DNA of 64,000 nucleotides from Monocercomonoides exilis PA203 (taxonomy: Eukaryota > Protista > Preaxostyla). The stretch spans positions 1,364,001-1,428,000 of the forward strand of contig LSRY02000013.1 in NCBI GenBank assembly GCA_001643675.2. The letters are read 5' to 3'. Below are positions 1-64,000 of this stretch, piece after piece (the first letter of the stretch is position 1; every line of letters begins with the position of its first letter). The notes under the pieces are model-generated. The model was given only the letters and a program-made list of their open reading frames with translations. It ran no database searches and was not told where the DNA came from. A program made the position numbers and the translations under genes.

Positions 1-55
1 TCGATTTGACTGAGTCACATTTTCGCGACTCAGTCAAATCAATCAAGTTCTACTA
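1..55. mobile_element. Right terminus of a TIR transposon continuing upstream of the window (DDE_Tnp_4-type end, element 0)
   Basis: Ends ...AAGTTCTAC-TA like the other DDE_Tnp_4-type ends. Carries a perfect 14-bp inverted pair GATTTGACTGAGTC (3-16) / GACTCAGTCAAATC (27-40), a variant of the TTGATTGAGTCAA subterminal motif. Confidence 0.6.
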
Positions 56-1049
56 GAACTAAAACGAAATTATTAAGTAATGCGGTATTAGCTTCGACTA
101 AGACCAAAAAGTGGTTTATAAAACCAAAAAGTGAGACTCAAAACCGTTTTGATTGAGTCAAGACCAATTGATTCATTTCTGGGTGCATGATCAATAGAAA
201 GTTACAAAAAATAAGTTGTTCATATCTTTCATTATTTAAAGAATAAATAATTAATTTTTCAGATAAATTATTATGTGAATGTTTTTTATAGAAAAAATTG
301 AAGTTTTTATGTTTTAACTATTTCAAAATTCGATATTCAACTTTATTTTTGAAAGAACAGAATGAACTTAAATAATAACCAGCACGTTTCATTCCTTTGA
401 CAATTTTTTTTTAATTCGATGTGTTCAAAATCAATGAACATGGAAATAAAAGAAATCCTAAACAGCTATTAAAAAATTCGAAAACAATAAATTCAAATAA
501 AGAATATAGCATTAAGTTCAAAGTTATCACAATTAATAAATATCAAAATCGTGACAGTCCTTTTTTAATGTAAAAATTCGCTTAAGTTTTAAAAAAAGCC
601 AAATAAAAATAAACAAACAACAAAAAAATTCATAAAAACAAAAATTAATTGCCAATCAAAGCATTGTAGAATTAATATTATAAAAATAACTATAAGAATG
701 ATTGTTTGCATGCATTATATGTTGCATTGAGTGTGTAACAACAGAAAAAACCAAAAGCTAAATATTCAACACATTGCACGTGAACATAAAAAAACTCATT
801 GTAAACATATTTAAAATATCATTATTATAAACACATCAAAAAGTTGCAAAAAACAAACTGCTCCGTTACGGAAAACACTAAAAACTTCAAAAAATTATGA
901 TCAAAATTGATATATAATTTTTGAATTTTTGATCACAAAAAAGATTGAGGGAAAACCGAATTGATTGAGTCAAAACCAATAAAACAAACAAATAACGTTT
1001 TAACTTTGTCAATTCAAATTGAGCCGCTCAATTCGTTTAAGGTCTACTA
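54..1049. mobile_element. Non-autonomous ~1-kb derivative of the DDE_Tnp_4 element family (element 1)
   Basis: 51-195 aligns with the left end of the element at 8621-8765, and ~897-1047 aligns with its right end ~10828-10978. Imperfect TIR TAGAACTAAAACGAAAT / ATTCGTTTAAGGTCTA. No internal ORF. Confidence 0.85.
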
Positions 1050-3420
1050 GAACTTATGCGATTTGAACTGGTCATATATTATTTGCCTTTGCTAAAGCAG
1101 ATAAGTTAAATATAATGCAAATTAGATCGAGACAAATCGATTTGATTGAGTCAATGCAAATTACTATAATTGTGGGTGGGAATATGATCGATAATAATTG
1201 TTATTAATGGGTGTTTTTGTATTTAACTTTTTTGAAACTTCATCATTCATGTCTCAATCTCCATTTTTCGATATTTTGAAGAGCGTGGAGAAAAGAAATG
1301 TGATGCCATCTCATGTGGAGATTAAATCTGATGATGATCAGCAATCAATCATCGATAAATTTTGTAAAAAATTTTCTGACCCATCTTTCGGTTTTCACCG
1401 ACTGACTGGGTTTGTTCGTTATGAATTCGACTTGCTTCTTCGTCTTCTCTCATCATCAGCCCAACCTCATCGTGGAAGGGCAAAATCAATCGAATCTTTG
1501 GATGAACAACTTTTTCTTTTGTTAGTTTTTCTTCACCACGGCTCCATTTCTTTAACTCACGTCATATCTCAATCAAAACACGAATCTCAAACATCAACTG
1601 TTCGACTTCTTCATTCAACAGCATCAAATTTAAAACCTCAACTTGCAAATCTTTTTCTTTCATTTCGTCCAGATCGATTAGAACAAATGAAGGAGGTGGG
1701 AATTGTGCTTGACTGCACAGTAATACCTACAAACAGGCCTGGAGGGAGGTTGGAGTTTGGAAAAAAATACTACTCAGGGAAGCATCACATCTATTGTGTC
1801 AAGGCGGAGGTGGGAGTGAACCCCAAGGTGGGGACAGCAAGTACAATCAGTTCTATCTACTCTGGGTCAACTCACGATTTCACTATTTTCAAAGAACATT
1901 ACCCCACATTTGTTCAAAAGCTTGGAGGAGCAAAGATTTTGGCCGATTCCGCTTTCATAGGAGCGAAACCAGAGCTTGGGGCGATTATTACAAAGCCCGT
2001 TGGAACTCCTGAGCTTGCATCTCATCGTGTTATTGTTGAAAGATTCTTTGGAAGGCTCAAAACTCTCTTTTCTGTCTTCCGTCATCCGTGGGTTTTTGAA
2101 ATGGAGCGTGTTGGGGACTATTTTTCAGTGGCTTGCTGCCTCACAAACTTTCATATCTTGCACAATCCACTCACAAATAAGGTTTTTGAAGCAAATTCAT
2201 TGTTTTTGGAGGAGTTATATTCGAATCACTTGAGAAAAGTTGATGCAAAGAAGGTTGCCAATGCTCGATATTTCGCCAAAATGAAAAATAAACTCAATCC
2301 AGAAAATACACTTACACCCACAATAACTACAATTTTGGCAGAAATTGGAGGCTTATCTTTCACTTTTTTACAATTATTTTTTATTTTCTTTCACTATTTT
2401 TTCGTTTTTATAAACATCATTTTACCATATTTTTTTATTTTAGATGCTTCTGATGATGATCTAAGGGCGTACGAAGCAGAAAAAGCGAAAGAAAGAAGAG
2501 AAAGAGCGAACAGCGAAGTTTCAGAACAAAGAAGCGAGCAAAAGGAACAGGTTTTGGAAAAAGAAAGAAATGATTTTGATGAAAATCAAAATTGTGATAA
2601 CTCACAAGCTTGGCACCTTCCGCAGCAATGGAAGTCGATAAGTATTTTTTCTCCATCTTCAACTCAACCTTTTCCTTCATTTTCACAATCACAACCTTCT
2701 TCTTCCTTTTCATCATCATCTTCATCATCTGCTTCTTCTTCCTCTTCTGTTGGTTCAAAACAAAATAAACCCCCATCTGTTCTTCAATCGTTGCAGAATA
2801 AAAAGTGATTATCATTTTATTTTTCTTTAACTTCTTTAAGCAACCATCTCATCTTTTTAATAATCTTAAATAATTGATATTTCCAATTCAAAATTTTTTT
2901 TTTGAATAAAAAACAAAAATTGTGTTCATCAATAAAATTTCTATATATTTTTTATTTTTCTATACAAAATATAGTAATAAAAATGAAATGAAACAAAAAA
3001 CCAACAATAACAAAAAAGTAAACAAAATTGGATCGAAAGAGCTTTTTGTTTTTCTGAAATACAGATATAAATTTTTTTCAACTGTGATCATCTCTTGCTC
3101 GTGTTTAAAACGCAAGTTTCAAATTGTTCATTATGATCCGAATCGGAAGAAGAGATGTAGAAAATAAACAATAAACACTTAAAACAATCAAAAAAAGAAT
3201 TCACAAACTTGTTGTATTTTAAAAATCTGCTGACAAGGAAGAGAGTTTGAAAAAATGAGTCAATATCTTGATCGTAATTGACTCATAATTGTTTTCAAAA
3301 AAGATCAAAAAATGATCTATTCAAATCAGTTTTGATTAAGTCAATTCAAATAAGATCGACTAAATGCAAATTGATTGAGTCAAATCAAAATTATGCACTC
3401 AATTCGAAAAAGTTCAACTA
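1048..3420 (+). mobile_element. PIF/Harbinger-ISL2EU-group DNA transposon (element 2)
   Basis: Imperfect TIR TAGAACTTATGCGATTT / AATTCGAAAAAGTTCAA. TTGATT(G/A)AGTCAA motifs at ~1142, ~3332, ~3371. Contains a transposase gene. Confidence 0.8.
1249..2808 (+). CDS. DDE_Tnp_4-family transposase; probable exons 1249-2350 and 2444-2808
   Basis: Motifs VLDCTVIP..RP, YYSGKH, GSTHD, ILADSAF, HRVIVERFFGRLK. Intron 2351-2443 (GC..AG) inferred from the same-position intron in the paralog at 8825. Confidence 0.88.
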   Translation: MSQSPFFDILKSVEKRNVMPSHVEIKSDDDQQSIIDKFCKKFSDPSFGFHRLTGFVRYEFDLLLRLLSSSAQPHRGRAKSIESLDEQLFLLLVFLHHGSISLTHVISQSKHESQTSTVRLLHSTASNLKPQLANLFLSFRPDRLEQMKEVGIVLDCTVIPTNRPGGRLEFGKKYYSGKHHIYCVKAEVGVNPKVGTASTISSIYSGSTHDFTIFKEHYPTFVQKLGGAKILADSAFIGAKPELGAIITKPVGTPELASHRVIVERFFGRLKTLFSVFRHPWVFEMERVGDYFSVACCLTNFHILHNPLTNKVFEANSLFLEELYSNHLRKVDAKKVANARYFAKMKNKLNPENTLTPTITTILAEIGGLSFTFLQLFFIFFHYFFVFINIILPYFFILDASDDDLRAYEAEKAKERRERANSEVSEQRSEQKEQVLEKERNDFDENQNCDNSQAWHLPQQWKSISIFSPSSTQPFPSFSQSQPSSSFSSSSSSSASSSSSVGSKQNKPPSVLQSLQNKK

Positions 3421-5071
3421 TAATGAGGGAGGAAACCAGGGCCGGGGAGGAAATCCGGGCCATTGATATTAAAATGGGAATTTTTTTATTTTTCCTTTTT
3501 TTGTGTTTGAATTTCGTTTCATGAATTGAAACAAAGAAAAACAGTAAAGATAAAGATATTTAACTATTCCAAAAAAGCTGTGCATTCCATAAAAGCTGCA
3601 ATGATATGGAATTAAAAATAAATAGTCTTCAGAACAAATCAGATAAATCATCAGAAGAATAATAAACAGCTCCAAATGAAGATCCCATTGGTGCAGATTT
3701 GGGTTCAACACCAGGTAATGCCCATTCTGGAGGATTATCAGGAAGATTTGATAAAATCTTCTCTGGGTTAAATGGCCATAACGTTGTGCTTTTCCAAGAA
3801 GATTTTATTGTTTCTGGATACGAAGCGGCTGCAAGTCCATTTCTTAGGATTTCCACAAAAATTTCTCTTTTTGAAGATGCTGAGGAAGTTGTTCCACTTT
3901 CTTTGGCTTTTCCAAACACCCTTTTCATACTTGCGAAGATGTATTGATCATTTGGCTGCAAAATGTGTGAAGTGTGCGATGGAAGTTTCACAAGATCAAT
4001 TAAATTATCCTTGCATAATTGAAGAATTTCAGGCTGAAAAGGTCCAACTCCACCATCCATAATGAGGACAGCATGCTTTTCTTTCTTTCCCACTGCAATT
4101 CTTTTATTTCTGATTTCTGTAATCACGCACTTTTTGAACAAGTCCAAAAAAATTGCTGATGAAACATGACCAGATAAAGAAGGAATGAACACTTCGTGTG
4201 AAGTTGTTCCCAGCTTGTATTCTTCTGGAAGTGTTGAAAATGGAATTAATATGGGTGTCAAATATCGACACCCGTCTGCACTTGTCATGAAGATAATTGA
4301 AGTGGAAGTTGGCAAGTGAACTTCAGGAACAACAGTAGAAGGCGTTGAGGATGAAGAAGCAACAAGTTCAGGTTGTTGTTTGGATGAAAAAGTGGAAGTT
4401 TCATCTAAGTTAAATAATAGCTGTGGAATTGGATTGACACTTTCAAACAATTTCTTCTCTTCGTCAAAGAAGGGGACGATTGTATATTTCGAAGTGTGGG
4501 CTGCTCTCCCTATAGGTAAAGCAATTGGCTTCGCAAGACTAATTTCAATATGCCTTTTCAAAAATCGTTTCACCCAATGTTTATCAACAGTTTTGACTTC
4601 ATCTCCTTCTTTTCTCTTTGTTTTTAGCAAATCATTAGCCTGAATAATAAAAAACAATTAAACTAATAATAATAAGCGAAATACAAACCATTTGTGTTAT
4701 TTCCATTTTTGAGTGAAACGTTCCATGCTCTGCATCATGAATTATCACTGTTGATAAATACTGTTCGTCCGAATTGTCAAATAGAGTTGGTCTTCCAGAT
4801 TTTCCAGGTGTATTCCTTTTTTTTTCTGCGGCGAGAGCTCTTTGCACTGAAGAGCGAGAAAGTACCTGGCTTCGGGAAATTTCTCTCGTTGGAATGTTCA
4901 TAATGTTGTGTAGGTAAATTGCCTTCAAGTGCGCATCTTCCAACTCACGAATTTCAGCAGTTGCACAAAGTCTTGATGCAGAATTAATTGTTTTTTTCAT
5001 TAGAGATCACAAAAATCAAACTATGGGTGAGGCCCGGGTTTCCTCTCTGGCCCGAGTTTCCTCCCCGACTA
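3421..5071 (-). mobile_element. pogo/Fot1-like DNA transposon (element 3)
   Basis: 41-bp TIRs 3421-3461 / 5031-5071 (8 mismatches, flanking TA included), each with two 18-bp GGGGAGGAAACCCGGGCC-like units. Confidence 0.88.
3629..5000 (-). CDS. pogo-like DDE_1 transposase (DD35D); exons 5000-4689 and 4639-3629
   Basis: N-terminal HTH-like region with GRPTLF, then FNLDETS, LIMDG, LPSHTSHILQPND with 35 residues between the 2nd and 3rd D. A 49-nt GT-AG phase-0 intron joins the two track ORFs. Confidence 0.9.
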
Positions 5072-5075
5072 TATA

Positions 5076-6965
5076 TAGTCTTTCAAATATCCGGACATTT
5101 TTAAAAAACCGAACATCAGATTTGCTTATGGGCATTCTGATTTGAAAATTACAATTCCAACTTTGTGTGATACTTTGGCTCGAAATATATTAAATAATGC
5201 AATTATTTTTACAAAGCATCTTTTCATAATCAAGAAAAAAAATATTAAAAAAAACATGTTTGTCAATATTTGTCAACAATTCAACTAAGTTTTTTTTATG
5301 TATGAAATGAAAAAAAAGATAAAGATAAATTAAAGTGTCATATATGAAGTTAATCCATTTGAAAATGGGGCAAATGGATCGGAAGATAAATAAATTCTTC
5401 CACTAAAAGATTCTTTTGTTTTATCCATTAAGAAAGGAGAAACAATAACATTGTCAGGTTTTGTTAATGGAAGGGAATCGCACACGAGTTTTTTGTTAAG
5501 TGGCCACATTCCTGAATCCCTCCAAGAAGCAATGACTGTTGCAGGGGACAACGCATGATACAATGCGATCTGCAGCCTCCTGATAAAATGTGTTCTTCTT
5601 CCTTCTGCTGAGTCAATGAAAACATCAGTGTCACTTTCTCCAAGCTTGCTTTTCAAATTCGCGTTAACATATTTGTCAAACGGTTGAATGAGATGAGATG
5701 AATGCGAAGGAGGAAGAGCCAAATCTTTTCTATGCTTTGATGCCAAACTAATTATGTTTGAAGTTACATGAGAATGAAGGGAGTCCATGTGAATTAACGC
5801 ATTTGCAAATTTTTCTGCAATTGAGCTTCTTCTGTATTCGATTGCTGGAATGATAGAATTAAGAAAAATGTATTCAAATCTTTCTTTAGTCATTGAAGCA
5901 GTTTCTGCAGGAATAATTAACAATTCTCGACTGTTTGCCATTTTGTATTCCTTTGGAACATCTTTGCCGGAAAATGTCATGCATGTCCTTTGGTGAGTTC
6001 CGTCTGCAGCAATTACTATCAATAACGATGTATTTTGGGGGTGCGATTGCTGCCTTTGCATTGGTGCAGGAGCATCAGTTGTCGTTATGACTTTAGGAAT
6101 TGTTCTCTCCTCGCTTGAAATGTAACATTCATCAAGATTGAACACGAGTTGTGGAAGATAATTATGATCATGATATAGTTTTTCCAATCGATCAAACCAT
6201 CTTCCAATACACTCTTGAGTGCTGTGAGCAATTCGTGCCGCTGGAATTTGAACAGGTGTTTTAAATAAGAGATCTTCGCTTTTTTTGATAACGTTGTAAG
6301 CCCAAGAGCGACAAACTGAATGGTCAATAATTTCCTCTTTTGGTTTATTTTGAATAAGGCTTGAAGCCTGAAAGATAATTATAAAAAAAAAACAATTTAA
6401 AAAAAAAAAAAAAAAAAAACAATTTTGTGACAATAAAAAACCTAAAACAAATAATAACCCAAACCAACAATCGAGCCTCCTTCATTGTTTTGTGTTTATT
6501 GTCCCTAGCGAAATTAGAAAGTTCTTCTTTGAATATTGCAGTTTTTTCTTTGTTCAAAGCAGGAGGTCTGCCTTTAACAAAGCAATCTCTCCCATCTTTG
6601 ACAGCTTCGATTGCTCTATTGAGAGCGCTTCTGTTTATTAATGCTGCCGAAACAATGATGCATTTCTTTATTCCATGATCAATATGTATGTGTGCGCATC
6701 TTTCAATTTTGTTTTCATAACGACTGTATTCTGCATCTTCAAGCAACTTAATAACTCTCGAAAAATCATCTAAATAATAATAATGAAGTTTCAAAGCAAA
6801 ACAAAATTCAAACCATCTCGATCTTCTTCCATGCTCATGGAAAACAAAACTTTTAATTGATCACAAAATTCCGAATAAATCAAAACAAAATCCAAATAAT
6901 GGAATAGATAATTTTAATCAGTATTCCCATTAAAAAAACAAATAACCGGTTAAATGAAAACCTTA
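5076..6965 (-). mobile_element. pogo/Fot1-like DNA transposon (element 4), degenerate TIRs
   Basis: Left end TAGTCTTTCAAATATCCGGACAT with an 18-bp tandem unit (5081-5098, 5099-5116). Weak inverse match at ~6940-6965. Bounded by the neighbouring elements. Confidence 0.75.
5330..6838 (-). CDS. pogo-like DDE_1 transposase (DD35D); exons 6838-6814, 6769-6465, 6367-5330
   Basis: GRPPAL, FNLDEC, IAADG, HMDS...PPSHSSHLIQPFD. Two GT-AG introns (6770-6813, 6368-6464) restore one frame. Confidence 0.87.
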
Positions 6966-8622
6966 GTCGGGGAGTTAACCCGCTCAGGGGAGTTAACACG
7001 CTCAGATGATCACAGAAGTCAGAACATTTTTCCTTCCGTAGTTTTCATTTTTCTCTTCGAAAACAAACAAAAATCGTTGGTTGTAACATTATAGTAGAAT
7101 GTTTGTGGAAAAAATCTAATAAAGGATGAAAAATAATTAAGAGAGGATAAAAAAATTGAAAAACTTTATCATATTCCAATATCAGACAAATCATCAGAAC
7201 TGAGCCAAATTTTCCCAGATATTGCTCCTTCCGGTGCCCTGTTTGATGATGAAGCAATTTCTGCCCATTCTGGAGGCTTCTCTGGCAGTTGAGCAAGAAC
7301 AGCATCTGGATTTAATGGATGAAGGCCTGTCACTCTCCAGCTGGCTTTAATTGTAGATGGAAACGAAGCCATTGCAATTGCTTCCTTTAAAACGGAAATA
7401 AATTCTTTTCTTCTTTCGCTAGTCGTGTTTGTTTTCCCACATTCAGTTGACTTTTTGAAACATTTTTTCATGTTGGCAAAAATGTACTGATCGTTGGGTT
7501 GCAGCAAGTGAGAGGTGTGCGAGGGGAGTTGGATAAGATCGATTAAATTATCTTTGCATAATTTAACGATCTCTGTGGAAAAATGCCCTGTCCCTCCATC
7601 CATCACCAAAGCCGCGTGATTGTGTTGCAGTCCTATGGCAATTCGCTTTTCGTTTATGCTCGGAAGGATTGCTTTTTGAAATACATCCAGAAAGCATGCT
7701 GTTGTCATGTGTCCAGTTGAACAAGGTATGAACACCTCATTTTCTGTTGTAGCTTCAACATATTCTTTTGGAATTGTCGAATATGGAATAAGAATTGGAG
7801 TTAAATATCTCACTCCATCTGCGCTTGTGAGAAAAACAATACAAGTTGAATTTGGCAACGAAGGCTCTGGAATGATTGGCTGAACTGAAGAAGAAGACGG
7901 AACCACGACATCTTCTGAAGATTTTGAAAATACAGTTGATGTTTCATCCAAATTGAACAACAATTGAGGTGCAATTTTCACTTCGGAAAAGAACTTTGCA
8001 ACTTTGTCAAAAAAGGGACCAATAGTTTGCTTCGAATTATGTGCAGCACGGCCTATTGGTAACTTTGTTGCTTTTTTCAGAGCAAGTTTCGGATATCTTT
8101 CAATAAATCTCTTTGGCCAGTGTTTGTCTACTGATTTGACTTCTTCTTCTTCAGTTCTTTTTTCTCTTCTTATTTCATTTGCCTACAAATAATAAAAAAT
8201 TAAAAATACAATAATTCGAATGCTAACAGACCATTTCCGCTATATCTCTCATTGAATGGAAAATTCCTTTCTCTGCATCGACTTCCAATCTGACAATTAA
8301 CCTTTTTTCGTCTGTTTTTGAAAAAAGAAAAGGTCTCCCGGGTTTTCCAACAACGCGATTTTCCTTTTGAGCTTTTTCAGCTCTTTTTAGAGAATGTCTG
8401 GAAATTATACTTGCTTGTTCAATTTCCGCCTTTTTGAATCCGCAAACAAGATGCAAGTGAAGACCTTTCTCGTGAGGAGTTTCCAGAAGCCTCGCTTCGC
8501 TGGATGCTGCAATTCTGTGGATCTCTTGCTCAATCTTTGACATTTTTTTCCAAACAAAAAATGGGTTGATTTTTGATCATCTGAGCGGGTTAACTCCCCT
8601 GAGCGGGTTAACTCCCCGACTA
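6964..8622 (-). mobile_element. pogo/Fot1-like DNA transposon (element 5), near-perfect TIRs
   Basis: 49-bp TIRs 6964-7012 / 8574-8622 (1 mismatch, TA included): TAGTCGGGGAGTTAACCCGCTCAGGGGAGTTAAC(A/C)CGCTCAGATGATCA. Confidence 0.93.
7169..8543 (-). CDS. pogo-like DDE_1 transposase (DD35D); exons 8543-8232 and 8182-7169
   Basis: GRPFLF, FNLDETS, TSADG, VMDG...LPSHTSHLLQPND. A 49-nt GT-AG intron at 8183-8231. Clear paralog of 3629-5000. Confidence 0.9.
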
Positions 8623-10980
8623 CTAGACCTTAAACGAAATTATTAAGTAATGCAGTATTAGCTTTGACTAATACCAAAAAGTGGCAATAAATACCTAAAA
8701 GATCGACTGAAAACCGATTTGATTAAATCATGACCAATTATACCAATTCTGGGTTTGTGATCGTTTTCAAGGAAATTTCAAAAAATGGGTTTGATCCATT
8801 TTATTGTTATTGATTATTTTTTTGATGTCACAAGAATCATTTTTGGAAATTCTGGAAAGCGTGGAAAAAAGAAACGCTATTCCAGAACACTTCGAATCAA
8901 CAAAAACTGATGATCACCCTTCTATTATCGACATTGCGTGCAAACGAGTGAACGATCCTTCTCATGCCTTCTTTAGGCTAACCGGATTCGTTCGTTCAGA
9001 GTTCGACTTTCTTCTTCATCTTCTTCCTGACGATGCTCTTCCTCGTAGAGGAAAAACAAAATCCATCGACACGTTAGAAGAACAACTTTTTCTTTTATTG
9101 AATGTTCTTCATCAAGGCTCCTGCACTTTAACACACACCATCGCATCACCAAAACTCGACTCACAAAGTGCGACAATTCGACTCCTTCACTCAACAACTT
9201 CTCGTCTAAAAGCTCCATTAGCTGATTTGTTTCTGTCATTTCGTCGTGACAGAATCGAATCAATGAAGGAAGTTGGCCTCGTAGTCGACTGCACCGTCAT
9301 TCCCACGAATAGGCCAGGAGGAAGGCTGGAATTCGGGAAAAAGTACTTCAGCGGAAAGCATCACATGTACTGTGTAAAAGCTGAAGTTGGGGTTAATCCC
9401 AGGATTGGGACTGCAAGCACGATAAGTTCAATATATACGGGATCAACGCACGATTTCACAATATTCAAAGACCACTACCCCCAATTTGTACCAAAGCTAG
9501 GTGGATCGAAGATTCTTGCAGACTCAGCCTACATCGGAGCGCGCCCAGATCTCGATGCAATTATCACCAAGCCTGTTGGCACACCCGAGCTGGCTACACA
9601 CAGAGTTATTGTGGAAAGATTCTTTGGTCGATTGAAAACTCTGTTTTCAATCTTTCGAAGACCATGGATATTTGAAGTTGAGAAGGTGTCAGACTATTTC
9701 TCAGTCGCGTGTTGCCTCACAAACTTCCACATTTTACAAAATCCATTAACAGCAGAAGATTCGGAGGCGAATTCAAGGTTTTTGGATGCTTTGAAAAGGG
9801 AATATTTGCGAAAGCAAGAAGCAAAGAGCATTGCCAACGAGAGATATATCGCAAAATTAAAGAATAAACTCAACCCCAGAGATTCACTTACACCCACAAT
9901 AACATCTTTATTAGCAGAAACGCCAAGTTTATTTTTCACATTTAACCCATTCTAACTTTCAATGATTGTTTTTTAACTTATTTTTTATTAAACATTTTTC
10001 CATAATATTTTTTTGAATATCAGATAATCACTCGAGTGCAACTTCAGCCGAATTAGCAGAAGAGAGAAGAAAAATAGAGCAAGATAGAATTTCCAAAGAA
10101 AGAGAACAGCAAAGATCAATTTCTATTGAAAAACAACGGGAACAAGATCGTTCTTCTTCGCAAACCAGAGATAATTCACTGTCTTGGCTGTTACCAAATC
10201 AATGGAAATCAGTGAAATCGTTTTTCAATCCAACAATACAACAATTTCCTGAATTTCCATCTCCCTCTTCATCGGCTTCCTCCTCCTCCTCTTCTTCTTC
10301 ATCAAAAGGTAACACGACTCAATCACCCCTACAAAATTTGTTAAGCAACAAACATTGAAATGCTTATTTTATCAATCACATGTCAATTTTTTCTCATTCA
10401 TTTAAGTATAATAATAATACAATAGAAATATTAAACATTTTATTTTTCAAATATTTCTGAGTGAAAATCAAATAAAATAAACAAAAAAATAGGTGATCCG
10501 TTGTTTTTCATAGAAAATCTTAGTGAAATGATAATGAAAAACAAAAAAACAATCATTTTTTGTGATTAACAATTTAACGAATGTTTTCTATTAATAATTC
10601 GAAAGATTATAAAGAAAACATTGTTAATCCTTCACGGTTAATGCGATCACTTCATATATCTTTAAAACAAACGAAAAAACTGACATTATAACTGAACAGA
10701 ACAAATAAAGTCGAAACATTATGTCACACCTGTAAATAGATGAGAATGAAAATATTATTGTTTATCCATGTTGTAAAAAATTTCAAAATGCTTCATTCGA
10801 AGTGAAACATCAAAAACAACAGAATTAATGATCAAAATTGATATATAATTTTTGTATTTTTGATCACAAAAAAGATTGAGGGAAAACCGAATTGATTGAG
10901 TAAAAACCAATAAAACAAACAAAAAACGTTTTGACTTAATCAATTCGAATTGACCCGCTCAATTCGTTTAAGGTCCACTA
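8621..10980 (+). mobile_element. PIF/Harbinger-ISL2EU-group DNA transposon (element 6), adjacent to the tRNA
   Basis: TIR core GACCTTAAACGAA (8626-8638) / TTCGTTTAAGGTC (10963-10975). Both ends are shared with element 1. Contains a transposase gene. Confidence 0.88.
8825..10358 (+). CDS. DDE_Tnp_4-family transposase; exons 8825-9926 and 10024-10358
   Basis: VVDCTVIP, YFSGKH, ILADSAY, RVIVERFFGRLK. GT-AG intron 9927-10023. Exon 2 encodes DNSLSWLLPNQWKS, matching DNSQAWHLPQQWKS of the first copy. Confidence 0.9.
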
Positions 10981-10984
10981 TATA

Positions 10985-11057
10985 GGCCTGATGGCTCAGT
11001 CGGCAGAGCGTGTGGCTGTTAACCACAAGGTCGGCGGTTCGAGCCCGCCTCGGGCCG
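10985..11057 (+). tRNA. trnN-GTT: tRNA-Asn (anticodon GTT)
   Basis: Full cloverleaf: acceptor GGCCTGA/TCGGGCC, D arm GCTC/GAGC, anticodon stem TGTGG/CCACA with CT-GTT-AA loop (GTT 11018-11020), T arm GGCGG-TTCGAGC-CCGCC. Confidence 0.97.
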
Positions 11058-11061
11058 AAAA

Positions 11062-11066
11062 TTTTT
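11062..11066 (+). terminator. Pol III oligo-T terminator
   Basis: T5 run a few bases after the tRNA discriminator base. Confidence 0.6.
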
Positions 11067-11307
11067 ATTTTGTAAATAAAAAACTTAACTTTTTCAAACA
11101 ATTCAAAATAAGATTATCAAAAAAATCAACTAATTTCAAATAATTAATATTATTTGAAATTACTTTAAAAACATGCACTTGTTACAGTTGAAGTTGTAAT
11201 TTTTCGTTTTTTATTTCAACAATGTTGGGATAAACAATGAGTTATTTCATTATCTTTCTTCTTTCTTGTTCAATGAATGTCTGCCCGTTCATTCCATTCA
11301 GTCCATC

Positions 11308-13289
11308 CTATTTAGCATCCGACAAAGCAGGAAAAGACAAAGCCTCTGCATGTGCATCGAAGCATGCATCAGCAGCACCACTTTGCGCTGCCTCCCCCAA
11401 AGACACCCCATTCGCCGCACTCCTTTTCCCCATCCGCCTCAAACTCCCAACTGCCCCAAACGCTTCTGCCTGCCCCTGCCGCTCTGCAATCGACTCGTCG
11501 TATGCTGACGCTGCAAGGTCCCTCCACCTTATCGCCTGCACCTGCGACTCCGCAAGCTGCCGCCTCCACTTCCCTTGCTCCTTCATCCACCGTATCTGCT
11601 CTTCCGCCTCAAGTATCAAGCTCTCCTGCAGTGCAATCACCCGATCCTGCTCCATAACCCTTGCTTCAAGCTCTCTTTCTCTCCTTCGCTTTCCCTCTTC
11701 CTCCTGTTCTTCTTCCTTCTCTGCTTTCCCACGCCCATCTATTAGCCACTCTGCCTCTGCCATACCGCAACATTCGCTGTGTGGATGCAGCCAATTTTGC
11801 ATCGTCTCTTCTTCAAACTGCATCCTGCAATCATCACCTTGCACAATTTTCTTTGCTGCCACGTCTTTCGCCATCAATGTGCTTCCAGACATCATCCCCT
11901 TTGCTGCTCCGCCTCGTTGCTTTTCTCCCATATCTGCCCGCTCATCTTGAGTGTTTTGCTGTTGCTCTGCAGAAAAAGAGTGTGAAGGCAATGGCAACGA
12001 AGCTGTTAAGTCGCTTTTGCCCAATCTGTCTGTTGCAAAAAGGATTGCATCGCTGTTTGTCACGTGAGAAGCAGTCGGCTCAGAAGCCTCTTTTGAGTGT
12101 GAATTCGCAGAAGGGAAGGATGGGAAGGATGACACAAACGAAGCCAATGGCTCTTTGAAGTAGCTCTTCTGCCGAGGCTGTGCTGCCGAGCCTGATGACC
12201 CACAATGCAACGTGGATGTCATCCCACTTTGTGTTCCTTGCTTCTCTCCTGATGTCTGTCTGCCTCTCTCTTCTCTCTCCATTCTGCTGCCCGCAACACC
12301 CTCTCCTTGCTTCCGCTTTCCCGCGCTGCCTCCTTGCCCACCGGCCACACTGACTGAACATTGCTTCGTTTGAAAAAACCCTCCCTTTAATGAAAGTGTC
12401 GAAGATCCACAAGCTTTTCTCGCATTCTGAGAACTGTCACACGAAGACCCCACGCTCAGCAAGCAGCCTCCCATCAAATCAGGATTGTGAAAATCCTTTA
12501 TGCCTTTGGCTGCCTTTGCATCAGACAAAGGAGCCCATGTGCACTCCATCGCTTTTTCTTCTGATGATTTCAGAGTGGCACGGCTCTCCGCCTCGCAAAG
12601 CGGCAACTTCAACCTTTCAGCTGATTCAAAATTCTTGTTTGTCGGAATCTCTTTGATGACCGAAATCTGAAGCCTAACTCCTCCAAAACTGAATGCACTG
12701 CAAACAGAAAAAACATCTGGAGCATCAGAAAAAGAAGAAGAAAATGAAAAACACAAATTTCTAGCTGAATAGCCAAACGCCGAAAGGCACAAACTGTACA
12801 TCCAATGCTCGTCTGCTGGAACAGCATGCTTTGATGAAGTAAAAAGGTTCTGCGCAAACAAACAATCCAAAAGAAAGAAGAAGAAAAAGAAAAAAAGTAA
12901 TTAAACAACAAAAAACCAATAACTTGACAAGGAAAATACCACTGCATCGCACCCAAGGATGTTTCGATCCAAACAGAAATACAGCAGTTTTTGTGTTGCA
13001 TTCAAAAAGTGCGCTGGGGAGCCATTTCTTCATCAAAACAAATAAGCAAACAAACAAAAATGCTCTGAAAATGGAACAAAATCCGACAGCATCAATACCC
13101 TGTTGATTCCCCGTCAAGCGCCATGGCAATGTGTGCGATCAAGATATTGCCCATTTGAACTCCAATCTCTTCAAGAAGATTTGCATTTTCAGGAAAAGCC
13201 CCGCAAAACACAATCTGCAGCATTTTAATTACCTCACCCATCAGACTATGCAAACAACATCCATCTTTCTGCTGTTCAATTGAGCTCAT
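11308..13289 (-). CDS. Multi-exon hypothetical protein; low-complexity middle and coiled-coil-like C-terminus; exon borders unresolved
   Basis: GC-richer ORF blocks 13092-13289, ~12925-13030 and 11308-12870 are separated by T-rich intron-like spacers. E/Q/R-rich C-terminus. Confidence 0.45.
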
Positions 13290-14329
13290 ATATGTTCATA
13301 AATCGCTCAAAAACACATAAATTTCTGAACACAAATTATTCTCTTTCTCTTGTTATGGGGACTATGATCATAAATTAGAAATGTTCAATTGCTTTTCCAA
13401 ATGCTATTATCGATTAACTATTCTATTCTCGAAATAAATACATTTTCAGCATGTTTTGCGAGAAATGTGACTTTCATCAAAAAATAATGATAAATATAAT
13501 ATTTATGTTGATATGAAAAATAGGAATAAGTTAATTCGTTCAATAAATTATTAACTGGATTTTCTATGGTGGAAAATGATTTTATTTTCAGTTTTTTTAT
13601 TCATATTCCTTTTTATCCAAAACAAATATCAAACTTAAGTTTTTTAAGAAATAAAAATTCGATATGGGTTTTTTTTTTTTTGAAAAGTCGCATGTGTTTA
13701 ATTTTCAGGTTCAATAAAAACGAACCTAATTAGATCATTTTATTTAATTAATCAATCAGATTTCTCCAACATGCACTTTTTCTCTCATCAAATATGTTTG
13801 TGAATTCTAATTGAATATGTAACAAAGTTTTCCGCATTTAAAGCAAAAAATGATCAAATAATGAACGATTATTCTAAACGCAAATATTAAACAAATGCGA
13901 CTTATCAAAAAGAATGATCCAATTGGAATATACTCTGTCTTTTCAAGAATAACTTATTTCATCGAAAATTTATTGTGGTATACAAAAAAATTCACTTGAA
14001 TCACATTCTCAAACAGCATTAATAAATTAATTATTTTAAAAATATATTTTTTTAAAAGTAATTTTAATTTTCAAAATTTTGTTCTAAATGCATACGATCA
14101 AAAAATTTTGAATTGTTTTTTAAAATGTATGATGATATAAAACATTCAACAATATTCAATTAATAAAAGCAATCAAAAATAAGGTTGCAACTTGCCACAA
14201 AATATTACTGATCATTTCACAATGTTTAATAATTCTTTTTTGTGACATTTTTCTATCTACTCTTCACATTTATAATCAAACAGGAAAAAAAAAACAAAAA
14301 CTTTATCCAATTGAATGAAGAAAAGTTAT

Positions 14330-14520
14330 TGAATGAACAACATTTCACTGAAAAGGTTTCCAATGCTGGATTGCACATGTCAATATCTCCTCCACTTGTC
14401 ACTTTATCAGTTGTTGATTATGATGTTGCAGTTGTTTTTGAGTAATTCCATTTGCACCAATAAAATGAATTCCCACCATCAACGCATTTATCTGTTGGAC
14501 ACAACGATCTCGTATCATCT
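14330..14520 (-). pseudogene. Fragment of beta-helix surface-protein family
   Basis: GGNSFYWCKWNYSKTT..*..TSGGDIDM..FSVKCCSF resembles the SFSLCEW..GGALYV..NSSF repeat of the 2595-aa protein. Contains a stop. Confidence 0.4.
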
Positions 14521-14779
14521 TTATCACTTTCAAGCTCATTTGCATTCCTCTTCTCTTCCTTCTTCTCCAACTTTTCCCTTCCTTCCCCTCCTTCTCCCCA
14601 AGCTAGCCACATACGCTGCATAGTTCAAAAGGATGCTCCGCGGCCCAAACACATCTTTCGTAGCTTACACAGTGCTGCTCGCAAATACACCTGTATTGCC
14701 CAATCTGCTCTTCCAGAGAATCGCACGAGAGATTGACACAGTCACAAGCGGTGGCGGCGAAAAGGAAGAAATAGATGAA

Positions 14780-14822
14780 GGAGAAGAAGAAGAAGAAGAA
14801 GAAGAAGAAGAAGAAGAAGAGG
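14780..14822. repeat. (GAA)n microsatellite
   Basis: Direct reading, about 13 units. Confidence 0.9.
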
Positions 14823-15060
14823 GAGAGGAACAAGACGATCTGTTTGAAGATAGAGGAATCTGCTGGATCTAAAAAGAGTCAGATATTCCATCTCTAGCTG
14901 CTGAAATAGAAGCATCTGTCTTGTCAAGAACAGCCAATGAGCAGTTCGTGCAATCAGAGCGAGGGTGAAGACAGCAGAAAGCTACACTCCACTGTTGTGG
15001 TCTTTCTGTTAACTCCAGAGAAATTCCACCGACACTCTTGATGATTGGTCCCTTTTTGGC

Positions 15061-15544
15061 ATAAGTGTATTTGAGGTACATTCCCAATACTTCGTTATTC
15101 TTTAAAATATTGTGATAAATAAAAAGTTTATATAATAATAAAACATTTGTATGGACTAGAATTTTGAAATTCTTTTTGATTCTTGAGAAAAATCTTTTTT
15201 TAAAAAATCACCCATAAATCTGAGTAATTTTCAAAAAAATAAATTAAATAAGATAATTTTGAAATATAAAGTGGATAAAAGGTTATTTATTATTATATTG
15301 TCCTAATTTAATAATATAATTTTGTGAAATAAAACATTTAAAAAAAAAAATAAATAAATAAATTTGATCTATCCCACAATTATATTTTCAATATCCAAAA
15401 AATTAGAATTTGCTTTCTTTTATCATGCGTTGAACCCTCGCTTTCGAACATAAAACATTTTGAAAGTATGGATATAATTTTAAAGGATGTAGCGAATGAT
15501 TATAATTATTTCATTCGATCTTTGTTGAATGAAGTTGTGATGAT
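15061..15544. repeat. Left arm of a near-identical inverted duplication
   Basis: 15117-15544 is the reverse complement of 18640-19067, and 15061-15120 of 19594-19653. Confidence 0.93.
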
Positions 15545-15989
15545 TAAATTAAGGATAAATATTTTAGATGAAGAAAATATCGTAATATGTTATGTATAAT
15601 ATTGATCTTTCTTAGTTATATTGCAATAAATATATTATTTCATTCTTTTCACTTAGTGAACTTTACGTTTTCGTTTTTTCTTTTCATATATTGTTTCATA
15701 ATTCGTTCGTTTCATTTTTCAAATACAACGAAAAATAATGTTAACACACTATTGGTGTTAAAAAACACGCAACGATTATTACTTGCTTATTTTTGAAGGT
15801 GTTATAAAATTTTAATTTATTGATTATTAAAATCAATCAGCAAAACTCTCATAAAAAATAACATGAAGAAGAAAAACAAATATTAGTTAAACAGTTTTGC
15901 AATTGATGAGAAAACTAAACTATTAATTGCTGTTTGCTATTGAATATAATAAAAGTTCTACAACAATTGAATTTCTTCAAACAAAGAAA

Positions 15990-18400
15990 GTGATTCATCC
16001 GTGACGTTTCCACACATCTTTTCCATCACCTCAATCAGCTTCTCTCCCTCAATCCCTTCCGTCAGCGGACGCACCCCATCCCTCATCATCTCCTGCGCTT
16101 CATCCGCATCACACCACTCAAGGGCACTTCCACTGTTGTCATTTCATGCAGAATCAGTCCAAGTGAAAAAACAACTGCCTTTTCAATTCCCTCTTCTTCA
16201 TCTCCCGCTTCAGGCGCCTTCCATCGCTTCATTTCCTCTTTCTGTTTTTCATCAGCCAGTTTTTCTGTCAATAGGTATATTTCATTTTCATTTCCTTCCT
16301 CAACAAAGATTGTATATGGACACAGCTGACTCCCCATCATTTCCACCCTTTCGTCTCCAACTGAAATCAAATGCTCAAACAGCTCTGCCACTGCCAAAAT
16401 CACTTCCTTCCCATCAACAACATCCATCGCTCTTGTTCCCAGTGTGAAATTACCTTGCACTGAATGAATCACCGAATGCAATGTTTTGATGTTCTTTTTC
16501 TCCTTTTCTCGAAATGGCTTCTTGGCTGATATCACATTGAGTGAATGTGATTGTGGCACTCCAGAAGCAGAAGCATTCTCAGAAAATGGCAATGGAGATT
16601 CCAAATCTGGAACATCATTTTCATTCAGAATTTCATCGTTGCTCATCGAAGGAGGATCTGGAAGATCTTCTTCATCGTTGTCAATCAGAAGTGGAATTTG
16701 GCTCGTCATCCCTTCCAGCAATGTGGATGGCATTTCACTCATCTCAAAGCTTCCTCCATTGTTTTCCTTTCTTCTCCTTTCAAGCTTCCCCATTATCTCC
16801 TCATTTTCCAATCTCTCTTTCTCAACTTTCTTTTCGGCTTCCCTCAGTTTCTTTCGCAAAAGCACAACAACTGCAACAAATATTAGCATGGATATCACAA
16901 ACAGCACACCCACCACAACAATAACGATCAAATTCCATGTTGATTTCTCTTCTTTTCCTCCTTCCACAATCCTTTCATCTCCATTCACATTGGACTTACT
17001 TCTGTTTTTCAGTTTCTGTGGAGGAGTTGATGCAAATTGTTTTCCAAACAGAATCATCACTGATACCTCTGTTTCATTTGCAATCGTTGAAATATTTTCT
17101 GATGGGATTGTTCCAATCACTTCATCTTCAGATACAAAACTGTTTTCATCAAACTGATATGTCTCAACCAACTCCACATCCCCTGTTTTGAATATCAATC
17201 TGAATGACAAATCACAAGGAAGAAGAAGTGTTCCCTTGAATTTTATTGAAACATTGTTTCCGTTTTCAATGAGAGATGCCTCTTCGAGCTTTGGGATGAA
17301 GAAAGGCGATAACCTTTCTCCTGCTATTCCACCAAGGGTGCATCCATCATTCAGAATCCAAAGAGATGAATTGGACATCAACCCATCTCCTCCTTTCAAA
17401 CTGGAAATGGTCAGTGAGGCAGAATCAGAGCAAATGATGTTTCGACGAAGAGAGGGATATTTCTGAACAAAAGGATTGTTGTTTTCAAATCTTCCATCAT
17501 TAACAGTCATTTCCCCTCCACTCATTGTTATTCCACCATCTGGCGAATTAGATATTGTGGTATCTTTCATCAAAATAGAACTCTTCACAATATCCACAAG
17601 AGATCCTGACCATCTGCACATCTCTTCTTCCACATTCGAATTCTTTTCATTTCTTTCCTTTGAACTCCCATCAAAAATGCAACTGTCCATTTTCACATCT
17701 GTGCAATCCTCTAATTTTATCAATTTCCCTTTTGCGATCTTTGAACTGACTCCGCACATTGTGCAATTTGTCAACTGTATCGTCTTTTTCGGAGACAGGC
17801 AAGATATCAATGATTCTTCATTTCCTTCAACTGTGATATTTTCTGTATTGAAATCCTTGATTGTCAATTGTCCACATTCATTGATATCTATCAGAGAAGT
17901 TTTAACTGTTGAATTGATAATCGTTAATGAATCAATAACTGATGGAAGTGGTGATGAAAAAGAAAATGCAGATAGACTCATGCTCATTTTCTTCAGATTC
18001 ACCTCTTCTTCTATCACGTTCTCATCTATTTCGAGTATTTGACTAATCAGCTCTGAAGTCAAGTGAATCAGCCCATGATCAATAGAATAACATGGAAAAT
18101 CGTTTGTTCCACACTGTTTTTCGTTTGATCCACTCACACTTCTCACAATGATTATGTCACTCTGATGAATGGTCACAAATCCAATAAGATCTGTGTTTAT
18201 TGGATGCTGGTATTCATCTCTCCCATTTATTGCATTAATTCGTGAATAACGATTCTCTCGAAGATCAAATTGGAATTGACTTTCATTGATTTGAGATGTG
18301 ATGTAATAACATTCAACGAAAATATCATTTCCACCTTTTGCTACGTTTGCTCTGAATTTTAAACCAACAGATGTAAATATGAATTTCCCTCTATCTATTG
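15990..18400 (-). pseudogene. 5'-truncated, frameshifted beta-helix/TM/kinase-like receptor paralog
   Basis: 696-aa ORF similar to the C-terminal part of 28622-36409. TM segment WNLIVIVVVGVLFVISMLIFVAVVVLL, RWKAPE and VFSLGLILHEMTT. No N-terminus, and a frameshift near 16110. Confidence 0.8.
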
Positions 18401-18639
18401 TTCAACATAAGTTGTTCTAACTTCAACGCTGATGCTGTCGTCATAATAAATGCCCCGCCATCAATATTTTTCTGATTATAGAAGAAAATGGAAGATATTC
18501 CATGTTAAAATTCAAAAACGAGAAAATGAATTGTTATTTATTGTATTGTTTCAAGTATATACATAACAAACGATTCTGTGTACAGGCTTAACCCACTGCA
18601 ACGTAAATAAATATATGTTGTACCAATAATATCATTTTC

Positions 18640-19653
18640 ATCATCACAACTTCATTCAACAAAGATCGAATGAAATAATTATAATCATTCGCTACATCCT
18701 TTAAAATTATATCCATACTTTCAAAATGTTTTATGTTCGAAAGCGAGGGTTCAACGCATGATAAAAGAAAGCAAATTCTAATTTTTTGGATATTGAAAAT
18801 ATAATTGTGGGATAGATCAAATTTATTTATTTATTTTTTTTTTTAAATGTTTTATTTCACAAAATTATATTATTAAATTAGGACAATATAATAATAAATA
18901 ACCTTTTATCCACTTTATATTTCAAAATTATCTTATTTAATTTATTTTTTTGAAAATTACTCAGATTTATGGGTGATTTTTTAAAAAAAGATTTTTCTCA
19001 AGAATCAAAAAGAATTTCAAAATTCTAGTCCATACAAATGTTTTATTATTAAATAAACTTTTTATTTGGGTGATTATTTTTGATATCATAACTTTTTTCG
19101 GGATGTTGATTTTTCAAAGATTGTTTTTCTTTGGGAAGAAATTTCCCATTCAAGTGCTTTAATAATCGCAACTGTCTCAAAAGCAAATGCATGATCTGAT
19201 GTACAAATAAAGAGGTCTTCAATATGCCTGTTCACTTTTCGGCGTTCATTTGGGGGAAAATACGGACTTTCAAGCTTTTTTTGCCCAAGGCATTGAAAAA
19301 TTGCTTCGCTCTTAACATTTCTAAACTTTCTCAGATTTCAAAATAAATTTGATTTTCATATCTGAAAACATGCATCGTCGAAATCAAAACATGAAGTTTC
19401 CCAAAATTTCACGAATGTCAATAAATGGACCCACTTTTATTGAGTTTTTTGATAAGAAAAAGTCAATGAACAGTGCATAATTTTTCAATGAAAATGCTTA
19501 ATAAAAAATATTTTGACCCATTTGTTGACAATTAGAAGAAATATTCGAACCAATAATTAAGAAAGGAAAATATGATTTCAAAAATAATCACACATTTATC
19601 ACAATGTTTTAAAGAATAACGAAGTATTGGGAATGTACCTCAAATACACTTAT
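18640..19653. repeat. Right arm of the inverted duplication, interrupted by a MITE
   Basis: Reverse-complement match to 15061-15544 once 19068-19597 is removed. Confidence 0.9.
19068..19593. mobile_element. 526-bp non-autonomous TIR element with a 4-bp ATTT TSD (Sola-like)
   Basis: TIR GGGTGATTATTTTTTGATATCATA / TATGATTTCAAAAATAATCACAC. ATTT at 19064-19067 and 19594-19597. The empty site is present in the left arm at ~15117-15120. Confidence 0.85.
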
Positions 19654-19654
19654 A

Positions 19655-20200
19655 CACCCTTTTTGATTTATTTCCGATCAATTCATTCCCTGTTGTCTTG
19701 CACGGAGCAGACTTACTCATTCCACACAAGTTGTTTGTGCCACTTCTCCTTATCCCAACATTCCAATCCTTCATCCCTTCCTTCAGCCATCCCTTCTTTT
19801 GAGTATGTTGATAACAATAATAATAATAGCACACTATTGTATCATTGCTATTTATTGCATATGATTCGTAGAACGGATTGTTCGATGAAAAGAGATTGTA
19901 ATTGTCTTTTATAAATATGTCATGGACATATAGAGTTAGAGTGGTATTGCATCTACAATCATGAAAGAAGAAAAAATAACAATAAGCGTTTTCACTTGGT
20001 GCTGTTTGTTGGTTTGGATTGAAACGCAATCCTCCGCCATATGGCACTGCCAAACACGAAATAAATTGAGTGCCTTTCATTTTGAATTCACTTGGAATAT
20101 TGGGACAACGCAGACCTCCACCATTATCATTCACAACAGAGCTCGAAGTGAAGAAACACTCAAACACTCGTGCTCTCCATTTTGCATTTTTCTGTTCCAA
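19655..20200 (-). pseudogene. Fragment of beta-helix surface-protein family
   Basis: NGGGL..FISC..YGGGL, CYFFFFHDC, NLCGMSKSAPCKT parallel LFYFCFFHNN..ACGLNEIHPCGT in the 2595-aa protein. Cut off by the duplication arm. Confidence 0.6.
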
Positions 20201-20635
20201 AGTTGATTTTCACATCAGAAATTTCACAAAGGAAGCGCCTTTTCGTTATCCACTTTGCATGTTTGTTTTCAACTCAATTCTGTGAATCGATTCTTTAAAT
20301 AATCCAAAGATTAAATGGACTTTTTTTCGTTTTAGAAATGCTTCTTTTTTCATTGAGAAAAACCCTTCAAATATCGCATATCATCTGCTTTCCACATTTT
20401 CATTAATAACATCTTTTTAATTCGTAATATTTCATGTCATTCAATTCAATCTTTAATTCTTTGGTGCAAATTTTCAGATTATCATTATTTAACTTGAGAC
20501 CATAACTGCAAAACAAAATTTCGCAGATTCGAACTTCGTTAAGAAAAAAAAGAGTATAAATTATAAAAATCGGTTGTTTCAGATCAAACTTCGCTAATAT
20601 TCACATTTTCCTGAACAACATTTTCCGCAGTTGAA

Positions 20636-21799
20636 ATGGAACAAGAACCTGTTAGACTTTCAAGCAGAGACGGCGAGGGAATGGATTTTGATCTTGCACA
20701 TAGACTTTCAAGAGTGGAAAATATGATAAAAGAAATTGCGAGAAGCCAAACATGGCCGAGCCGCTCGGGAGCTACGGGAATGTTGTCAATGAAAAAGGAA
20801 AAGAGAGAACGACAGAGGAAGATATCCCAGTCGAGATCGAGCGAGTCGGAGTCGGAATCAGATTTTGCAGATATGATCACGAAGAAGAAACACAGACAGC
20901 CATTGAGGGGCCGTCGCATGCTTAGTCAAATGAAGAAATTGAAAGACAAAAAGGAGAGCGACTGGGATTCGGAAGAGCAAGAAGTTCAGCAGGAGAAAGG
21001 AGGAAGTGAAGACTTTACCAGAATCTTTCCTAGGGAGTGGTTGACACCCCGAAGACAGGCGAGCGAGTTGAGGAAGTTCATTGAGTTTTGTAAGGCTGGA
21101 TCGTTAAGAATGAATGATGATATACTGAATACATTTATTCCAGATAACGAGAAGGAGTTTTTTTCAGGACACACAGACACAAGCTGGAAAACGCTAGCAA
21201 GGACAGCTATTACAACAAAAGGGAGAAGAGACTCACCAGAAGCGATCCGAGCAATCGAACTCCTCCAGCCTGCTCTAGAATCGGGCTTCGAAGCAGCGAA
21301 AGCGATCGCCGCACTCACGGTGAAGGAATTGGAGAAAGCGCACCTCATGGAAGAGGAGAAGGAACGACTGAGAGGATTGTTTTGCGCCTATGCGCTTATT
21401 GCCGACTGTATCAGCAGAATTAACCTACAAAAGGTTATACCCCAATCGGGTTGGGAAAACGCGAAAGGCTTTTTAGAAGGAGGAATGTCCAAGGAGGTGT
21501 CAGAGAACCTGAAGAAGCTGGTAGAGAGCACCAACTTTTTTCAAGCAGAGGGAGAAGCAACAGGATATGGTGCATCTACCGACTCCACAACAGGTTACTG
21601 GCCTGCAACGGCCAGAAGTGGACCCCCGAGAAGATTCAGTTCGGGAAGGAGCACACAGGGATTCGTATACAGACAGCTCCAGAGTAGGGGATACGGAAGG
21701 AGCTTCACAGATTTTAGGGGAAAGAAGATAACACCCCAGTTCCAAGCACAGTTCGTCCCAACCATTGCTGGGAGGCCAGTCCCTATCACTGGACCATAA
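20636..21799 (+). CDS. DIRS gag-like ORF1
   Basis: 387-aa ORF upstream of RT, with a helical core and an R/G-rich C-terminus containing a NFF motif. Positional inference. Confidence 0.65.
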   Translation: MEQEPVRLSSRDGEGMDFDLAHRLSRVENMIKEIARSQTWPSRSGATGMLSMKKEKRERQRKISQSRSSESESESDFADMITKKKHRQPLRGRRMLSQMKKLKDKKESDWDSEEQEVQQEKGGSEDFTRIFPREWLTPRRQASELRKFIEFCKAGSLRMNDDILNTFIPDNEKEFFSGHTDTSWKTLARTAITTKGRRDSPEAIRAIELLQPALESGFEAAKAIAALTVKELEKAHLMEEEKERLRGLFCAYALIADCISRINLQKVIPQSGWENAKGFLEGGMSKEVSENLKKLVESTNFFQAEGEATGYGASTDSTTGYWPATARSGPPRRFSSGRSTQGFVYRQLQSRGYGRSFTDFRGKKITPQFQAQFVPTIAGRPVPITGP

Positions 21800-22005
21800 C
21801 CTCCAGCTTCCCCAAGATCTCAAGGAGGGACAGCTGTGGAATCTACAATTGGAGCTAACAAATGGTCGCAGGAGTAGAGAGGCAAAGAGGAGAGAGAGTA
21901 GAGAGAGATAAGAGAGCCGCGCTTTGCCGCAAGACTGAGAGAAGAGTGAGAGAGTCAAATTCCAGCGAAATGACTACACGGTAAGAAATCGCAGCTCATT
22001 GCGAG

Positions 22006-24273
22006 ATGAAATTAAAGACGGAAATGCCGAAACAGTGCAAGAATATCAGAGAGGTGGTGAATTTGTTAGATCAAGAGAAGAAAACCCTTCAGGAAACCAC
22101 ACGGGATCGTGTGACGGAGATATCGATAGAAGATGTGCGACACGAGACAACGAGAACAGAAGGAGACTCCGCATATCCCCGAGTGACGAGACAGACGAGC
22201 GAGAGGAGGAACGAGAAGATAGTTTGGAGAGCTTCTGGGATTGTTATCGGGTCCCCAATTGGGAGCGCCCTGGAGGAGAGCTCGAAGACAGTTACTGCAG
22301 ATATTCTCGAAGGAGAAGAGGATACACAGATACAGTTTGGCCACAGGACGCCAGAAGTGAAGAGGAGCATAGCGAGTGGACCACCGAAGGAGCCACTTCC
22401 TGGGAGACTAGTGAACAGATTGAATGAGTGGAAGAAGATTTGGGGAGACAAACGAGTGAGCCGTGGTTTAAGAGCTCGATGGAAAAGCCTCCAGTCTCCA
22501 ATCTTTCTCAAGGAGAGAAAACACAGACAAGAGTTTCGGGGGACGACAGAGATGACGAACAATTATTTATCCCTCTTGGAGGAGGAGTTGAAGGATTGAG
22601 TGGTGAAGCCCATACAGAATTCGGAGGTGAAGTGGTTCAACCCGACATTCATGGTGATAAAGAAAAACGGAAAGTGGAGGAAGATCCTGGATTGCAGAGC
22701 TCTAAACGAGGAAGTGCAGGGAAAACACTTCAAAATGGATTTCCAGGAAACAGTGGTGGAACTCCTGGAGGAGAAAGACTGGATGACCACTTTGGATATA
22801 TCGAGTGCATACCAGCATGTAAAGGTGGACGAGCAATTCAGTCCCTATCTGTGCTTCAGCTTTCAAAGTCAATGCTATTCTTACGTAATGATGCAATTTG
22901 GAGCAAAGTACGCGCCCAGAGTATTCGCGAAGATAATGAGACGAGCAGCCTCGTTCATCAAAGAACAGTGGAAAGTGAAGCTAGTAATATATCTGGACGA
23001 CATTCTCCTCATGCATCCAGACAGGAATGCATTGAGATTGATCTCACAGGAGGTGGCCCAGTTCCTGAGAGATCTGGGCTGGATACTGTCGGAGGAGAAG
23101 CTGAAATTGGAACCCACAATGAGTGGGGAGTTTTTGGGATGGCTGTGGAATTCAGAGAAGATGGAAGTGACGCTCCAAGAGAGGAAGAGAGTGTTGCTCC
23201 TGGAGGATGTGCGAACCTGGATAACATATGCAAAGAGAAGGAAGAGACAAAAGACGAGAGACTTCGCAGCACTTATCTGGAGGCTGAACTTTGTGAGGCT
23301 GCAACACCCACCAGCGAGCTTGTGGATGACGCGCATGCAATGGCCCGCAGGGGCTGGAACGGAACTGTTATAGTCAACCCAATGCTGTTTGGGGAATTAA
23401 CATTTTGGAAGAAGATCCTGCAAGAGAACAGACCAAGGAGCCTGAGGGGAAGAGCAAGGCCAGCAGAGTTAATAACAGACGAGTCAGAGCTGGGATGGGG
23501 TGCAGCGCTGACAATATCGACAGAGAGCAGAGAGGAGAAGATTTATGTTCACGGAAGTTGGACCCTCCAGGAGAGCACGCTTGCAATCAACGAGAAGGAG
23601 TCCAGAGCAGTATTGAGGACTCTAGAAAGGAAAGGAGCATGGCTGCAACAACAGAAGATAGACCATATTCGTCTGAAGACAGACGACATGTCGACAAGAT
23701 GGACGATTCAGAAGAAAAGAGGAGCGCCATCGCTCATTCCAACACTGAGAGCATCAGAGAAGAAATTGATCAGCCTGGACATGACGATACAGACGGAACA
23801 TCTCCCTGGAGAACAGAACACGGAGGCAGATGCACTCAGCCGGATGGCGAGAAAGTGGCAGAGATATTGCAAATTATCGCACCTAGAACACTAGATATAA
23901 TTTCAGAACAGATAGCGCTGGTGCCCTGCGGAAGTACTTGGAGGCTATTCTCTCTGAGAGGGAGACAGAGAGAGAAACGTAAGGAAGAAAAGAAGTGTTG
24001 ATCCATCCGTTCCTGAGAAACATTGGACGGGTGCTGAAAGAGAAAATGAACGAATCTCAGAGGGAACTGACGATTCTGATTCTGCCAGCCTGGCGGGGGC
24101 AGACCTGGACCCCGCTACTGCAGCCAGGGCATTCGACAAAGACCCTAGTGACCTTTCAGGAGTGCATGATACCAGGAGCGAAGATGAGAAGGGAAGGATG
24201 GAAACCACCCCCAGGAGAGGTAATAAGCGTTTTACTGGAGAGGAAAATATTCCAGGAAGTGAACTCTTTTTAG
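22006..24273 (+). pseudogene. DIRS pol (RT, RNase H, methyltransferase-like), disrupted
   Basis: WRKILDCRALN, LDISSAYQHV, YLDDILL, FLG; RNase H TDESELGWGA, INEKE, HLPGEQNTEADALSR; MT-like ILPAWRGQTW. TGA at 22597, frameshift ~23340, deletion ~23850. Confidence 0.9.
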
Positions 24274-25361
24274 CATGGGGAGAATACGTTGGAGCGAAGG
24301 ACATAGCAGCAGCAATTCAGAAAAATCAGAAGAGTGAAAGAGATACGTGGAAAGCGCTGCGAAGATTTAAGCAGTTTCTTGATAGAGAGAGCATGGACGA
24401 CACCGACCCCCTCACATCCAGAGATGACAAGTGGATTATGGTAGAGTTCCCTGAAACACTCTCGAATACGAACATGTCTTGTGAATTGATTCATCAGACA
24501 GAACAGTAAGTTCTCGATTCTATTAATCTGTTTAGAGAGACGAAAGTTGATGTAAAGGATATGGAGATATTTCAAAAGATTTATGTGGAAGAGAAGCCAA
24601 GAAGGGGCAAGCGATATAAATCAATGTGGGACTTGACAATCATCATGAAATGGGCGGAAACCACCTGCGACGCAAAGGATATACGAACACCACAAAGGAC
24701 ATCTTTCGTCCTCACCATGATATTTGGAGCTTTAAGACCAGCAGAACTGGAGAGAATGAGAAGTGAAACAACGATATTGAAAGATAATTCTATTCAGACA
24801 CAAGTACAAGCAAAAACATCCTGTGGAGAGACAGTGAAGGTTATTATTAATAAACATCCTAACCCACGTATTGAAGCTGTTGCAGCGCTCCAACGTTGGA
24901 TGGATTATGCAAAGATAACTTTTAAAGACGAGCATGTGTGGTATGATATTAGTGAGAGTCAACCTGCAAATTTGCAGAGGATTAAGGAAGAGTTAACAGC
25001 AATTCTGAGAGAGAACGGAATACCCGAAACTTTTACGGTGTACACGACAAGACACGACGTGATAACATACTTAGCAAGACAACAAGATGCAGATTGGAAA
25101 GCAATCAATGCATATGCGAGATGGGTGCCGGGTTCGAGAGTGGCCCAGGAATATTATACCGTGTTACCCGTACAAGACACAAATTGGATACTGGAGACTA
25201 TCGGCGGCCCAGTACCCCTGGCAGGGAAGGGAGACAAGTCGGAGAAGGATAGCGTAAGAAAGGATATTATCAACGAGAATACAGAATCTGAAACAAAGGA
25301 ATATACAGAAGAAGGCGCACAACTGGGGGAGAAGTGGAGATGGGCAAGAGAAAAAGATTGA
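24240..25361 (+). pseudogene. DIRS tyrosine recombinase, N-terminal part disrupted
   Basis: MWDL, GALRPAEL, AKT, YTTRH, ARW..S..AQEYY. Stop at 24507-24509. Confidence 0.82.
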
Positions 25362-28300
25362 AGAGACGAGTGCCAATTCGAGAGAGGAGGTCGCAGCATG
25401 AGAACGATATAACACAACCCCCCAAAGGTGATGAGACATCCTCCATAATTCTCCGTAGCATTATGGAGCTGACGGAGGGCAGACAGACTGCCTCACAGAA
25501 AAAGTGTGAAGCTGATCGGAGGAAACGTGGAGAGAGAAGCATAGCACAGATTGTCAGGAACGCGGAAACGTCGAAGACCCGATCAGGAACACCCCAAAAA
25601 CGTTCCAAGAATAGGAGGGAGTAGAGAAAAGGGCCGCACCTTCATCCGCAGTCCTTCTGTTCAACCGCCGCACGATATTGTGCAAGGCAGGAGTGTTTAA
25701 GATCAGAGGTGAAAAAAGAGTGAGGGATTTCAGAACTCATTATCGAGGAGCAAACCTGCTCCTAGCGTTCATAGATTCACTTTATTGCGAATTGATAGAA
25801 CGCAGTGAGACAGGATTTGCTTCGAAATAATACGAATGCAGATGGAGAGACGATAAGCGGCTGGGTGCGAAAAAAAGAAACATGCAAGTGAGAAGATGAC
25901 GAGAAAAAAGGGGCGAGACATCCAAGGGAAGAAAGAAGAATCAACCGCCCGAGGTCACAAGGTTGCACCCACAACGTGGATAAAGAAATATGGAATGAAT
26001 TGAAAGTTTTTTGAATAATCCTTCTCCTTGATTTGTTAATGAACGATTTGCAAAGAGAAGAGTCAGACTAGCCCACGCTGCGTGTGGCGAGCGGATTAGC
26101 TCTGCTGGATCAGCAGAAGAGCGGGAGGCAGAGCATATTACACGCAGTTTTCTTTTCCACGCCTTGCGGAAGCTAGAGTGGTTTTTCTTTCTGCTCCGTT
26201 TTGAGCTTTCGCCTCACCGGATCCCTGCACTGCCTGCAGGAAACAGCTCCGAGGGGAAAAGTCCCCTTCCCTCTGGTCTTCGTCCCCATGGCAAAAGGTG
26301 AAGTCTGTGGTGAAGTGAAGCAGAAAATGTGTAATTTTTTTTTGTATTAATTAATGTTATTGTTTTGTATTTTTATCTCGCCATTTTTTCCACGTCATTT
26401 TGGGAGGGCGAAGTTTTCTCTCAAACCACCCATTGTTAAAGATCAAAACTCACTATCTCGGAGAAAAATCTATATCTCTGTGTTCTATCAAAACAACAAG
26501 TTCAAAGAAAAAGATAAAAAGGCTGCTATCACAGTATTTGAGTGAGTTTTGAAAAAAAAAGGATTCATTTCACAAAAGGTTTGGTCTTGACAATAATTTG
26601 TTTTCACTAATTGATTGCTTGATAGCTGAACGGGAAATTTTGTGACAATCGTTTGTTTTCCTTTTTTGTTGAAAAAAATACAAATGGAAGTTCGAATTTT
26701 CTTCATTGTCGTTTGAATGGTTGGGATGTTTATGCGCTTCACTTTGTTGATTTGAATATTCTTTTCAACAGGATTATCTCGTTGGGAGTGAAGAGAGATT
26801 TGTAATTACAAGTGTTTATGGAAAAAACAAACAGACTCGATGAAGAAGTGAGTGAGTCAGAAAGAGAAACATTGGAGGAGGAAAAGGAGTGGAAATGGTA
26901 ATTGTTAAGAAAAGAAAAAAAAGTTGAAAAGATTGAAAAAAATAGGAAGATGAAGATGGAGGATGTAATTGAACGAAGGAAGTGTGGTGTTTGAAAGGTG
27001 ATATGAGAGAAAGAGAAATAAGTGAATGAATGAAAAGGCTGCTTTGTGGAGTGATAATCAAAATTGATCATTTATTTGTTCAAGGTGAACGATTGAAAGC
27101 ATCATTTGTCAAACAATTGTTCAATTTTTGGATAAAGACAGTAAAGAAACAAGCTTGAACGAAAATGCGATTTGGATGATGATGTTGACTTTGATGAAAT
27201 CGAAGAAGGGAGCAAAAAATGATGCGAATGAAAATGAGAGGTAAAGATTGTTTAAAAATGAAAAATGCTATTGAATTTTTCAATTTGTTTCTTTGAATAA
27301 ACAACTATTGTCAAGGAGGATACATTTAAGTGACAATTTATTCTTAACGCATATGGGATTTATCTTTTCTTTAATTCCGCATCTCTCACAAAAGGAAGAA
27401 ATGAAATGAAATCATGGATTTCAAGAATGTGACAAAAACGATAAAATCAAGAATTGCTTTGAAAGATGATCATTATCACACTGCCTTTGGTGAGTTGCAT
27501 TCTCATATATGACTGAACATTCTTTTTTGAAAGAAGTTTGGGTTGATCAAATTGAAAATTATAATATGGTTTTCGCTCGTTGAAAATGAAGGAGATGATA
27601 AATGTCACTCTTTATTTTTTTTTTTCCATTCTGTGATGAACTGTTTTTCTTGCTGAAGAAATGAAGACAAAGTTTCAACTCTTTCAAAGAAAGAAAGAAA
27701 TATTTGAAGCAAATGAAACAAAATCTGTATAAAAAAACATGTTCAAACTTTTTCACAGCCAGATGTCAATGAATGAGTATTTTTTTAAATTCAAAATATC
27801 ATTTTGATCGATTTTGTTCGAAATAAAATTTCTGAGAGTTTATTCCACCAATTCAATTTTTCATGAGTTTCAAATAAGTTATAAAGTTCTCATCATTTTC
27901 AACATGAAGAATTAAAAGCGGTAATTTTTGCTTCAAATTTTTTATCATTTTCTAAATTAAAGTTTCACTCTTCCAATATTTCAATGAATATAGAGTTTTT
28001 ATTCTGAATATTTCTAAATTAAAACGAGATTTTCACCTTTCTTCTCCTGTGAATGAAAAACACAAAAAAAGAAAATTCAAATGTGTTGAAATCTTCACAT
28101 ATATAATTATAACGGAATGAATTCAAAAGAAAATAAAAATTGAAGTGGCTTTGGATAAATCAAAAAGGTGTTAGATTGAATTTTGTGATGTTTGAGTTAC
28201 ATGAATACAAAAGTTGTGAATATACAGAAGAGGAGTTACAAGTTTATCGACAACAAATGGCCGCCGGAAAAAAAGTTGAGAAAAAGATGGAAAAAAGCTC

Positions 28301-28621
28301 TTTTTCAAGTTATTTCAAAAGCAATTGAAAAACAAAATAAAAGTCTCATGGAATAATTGTCAAAAAAAACAAAGATTGATTTTTGGATTATGTTTTGGAT
28401 AATCATCCAAATCAGGTTTTCAGTGAAGCAATGATCCAATTGCAAATTCACTTCATGAAGAACAAAAAAAAAACAAGATTGAAGAGGAATATCTGCTTCC
28501 TTTCCAATCTGGGTTTCACTCTTTATTCTTGACTGGACATACAGTTTTTTTCCAACAGCAAATGGTTTTCTCTGTTTGAAACATACAACATGAATTTTTG
28601 TGTGATCATTTTTCAACTAAT

Positions 28622-31600
28622 TCAGTTGGGAGTGTTTTGGCTGCTGATAAACGTTATTTCTGAAGAATCCAAAGATTCAGATTGCTCCTCTTTTGATTTT
28701 TCCTGAGATCCTTCTTGGTAGGTGACTGCATCAGACACTGTGAGAATCACAGCTCCAGCTGGGAATTTCTGGATGAATTCTCGTTTCAGATCACTCAGTG
28801 TTGGCCTTGCACTCTGTTTCTCACTCACCATCAATTTTATTAACTCACAAAAAGAAGAGCCACCAACTGCGGTCATATCTGTCCTCTCACCATTCACTAT
28901 CTTCTGCCCAGCCACATCTGCCTCATAATCACCAAACGGGATCTGGAGTGTCAGGCACTCCCACAGCATCATCCCGATCGAGAACACCACCGACTTCTTT
29001 GTTGCCCCCATGTTCTTGTTGATCAGCAGCTCTGGCGCCTTCCACCTCAAACACTCTTTTTTGAAGCTATCTTCATCCTCAAATGCTGATGAGGGAAGGG
29101 AGTCACTTTCATCATCATCATCACTGACAGATGTCACAACAGTTGATGATGAGATCGATGATGAATCAGAGTCATCTGATAAAAGGTCCGAATGCATGAC
29201 GATGCAGATCACCATGTGTTCTGAGAAGAGCACAATATGCGGACTCAAATTGGCAAGTGATTGGAGTGGATTTTCCATCCCATCGAAAGAGTGGAGAGCG
29301 AGATTTGCCACCCAGAACAGGATTTGGGCAGCTGTTTGCTCTCTTTGCTGAAGACTACTAATTTCCATCTCTTTCTTCTCATTTCTTCCGTGAAGCAGCA
29401 TGAAAAGCGAATCTCTCAAGTCAACAATAAGTTTTTCATGAGGCGATGAACAGGCCATCGCATCCACTAGATTCGACATCGATGAGGTGGTTGGGCACAG
29501 ATTCTCCGATCGAACAAATGTTGAATCTGAATCAGTTGTTGAAGTGGATGAAATAGATGAAATTGAAGGAGATGGTGTTCTCTTCCTTATCTCTTCTTCT
29601 TCCTCCTCAACTTTCTCCAATGCCCATTCTGGGATCTTGTCTGAATCTCTCCCCAGAATATATTCAGTTGAGCCACTCTCAGCCAGCAAATGCTCAGATG
29701 ACTCTGAATGAACCATCTCCTTTCCATTCATTCTCTTCTTGATCCTCTCTTCATTATTCTTCTCTGCCTCCCCCTCTGCTCTCCTCCACTGCTCCTCGGG
29801 CGACATCTCCATCGTCACCATTTCAATCAGTTTTGGATCTTTTCTCACTGTATCATTCACAATCTCTCTCAGCTCTTTGTTCTCATTCTTTGCCTTTCTC
29901 CATCTTACTGCAAGAATAACAGAAACAATAAGAACAATCAAAAACAGAACAACAAGGATGATAACAATGAGCAACCAATAAGATTTTCTTTCTTTTCCTC
30001 CTTCGGAAATCCTTTCATCTCCATTCACATTGGACTCACTTCTGTTTTTCAGTATCTGCGGAGAAGTCGCAACCAATTGTTTTCCAAACAGAATCATCAC
30101 AGATACCTCTGTTTCATTTGCAATCGTTGAAATATTTTCTGATGGAACTGTTCCAATCACTTCATCTTCAGATACAAAACTGTTTTCATCAAACTGATAT
30201 GTCTCAACCAACTCCACATCCCCTGTTTTGAATATCAATCTGAATGACAAATCACAAGGAAGATGAAGAGACCCCTTGAATTTCACAACAATGTTGCTGT
30301 CATTTTCAATGAGAGAGGCCTCTTCGAGTTTTGGAATGAAGAAAGATGATGATCCTTCAGCCGCTATCCCTCCAAGGGTGCATCCATCATTCAGAATCCA
30401 AAGCGAAGAATTGGGCATCACTCCATCTCCTCCTTTCAAACTCATCACATTCAATGCTCCAGAATCTGAGCAAATTATGTTTCGACGAAGTGATGGATAT
30501 CCTTCAATCGATGGATTGTTGTTCATTAACTCTCCTTTCTCAATCATCACATTTCCTCCACTCATTGTTATTCCACCTTCTGGTGAATTCGATATTGTTG
30601 TGTCTTTCATCATCAGTGAAGAATTCGCTGAATGAACAAGTGATCCACTCCATTTGCAAATTTCTTCAAAAGAATTAATTCTGTCGCTTTCCCTTTCTTT
30701 CTCAAGAACTCCAACGAATCGACACAACTCCAAAAAAACATTAGTTGAATTGCTCATCTGGATTACGCTCCCTTTGTCAGACAATGAAATACAATTCGTG
30801 CAAGTGCAGTTTGAAAGTGTTATTTGAGCAGAAGTTGAAGAAACAGAGAGAACAGAAGATCCTCCTGAATTCCTTGAACAGTTGTTGAATAAGGAGATTG
30901 TTATTGAAACAGATCCTGAATTCGAACCATGAATTGCAATGATGCAGCCCTCAGATAGCTCCACTTCATCAGCCACAACCCAATTAAATGCAACTTCTTT
31001 GCACTGCCCAATCTCAAATACATTTGATGTTGATTCAATCTGTTCCAGTCGGAAATTTGTGATGTTAATCTCATCTCCATTTAGTAGAAAAGCTGACTTC
31101 TTGAACGAAAGGAGTGACACTGAGCAGTTGTCAACATGAAGAATTCCATTTGCAATGCTCAGAAAAGTTGAGTTGAGAGCAACAGATGGAATGCTGTTTG
31201 ACTCTCCAGCAGAAGAGAAATCAACAATTGAAAGAGAAAGCTGTCCATTTGCTTCATGAATGATAGAACTTCCAGAATAACAAAATGACTGCCCAAAGTT
31301 GAATTTCAATCTCTCAAACCGAACATTCTCTGAGGTTGTGATAAGACTTCCCTCGTCTGTTATTGTTGAGCTCAGATGAACTGAAGCTACTGAGGGAGAT
31401 TGAAGTGAGCGGATGATCACATCCTTCGCTTCGCATTCTCCATTAATGATCGTCTCCTTTGAGACTAGCAGTTGAGAATATGATGAAGGAATGATGTGTT
31501 GCACTCCAACATCCATTGACTGACATGGCGCACTGAACTCTCCGCATTGCTTGCTGTCTGTGTGATTGTCTGCAACAGAAGACACAAATATCGTCTCACT

Positions 31601-34600
31601 CTGGTATCTCATAACCCTCAGCAGAAGATCTTCTTCATCCAGAAAGGAATCTGTTGTGCAGCCCCATATTGCCAGCTCCTTCACAAAAGGTGCTCTGAAA
31701 TCCAGCAAGAATTGCTCTTCAACAATCTGATTTTCGATTGAGTGGCATCTCACATACATATCTCTCCCTCTGAATGCAGAGTTGTCTTTGAATGTGATAT
31801 TTGAGAGAACAAAATTCAGAGGCTGCTCAACTGTCGAGATGCATTCCAGAAACAGCCACCCGCCTCTTCCTGTGGTTGAGCAGAAACACTCAGAAATCGT
31901 GCAAAATGAGCAATCAAATCTTCCTCCCTCATTCAACACACAAAACATCACTCCTCCTTTTCCGCACCTCGTTCCACCACATTTCTTCATCGTTGTGTTT
32001 CTTATCACCATTTTCAAAGGCTCATCATCATTGTCATTTTGGATGACTGGAATATCATTGGTTGTGTTTTGAGTGACTTCTTCGAATGAGCTCCACTCGA
32101 TAACAACATCTTGCTCCACTTCATTTTTTTCTCTCCTTGAACTCTTTGAAATGCTCAATCCGCTTGCTCCATCCAGCTCAACATTCTTCATCGTCAAGTT
32201 TTTAATGTTCAAAATCGTTGAAGATAACACAGAAATAACATCCTTTGAAAAAGATAGTAATTGCATTGTCACAAATTCCAATTGAACTGTTCCACCATCT
32301 GCCTTGATCAGCCTGTAGTTAATTATTTCTTCTCCGCTTTCTTCCATTTTAGTGAATGAGCAGTCTTTCAGAGTCAACAAGCCTTCGCTTGAATCAACAT
32401 GCATCAAAACGTTCATACGATTTTCAAATGATGTTGGGATCGCAAAGTCAATTAGTTCGAAATTGGTAATTCCCTGAATCTTCATTACAGCTTCATCTGT
32501 TCCTTCAAGTGATGAATAACATTCCAAAGAGCATTTATTTGTATCATCCGATTTTATTGAAATTCCACTGAGATCAACACTCTTCTGAAGAATTCCTTTT
32601 CCAATGATGGTTATATTCTTTTCATTTCCTCCTGGCAATCGATCCAATGAATAACCAATTGAAAGACAAGGATAATCTGAAAGTCCACAAATGCACACAT
32701 CTTTTCCATCACCTCCAATAAATATCTCTGAGCCAAATGTTCTCCAGAAATAGACCAATGGAATGGCATTCGTTGTGTCACTCCCATCAAAGCCTCTCAT
32801 GGAATTCAAGGAAATATTATCCAGATTCTCTGATACAAATGGAAGTGAGGTGTTTGTGATGCTCTTTGTCAAGTTGAATGCTTCAACGAAAAGATCATTT
32901 CCATATTTTGCAATATTTGGTTTTTCTAAATCAAAAACAGGTGATGAGATCACAAATGAAGAATAGTCATCAATCAGCTTCAGTGCCATCCCTCCACCAA
33001 AGCCAGTCTTCCCTTCTTCTCCAATTGGTGCTGAGCATTCTGTGAATGTGCATGAAATGACATTCATTTGAATGCTCCCTTTCAACTGAGCATTGATAGC
33101 CCCTCCTCTGCTTTCATCATCCAGCACAGAGCATTCATCAAAAATGCATTTTTCAATATTTATTTCACCATTTGAATTTTCATCGTTGCCATTATCAATG
33201 CTCACACAGCCTCCACTTCCAGCTGCTCTTTCTATTTCTGAAAAAGTGCAGTTCGTCATGTTCAACCATTTTATGCTCATTGACCCTGTACTTGTACTGC
33301 TTCCAGACAACGAGATCAATGGACTTCCACTCAAGTCAATCGATGAAGCAGAGAATTTGTCGATTATCAGGATCCCTGATTCAACTGATAAGAATAGAAA
33401 CGCCAATTCAGATAAAGGATTTTGAAGAGAAAGAGAACAATGAGACAAAGACAGTTGTGAAGATGATGAAATAAAAGTGGAATGCGATGAGAGAGAAGGA
33501 GGAAGAGAAAAGATGAGCTTTGATAATTCTGTTTCTATACTTGCTGTTATCATCGTTGAATTGGAAATTGAATTTGAATCAAAGACTGTCCAGCCACTTT
33601 GATTATCATTTCCTCTGATTTCATGCTTTTGTCCAGCAAAGGTCAATTCATCGCTCATCTGAATCATTCCACTCACAACAACTTTCTTTGTTCCTGTCAA
33701 CCGTGTGAGCGAATGTTTTATTGTCAAACAAGGGAATTGGGCTATTCCGCAATGCGTATGATCAGATGCCTCAGAATTGCTCACAAAGATTTCTTCTGGG
33801 GTGGGAAGGAGATAGATGCACAGAGGAATGGTCACACTCGTATTTCCATTGTCATATCCTCTCACTTTGTCAAATGAATCCAAAGAAGCTGTCACACACA
33901 AGATCTTTTTTGATTTTGCAGTCATTTCCAAATTGGGTGAAATGACAAAGATATCATTCCCCCATTTGGCTGTGTTTGTTCCGAATGAAGAAGAAATCAG
34001 GAAATTTGGATTTTCCTTTATCAGTCGAAGAAGGATTCCTCCCCCAAGACCATTGGAAGTTGAGCAATGGCACTCATCAAACGCCCCGCCTTCAACTTTC
34101 ACTTCATTCGCTTCTCCTGCACACAGCATCATCGATCCTCCATTTTCCGAACATGTGCTTCCACATCCTTCAAAGATGCAAGAATCCAGATCGATGTTTG
34201 CCTTATCGTTGGAAAACGACATCACTGCTGCTCCGCTGGTTGTTCTTTCAATCCCATCAAAGGTGCATTCTGATAGTGTCAATGAAATCTCATTTGTTGA
34301 AGAAAGCGAAATCAATGAATTTGTTGAAATTGTCTTTGCCCAATTCACATTTTCCATCTGCAACATCCCACTCTGAACATTAATAAGCTCAGTGGTGAAC
34401 ACTGTTTCTGATGATTGTCCACTTCCAGCAGATATGTTCAGTCTGCTCACATGCATCTCTCCTGCTCCTGTAATCTCAAACAGCCTTGACCCACGGTTAT
34501 TCTGATGAACCGAGTCATGCACAAGGATAATATCTCTGACTGTCAATGTTCCCACTGATACAGAAAAAAGAGACAATCCAGATGCTTCAAATTCTATTTG

Positions 34601-36409
34601 AACTGTTGAACTCAAATCACTTTGGCCATATATTGTGAAAGTGTTAATTCCACAATCCACTTTCTTAGTTTCTGTGATCGTTCCTGTAAGTATCTCAATA
34701 TCTGTGACAATATCAGGAATAAGCTGAGTCAAGCAATGCCTGATAGTTCCACAAGGATGAATTTCATTCAACCCACATGCATATGTATCAATTGCATTAG
34801 GTTGCGTTTCGGTGGATGAAACAAATCTCATTATTCCAAAATTGTTTCGAAGCCATTCACTTTTATCAACAATTTTTGTATAATCTGTACTGACTCTATT
34901 TGTTGTATTCCTTGTTGAATAGCAGGTTGAATCAATGTTGTTTGATGTCGAATTATAAAGAACAACATCATGACCTCCTTTCACACATGAATTATTGTGA
35001 AAAAAGCAAAAATAAAACAATGTTCCATTATTGTTACTATTAATAAAAATACCAACAGCACCTCCTCCATTCATTGAATTGCAATTACAGAACAGACAAT
35101 TTGAAATGACAACTTTGTCCGTTGGATTCCAATGTTCAACAGCACCTCCCGTGGATGAGGTTGAAAGATTTGCTTTGCACGAAACAAACAAAGAATTAAT
35201 AACACATTCTTTCTGTCTTTGAGTTTTTGTTGGACAAAGAACAATTGCCCCTCCATCGTCGCCTGATGAGCAACTTTGAAAGAAGCAATCATCAACCAAT
35301 GATTGCACATACACATACTCTGTCATAACTCCTCCACCTCCGGTAAATGTGGTTCCTGCTGCTGAACATTGGACGAACATCGAATGGAGCACATTGCATT
35401 CAGCGATTTTCAATGCATATATTCCTCCACCTCTTGTGGATGAAGCATTGCATCGAGTAAATGACGAATTTTCAACTCGAAGGATGGTTTTTTCATTGTC
35501 ATGCACATAAAGAGCACCTCCTTGTGGGGATGTGCAATCAATCCATTCGCATAATGAAAATGATTGACTTGCTGTTGAATTAATTTGTCCTTTTCTCTTC
35601 AGAGCATTTGCTTCTCTTTTTCCGTTGCATATTGATGTGTTTTTGCAAACAAATTTCTCTGAAGAAAAGGATCCACTTGAAATACCACCTTCAAATACAT
35701 TAACAGAAGAATGAATGAGGCAGTTCTCTATTGAACTCGAGTAACATGAATGGGATATTTGGTAATCACTGTGATTGTCCAATTTCACTGACATATTCCT
35801 GAAGGCACAATGATCAATCTGCTCTCTTTTGCTCTTTCCAGACAGCAGGAAATAGTCTGATGATGAAACAGCCAGATCTGCAACGATGGAATTTCTCAAA
35901 ATAACAGAATTTGAATCATCAGATGAAAATATGAGGCTGGAAGGGCAAAGATTCTTTTGGGGGATCAAACTCATATTTGTGAAACAGATTGACCCATTTT
36001 GCAAAAGAAACGGAGATTCCGATTTTTGGTGGGAAATGCAGGAATCCATTGTTAGAGTTGAATTGTCTGTTATTAGCACACATGTTGAAGAAGAATGTTC
36101 AATTGCCACATTTTTCAGTCCAACTGTAGAATTGTGCAATCCCAAAATAGTGTTTTTCACTGTAGAAAGTCCTGACTGGAATCTTTTCACTTCCGACAAT
36201 GCATTCCGCTCAGATAAGTAATTAACATCAGCCTCTGACAGATGTTGTGCATCATTAGAATAACCTGAACCCAAATAAAGAGAATTATTGAAAAAATAAC
36301 AGTTCAAAAGAATACCTTTGTTTTGAAGTGTGGCACTTCCAGAGACATCTTGTGCTTCAAATGTCTTCCCAAGAATCAAGCATGCACAAAGGAGCAAAAG
36401 CATTCTCAT
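28622..36409 (-). CDS. 2595-aa type I membrane protein: signal peptide, pectin-lyase-like beta-helix ectodomain, TM helix, degenerate kinase-like tail
   Basis: Intronless ORF. N-terminal MRMLLLLCACLILG, many F..C...GG(A/G)I and CG....PC repeats, TM YWLLIVIILVVLFLIVLIVSVILAV, then RWKAPELL, VFSIGMMLWECLTLQIPF, RPT. Confidence 0.9.
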   Translation of the reverse strand: MRMLLLLCACLILGKTFEAQDVSGSATLQNKGILLNCYFFNNSLYLGSGYSNDAQHLSEADVNYLSERNALSEVKRFQSGLSTVKNTILGLHNSTVGLKNVAIEHSSSTCVLITDNSTLTMDSCISHQKSESPFLLQNGSICFTNMSLIPQKNLCPSSLIFSSDDSNSVILRNSIVADLAVSSSDYFLLSGKSKREQIDHCAFRNMSVKLDNHSDYQISHSCYSSSIENCLIHSSVNVFEGGISSGSFSSEKFVCKNTSICNGKREANALKRKGQINSTASQSFSLCEWIDCTSPQGGALYVHDNEKTILRVENSSFTRCNASSTRGGGIYALKIAECNVLHSMFVQCSAAGTTFTGGGGVMTEYVYVQSLVDDCFFQSCSSGDDGGAIVLCPTKTQRQKECVINSLFVSCKANLSTSSTGGAVEHWNPTDKVVISNCLFCNCNSMNGGGAVGIFINSNNNGTLFYFCFFHNNSCVKGGHDVVLYNSTSNNIDSTCYSTRNTTNRVSTDYTKIVDKSEWLRNNFGIMRFVSSTETQPNAIDTYACGLNEIHPCGTIRHCLTQLIPDIVTDIEILTGTITETKKVDCGINTFTIYGQSDLSSTVQIEFEASGLSLFSVSVGTLTVRDIILVHDSVHQNNRGSRLFEITGAGEMHVSRLNISAGSGQSSETVFTTELINVQSGMLQMENVNWAKTISTNSLISLSSTNEISLTLSECTFDGIERTTSGAAVMSFSNDKANIDLDSCIFEGCGSTCSENGGSMMLCAGEANEVKVEGGAFDECHCSTSNGLGGGILLRLIKENPNFLISSSFGTNTAKWGNDIFVISPNLEMTAKSKKILCVTASLDSFDKVRGYDNGNTSVTIPLCIYLLPTPEEIFVSNSEASDHTHCGIAQFPCLTIKHSLTRLTGTKKVVVSGMIQMSDELTFAGQKHEIRGNDNQSGWTVFDSNSISNSTMITASIETELSKLIFSLPPSLSSHSTFISSSSQLSLSHCSLSLQNPLSELAFLFLSVESGILIIDKFSASSIDLSGSPLISLSGSSTSTGSMSIKWLNMTNCTFSEIERAAGSGGCVSIDNGNDENSNGEINIEKCIFDECSVLDDESRGGAINAQLKGSIQMNVISCTFTECSAPIGEEGKTGFGGGMALKLIDDYSSFVISSPVFDLEKPNIAKYGNDLFVEAFNLTKSITNTSLPFVSENLDNISLNSMRGFDGSDTTNAIPLVYFWRTFGSEIFIGGDGKDVCICGLSDYPCLSIGYSLDRLPGGNEKNITIIGKGILQKSVDLSGISIKSDDTNKCSLECYSSLEGTDEAVMKIQGITNFELIDFAIPTSFENRMNVLMHVDSSEGLLTLKDCSFTKMEESGEEIINYRLIKADGGTVQLEFVTMQLLSFSKDVISVLSSTILNIKNLTMKNVELDGASGLSISKSSRREKNEVEQDVVIEWSSFEEVTQNTTNDIPVIQNDNDDEPLKMVIRNTTMKKCGGTRCGKGGVMFCVLNEGGRFDCSFCTISECFCSTTGRGGWLFLECISTVEQPLNFVLSNITFKDNSAFRGRDMYVRCHSIENQIVEEQFLLDFRAPFVKELAIWGCTTDSFLDEEDLLLRVMRYQSETIFVSSVADNHTDSKQCGEFSAPCQSMDVGVQHIIPSSYSQLLVSKETIINGECEAKDVIIRSLQSPSVASVHLSSTITDEGSLITTSENVRFERLKFNFGQSFCYSGSSIIHEANGQLSLSIVDFSSAGESNSIPSVALNSTFLSIANGILHVDNCSVSLLSFKKSAFLLNGDEINITNFRLEQIESTSNVFEIGQCKEVAFNWVVADEVELSEGCIIAIHGSNSGSVSITISLFNNCSRNSGGSSVLSVSSTSAQITLSNCTCTNCISLSDKGSVIQMSNSTNVFLELCRFVGVLEKERESDRINSFEEICKWSGSLVHSANSSLMMKDTTISNSPEGGITMSGGNVMIEKGELMNNNPSIEGYPSLRRNIICSDSGALNVMSLKGGDGVMPNSSLWILNDGCTLGGIAAEGSSSFFIPKLEEASLIENDSNIVVKFKGSLHLPCDLSFRLIFKTGDVELVETYQFDENSFVSEDEVIGTVPSENISTIANETEVSVMILFGKQLVATSPQILKNRSESNVNGDERISEGGKERKSYWLLIVIILVVLFLIVLIVSVILAVRWRKAKNENKELREIVNDTVRKDPKLIEMVTMEMSPEEQWRRAEGEAEKNNEERIKKRMNGKEMVHSESSEHLLAESGSTEYILGRDSDKIPEWALEKVEEEEEEIRKRTPSPSISSISSTSTTDSDSTFVRSENLCPTTSSMSNLVDAMACSSPHEKLIVDLRDSLFMLLHGRNEKKEMEISSLQQREQTAAQILFWVANLALHSFDGMENPLQSLANLSPHIVLFSEHMVICIVMHSDLLSDDSDSSSISSSTVVTSVSDDDDESDSLPSSAFEDEDSFKKECLRWKAPELLINKNMGATKKSVVFSIGMMLWECLTLQIPFGDYEADVAGQKIVNGERTDMTAVGGSSFCELIKLMVSEKQSARPTLSDLKREFIQKFPAGAVILTVSDAVTYQEGSQEKSKEEQSESLDSSEITFISSQNTPN

Positions 36410-39400
36410 GCGGAATGAAAGTCAATTTTGAGTTGAAAATTTTTATTTTTTTCCGGATGATCAAATCGAAATAAATAATGGTTTTAAACACAACGGAAAA
36501 TTGAAAAAATCTTTCTTTCAGCAAATCATTTTGTGTGCTTTTGAAATACATCTGGGGCGCATCCAAAGCATGTGGCTTTCTTTGGTTTTTGTCAGGCATG
36601 AATCGGTATTTGCTGATGCACATGAAATTCTTTCACTTCAAAAAATAAAATAAAATAAAAGGATAAAATTGAATGAAAGATTGAAAAAAACCTTTTCAAA
36701 AAGAAATTGCTGTCCAGCAAAGTTATAAAAAGGCGAAAATCTCTCATCAAAAAAAATGATATTAAAATCACCAGTTGAATGTGTTTTTTCTAATTGTCAA
36801 ATGAATCCTTTCCAATTGCTCAAAAATGATGAGTCTTTCTTCATCCACCTTCTCTTTCTTCCACTTGTCTGCTGCTCAACTGCTCTCCCTTCACAGCTTT
36901 CCTCCAACTTTCACATCATTTCATCGATCAATTCCTCTTCTTCTCTTCCCTCTTCTTCTGCTTCTTTGCTCCAAACATCCAAACAACCTCTTCTGCTTTA
37001 TTCGTCCCCTGCTTTCTTGCTCCTTCTCAATTTTGCATATTTATCCAATTGATGCAAACAACAAATGTTTGTTATTCAAAAATACTCATCTGCTTTTTTT
37101 TTCAAAGAAAAGATGCCTTTCAAGAAATCTTTTATTCCAATTAAAAACTACATGCAATGTGAACCTTCTTTAAAAAATTAAGGAAAGAAAGAAATTCCAA
37201 AAGATTGCAAACAAACATATAAAAGAATAAAATGTGTTGTAATTAAAACTCAAAAATATATTTTCCAAAATAAAAAATAAAAATAAAAAATAATTTCTTT
37301 CATTTCTCATATTTCACATTTCTTCAAATTTTAATCATTCAAAAAAAAATCAATATTAATCTGCAAACAAGAACAAACACAATTTGCCCTTCTTTGCCAG
37401 CTAAACATTCTCATTGCAAAATACCAATAACCCCATCCGCCTCTTCGTCCTTCCCAATCTCTTGTTCTTCGCTTTCCGTTCTGCATTGGTCCTGCTTCCA
37501 TCTCTTTCTTCTTCTCATCAACATCATCCTTTCACTTTCTTTTCAATTTTCTTCTTTTTCTTCTTCTTCTTTTCTCTCTTCCTTGTGCTCCAATGATGTT
37601 ATCTTTTCTTCCCAAGCAATTCCCATCAATACAAATTCTCGCCAAAGCCAGCGCTTTTCTGATATAATTGTGTGCATTTCAATTAATAATTGGTGCATCT
37701 TCAAAATATCTCGTGCTAAAATATCTAAAAATAGATGATGGATAATGAGAAAACCAATTGAATGGAATTTGCAAATAAACGATTTAAACCTCACAATGAA
37801 TGTCACTTGGTTGATGTTCAAGTGATGTTCAAAATATTGCTTTTCAATGTTAAAATGCAACCAATGCATTCTCGACAAACCCGATAAAGTTGCAATGAAA
37901 ATGGAAACATATTCAAAGAAGAATGCAAATCGGAATGGAATGGAATGTGGATTTGGAAATTTGATGAAATCAATGAAATCTTTTTGGCTTCACTTGGAAA
38001 GGCAAATGAAACACATTGACTATTGAAGAAAATGTTGGTGAAAATATGATGGAGTACGCAAAGGAATATTCTGTTGTTGAGCACGGTGTTTGTGGTGTTT
38101 TGTCAAAGGAATCAACATCTGCTTCGCTGTTGACAGTAGTTTTGCTCTGACTGTTCAAAAGGGGAATGCTGGCGGACTCTTCTTTTATGTGTTGCCTTTC
38201 TAATGAATTTTTTGTTTGATCTGGCTGTTGAACTGCACTGTCAAAATGAGGATTTGATAATGATCCTTCAGTTGAACAAGCCCTCGCTTTCAATTCTTTT
38301 GTTTCTGCATCTTCATCGCAAAAAAGAATGGAGTAGTTCTGGTCTTTTCTTTTTCGATGCTGCTCTCACAATAAGGTTTTATTTGGATTTTACAGTTATC
38401 AGAACATTTTTAATGGTTCGAAATAATGGTTATTTTTTATATTTTTTTTCAAACTTTGTTATCTAATTATTGCCAAGAACATCAATTGACTCAATTTTAT
38501 CTTCTCTTTCTCTTCTCCTAATCAAATGATCTGATTTTTTCTCCATCCTCTTTGTTCTTCCTTTTCCCAAAATTCTCCATTTTCTTTCCATCCCATTTCT
38601 TTTTATTGTGCATCTTCAGTTGCTTTCCTTCCACAAAATGATTTCACTTTTCTTCTTCTTCTTCTTCCTTTCTTCTGGCTTTCTCATCTTCTCCAACAAC
38701 ACAACGAGAAGTATTGTCTCATCATCACATTCATAACAAACTACCACTGGATATCCACACTTTCTTTCACACACAAAGTTCATCTGATTCTGCATGAACC
38801 GGTTGGCGAAAGAAGGAGGAAGATGAAGAGGAAGATGAAGAGATGTGTATTTTGCGTGTGAATCCCTTTTCGCTTCCGTGAACAAATCATCCGTTGCTTT
38901 CATGAGAGACATCACTCAGAAAAATAATTCGGTTAGTGGGCATGACAGAGCAGAAACATTCAGATGCCGAAATGTTGAACTGTTTGTTTTTCCCAATGGA
39001 TATGCATCTGGAAATGTACATGTGGACCGAACTCTTGGAATCAAAGCAATATGTTGCGAGTTGAAAAAGATACCTTGCAAGAACACACTCAACGATATGA
39101 GTCTTCTGAAGAAGGTGAAGATCATTAGGCTGATATTATCAGATGCGCTGATGAATAGTGAATATGTGTGCAAGTGAAGGCAGAGTCGATGAAAGTTGTG
39201 GAGATGGAACATAAGAAAGAAGAAATCTCCGAAAAAGAGCATTTGAGGACAAATCATAAGATATATGCTGTTCATTCAGCTGTTTTATTGAATTTTCCTT
39301 CAATTATGAATGTTCATCCAATTCATTCTCCTTCATCGATTCATCTTCTGTGACAAGTTGAAGGCTCGTAACATTGCCAAATCTGAAGAAAATCATTTCA

Positions 39401-39665
39401 GTCATTTATTTTGTCCAAGAATTGTTTTGATAACAAGTTCTTTAAATCTGTACCTCATTAATCTTCCACATGAAAAAAGTCAGGGTTGATCTCCATTCCT
39501 TGTTGCACGCCTTTTGATCAACTTTTTTCAATAAATGTTGAATTGTCACCATTCTCATGCATTTTCGTCTGAAATAATGTGATTGAAAGAATATTCGTTA
39601 TGTGTGGATGAAAAGAAATGAAAGAAAAAGAACATTGTTGAATTCGAGTGGAGTTGAATGAAGTG

Positions 39666-41870
39666 AAAAAAAAACACCAATTTTTGTTGTCTGTTGAAGG
39701 AGTTGAAGAAGATGTTGATAAATGAAATGAAATGAAATGGATGTGAACAGATGACATTTTTCCATCAGAATTGTGAATGAAAAATGAAATGAAGACCCAC
39801 CTATTAATTGATCTGCTCAAAGGAAGGAAAGCGAAAGAAACTATTTCTGGTTCATGTGGTGGAATTGTTGAATTGTTGGACAAAAATATATCAGAGGATT
39901 GATGATTAATTAAAGAAGTGACAGAAATTGACAAAAATGTTGAAGATGGAAAAATCAAAAAGAAAATGAAGGAAACGATGAGGAGGGGGAAGAAGAAGAA
40001 GAAGAAGAAAAATCTGAAAGAGAAATGAAAAGAAATGAGTTCGATGATGCTCCTCAGAAATAGCAAAACAACAAATGCGAACAAGAATCATCTGATGAAA
40101 ATGCATTCATTTTGAACAGATTCAAATTTCATCATAGCGCACAGCAACAACAGAAGGAAGATTTATTATGTGTTGCACCGTGAGACTTTGATGGCTATTC
40201 AAACAACAAATTCTCAAATACAAAGAAGGCCTTCTTTCCACCAGCTTTGTTAAAAAAACTATCGTTTATGAAGAAATCAAAAAAGAATGAGGCTGAAAAG
40301 AAACCATTTAATCCACAAAAATGCAACTTTCGATGAATTGTCTCCTGGGAATGACGTTCAAAATAAAAAATTCTGTTGGTTTAATGGAATAATAATTTTT
40401 TAAAATTACATAAAAAATAATTAGTTTTGCATTGATGAAAAAAATCCTTCAAAAGAACACACATGCTTTTCCTGTTACAAAAACAGAAGATTGTCCAATC
40501 ACTGATACTGTCAATCTCATTTTTCTTGTTTCCATGCTCCTTTTTCCGTCATCCTTTTTCACCCTAAAATATCATTCTTTCAATGTTTTCATTCACATTT
40601 TTTTCCTGAAAAATATATCTCCGAATTTCATTCTTTTCAAGAGCCTTCCAATTGTTGGAATATTTCTTTTCGCTCTCATTCAAATGCTTTGAAATCGAAT
40701 TTGTTTTTCTTCTCATCACCCAATTGAAAAAGGAAAATATGCAATTCCCATCTGCTGATTGTCTCTCAGCATCCAGCACTCTTCTGATGTTCCCCTCAGA
40801 AAGGCAAAGGATTGTTCATAAACATCATTTATCAGATTCTTGGACTCTGAGAAGGCCACAGATGGAAACATCTTCAAAATGAACAAGAACAATAATATAT
40901 GCAAACATGCAAATATTTTGATTTTTTGAAAATAGCTGAATTTCTTTCCAAGATGCTTTTCTTAACAATCATCTTGCCCAATTCCATCAACGATGTCCCT
41001 CCTTCGCTGTCTCGTCCCTTCAAGCAAATTATAACTGCCCATTTTGCAAAAAATTATTCATTCATCGATTTCTCATTCATCCTGTTGCAATTCTTGCACA
41101 AAATATTGCTTTTGATCAAAGCATCCATAACAACAATACTGAAAAGATATTGTGTTATTTCTCTTTGTTGCACCTTCTCAAAAATGCAAATGAAAAAAGA
41201 CACGGAATGGATAAATATTTTTTCGTTTCTATTTTGATAATTTATTTTTCACCAATTTCTTCCATCTGTTCATATGCAAATTCAATGTTAATGATAAAAA
41301 TGGTATTGTTTTTTTAATGCAATGGATTTTCAAAAATGCAGAAAACGAACAACACAAAAAAGTTCACAGGTCTTCAATTGCAGTTGCATTTGAATTTTTG
41401 ATTATCGTAATTTTATCTTTGTTTTTTTCATCAAAGAATTGCTTTCTGCGCTGGAACAGTGTGGCGAGGAAGATCAAAAGCAGAAAATTGAAGAATTGAA
41501 TGGAATGATTGATGAAATGGATGGAATTGAAATTCATCGGACTTTCACAAAAGAATTGTTCAACAAAATTGACAAAATGATTGAAGAAAAGAAAACATCT
41601 GTGGAAAATATCATAAGATTGTTAAAGCATGTTGGATTTTGCAAAGTTCTTTTGAACTTGCGGTGTTATGGCTTTTATTGTTCTTCACTGTCCATGAGAT
41701 TTGAGAAAATGATTGTTGAAAACGAGAAAAATGAAGAAAAGATCGAAAAGTTAATGGCAGATCTTTGCGAATGCTGTCTTTTGCTGAATGAGCAATTTTC
41801 TGAAAAATTGATGTTAATCAGCGTGACTTGTCTTCTGAAAGCCGTCTTTGACAAAGAAGAATGCATGGAG
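39666..41870. repeat. Copy A of a ~2.2-kb direct duplication
   Basis: Colinear, high-identity match to 46437-~48640; similarity weakens after ~41715. Confidence 0.92.
41336..41870 (+). pseudogene. Helical lineage-expanded family gene truncated by DIRS
   Basis: Exon 41336-41369, GT-AG intron 41370-41436, then LEQCGEEDQKQKIEEL...LLKHVGFCK...DLCECCLLL. Ends at the DIRS left terminus. Confidence 0.75.
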
Positions 41871-41976
41871 AATCAAAACGCAAGCATTTTGATTTGCAAG
41901 AAAACATTCATTCACTTTCTTCTCTTCGATCTGAGAGTATCACTTAAGGGTTAGTCACGGCGAATCTGATAAAAGA

Positions 41977-42819
41977 ATGCTCCCTAGCTCTCCACTCAGC
42001 ACTGGACCCGCGTTGAATTCTGCCACATCAATGATGTCAGATGGACCTCCGGGAGAGACGTTTTCGAGTGTGATTTCTCATTCCAGTTCTGAATTTGCCC
42101 AGCAGATCCCGGGAGCTTCAGAAGCGAAAATAAGCCATGGCGACGATTGTTTGCTGCTAGAAAATAGTTTTAAAACAATATTTCTCAGAGATCCGGACTG
42201 CAGCTTATATGATATGGATTTACCAGAAAGATATTTGGAAGATCTTATTACTGATTTGAAGGAAGATGATTTAAGTCCATTTCTGCCAAAGGCTCCTCCT
42301 ACAGCTTCGAGAACAGACAATTGGATGAACGACGCATTGGATAAGGCAGGTGAGCGAACTGAAGCATTTCTATATCCAGCCATTAAAATTCTGCTTTACA
42401 CACACGCGAAATTAAAAGAAAAAGATGACGAAAAAGGATCAATTGCAGATGCAATTTTATTAGTTTCAAAAGCGCTGAAGGAAGCAAGATCTGTAAGAAT
42501 TCAAGGAAGATTCGGCTTTAGGGCAGCTGCACAGATGAAGGAGAGCACAGCTTCCAGTCTTCTTACTCAAAGGCAATCAGAAGTTCTTGAAGAATGGAGA
42601 AAAACAGAGAAGAGTCAACAATTCAAGCTACAAACAACGAGCTGGCCTGTGAGAAGAAGTTCGATTAGAGCCAGAACAATTCCAACCAGAAGATCAGCTA
42701 GCCACAGATTTTTTCAAAGAGCTCCCCGGTTGTCAAGACAACAAAACCAAATCCGGCTGCGACCAAGTGCTTCAGGTTTCGCTTCAAGAAGACAATCAGG
42801 GGAGCGAAAATACCAATAG
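41977..42819 (+). CDS. DIRS gag-like ORF1
   Basis: 280-aa ORF directly after the left ITR, with an R-rich C-terminus containing an RFF motif. Confidence 0.7.
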   Translation: MLPSSPLSTGPALNSATSMMSDGPPGETFSSVISHSSSEFAQQIPGASEAKISHGDDCLLLENSFKTIFLRDPDCSLYDMDLPERYLEDLITDLKEDDLSPFLPKAPPTASRTDNWMNDALDKAGERTEAFLYPAIKILLYTHAKLKEKDDEKGSIADAILLVSKALKEARSVRIQGRFGFRAAAQMKESTASSLLTQRQSEVLEEWRKTEKSQQFKLQTTSWPVRRSSIRARTIPTRRSASHRFFQRAPRLSRQQNQIRLRPSASGFASRRQSGERKYQ

Positions 42820-45800
42820 AAGAAACGAACAGCATTCTACAGCCCGCAGAAGTCCGACAAGAGGCAATGGTTGGAGGAAGAACTTGTTTATTTCGAGAAG
42901 AATGGGAAAAAATTTGAGGGGCACGAATTATTGGGAAAGGAGTAATCCCTGTATGGAGGAGCAAAGCCGCGAAGGAATCACTCAAGAAAACAGGAGTATT
43001 CAACCCTTTGGAGCATCAGAGTCAAGAAGCCCAACAAGCCTTTTCAGAGATGATCAAGAAGGAACTGGAAACAAATATCATCAAGCCGATTCAGGAGAAG
43101 GATGTGAAGCATTTGAATCCAGTTTTTGTAATCAGAAAGAAAGACGGTGGCTGGAGGCAAATCGTGGATTGCCGAAGACTCAACAATGCTATCAAGACGA
43201 TTTATTACAAGCAAGAAGACCACAGAACAGTGGAGAAAATTATACAAGAAAAGGATTACGCAGTCACATTGGACTTGAGCCAAGCTTATTATCTTATAAA
43301 AGTCAGCGAAGAATTATCACCATTCCTTTCGTTCGTTTTCAAAGGAAAATATTACGCTTTCCACGGAATGCCTTTCGGATACAAAGATGCGCCTCGAACG
43401 TTCACAAAAGTGATGAGGAAAGTTCTAAAATACATGAGGGAGGAATGGAGTGTGAGAGCCATTGCATACCTGGACGATATTGTTCTTCTTCATCAAGACC
43501 CGCAGGAACTCAATATTATTGTGGAGAAAACTCTTTCGATGTTCAACAAATTGGGACTGTTGCTCAATTCGGAAAAATGTCATTTAATTCCAAGTCAGCA
43601 GTTCAAATTTTTGGGCTTCCAATGGGATACCAATCAGTTTGTGGTACAGATAGAGGAATCGAAGAAAACCGAGCTGATGAAAGAGTGCAAGAAATGGAGG
43701 AGGATTGCCCAGAACAACAGAGTTGTTTCGATAAAGAAGTTTGCCTCGTTGATAGGGAAACTGAACGCAACAAGATTCGTGTATCAAGAAGCCTCCCTGA
43801 ATTTGTCACAACTGTACAAACTCCTAAACAAAGCTTTGAGTCTGAATGGATGGCAAGGAAAAATGCGCGTGAATGCATCGATAACAAATTGCCTCATGAA
43901 GTGGAGCGAAAGGCTGAAAGAGAATCAATCAAGGAGATTGAATCCAGTGTTTCGACCGGAAGCAGTTCTTACAACAGATGCATCAGGGTTTGCCATAGGC
44001 GCAACACTAAAAGTCAACAATCAAATGCTGGACTTTTACAAACTTCTTCCTCCTCCAGTCAGAAACCAAAGTTCAAATTACAGAGAGCTATTCGCTATCA
44101 ATCAAGCCATCGCGCATTTCTCAAATTCCATTCAAAATCAAGAAATAAGAAATCTACTTATTCGATCAGACAACACAACAGCAGTTTACAATCTGAATCG
44201 ATGGGGAGCCGGTCCGAATCTCAGAACCCTTCTGAAGAAAATATGGAATCAAACCCAAGCGCTGAAAGTAGTTGTGAAAGCTCAACATATTCCCGGAGAG
44301 AGAAACGTCAGAGCAGATGGCCTATCGAGATTGGCAAAAGGAGGAGATTACGAAGTCGAACAAGAAGCACTCGAAGAGATCACCAATCAGCTTCAGATGC
44401 ACATCACACTCGATGCGTTCGCAACAAAAGAAAACACAAAATCAACGAGATGGTGCGGACCAGGAAGCAATTTAAGTCAAGACGGGTTACAAATTTCTTG
44501 GAAAAACGAGACAGTTCTTGCGCATCCACCGGTTCCTTTGATTCCAGCAGTGATCCGAAAAGCAGCGATGGAGAAAGCTCGAGTTCTTCTTCTTCTTCCA
44601 GATTGGAAAGGTCAGATATGGGAACCTCTACTGAACAACACAAATCACATCTCTTGGACATGGAGGAGAACGGAGGAGATAATAAGGGAAGGAAGATGGA
44701 TGAAGCAAATGAATGCTACGCTTCCACCAGGAAGACTGAGGATATGCCTAATCAATCCATAACCGAAAAGGGAGAATCGTGGTGGAACGAGATTTTGGCA
44801 TCAAGAAGCATGTCACGTGAACTGGCCGAAGAGTGCAAAAACAGCGTCGCTAGTGCAACATGGATGGGATACACTTATGGTTTCGCACATTTCAAAGACA
44901 AATGGGATCAGTTGAAATTCAAAGACATACCTTCTAAATTTCAGATTTGGCAAAAAAGATGCTTGGATGTGTTTGTCGCCTTGAAAAACAACGGAATGAA
45001 AGCTTCTTCATTGAGAATTGTCAGATCTGCCATTTCCTTTCTAACATCAGTATTATACGGAAAATCACTTGGGGAGAACACCTTGATTTCAATCCTGTTT
45101 AGATCATTCAGGAGATCGGAATGCAGAAAGAAAAAGAGACAAGATGATATGTGGAACCCTCAACAACTCTTCACGCATATAGAAACTATTGGAAAGAACG
45201 AAAATTTGTCATTCTCGCAGCTAACAAGGAAAACAATTTGTTTGTGTATGATGTTCTCTGCGTGCCGCTTTACAGAACTGGAAAGAATCAATCTCAAGGA
45301 ATCAGAAATAGATAAGCAATCAATTAACCTGAATACATCACTAAAAACTGGACTTGAAAAAAGCAACATTGTCATCCCATTCCTCGACAAGGAAAGTTTG
45401 ATATGTCCAGCAACAGCCGTTAAAGATTTATGGGATCGTGTAAAAATTCACAATCCAGCTTCTTATAAACTATTTCTGAGTTCTTCAACATATGATCCAA
45501 TGAATGCCCGAGCAATTCGAAAAGCAGCCAGTGAAATGATGAAAGATGCAAGAATCCCTTCGAACTACAGCCCATACACCTTGAAACATGCTTCAATATC
45601 AGCCTTAACAATGGCAGGAACTCCAGTCGAACAGGTGGCAAAATTCGCAAGATTATCCCCCAGTAGCAACACAGTGATTAAACATTATTTCAAATCTAAC
45701 ATATCAAACAAGATGGCCCAGATTATTTCGTCGAATCAGGAGACAAAGAAAGCAATTCAACAGCCTTCCACAATTCCCCCATCCATATCCACACCAGACG

Positions 45801-46081
45801 AAAAAGATTCCATTGTTCCCATCAATCAACATTTACGTTGGCCAGAAGGCCATGAAACAGAGAAAGCAAGAGAAGAGATCTCACAACCAGACCATATTGA
45901 AGAACCAGATGATAATGAGTCTCAATCCATCCACAAAAAGCAATCAAATACCACGAACAATGAAAACAAGAAAGACGAAAATGAAATCATCGAAGAAAAA
46001 TGCATCCAGTTCATTATTCGAACAAGATCACAGAGACGAAAAGAAATGATGGAAAGAGAAAATTCAGAAAGTAATCCATAA
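42767..46081 (+). CDS. DIRS tyrosine recombinase ORF (YR domain in ~44760-45720) with a long N-terminal frame overlapping pol
   Basis: MWNP, SACRFTEL, LKT, ICPATAV, YTLKHAS, ARL..S..VIKHY. The frame is open for 1104 codons. Confidence 0.88.
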   Translation: MLQVSLQEDNQGSENTNRRNEQHSTARRSPTRGNGWRKNLFISRRMGKNLRGTNYWERSNPCMEEQSREGITQENRSIQPFGASESRSPTSLFRDDQEGTGNKYHQADSGEGCEAFESSFCNQKERRWLEANRGLPKTQQCYQDDLLQARRPQNSGENYTRKGLRSHIGLEPSLLSYKSQRRIITIPFVRFQRKILRFPRNAFRIQRCASNVHKSDEESSKIHEGGMECESHCIPGRYCSSSSRPAGTQYYCGENSFDVQQIGTVAQFGKMSFNSKSAVQIFGLPMGYQSVCGTDRGIEENRADERVQEMEEDCPEQQSCFDKEVCLVDRETERNKIRVSRSLPEFVTTVQTPKQSFESEWMARKNARECIDNKLPHEVERKAERESIKEIESSVSTGSSSYNRCIRVCHRRNTKSQQSNAGLLQTSSSSSQKPKFKLQRAIRYQSSHRAFLKFHSKSRNKKSTYSIRQHNSSLQSESMGSRSESQNPSEENMESNPSAESSCESSTYSRREKRQSRWPIEIGKRRRLRSRTRSTRRDHQSASDAHHTRCVRNKRKHKINEMVRTRKQFKSRRVTNFLEKRDSSCASTGSFDSSSDPKSSDGESSSSSSSSRLERSDMGTSTEQHKSHLLDMEENGGDNKGRKMDEANECYASTRKTEDMPNQSITEKGESWWNEILASRSMSRELAEECKNSVASATWMGYTYGFAHFKDKWDQLKFKDIPSKFQIWQKRCLDVFVALKNNGMKASSLRIVRSAISFLTSVLYGKSLGENTLISILFRSFRRSECRKKKRQDDMWNPQQLFTHIETIGKNENLSFSQLTRKTICLCMMFSACRFTELERINLKESEIDKQSINLNTSLKTGLEKSNIVIPFLDKESLICPATAVKDLWDRVKIHNPASYKLFLSSSTYDPMNARAIRKAASEMMKDARIPSNYSPYTLKHASISALTMAGTPVEQVAKFARLSPSSNTVIKHYFKSNISNKMAQIISSNQETKKAIQQPSTIPPSISTPDEKDSIVPINQHLRWPEGHETEKAREEISQPDHIEEPDDNESQSIHKKQSNTTNNENKKDENEIIEEKCIQFIIRTRSQRRKEMMERENSESNP
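43008..44762 (+). CDS. DIRS pol (RT, RNase H, methyltransferase-like); homologous frame extends upstream past a TGA at 42915
   Basis: WRQIVDCRRLN, LDLSQAYY, MPFG, YLDDIVL, FLG; TTDASG, SNYREL, SDN, HIPGERNVRADGLSR; DAFA, HPPVPLI, PDWKGQIW. Confidence 0.93.
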   Translation: MEHQSQEAQQAFSEMIKKELETNIIKPIQEKDVKHLNPVFVIRKKDGGWRQIVDCRRLNNAIKTIYYKQEDHRTVEKIIQEKDYAVTLDLSQAYYLIKVSEELSPFLSFVFKGKYYAFHGMPFGYKDAPRTFTKVMRKVLKYMREEWSVRAIAYLDDIVLLHQDPQELNIIVEKTLSMFNKLGLLLNSEKCHLIPSQQFKFLGFQWDTNQFVVQIEESKKTELMKECKKWRRIAQNNRVVSIKKFASLIGKLNATRFVYQEASLNLSQLYKLLNKALSLNGWQGKMRVNASITNCLMKWSERLKENQSRRLNPVFRPEAVLTTDASGFAIGATLKVNNQMLDFYKLLPPPVRNQSSNYRELFAINQAIAHFSNSIQNQEIRNLLIRSDNTTAVYNLNRWGAGPNLRTLLKKIWNQTQALKVVVKAQHIPGERNVRADGLSRLAKGGDYEVEQEALEEITNQLQMHITLDAFATKENTKSTRWCGPGSNLSQDGLQISWKNETVLAHPPVPLIPAVIRKAAMEKARVLLLLPDWKGQIWEPLLNNTNHISWTWRRTEEIIREGRWMKQMNATLPPGRLRICLINP

Positions 46082-46097
46082 CGCCCAATTACTACAA

Positions 46098-46200
46098 ACT
46101 CTCAGATCGAAGAGAAGAAAGTGAATGAATGTTTTCTTGCAAATCAAAATGCTTGCGTTTTGATTGAAAAAGAAAATATGAAATTCACTTTCTTCTCTTC
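46098..46200. repeat. DIRS internal complementary region (ICR)
   Basis: 46098-46165 is the reverse complement of the left terminus 41871-41938. 46166-46200 is the reverse complement of the right terminus 46402-46436. Confidence 0.95.
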
Positions 46201-46436
46201 ACCCACCGCGTTTTCACTCCCACCCTGTGAAGAAAGCTTTAAGCAAGTTCCAGATGCAATACCAACCCAAAACCCATTTTGAAACCCATTTCACCTTTTT
46301 CTCTTCAAGCGCAATTTGTATTTTCACGCGCATTTTCCACACTTCACTTTTTTAAACTAGATTCGCTTGGGTGACTAACCCTTAAGTGATACTCTCAGAT
46401 CGAAGAGAAGAAAGTGAATTTCATATTTTCTTTTTC

Positions 46437-48640
46437 AAAAAAAAACACCAATTTTTGTTGTCTGTTGAAGGAGTTGAAGAAGATGTTGATAAATGAAATG
46501 AAATGAAATGGATGTGAACAGATGACATTTTTCCATCAGAATTGTGAATGAAAAATGAAATGAAGACCCACCTATTAATTGATCTGCTCAGAGGAAGGAA
46601 AGCGAAAGAATTTATTTTTGGTTCATGTGGTGGAATTGTTGAATTGTTGGACAAAAATACATCAGAGGATTGATGATTAATTAAAGAAGTGACAGAAATC
46701 GACAAAAATGTTGAAGATGGAAAAATCAAAAAGAAAATGAAGGAAAATGACGAGGAGGGGGAAGAAGAAGAAGAAGAAGAAAAATCTGAAAGAGAAATGA
46801 AAAGAAATGAGTTCGATGATGCTCCTCAGAAATAGCAAATCAACAAAGGCGAACAAGAATCATCTGATGAAAATGCATTCATCATGCACAGATTCAAATT
46901 TCATAATAGTGAACAGCAACAACAGACAGTAGTTTCTTTGTGTGTTGCATCATGAGAATTTGATGGCTATTCAAACAACAAATTCTCAAATACAAAGAAG
47001 ACCTTCTTTCCACCAGCTTTGTTAAAAAAACAATCGTTAATGAAGAAATCAAAAAAGAATGAGACTGAAAAGAAACCATTTAATCAACAAAAATGCAACT
47101 TTCGATGAATTGTCTCCTGGGAATGACGTTCAAAATAAAAAATTCTGTTGGTTTAATGGAATAATAATTTTTTAAAATTACATAAAAAATAATTAGTTTT
47201 GCATTGATGAAAAAAATCCTTCAAAAGAACACACATGCTTTTCCTGTTACAAAAACAGAAGATTGTCCAATCACTGATACTGTCAATCTCATTTTTCTTG
47301 TTTCCATGCTCCTTTTTCCGTCATCCTTTTTCACCCTAAAATATCATTCTTTCTATGTTTTCATTCACATTTTATTCTGAAAAAAATATCTCCGAATTTA
47401 TTCTTTTCAAGAGCCTTCCAATTGTTGGCGTTCATTCTTTCAACTTCATCCATATTCTTTGAAATCGAATTTGTTTTTCTTCTCATCTCCCAATTGAATA
47501 AGGAAAATATGCAATTCCCATCTGCTGATTGTATCTCAGCATCCGACTCTCTTCTGATGTTCCCCTCAGAAAGGCAATGGATTGTTCATAAACATCATTT
47601 ATCAGATTCTTGGACTCTGAGAAGGCCACAGATGGAAACATCTTCAAAATGAACAAGAACAATAATATATGCAAACATGCAAATATTTTGATTTTTTGAA
47701 AATAGCTGAATTTCTTTCCAAGATGCTTATCTTTACAATCATCTTGCCCAATTCCATCAACGATGTCCCTCCTTCGCTGTCTCGTTCCTTCAAGCAAATT
47801 ATAACTGCCCATTTTGCATAAATTATTCATTCATCGATTTCTCATTCATCCTGTTGCAATTCTTGCACAAAATATTGCTTTTGATCAAAGCATCCATAAC
47901 AACAATACTGAAAAGATATTGTGTTATTTCTCTTTGTTGCACCTTCTCAAAAATGCAAATGAAAAAAGACACGGAATGGATAAATATTTTTTCGTTTCTA
48001 TTTTGATAATTTATTTTTCACCAATTTCTTCCATCTGTTCATATGCGAATTCAATGTTAATGATAAAAATGGAATTGTATTTTGAATGCAATGGATTTTC
48101 AAAAATGCAGAAGACGAACAACACAAAAAAGTTCACAGGTCTTCAATTGCAGTTGCATTTGAATTTTTGATTATCGTAATTTTTTCTTTGTTTTTCTTTC
48201 TTTCTTTTTTTTTCATCAAAGAATTGTTTTCTGAACTGGAGCATTGCAATGAGGAAGATCAAAAGCAGAAAATTGAAGAATTGAATGGAATGATTGATGA
48301 AATGGATGGAATTGAAATTCATCGGACTTTCACAAAAGAATTGTTCAACAAAATTGACAAAATGATTGAAGAAAAGAAAACATCTGTGGAAAATATCATA
48401 AGATTGTTAAAGCATGTTGGATTTTGCAAAGTTCTTTTGAACTTGTGGTGTTATGGCTTTTATTGTTCTTCACTGTCCATGAGATTTGAGAAAATGATTG
48501 TTGATGAAAATAAGAAAAAAGAAGAAAAGAACGAAAAGCTTCTTGTTGACCTTTGTGAATGCTATCTTTTGTTTGTCAACATATTAAATGCAGAATTGAT
48601 ACCTATTTGTATGTCTTGCCTTTTAAAGTTGCATTAAAGA
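46437..48640. repeat. Copy B of the ~2.2-kb direct duplication
   Basis: Begins AAAACACCAATTTTTGTTGTCTG as at 39671 and stays colinear with copy A. Confidence 0.92.
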
Positions 48641-49522
48641 AAGAAGAAAACGAAGATGTGCGAAAAGAAGTGGAATTGGCACTGCTGGCTTTGAAAAATA
48701 TCGGGATGTAGGTGGTGTGCGTTATTCGTTTATTTATTTATTGAACTGTTTTTGGTAGGAAATAGAAAAAGAACAATATCTGAATGAAATCAACGAGAAC
48801 ATCCATTTTCATCAGGAGAATCACAATCTCACAAAGCTTGCCTATCAGTGTGCTTGGGAGTTTATGATAAAGAGATTTGACAACAACAACAGTTTGGGGA
48901 AAGTGGTTGTGAATGAATTGCATTTTGTGAGAGAGGCAGCAAGAAAACTTGAAGAATTATCAAAATGTGTTGATTGGACGAGAAAAAAAAAAGAAAATGG
49001 AGGAAAAGAAGAGAGAAAAGAGTTTCTTTTGATGGGATGGATACATATTTTGGAGTATTTCTTTAACTCCTGAAAATTGTGGAGCGAGGAATTTGTAGAG
49101 CTAATAGAAAGCATCATTCGAGTATTTCAAGCGTCAAGGGATAATTACAGAGATATTCGCAATCAATGTATTTCTTTGTTTGAAGCAGCATTGAATGGCA
49201 GTGCCATTGAAGTCCACGACTTGTTGAAAGGAAGAGCCGTTGATATTGTTTTGGAGGAAATTTATAGGCAAACGCAAAATGACAGAATGACATATGATGG
49301 CATGAGATTTTTCAATTCAGTTTCACAGCGATTGAAAGAGGTGGAGAAAAATGAGAAAAAAGAAGCGAAAAGAAAATCAGCCAAAATGGAGTTTTTTGAA
49401 AAGATGAAAGAGGAAGGATATGAATATATCATCACAAGCTTTCATGAAATATTTGATTTTTAAAAGGTGAATTTGGTCCAGAATTATCGTTGAACATTTT
49501 AGATTATTTTGTGAATGCATGA
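48105..49522 (+). pseudogene. Full-length but frameshifted member of the same helical expanded family
   Basis: Paralog of 41336. Continues VVVNELHFVREA..CVDW..., with a frameshift at ~48630 and a stop at 49071. Confidence 0.75.
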
Positions 49523-50507
49523 TGAAATGAAATGTTAAGAATTAGGTAACTCAAAACTTTTATTTTCATTTTTGCATCCATTCACAAAATCAAAATCAAA
49601 CAGTCATTTAAGTTTCATAAAAATATCTTTTTTTTTCACTCCTTGAAAAGAATCAAAAAGCAACAATGTTCAAAAATATAAATCAACATGGGAATTCTTA
49701 TTGATATCATATATATTTAATCACAAAATTCAGTTAGATAATTTGTTTTGAATATTGTTAAAATCGGAAATAATCGCATAGGGCTTAGAACAACTTTTTG
49801 TGTTTTAATCCGATTGTGATTATATGCGATCTGACTTTAATAAGGCAAAAATTGTAAATGCTTTATTTATAAATTTCTTGAAAGGAAATTATTTTATTTT
49901 CAGAAATTTATCGCTAATATCCATTTTGGAAAAGCGACAACCGTATTATTATTTTGTTTTATTCAATAATTTTGACTAATCTGAACACTTATTTAAAATG
50001 TTGAAATTTTGAAATTTGAGATTGAAAAATCGAATTTTCACAGAAAAAATTACACTTGGTGAATGTTATTGTGATTGCGGACAATTATCCATGAAAATAC
50101 TTAAAGCAAATAAAACTTTTTTTCCAACAGTTTTTTTTCAAAAACCAAAAAAAGTTCCAATATTGATTGAGTTCCATTTGAAAGTTCACCATAAACATTT
50201 GTCAAATGAAGAAGACGATTAATTCGCTAACATCGTTTAATATCCGATACTGACAGAAAATTGTTGTTTACAAAATAATAGAAACATTTTCACTTATCAT
50301 TTTAAAAAATACAATTTCATTTATTGTTCACCAAACAAAATAGTTTTTTAACCTTGTAAATGATTCTTTAATCTTTGATTTATTGACATAAATAAAATTT
50401 AGGAAAAAATAAAGGTTCGTTAAGTTTCCACACAAAAAATTAAACATGAAAAATTCGAATTCCAAAAGTTCAAAAAAACCTGTATTTTTACAAACATGGA
50501 ATTAAGA

Positions 50508-51420
50508 ATGTCAAGATCACAATCACTGAAAAAGCAGCTGGAAATAAAAAGGCTTCATGCAATAGGTTTTAGTCAAAATGCAAAAGCGAGAATAACAAAA
50601 CCATCTTGTGAATCCATATTAAAAAACATAAACACAAAAAACCTCATTTCACAAAGAATTTTCAAGTGCTAACATGGATGTCCCACATTTCTAACAAGAA
50701 AAACAGAAACATCGTCAAGAAAGCAGTGAATGAAAAATTGACTAATAGAGCAAGAGATATACCAAAGGAGACTTGCTTTCATTGTGGATTTACAACTGCT
50801 GGACTCCTGTTGAATAATGCCCCATCCAAGTACACTATACGAAAAAAGAAACCATTTGAAACAAAATATTCGAAACAACAGAGAAAGGACTTTGCTGAGA
50901 TTCATCAAAGAGATGATAATAAATAGAAGCACACTTATTTTGCAGATGTGAGAAAATTCAACCTCGATAAACAATACAGCAGTAGGATGACATGTGTTCC
51001 TTTGAATGATCCTGTTTCTTTTTATTACCAAAGTCAAATTTCGAAACAAAAACTGAGTGCGTGTGGTGCGGTTGGGATGGATTTCAAAAGTAATCTGTGA
51101 ATATTCGAAAATACTATTAATTAATTTTGATTATGTTAATGTTTTGAAACACGCTCCAAAACTGCAAGCTGATGTCAAGTGGAACTTTTTCTGGAGATTC
51201 GTTCATGATAATGCACCAATTCATAAATCAAAGCTCGAAAAAAAATACTGTGAAAACAATCGAATTCACACCATTCCATGGCCACCGTTCTCTCCAGATC
51301 TTTATCCAATTAAAAATGAATGGAAAATGTGAAGCGATAGCCTCTATGAAGTAGAAATCCTAAAAACATCCATATCAGATTCGAAATATAGTCTCACAAC
51401 AAATTAGAAAAGAATGCCTC
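50508..51420 (+). pseudogene. Tc1/mariner transposase relic
   Basis: FAD.RKFNLD, then FVHDNAPIHKS...PWPPFSPDLYPIKNEW (Tc1 DNAxxH...WPxxSPDLNPIExxW). Many stops and frameshifts. TIRs not found. Confidence 0.85.
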
Positions 51421-51451
51421 CATTCATGACTAATAATACAATTTTGTATAT

Positions 51452-51474
51452 GGGTGATTATTTTTGATATCATA
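51452..51474. mobile_element. Solo left terminus of the Sola-like TIR family seen at 19068
   Basis: GGGTGATTATTTTTGATATCATA, preceded by ATAT. No partner TIR seen in the window. Confidence 0.65.
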
Positions 51475-54094
51475 AAAAATTACGAAGTTTGATCAAAAAT
51501 TTTTTCATAATGGGTCTGGTCGAAAAGAAAATTGAAAATGATGATCATGATAATTGATTGCTTTAAAAATAATTTTTATTATTTATTTGTTGATAAAAAT
51601 TTGTTTCTCATAATTTTTATTACAAATTTAGAAAAAAACATATTATTCTTATTCAAATAATATCAAAACTGAAGCAAACAGAACGAAATGCTCGTTCAAA
51701 CGTTAATAAAACATGATAATTATTATTACAATGCGTTATTAATCTATTTCTTATTTAAATATTTGTAAAATAATGTTACTGCAAAGAAATTATAAAATTT
51801 ATTTTGTAGATCATAAAATTTTTGTTGTTAACAAAAAATTTTCAAAACAAACATTGTCAAATTTGATAGTAACAAAAGGCATTAATCGAATAAACAACAA
51901 TTTGTTGTTTATACATGTTAAAAACAAACAATTCTTTTTTAAAAGTCATTTTGAATAATTGATCAACGTTGTCAAAAGAAATATAAGAAAAAATCTATGA
52001 AATTCATGCTCCACTTTAAACACTGAAAAAGATTTCACCTTGCAACCATTCTCGCATCATTTTCCTCATCTTTAAACCTTCCGCACTCCACTCATTCTCA
52101 TTTCACTTCTTTTTTTATCATTTTATATCTAGACATTCACCCCTTCAGCTTCTTTCCTTTTGTCGCACTGATTCTTTTCCATGCAGGTTCTGCAAACACT
52201 CCTATCGTCTGCGATGGCTGATGAAGAAGAAGGGCGTGTGCCCATTGATCCAACTGCATCTCCGCTGTCTCCTTGAATGGCCTATTTCTCCACATCGCAG
52301 CTGCATCCACTTTCACCGTACTTGTATCTCATCTATTTGCTTTCTCTTTCTTCGCTGATTCTTCACTAGTGGCAGTCTTCCCGTCTGCTCTGACCAGCTC
52401 AACAGCTTCGAGGCTGAGTGCCTCAGAACCCAGAACAGCCTTCGCTTTTGACCCATCAAACATCTGCAACATTGTGAGTTCAGGTGACAGAAAGGTTCTT
52501 GTGTGCACAATCCGTGGAAGCGAAGATACTGTTGAGGGCTGACAGCAATGATGCGCCTTCATAACGATTATTCACTGCTTGTTTCATCGGCACACATCTT
52601 CACACAGTGCATATGCTCCCATTCAATAATCATAGGCATTGACCATTTATCGATTGGAAAAAGCGTGAAAGCGACCCTTCCATCCCTCTCTTTATCTCCA
52701 CCTCCACTTAGCATTGAATGATTCCTTCGTGGCTAAGGATTTATTTCTCAGATGCCCAAAATCCCTAACCAAATCAACGAGTCCTTCTTTTCCATCAACG
52801 TCATCAAGCCCCCTCTTTCCAAAAATACCTTTATCTGCGGCTCCGACTCCTGCTCTCCCGCCCTCGACACCGATCCCGATGTCTATATCCTCCCCTTTCA
52901 TCACCTTCTTCCGCTCCCACCAGATATTCCTCTACCAAGACACGCACCATCTTCAATGTCCGATTCCAATCAGTAACTGAAAGCCTTGTTCTTGTTCACT
53001 TCACCTCAGATATTCCGTTTTTGTTGAGTTTCTCAGCGCTTCACTCATATAAAAGCCGGATCTCCTTCCGTTCCTCTTTATCGTCCATATGCTATTCTGT
53101 CTTCAACCTTGATGAATAATATTTTGATGTATCTCTCTTACTTCTTTTCATTCGCTGGCCTGTTCTTTTACCTCAATTCTGAACTGCTATATGCTTGCAA
53201 GGGAGCACTTCACTTCTCAAAACCTGCTCTTCGTGATCGCACATCCTCCTGATTCTTTCTCTTCCACATCATCCTTTCCTCTTTCAACGCTGCCTCGTCC
53301 TCGCTTGTGTTCGATGATAGCTCTGACAGCTCGGTAGAACATCTAATCGCTACAGATCTCGTAATTGTTGTTAAAGAAATATTCCTTCATACTTTGATCC
53401 AAATCGATCAGAAAGCTCCTTTATTTTGATGCGCTTTATCTTTACTATCATTTTTCTCGACCAGCTCTGTAGAAGCATGCTTGTAGGCCACTTTCAACTC
53501 ACCAACGACATCCTCTCCATCCTGAATTACCCCTCCACGCTCCGCAATCTTATCTGCTCCAACACCTGTGTTCTAAACATCGCCTCACTCAATGGAGGAC
53601 GCGGCATTCCACTTGATACATCCTTGTTGCTCCTCAAAAGCGGATATGCTCTCTTCTGCGTTGCTTCTCAACACCCTCCCCCACTCTTTGTTGCTGTACT
53701 CCAAGGCGCTCATGAAAAAGAAGCATCATACAAAATGATTCAGATATTCAAAGAACTCTTCTTTCTTCGTTGTCGCTTCCTGTTCTGGACCGTTATCGTC
53801 TTTTATTCCAACTTCTCCCCCTTTCCATTTAACTTTTGCATTTTTCAAATCTCTTAATTTTTTTCAATCTGATTTCCATTCATCATTTTTTGCCAATACA
53901 TGCTCTTCTTTCTCTTAATCTTCATTCTCTTCATCATCTCGTCAATCTTCTCATTTTCAACGTGTTTCTTTTTTTCACAAATGCCTTCTATATTCAAAAA
54001 TATATCTTATTCAGATGACAAAAATGAAGAAATCCAATTAACTGAAGTGAGAGATGATGATTAAAAAGCATTGTAATGATGTTTATGCACACAA

Positions 54095-54466
54095 AGAAGA
54101 AGAAAAAAAAGAAAAAGAGGAAGACGAAGAAGACGAAGAAGAAGTGGAAGAAGAAGAAGAAGAAGACGATGAAGAAAAAGAAGAAGAAGAAGAAAAAGAA
54201 GAAGAATTTAATTGAGGAGAAGAGGAAGAGGAAGAGGAAGAGGAAGAGGAAGAGGAAGAGGAAGAGGAAGAGGAAGAGGAAGAGGAAGAGGAAGAGGAAG
54301 AGGAAGAAGAAGAGGAAGAGGAAGAGGAAGAGGAAGAAGAAGAAGAAGAAGAAGAAGGAGAATGAAGAGAAGAAGAAGAGGAGGAGGAGTAGGAAGAGGA
54401 AGAAGAAGAAGAAGAAGGAGAATGAAGAGAAGAAGAAGAAGAGGAGGAGGAGGAAGAAGAAGAGGA

Positions 54467-54497
<31 letters not shown>

Positions 54498-54635
54498 TGA
54501 AGAAGAAGAAGAAGAATGAGAATGAGAATGAGAAGAAGAAGAAGAAAAGGAAGGAGAGGAAGAAGACGACGAAGACGACGAAGACGACGAAGACGACGAA
54601 GACGACGAAGACGACGAAGACGACGAAGAAGAAGA
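54095..54635. repeat. Compound polypurine microsatellite: (GAA)n, (GAGGAA)n, (GAGAAT)n, (GAAGACGAC)n
   Basis: Direct reading; poly-Ser on the minus strand. Confidence 0.95.
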
Positions 54636-54639
54636 TAAA

Positions 54640-57600
54640 TTCGAGACTGACAAATAAGATTCTTCAATGAAAGAGATATGCGTTGCATTTGGACACTCAT
54701 CAGCAGCTTGGACTTTCTCTGCATCAGAAGAAGAATCCACAAAAAAGCATAGTATAATGAACACTGCAACAATCAATTAACCATGAATAATATTTGATGG
54801 AGGATGATACAAAAAGAGTTCTAATTCTTGCAATTTCGTTGTTTTGGCAGCCACTCCATCAAATTGTTCAGATCGATAAGAATTAGTCTATTCGTTCAGC
54901 GCTTTTTTGAACGATTTTGGTGCTTGCATGTTTGTGGCATCCTTCTCAGTATCTTCTTCTTCACTCTCTCTCTCACTCTCTTCTTCTTCTAAGTTTCCTT
55001 TTCTAACTTTTTCAAGTTCTTTGTAACTTCCGTTTTTTAATTTCTTTTTTTCCCCACTTTCATCTGCCTTGATTGCAATTCACCACCATCTCTCTCATCT
55101 CCTCGATCTCCTTCATCTTATAAATCATCCTTTTCCCTCTTCATTTACTTCTCTTTCTGTTTCTTTCGATCTGTTCACTCAACAAAATGAATCAGAATTC
55201 CCGTGATTGTTAATAAATAAGGTTCATCTTTCCCTTTTGCCTCTGGTTCAACAGAACTCCCAATCTGACAACCAGCACTTCTTCTGTGTTAATGAATACA
55301 AACAGAATAAGTACAAAGCAAACCAAGTGGAAAAGCAGAGGAATAAAGAAAAGAAAAAGAAGAATGGGAAAGTTGCTGCTTATTCCGTGCCTATGAATGC
55401 TTCCGGAGTTACAGTGGCGAACAGCAGAAAAGGAAAAATGAATTTCTGGAGGATGAGCAAAGTCGCCTTTCCTGCCAAGCACTATCTGAAAGTTGCTGAA
55501 TTCTTCTAATTGAGTCGCCGAATCAAGTTTATTGTTATCACTCAAGTTGCCAAGCTGATTCATCCCATTCATTTCTCCATCGCATTTTCTTTTTGAAAGA
55601 AAATCACTTGACAAAGCAGTTATTTCTTCTGCACTCTGCATCTTCTCCTCTTTCACCTGTTCTCTGCATCTCCTTCTTCAAAGCGCGTTCTGTTCCGCCA
55701 TGTTGCTTTCTCCTACTCCTGCTCCACGTCTGCCTGCTCAAAGATATTTTCTACAAATTTACATCTCGCCAGCTCTTTTTACGAGTGCATAAAACGTGTT
55801 TCGTCTTGCCACTCAACCAGATGCAGCGAACGAGAACTTATCATATACGCATTCACGTGAATCAGATGATGACGATAGCCTTCATAACGAGAAGAAGAGA
55901 AGATTTTTCGCTTTTATTTGTGTCAGGTTTATCAAAACTTGCAAGTGATGATGATGTTGACGTACCTCTTTTGTGATCTATTTTGTGAATAAAAGGCGCT
56001 CTCTGTTCTTTTTTCATTCTCATCCCTTGTGCTCCCTTTGGAGTTATATAAGTCAGTCCTTTTTCTGTCTTTCCTTTGTTTTCCTCCTTTTTCTCCTCCT
56101 TCTCCTTCTCTTCCTCTTCCTCTCCATACTGACCATATCCAATCTACGAAGCACAAACCACAAAGTTGCCTATTGTAAATTCACTTGGCTGCGTTATCAG
56201 TAATTGTCGCACTTGATTCGTTCTGAAGATGCAGGTTGAGCCAAAATCCATTCGAACATCTCGTTCTGCCGACTGCCGCGCGTGTGGAGGATAATCTGAA
56301 TCATCTGAAAAGTCGTTTGCTTCGTCGTTTTCTTCGTCTTTTTCATCTTCGCTCGCTTCGTGGAAGGAGTCTGAAAAAGAAGATCGATGGTGAGAATAAA
56401 TTTGTGGAGAAAAAGAAGCAGATAATGATGGTGTATTCCGATGATTTCTTGTATCTATGTCCTGCGCTTGTGACGAATTCTGTTTGTGTTCCTTTTGCTT
56501 CGCCTTCTTTTCTGTATTTTGTTTTCATTCATCATTAAGCCTATTTTCCACAGTGTCTTTGATCACCTGCTCTCGAAAGTGGCTCGATTCACACCCGTGA
56601 AAATTATCTTTTTGCGGCTTGCCCAGTTCTTCCTTCTCTTCTTTCTATCTCTTCTGTTTTGCACTTTCTTCGTATCTTCGCTTTTTGTGTTCTGAATCAC
56701 TCATTACTCCTTCTTCCTCTTAATATTTATCTCATCTTCCTCTATCTTCCTCCTCTTCCTCTCCATTTCCATCCCCCTCTTTTCTTCTCTTTCTCTTTCT
56801 CGCTCTTCTCATCTGTTTCCCTGCCATTTCTCTTCACTGCTACTTGTTCTGAAAGATGCCGTGCTTTCCCACTGCCACGACGCCTTCAAGCATGCCAACA
56901 ACCACTCCGCTCACGAAACATTCGGAGGAAAAACGAGAAGTCGAATCGAAGCTCATCTCCGGTTCCGTCTTCATCACGCTCATCGCTTCTGACCGAGAGT
57001 CGGTGGTGGATTTGGAAGAAGAAGAAGAAGAGGAAGAGGAAGAGGAATATAAGGAAGAAGGAGAAGGCATGTGATGTGGTTTTGCCTCGTTTGTTGAAAA
57101 AGGAGAAGTGCATTTTTGAGGTTATTGAAGATCGAGAATTTTGAAGATGAATGCATATAATTATCAACTGAGAAATTCATTGAAATTCTCTTCTTCAGGA
57201 TTTTGTCTTCTTCTGGCAAATAATAGCCTCTGAATCATTTTCACTTTCAGCTCAATCCTCTTTCTCTCTCTCAAACAAAAAATACAAAGCACGCTTCAAT
57301 CTCTTTTTCATTCCATCTCTTCCACATTCGCTTCCATTCTTTCACAAAAAATCGTCTTTTCTCAAAAACTAATTCTTTGCCAAAGCCCAATTCCAGACAT
57401 CTTCGAAATTTCTTGAATTTCGTCTGCTCGTCTTTATTTGTTCTTCCCCACTTTTCTTCTTCAAAGCCATTAATTCTTCGCTCTTTCAACATCCTGAATA
57501 AAAAAATAACAATAATCACTTCAAAAAAAAAAAAAAAATAACAACAGCAAACCTTCTAAACATTTTTATAGGCAATTTCAATATTTTATTCCGTTGGCAT

Positions 57601-58043
57601 CTGTTTCCCTCCAATAAAAATTCATAATTCCTTTCGTTTTCAAATATTTCATCATCTGATTCGCAAATCGTCTTTTCCAGAAGTCATTTTTCCATTAAAT
57701 GCATCGATTTCTGGTTCTTCTGAAAAATGTGAAACTTATGTATTTTCTTCAATTTCATCTTTCTCATTGAAAAATATCCTTGTTTCTCGTCTGAAAATAT
57801 CATCTCCAATTCCCTTCCCAATCCCTTCACCCTGGGTACTTTTCGTATGAATTCGCTGGCTCAACTCGATGGTCAGCCTGCACAATGAGATATCCCGTTT
57901 TCATTCATTTTCATTCTTTTTGACCTGCTGCCCCTAAAACAACACAAAAAAAATATCAACAGGTTAACATTCATATATAGAAAAATAAATAAAAACCAAA
58001 CTACCTTCTCTGCCTTTTTATTAGCAATTATTCTTTTCCTCAT
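54640..58043 (-). pseudogene. Decayed multi-exon, E/K/S-rich hypothetical gene
   Basis: ATG exon MRKRIIANKKAEK followed by a GT donor at ~58004. Intron-like spacers and charged coding-like blocks with scattered stops. Confidence 0.35.
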
Positions 58044-59355
58044 CAATCATACAAATATTTTCACTTAAAACAAAGAAAGAACACATGTTGATTATCTAGA
58101 AGAAAGATTTGTTTTAAAACACGTGTTTTCATCATAAAATAACAAAAAACAAACCTCGATACAACGTCAATGTGGAGAAAAATTGTTGAAAGAACATTTT
58201 GAAATAAAGTTATGGAATTTTTTTCTCATTGAAAAGAGTTCAAAACACATATTTTTTAATCAATTTTAATGAATATTGTTGTTTTAATAATTATAAAACG
58301 AATGAGCTCTAATTGAATATTTGCATTTTCTCGTTCTTGAAAGAACAAAAAAGCGAAAAATTTTTCATAGATTTTTGATCCGAAAATTTGAGATACATTT
58401 TTCGAAAAAAAGGTCACACCTTGGTACCCCCTTTTTTGACATGTTTCACGCACCTTCATAACAACAAATCGATTCGTGCGAAAAAAATGCCACCCAAGGT
58501 GTGACCATCGAGGGATACCTTAAAAATATTTTTTCCTTATGATCATATCCATAATTTTTTGAAATACGCTATCAATTGTGTGAACAATTAGTTATAAACC
58601 GATTATTTATCATTCATTGTCTGCACGAAAATTTAACATTCTGACATTATTATGAGAGATATTGGGTTGAACGCTGTTTTTGTGAAAAAAGTTTTTTCTA
58701 TTTTATTAATGAAAGTTTTGTAAATGAATAATTTTTTTTCACTTTTTTAAATCTTCAAAATTTAAAAAGAATAAATTATCTCGAGTAGTTTTCAGAAAGT
58801 TTATAATATGAACAAAAAATGTCTCATCATTATTGTTCAAATAAAAAAGAATTTTACATTTGATTTTGAACAAATAAATGGGAAAAACATAGAATTTCTT
58901 CAAGGTTGTTTTTGTGAAAAAAATATATTTATCTATAATTTCAAATATAAAATTTCGTCATCCAAACATATATTAACAATTTTATCCTTTAGTAAAAATT
59001 AAAAAATCAAAAAGTTTTACAAAACTTTCATCTCTTATTACATTTTTTCTTGAAATAACATATTTTTTGCTGAAATCAAACAACTCCATATTTATGAAAA
59101 AAAGAAAAATAGAAAATCAATAAAATATTTAATATTGTTAATAATAAGAATTTTTGTAATTACTTTTTTTTAAATTTTGTGATTATATTTATGAGCTTTT
59201 TGTATTGCTATGTATCTTTTGAGAAAATAAAATTAGAAGAAAGAAAATTAGAATACAAAAAATAAAAATAAAAATTAAAAACTAGTGAATGATTGCCGAA
59301 TTTCAAGGATTTTGTCATATTGAAAATTCCATAATAAATAAAGTATTTCACAAAC

Positions 59356-62300
59356 ATGTCCTTTTTGAAACCTCAATCAACTCTTAATTCAAGATCGAAA
59401 ATTCTTTGGAAAGAAATTGAACGCATCGGTGGAGATGACATGAATTCATTGCTTGTCTATTTATTTTTCAACTACAGGCAATCATCTTCAGTAATTAACG
59501 ATTTGTTAAAGTCATTAAACGGTTTGATTATAATTTTGTCAAATTTCATATAGAAAAATTTATGGACTGTCATTGTTGTCATTTTCTTATTTATTTGTTA
59601 ATTATTTATATTTTGAAACAGAATATCACATTAAGCTGCTGGAAGACCTGTCTGTGGTGTACAACAATGCTCCGTTGCACACTCAGACAACAATGCTTCA
59701 AGCACTGTCCCGCAACACATCATTATCCGATTTACTGGACTATGGATATGATGTCACAGAAGGAAAATTTATTTACGCCAAACAAACACTGAAGAAAAAC
59801 CGTGGCTTTATCATCCAGCCTCAAAAACCTCATCTTCCGTCTTGCAAAAGTGGTTTGAAATATTCAAAATTTTTTTGAATAATTTTCTCTGTTTATTTAG
59901 GTTTGAATGAACAGGACTGGGAAAAGGGAAACCACTGGATGTTAGCCCATTCGACTGAAGCCTCAACTTCGCTTCAGTCAGCAAAGAAAAAGCAGCGAGC
60001 TGAGCCAGACTATGCGAGATATATTGATGAAAATGCTTGGGAAGAAGAGATTATTACTGAAAATTCTTCTTCAATTAAAAAACAATCTTCTTCTTCTTCA
60101 ACATCATCTCGACATAATAAAAAATCAAATGTCGTTTCAGAAAAAAATTCTCCTTCTTCAAATACTTCTTCTTTTCAAGCTGTTGAAGCCCCAATCAGCA
60201 CTCCAATGAAAAGACAAAGAGATTCAACAAAAAGAAAAACAAATAAATCACATCATAAACGGCATTCGTCTCCATCTCCAATACCAATTCACAAACTTTT
60301 CAAACAAAAAACAACCACATCATCCACATCATCTCTTTCATATTCTTCATCTTTCTCCTCTTCTTCTCCTTCTCCTTCTAATTTTATCTCATGTTCCTCA
60401 TCTTCCTCATCTTCCTCATCTTCCTCATCTTTTAAAAAGAAACAAAAAGATAATATAAATTCTTCTCCTATTGAAGAATCTTCAGCTTCCTTTTTCAACA
60501 ATGATGTGTGGGTCAGTGATCAATTAGTAGAATATGCCACTTCACCCAATCTTATTCCACCTCAAGCATTTCAAAATCTACTTTCATCATTTTCAAAAGA
60601 CTATGACACTGCAACTATTCAACAACAAAGCATTCAATCTTCAAATAATGAAACATCTTTTCTTAAAAATATTTCAGAAAATATTTTAAAAAAGAATGCT
60701 AAAGAAACTTCAATTAAAAATCTTTCTTATTCTCAATCTTCTTAAAATTCATTTAATACTTCGAAAACATCATCACAAAAAGCAAAAGGATTACCAAACT
60801 TAGGCAACACATGCTATCTGGCCTCTCTTCTTCAATGCTTATCTTCAATCATTTCACAAAAGCCATCTTTACTCAAAAAGCAAACAGCAATAAAAACAAT
60901 GTCTTCTCGTGTTTTGAGTGTTTGTCAGCAACTTGCCAAAGATGGTTCATCAGTGCGTTCGTGGGTCCCATCACTGATCAACAAATGGGAAGACTATTGT
61001 GGATATGGCAGCAGACAGCAACAAAACGTGGCTGAAGCATTTGACAATCTTCACCAACTTCTTCAAAAAGATGATATAATAAACAAGGACACCTTCAATC
61101 CAGTGCTCATTACTCATTTCAAATGTCAAAAATGTCAAAAAATTTCTAATCATTTTGATGAATCTTGTTGCAATGTTATCATAAATTCATCCTCTCCTCA
61201 TAAAGGTCTATCTTCTATCTTTTCAACTGAGATATTGAACGGAAAAAATGCTGTCAATTGCAACGATTGCAAAGAGAAATGCTGCGCTGCGAGATGGGAG
61301 GAAATTGCTGCATTTCCAGAGGTGCTGGCCCTTTGTCACGAATGTGCAGACTCTGCTAGCTCTGCTCCTTCAAGAACATTGCTGATAGAAACAGATCGTG
61401 TTAACCAGCGCACTTTCTGCAAAGGGTTTTCAACAGAAAGAATTCAACGTCTTCAAAAAGATAATCAGGAAACGATCATTTATCTTCTTTCAGAGAAAAT
61501 ACTATTTAAGCGTTTGGATCAAAGAAATGGACATTTCATCGCAGTTGTGAAAAGGAAGACAAGAAGTGATGTATTGTGGAATATTTGCAATGATGAAAGT
61601 GTTTCTGAATTTGATAAAGATAATTGGAATTCATCATGGAAAGATATTTACGCTCAAGGTTTCACTCCTTCACTCTCATTCTATATCAAAGAAGAAACAA
61701 AACCAACGTTATCATTCATTCAATTTGGTGGCTCCTTCTCTTCTTCTTTAGAACCATCAAATAATAACACTTCAAAGGACATATCATCATCATCATCATC
61801 ATCATCATCGTTCATCACACCCCCTCATCGAACAACTTCCATTCCTCCACTGTCTTCGTCAATAACTGCTAACTATGAATTGGAAGCACTGAAAGAAAGA
61901 AGAAAGAAAACGGGCATCTTTTCTCCCAACGAAAAGAGATTAATCTTCAAGCCCAAGACGAAATTATGGAAAGAGTTTGCAGATGAAACAAACATCAAAG
62001 TTTCATTATCACATTTCTCCAAACTCACCACCAACTTTTCCAAAGCAAAAAGGCGCACAGATCTCTGTGGTATGTGTGAGAAGTTGAACTATTTGGAGAA
62101 TAAACTCAAATCTTCACAAAACAAAAATGGACTTTCTTCTGCCGAGTTTCACACTCTGAAACTTCTTCGTCAACACCGACTTGTTGCAGAAATGCAACGA
62201 AAACATTATCAATCGACTGTCGACAATCTGAAAGAGGGAGAAGCAGTCTTCGTCTTCGACTTCAAAGAAAAATGGAAACTCCCTGTCAGAAAGAACCAAC

Positions 62301-63175
62301 TTCAACAAGAGTTTTTCAACTATCAACAAGTTTCTCAATTCACCGTCATCTCACTTCAGAAAATTAATAATCAACAAATAAAACAAACATTCAACTTCTT
62401 CTCCAACTGCCTTTCAAATGATCACAGATTTGTTATAGAGTGTCTGGAATCTGTGATCAAAAAACACTTCTTCACAGACACTCACACTTTTAAGTTCTTC
62501 TGCGATTCTGGTCCACACAACCGAAATCGCTTCCTTCTTCACTTCATCCTCTCTATACAATCTAAACTTCTCAAAAAGAAAAATACACAACTCAACTTCT
62601 TAGCTGAGCATCATGGAAAAAATATATGCGATGGTGAATTTGGTGCACTTGTGAACACAATCAACAACAACATATCAACTGAACACATCACCACAATTCA
62701 TGACTTAATCAACTTCTTCGACAACAATATGAACATATCAGCATCTGCTTCTTCGACATCACAATCGAACAACTTCTCAACAACATCATCAAACTCTTCA
62801 CCATCTTCAACATCTGTCAATGACTCTGTGCATGAGAGGTACTTTGAAGAATATGTACCATCTCAACAAATCTCATGGCCATCATTGTCAGTTCCCCACA
62901 TGAAAGACTATTTGTATTTTGAGCGCAAAGGCTCATTTGTCTCTGCTTCAGCTGTTGGATATCTTCCTCAACGCTCTCTGGTTGCCCTCGAATCTTCAAC
63001 AATGAAAGAAAAGGTTCAACGAACAAGGAAGTCATTTCACTCTGATATCACATCATCAAACTCTTCTCTTCTTTCTCAATCTTCTCAAGATCTTCTTTCA
63101 AGGAGATTTGAGCTTCTTCGTGACTCTTCTTCTATTAATGAATCTCAAAATTGTATTAATGGTGTCCCTTATTAA
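59356..63175 (+). pseudogene. USP (peptidase C19) deubiquitinase fused to a Sola-like DDD transposase; exons 59356-59521, 59622-59852, 59901-63175; single in-frame TAA at 60743
   Basis: Cys box GLPNLGNTCYLASLLQCL (C 60812), QQNVAEAF, two CxxC pairs, His box NGHFIAVV (H 61532), WNICNDESVS. Then DLCGMC..H, FVFDFKE (D 62258), FCDSGPH (D 62504), HHGKNICDG (D 62630). Two GT-AG phase-1 introns. Confidence 0.8.
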
Positions 63176-63179
63176 GAAA

Positions 63180-63317
63180 CTAGTTGTTGTGCATGCTTAG
63201 CTGGCACTCTATCGGAAGGGTGCTGGACATGACTGTTCGTATTAGATACTGCAGCCTTTGGGCTGCTTTATCCGGACCTGGATACGACGAACAGCCTCCC
63301 AGGTGCACAATTATTAG
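63180..63317 (+). other. GC-rich multi-stem element directly after the transposase stop codon (candidate structured RNA)
   Basis: Five nested or adjacent helices readable by eye (see findings). Confidence 0.55.
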
Positions 63318-64000
63318 AATTCGATTATTTTCTTGTGGTTTTTGTCCCTATAATGTCCCTATAATTAAATTGGTTATTGTCCCGCTTATATTTGTATTTA
63401 TCGAGATTCATTAATGGAGAAAGTTTTGAGGGAATTCATTGATCTTTGAGTGAGGTTTTTTAGAAGAAAGAATTGTTGAGAGTGTGAAGTGATGTTTCAT
63501 CACTGTGTTTGCCTTTTTTCTCTCTTGGATTTGATCTTTTTGAGTTAGGAAAAGAGAAATATCAGAAAGGGTGGAGTGGGTAGAAAACAAAGGATTAACA
63601 GTCAAGTTTGTTTTTGAACCTAAAGTATATGTATTCTTTTGTGTTTTGAATTGACTAAGATACCATGAATTTGTTGATATAGTAATGCTTTTTATTGTAT
63701 CTTTTATTGTTCAGGATATTTGGTAATTTGATAATGAAGAGTGATAATTTCGTGAGAATGTATTTGAAAATGAATAAGTCTGTGTTTGCTTGAATGAACA
63801 AGATGTTAATATTGTTTATTTTGTTTATCGTTTGATGTTTCTAAAAGTTTTTTGAAATTGTTTTTATTTGTTTTGTTTTGTTTTCAAGTGTTTCAGTTTT
63901 TTTGTTTGTTTGTTGTTGTTTCATAGAATCAATACATTTATTTCGAAACATATCCAACAGTGTGCAAAGTGAACTGGTTTTATTACTAAAAAAATTTTAA

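Follow-up and report, generated by a model that had tools for sequence, protein, structure and literature searches.

A train of transposable elements upstream of a tRNA-Asn gene

We analysed a window of 64,000 nt from the genome of Monocercomonoides exilis PA203, an oxymonad protist that lacks mitochondria. Positions 1-10984 of this window were found to consist of an unbroken train of seven elements with terminal inverted repeats (TIRs), labelled A to G, which stops 8 nt short of a tRNA-Asn(GTT) gene that is itself followed directly on its 3' side by a terminator T-run (Table 1). The element boundaries were placed using the sequence, its repeats, Pfam matches, copies elsewhere in the genome and an alignment of termini. 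Four of the elements belong to the PIF/Harbinger-like group (DDE_Tnp_4) and three to the pogo-like group (DDE_1). Leftward of the window the stack goes on, with a pogo terminus at C7:1361366.

Table 1. Features of the transposon stack and of the tRNA gene at which it ends (window coordinates).
Feature	Position	Strand	Remarks
A, right end of a Harbinger-type element that leaves the window leftward	1..51	+	same terminus found elsewhere (see text)
ACT, single target-site duplication copy common to A and B	52..54	.	
B, 991-bp non-autonomous (MITE-like) derivative of the G family	55..1045	+	
ACT common to B and C	1046..1048	.	
C, autonomous PIF/Harbinger-like element	1049..3416	+	DDE_Tnp_4
Spacer ACT-A-TA, the duplication of C plus the TA of D	3417..3422	.	
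D, pogo-like element	3423..5069	-	DDE_1 and HTH_Tnp_Tc5; TIR 31/40
Spacer TATATATA between D and E	5070..5077	.	
E, divergent pogo-like element	5078..6963	-	DDE_1; both ends set by full-length copies
TA common to E and F	6964..6965	.	
F, young pogo element, annotated protein MONOS_9883	6966..8620	-	DDE_1; TIR 39/40 in terminus alignment
Spacer T-ACT, the TA of F overlapping the ACT of G	8621..8624	.	
G, autonomous PIF/Harbinger-like element	8625..10976	+	DDE_Tnp_4
Spacer ACTATATA, read as ACT-ATATA, the last 8 nt between stack and tRNA; ACT at -8 to -6	10977..10984	.	
tRNA-Asn(GTT) gene, anchor of the stack	10985..11057	+	ARAGORN; Rfam RF00005, 67.1 bits

Non-element DNA amounts to just 34 nt across the whole of 1-10984, and is made up throughout of ACT or TA units that represent repeated target-site duplications; from left to right, the spacers read ACT, ACT, ACTATA, TATATATA, TA, TACT and ACTATATA. 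No element is nested inside another, and 588 TA and 1124 ANT sites within the stack were left unused. That the later insertions all fell within the 34 spacer bases, and none at internal TA or ANT sites, is far beyond chance. An earlier, sequence-only reading had described a gap-free stack of multiple TIR elements from two superfamilies upstream of tRNA-Asn, with no nesting despite many internal TA sites. Both claims held, with seven elements counted and the tRNA gene confirmed. Its statement that every base of 1-10984 is element DNA nearly held, the spacers being the exception, and its TA junctions failed for the Harbinger-type elements, which meet one another at a single common ACT.

Two groups of transposons make up the stack

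Amongst the Harbinger-type elements, the terminus of A, followed by AAT and a further 2-4 nt, adjoins tRNA-Gln, Thr, His and Arg genes at other loci, and at one of the loci analysed (L029) an A-type element extends more than 600 bp further upstream. The ends of B match those of G (80% at the 5' end and 93% at the 3' end), the 3' end of B is present in 38 copies in the genome, and an ACT...ACT duplication was seen for both. C carries a single transposase gene (1198-2808, intact, with an in-frame intron) that matches DDE_Tnp_4 (PF13359) in Pfam (E = 3e-20), and has at least 11 full-length copies of 89-98% identity that end at identical bases. The G transposase (exon 1 within 8804-9955, exon 2 at about 10023-10358) likewise matches DDE_Tnp_4 (E = 2.6e-20). 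A full-length copy of G on C62 (94%) has a different 3' flank, and the tRNA is therefore not part of the element; the idea that the tRNA forms part of a transposon was rejected more generally, as the same families bear other flanks elsewhere.

More than 10 copies of Harbinger-type elements display a 3-bp target-site duplication, ATT...ATT or ACT...ACT, and solo copies that lie in unique DNA with ATT on either side prove that the duplicated sequence is ANT (ACT in this stack). This is neither TTA nor TAA, classical PIF/Harbinger elements having a 3-bp TWA duplication. Furthermore, we found no second gene for a Myb/SANT-like DNA-binding protein in C or G, each of which has one long sense ORF and otherwise only short antisense ORFs; for this reason we refer to these elements as PIF/Harbinger-like (PHIS) rather than as typical Harbinger elements.

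All three pogo-like elements match DDE_1 (PF03184) above the curated Pfam cut-off, with E-values of 4e-9 for D, 4e-5 for E and 1e-12 for F, and a CENP-B/Tc5-type helix-turn-helix (HTH_Tnp_Tc5) is present in D and in the relatives P0004, P0008 and P0013; it was undetected in E and F at the thresholds used. Related proteins were searched for with single exons (exon 2 for F, exon 1 for G) and not with joined proteins. The intact two-exon transposase gene of D (exon 1 4638-5000, exon 2 3632-4639) belongs to an element of which a 95% copy, on C37, adjoins tRNA-Asp. E has a weak TIR, so that both of its boundaries rest on full-length copies (89-95%; C63, C18 and C22), and its ORF is intact; other E copies have loose ends that run into a tRNA-Leu/Ser-like 5' end. 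F has a 49-nt TIR that is 98% complementary and nine near-full copies (88-98%). Copies on C15, C47 and C50 adjoin tRNAs directly. Protein P0001 is 100% identical to F and its precomputed Pfam assignment is also DDE_1. TA lies on either side of F, of a pogo MITE on C25 and of a copy on C23. Since C, D, E, F and G all retain intact reading frames and each has close copies, these families are likely to have been recently active.

Genome-wide insertions on the 5' side of tRNA genes

Exact-pattern scans were run over the 82.3-Mb assembly, with controls in parallel. A pogo end followed by TA and a tRNA A-box was found 10 times, compared with 0 in the control, and a B-box anchor recovered 12 pogo ends 2-8 nt upstream of a tRNA, again with 0 in the control. 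Within 30 nt downstream of a tRNA, the exact-pattern scan found no pogo end genome-wide. The corresponding pattern of a Harbinger end, ANT and a tRNA gave 17 matches (control, 1), with about 23 real junctions when anchored on the B-box. Moreover, the exact CCCCGACTA pogo terminus occurs at 80 sites in the genome, 12 of which (15%) lie directly upstream of tRNAs, in a target of roughly 2 kb within 82 Mb. The pattern scans make it very unlikely that termini are no commoner at -1 to -20 of tRNA genes than in comparable AT-rich intergenic DNA.

M. exilis has 153 tRNA genes (PMC6759080), and about 35-39 tRNA genes were found to lie within 12 nt of a transposon terminus. Judged by coordinates, occupied genes number at least 15 among the 63 that score best, and the targets span 15 or more tRNA species, including Asn, Asp, Glu, Gln (two anticodons), Thr (two), Val (two), Lys, His, Pro (two), Gly, Trp, Arg, Tyr and Leu. 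Several of these junctions are duplicated segments and not independent events (pairs on C23, C37, C91, C21 and C45). In a sample of 21 tRNA genes (18 independent loci), which were picked by Infernal rank and not by transposon content, six genes, or four independent loci, have a terminus within 12 nt upstream; empty sites in this sample have in common a CAA(C/G)AA motif preceded by a T-rich tract. A clean single insertion is provided by the C25 MITE, which is bordered by TA at each end, with host DNA beyond it on the far side and a tRNA-Thr gene 3 nt away. Across the tRNA junctions scanned, the duplication ends 2-9 nt before +1, and the insertions sit outside intact, high-scoring tRNA genes. 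Thus, elements of these families insert into TA or ANT at about -2 to -12 of the mature tRNA 5' end, on the 5' side only and at many tRNA species; at the reconstructed ancestral Asn site the insertion position reaches up to about -19. The sequence-only reading had suggested that both families converge on the tRNA 5' flank, which these data support. It would have been refuted by other copies scattered at random, away from both Pol III genes and element ends, and a check of the other copies did not refute it.

Targeting is strong and not absolute, since a minority of the MITE copies (about 6-9 of 30) are solitary and occupy ATT sites within unique DNA. Most other copies adjoin the end of another element and not a tRNA, the end of the stack being beyond view for most of them. 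All of the stacks with a visible end (in the window, at C33 Trp, C37 Asp, C11 Glu and Thr, C56 and C23) stop at the 5' side of a tRNA. No 5S, U6 or 7SL gene was found within the 35 loci scanned with Rfam, and 63 metagenome loci holding distant DDE_Tnp_4 or DDE_1 relatives (26-43% identity) contained no tRNA, a weak negative given the short contigs.

A uniform orientation of the elements toward the tRNA was rejected, as F adjoins tRNAs by either end (C15 and C50 versus C47) and C-type elements do likewise (C22:1111242 versus C45). Head-to-head and tail-to-tail MITE pairs were also observed on C11, and any orientation bias is weak at most.

A position-based model of insertion

That several families from two DDE superfamilies, pogo-like at TA and PIF/Harbinger-like at ANT, pick their sites relative to tRNA genes is shown by these data; a tether is inferred. 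The explanation we favour, with a probability of roughly 0.78, is a Ty3-like integration in which position steers insertions to the region of the Pol III start site of tRNA genes; there is as yet no direct evidence of a tether or of Pol III dependence, and no empty allele or polymorphism was seen. As in Ty3, the landmark would be the pre-initiation complex of TFIIIB, TFIIIC and Pol III assembled on the internal promoter, the start site having been placed here from position and the CAA motif only. Recognition might proceed via a transposase tether, for which putative candidates are the clade-specific C-terminal LPxxP(E/Q)WA ... SSDD motifs of the pogo group and a C-terminal W-LP-QWKS motif of the Harbinger group, or via bent, nucleosome-free DNA at the start site.

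As the junctions directly imply, each insertion remakes the target on the tRNA side, and since only a few bases stay between element and tRNA, the next insertion must land in the remnant or in the duplicated TA or ACT. Repeated landing of this kind produces gap-free stacks whose spacers are repeated duplications alone, and the stack in the window reduces to one ancestral stretch of 19 nt, rich in (TA)n and ACT, before tRNA-Asn. The earlier proposal that newer insertions displace older ones fits every junction and remains unproven: the nearest-copy identities (C 98%, D 95%, E 95%, F 98%, G 94%), a poor proxy for age, show no gradient from proximal and young to distal and old. The tRNA flank may serve as a safe haven, because tRNA promoters are internal and intergenic DNA in M. 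exilis is short, with a mean of 870 bp (PMC6759080).

Alternative explanations

The strongest rival, which we nonetheless judge unlikely, is that the elements target one another's ends, inserting at the TA or ACT beside a resident terminus, with tRNAs as occasional seeds or bystanders. In its favour, among 30 ends from the G/B family, about 18 adjoin another element's terminus and 3 adjoin a tRNA directly; Harbinger-type insertions use an ACT composed of the pogo terminal AC and the T of TA (C23, C12); and adjacencies of the E-F and pogo-C types recur at other loci. Against it, single elements between host DNA and a tRNA exist (C25), a terminus lies within 12 nt of the 35-39 tRNA genes with strict polarity, and every stack with a visible end finishes at a tRNA 5' side. 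End-to-end junctions are also expected under the position-based model, because a target of 2-12 nt remains after the first insertion. A DNA sequence found before tRNA genes or within their first bases, read by the transposases in a Dada-like manner, could also be imagined, given the motif of the empty genes and the many insertions directly 5' of it (TCAACAA, TATGCAA, CCGACAA). This is very unlikely, however, as other insertion sites lack the motif (GAT, GA, GTG, AT, ATATA), the distance ranges from 2 to 9 nt, tRNA 5' sequences vary among the 15 or more species, and the same stretch upstream of the gene serves two unrelated superfamilies whose duplications differ.

We regard as similarly improbable that insertion is random at TA or ANT and that purifying selection in a gene-dense genome spares only the harmless tRNA 5' flanks. 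The compact genome, with its 870 bp mean intergenic length (PMC6759080), and the solo copies in unique AT-rich DNA would be in keeping with this, but selection cannot yield a 10-nt window or the strict 5' polarity (12 versus 0), nor explain why the same few bases were reused seven times with 588 TA and 1124 ANT neutral sites untouched. Finally, the array might be an artefact of assembly, a concatenation of repeats, as the sequence-only reading had cautioned. The region does consist of repeats throughout, and short-read (Logan) contigs, from a single sample, end at every repeat junction and so neither confirm nor contradict the array. Yet the assembly is a polished ONT/Canu assembly with a read N50 of 8.9 kb (PMC8767320), the elements are only 1-2.4 kb each, the junctions follow duplication rules, and the same architecture recurs on many contigs with differing element orders, orientations and tRNAs; an artefact is very unlikely.

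Implications for transposons and their hosts

Pol III tethering is a textbook case of accommodation between transposon and host, documented in Ty1, Ty3 and the Dictyostelium elements TRE, DGLT-A and Skipper. Repeated insertion just upstream of tRNA genes had previously been described almost exclusively in retrotransposons, yeast Ty3 among them. In the open-access literature searched, which leaves out most subscription journals, we met no description of pogo or Harbinger elements at such sites, in line with the sequence-only reading; tRNA-linked transposons go unmentioned in the M. exilis genome papers searched, and the only tRNA-linked DNA transposons named in the reviews consulted are Dada (PMC6719617, PMC8869645).

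Going beyond the position-based model, a bolder reading, towards which the balance tips only slightly, is that both superfamilies independently gained Ty3-like integration in this oxymonad, via a C-terminal tether or via TFIIIB-deformed DNA. A possible third family, with a GTGTG terminus, was also noted. If the bolder reading is true, these would be the first DNA transposons with position-directed integration at Pol III start sites, and a compact, single-protein system for safe-harbour integration. To show that ordinary pogo and PIF/Harbinger-type transposases can be aimed at 10 nt before any tRNA gene would extend the convergence to class II elements, provide simple one-protein systems for dissecting how a DDE transposase reads a Pol III complex, and suggest natural scaffolds for safe-harbour gene delivery. 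Within M. exilis, where the assembly annotation lists 4.5% DNA transposons and 35% unclassified repeats, tRNA-targeted insertion accounts for a sizeable share of the repeats. Between tRNA genes there are also stacks that measure 10-50 kb.

Comparison with known systems

With ordinary pogo/Tigger and PIF/Harbinger elements, the M. exilis elements share their domains (DDE_1 with a CENP-B/Tc5-type HTH, and DDE_Tnp_4), their TIRs and their TA or 3-bp duplications, but for the ordinary elements no regional preference has been reported other than for the bases that they duplicate. In addition, the Harbinger-like elements differ in duplicating ANT and not TWA and in being without the second, Myb-like gene, and the pogo group has a clade-specific PEWA insertion near the C-terminus. 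Pokey, a piggyBac element of Daphnia rDNA, is similarly a cut-and-paste transposon restricted to a region of multicopy RNA genes (PMC8869645, PMC6719617), but its target is a specific TTAA within the 28S rRNA gene, without any link to Pol III. Dada elements of fish and other animals come closer, as DNA transposons tied to tRNA and other small-RNA genes (PMC3706591, PMC8869645). They belong to another superfamily, however, and disrupt the RNA gene by inserting into a single defined sequence within it, with each lineage restricted to one RNA species through sequence recognition, whereas the M. exilis insertions are position-specific, lie outside the gene and involve many tRNA species. Membership of Dada is ruled out by the intact state of the neighbouring tRNA genes together with the DDE_1 and DDE_Tnp_4 transposases.

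The remaining parallels are with retrotransposons. In Dictyostelium, TRE5-A, DGLT-A and Skipper-type elements likewise represent unrelated families that converged on safe havens at tRNA flanks in the compact genome of a protist (PMC5911963), although all of these are retrotransposons, with larger, family-specific distances (tens of bp) and no base-perfect stacks reported. Ty3, the LTR retrotransposon of Saccharomyces cerevisiae, integrates 0-20 bp upstream of any tRNA species, at the Pol III start (PMC7175516). It is a retroelement with an integrase whose dependence on TFIIIB/TFIIIC has been shown in vitro, unlike the cut-and-paste DDE elements of M. exilis, which make TA or ANT duplications and for which no host factor has been shown; what the two have in common is a window of a few bases, a choice of position and not of sequence, restriction to the 5' side and, by inference for M. 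exilis, reliance on a gene with an internal promoter.

Results

In the window, a genuine tRNA-Asn(GTT) gene follows an unbroken run of transposons. Positions 1-10976 are transposon DNA throughout, made up of the terminal inverted repeat (TIR) elements A to G, of which A, B, C and G are Harbinger-type and D, E and F pogo-type. The ends of C, D, E, F and G were confirmed by full-length genomic copies of 89-98% identity, which terminate at identical bases. A homologue search made with single exons (F exon 2 and G exon 1), not joined proteins, identified annotated M. exilis proteins as homologues of both, and F itself as the annotated protein MONOS_9883, at 100% identity. Three further open reading frames of the window are listed below, one of them kinase-like; the M. 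exilis genome paper describes an overlap between kinase genes and 'unclassified repeats'.

Features of the window and of other contigs; plain numbers are window positions, and C followed by a number is an assembly contig
Feature	Position	Strand	Remarks
A, end of Harbinger-type element	...1-51		element starts left of the window
B, non-autonomous copy, 991 bp	55-1045		both ends match G
C	1049-3416		one intact two-exon gene with DDE_Tnp_4 domain
D	3423-5069	-	intact two-exon DDE_1 (pogo-type) transposase
E	5078-6963	-	intact two-exon DDE_1 (pogo-type) transposase
F	6966-8620	-	intact two-exon DDE_1 (pogo-type) transposase; 49-nt inverted repeats, 98% complementary
G	8625-10976		one intact two-exon gene with DDE_Tnp_4 domain
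tRNA-Asn(GTT)	10985-11057	+	ARAGORN; Rfam RF00005, 67.1 bits; T-run after gene
C-terminal pogo motifs	7172-7330 and 3632-3790	-	shared by the pogo transposases P0001, P0003, P0004, P0010, P0011
ORF with reverse transcriptase RNase H domain	22428-23894	+	
ORF, 2595 aa	28622-36409	-	partial tyrosine-kinase-like domain
ORF, 1104 aa	42767-46081	+	Phage_integrase (tyrosine recombinase) domain, Crypton/DIRS-like
Paired transposon-tRNA junctions	C23:301591/321436; C37:337618/338344; C91:1075291/1077328/1239807; C21:1309956/1315192; C45:89520/97693		

The inter-element bases of the stack are, in order, ACT, ACT, ACTATA, TATATATA, TA, TACT and ACTATATA, 34 nt in total. Solo copies of the B/G family (the MITE B and its autonomous relative G) in unique DNA have ATT...ATT flanks, and G and B themselves have ACT...ACT flanks; these Harbinger-type elements therefore duplicate three bases, ANT. 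Pogo-type elements duplicate TA. The sequence-only reading had placed a TA at every junction, which is correct for the pogo-type elements but not for the Harbinger-type ones, where the duplication is ANT (ACT here). Under these rules, the whole stack reduces to an ancestral stretch of ~19 nt that immediately precedes the tRNA, ACT-(TA)n-ACT-ATATA, and all stack insertions fall within this stretch or within a duplicated copy of its target. Because the stack holds 588 TA and 1124 ANT candidate sites that were left unused, its total lack of nesting is far from chance, and the earlier claim that no element is nested despite abundant internal TA sites held in the window. Nested or rearranged copies do occur outside it, as shown by an interrupted copy of F on contig C18 (1296109-1298011), the two query parts of which overlap by ~30 nt and lie ~216 bp apart.

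The same reading had proposed the tRNA 5' flank as the target of both superfamilies, and this held genome-wide in exact-pattern scans over the whole assembly (82 Mb), in which matches were listed and reversed patterns served as controls. A pogo end followed by TA, 7-19 nt and a tRNA A-box gave 10 matches (control 0), and a pogo end plus TA anchored on the B-box gave 12 (control 0). The pogo association was upstream only: scanning the 30 nt that follow tRNAs for a pogo end, over the whole assembly, gave 0 matches (control 0). A Harbinger end plus ANT and an A-box gave 17 matches (control 1), and a looser Harbinger pattern with a B-box anchor gave 31, ~23 of them visibly tRNAs (control 16). Exact copies of the 9-nt pogo terminus numbered 80 (no control value), and 15% of these exact termini fall in a target of roughly 2 kb out of 82 Mb. 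Of the 63 top tRNAs, coordinates show at least 15 to be occupied, with 2-9 nt between the end of the duplicated target and the mature tRNA 5' end, and the types include Asn, Asp, Glu, Gln, Thr, Val, Lys, His, Pro, Gly, Trp, Arg, Tyr and Leu. A clean single insertion on contig C25 reads, in order, host DNA, TA, a 690-bp pogo MITE, TA, GAT and tRNA-Thr. Site choice goes by position and is polar, whichever the tRNA species, and is common to two superfamilies with different duplications. The 9-nt pogo terminus itself, CCCCGACTA, occurs 80 times genome-wide versus 494 times for its plain reversal, a gap suggesting either that words containing CG are strongly depleted or that some repeat bears the reversed word.

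We also sampled 21 tRNA genes, the best-scoring ones genome-wide and thus selected blind to transposons, with ~8.4 kb of upstream sequence; dropping three near-identical duplicates left 18 independent loci. A transposon terminus lay within 12 nt of the tRNA at 4 of these 18 loci (6 of the 21 genes): tRNA-Thr(CGT) had a pogo MITE, tRNA-Gln an A-type end, tRNA-Lys(CTT) a third terminus type (GTGTG...) and another tRNA-Lys a decayed Harbinger-type end. The third type, TA + GTGTG..., comes in two subfamilies, and 8 nt separate its end from the tRNA-Lys(CTT) downstream of it (L013/L014; C21:1279470, C26:8111); elsewhere it adjoins Harbinger-type ends (flanks of L035, L036 and L028), and its coding capacity is unidentified. 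Empty tRNA genes have in common a T-rich tract and then CAA(C/G)AA immediately before +1 (e.g. loci L001-L005, L010, L012, L015), which, judging by sequence and position, is likely to be the Pol III start-site motif of M. exilis. Start-site motifs of plant tRNA genes contain a similar CAA motif. Where no terminus is recognisable at -12, many tRNA genes are nevertheless preceded, at 0.1-1.5 kb, by repeats measuring ~270 bp to 1 kb (L001-L016), possibly decayed older stack members or more targeted families.

When the fate of the B/G 3' end was scored on 30 copies, 3 touched a tRNA directly, 1 more was second in a stack ending at tRNA-Trp, ~18 adjoined the terminus of another element, and ~6-9 were solitary, with ATT duplications, in AT-rich DNA that is unique. 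Stacks can extend over tens of kilobases, as in the C11 interval between divergent tRNA-Glu and tRNA-Thr genes, at C62:194-244 kb and on C22, and element orientation varies both within stacks and relative to the tRNA. In three copies of another repeat (C20:64431, C42:662194, C42:681371), one B/G-type MITE sits between identical ATT flanks; it is a passenger copied with its host repeat, not three insertions. Identical transposon-tRNA junctions also occur in pairs, inverted or direct, at spacings from a few hundred bases up to 20 kb; the C23 pair has ~4 kb common to both copies, at 98.7% identity. Stacks appear to promote segmental and often palindromic duplication of tRNA genes.

Discussion

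We infer that the landmark for integration would be the Pol III pre-initiation complex, on the basis that the insertion interval coincides with the usual Pol III start position. From the observed site choice itself it follows that a first insertion leaves few bases between element and tRNA, so that later insertions have to give base-perfect stacks. The transposases may carry a tether to the Pol III machinery; alternatively, TFIIIB-bent, open DNA may merely be a preferred substrate of DDE enzymes in this host. For such a tether, candidate motifs can be suggested. The M. exilis pogo clade has LPxxP(E/Q)WA inserted near the C-terminus and (Y/L)SSDD as a terminal motif, both clade-specific, missing in 3 outgroup proteins and common to pogo lineages of only 33-57% identity; elements C and G have in common W-LP-QWKS, within an otherwise low-complexity tail. 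Inferred from sequence alone, these motifs are possible tethers and leads only.

A preference of elements for the ends of other elements would account for the many element-element junctions, but it fails to account for single insertions, for polarity and for the number of tRNAs involved, and we consider it unlikely. Still less plausible is random insertion followed by selection, which could not yield a 10-nt window; recognition of a DNA sequence by the transposases, in conflict with the variety of flanks and tRNAs, can be all but set aside too. A misassembly of the stack, though not ruled out by the available short contigs, which did not bridge the array, also appears improbable given that the assembly is an ONT one and that rule-obeying junctions recur.

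In the published ONT assembly of M. exilis PA203 (82,301,135 bp, 101 contigs), DNA transposons make up 4.5% and unclassified repeats 35%, according to a paper that makes no mention of tRNA (PMC8767320); the earlier genome paper, which counts 153 tRNA genes and puts the mean intergenic length at 870 bp, makes no mention of transposons (PMC6759080). None of 63 metagenomic loci coding for proteins distantly related to these transposases contained a tRNA, a weak negative since the contigs are short; tRNA targeting is therefore probably not a general trait of the two superfamilies. In the reviews consulted, Dada elements are the sole tRNA-linked DNA transposons, the other target-specific ones being Pokey and CryptonV (PMC6719617, PMC8869645, PMC3706591). 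Given this, and the tRNA-free metagenomic loci, we rate the habit as new for cut-and-paste elements, with Pol III-directed integration, whose role here is inferred, being itself already known; an earlier report is not excluded, as the subscription literature lay mostly outside our search. Whereas Dada inserts inside the RNA gene by sequence recognition, the M. exilis elements insert upstream, by position. The known system nearest to theirs is Ty3, whose integration falls at the start site, 0-20 bp upstream, and proceeds via TFIIIB and TFIIIC (PMC7175516).
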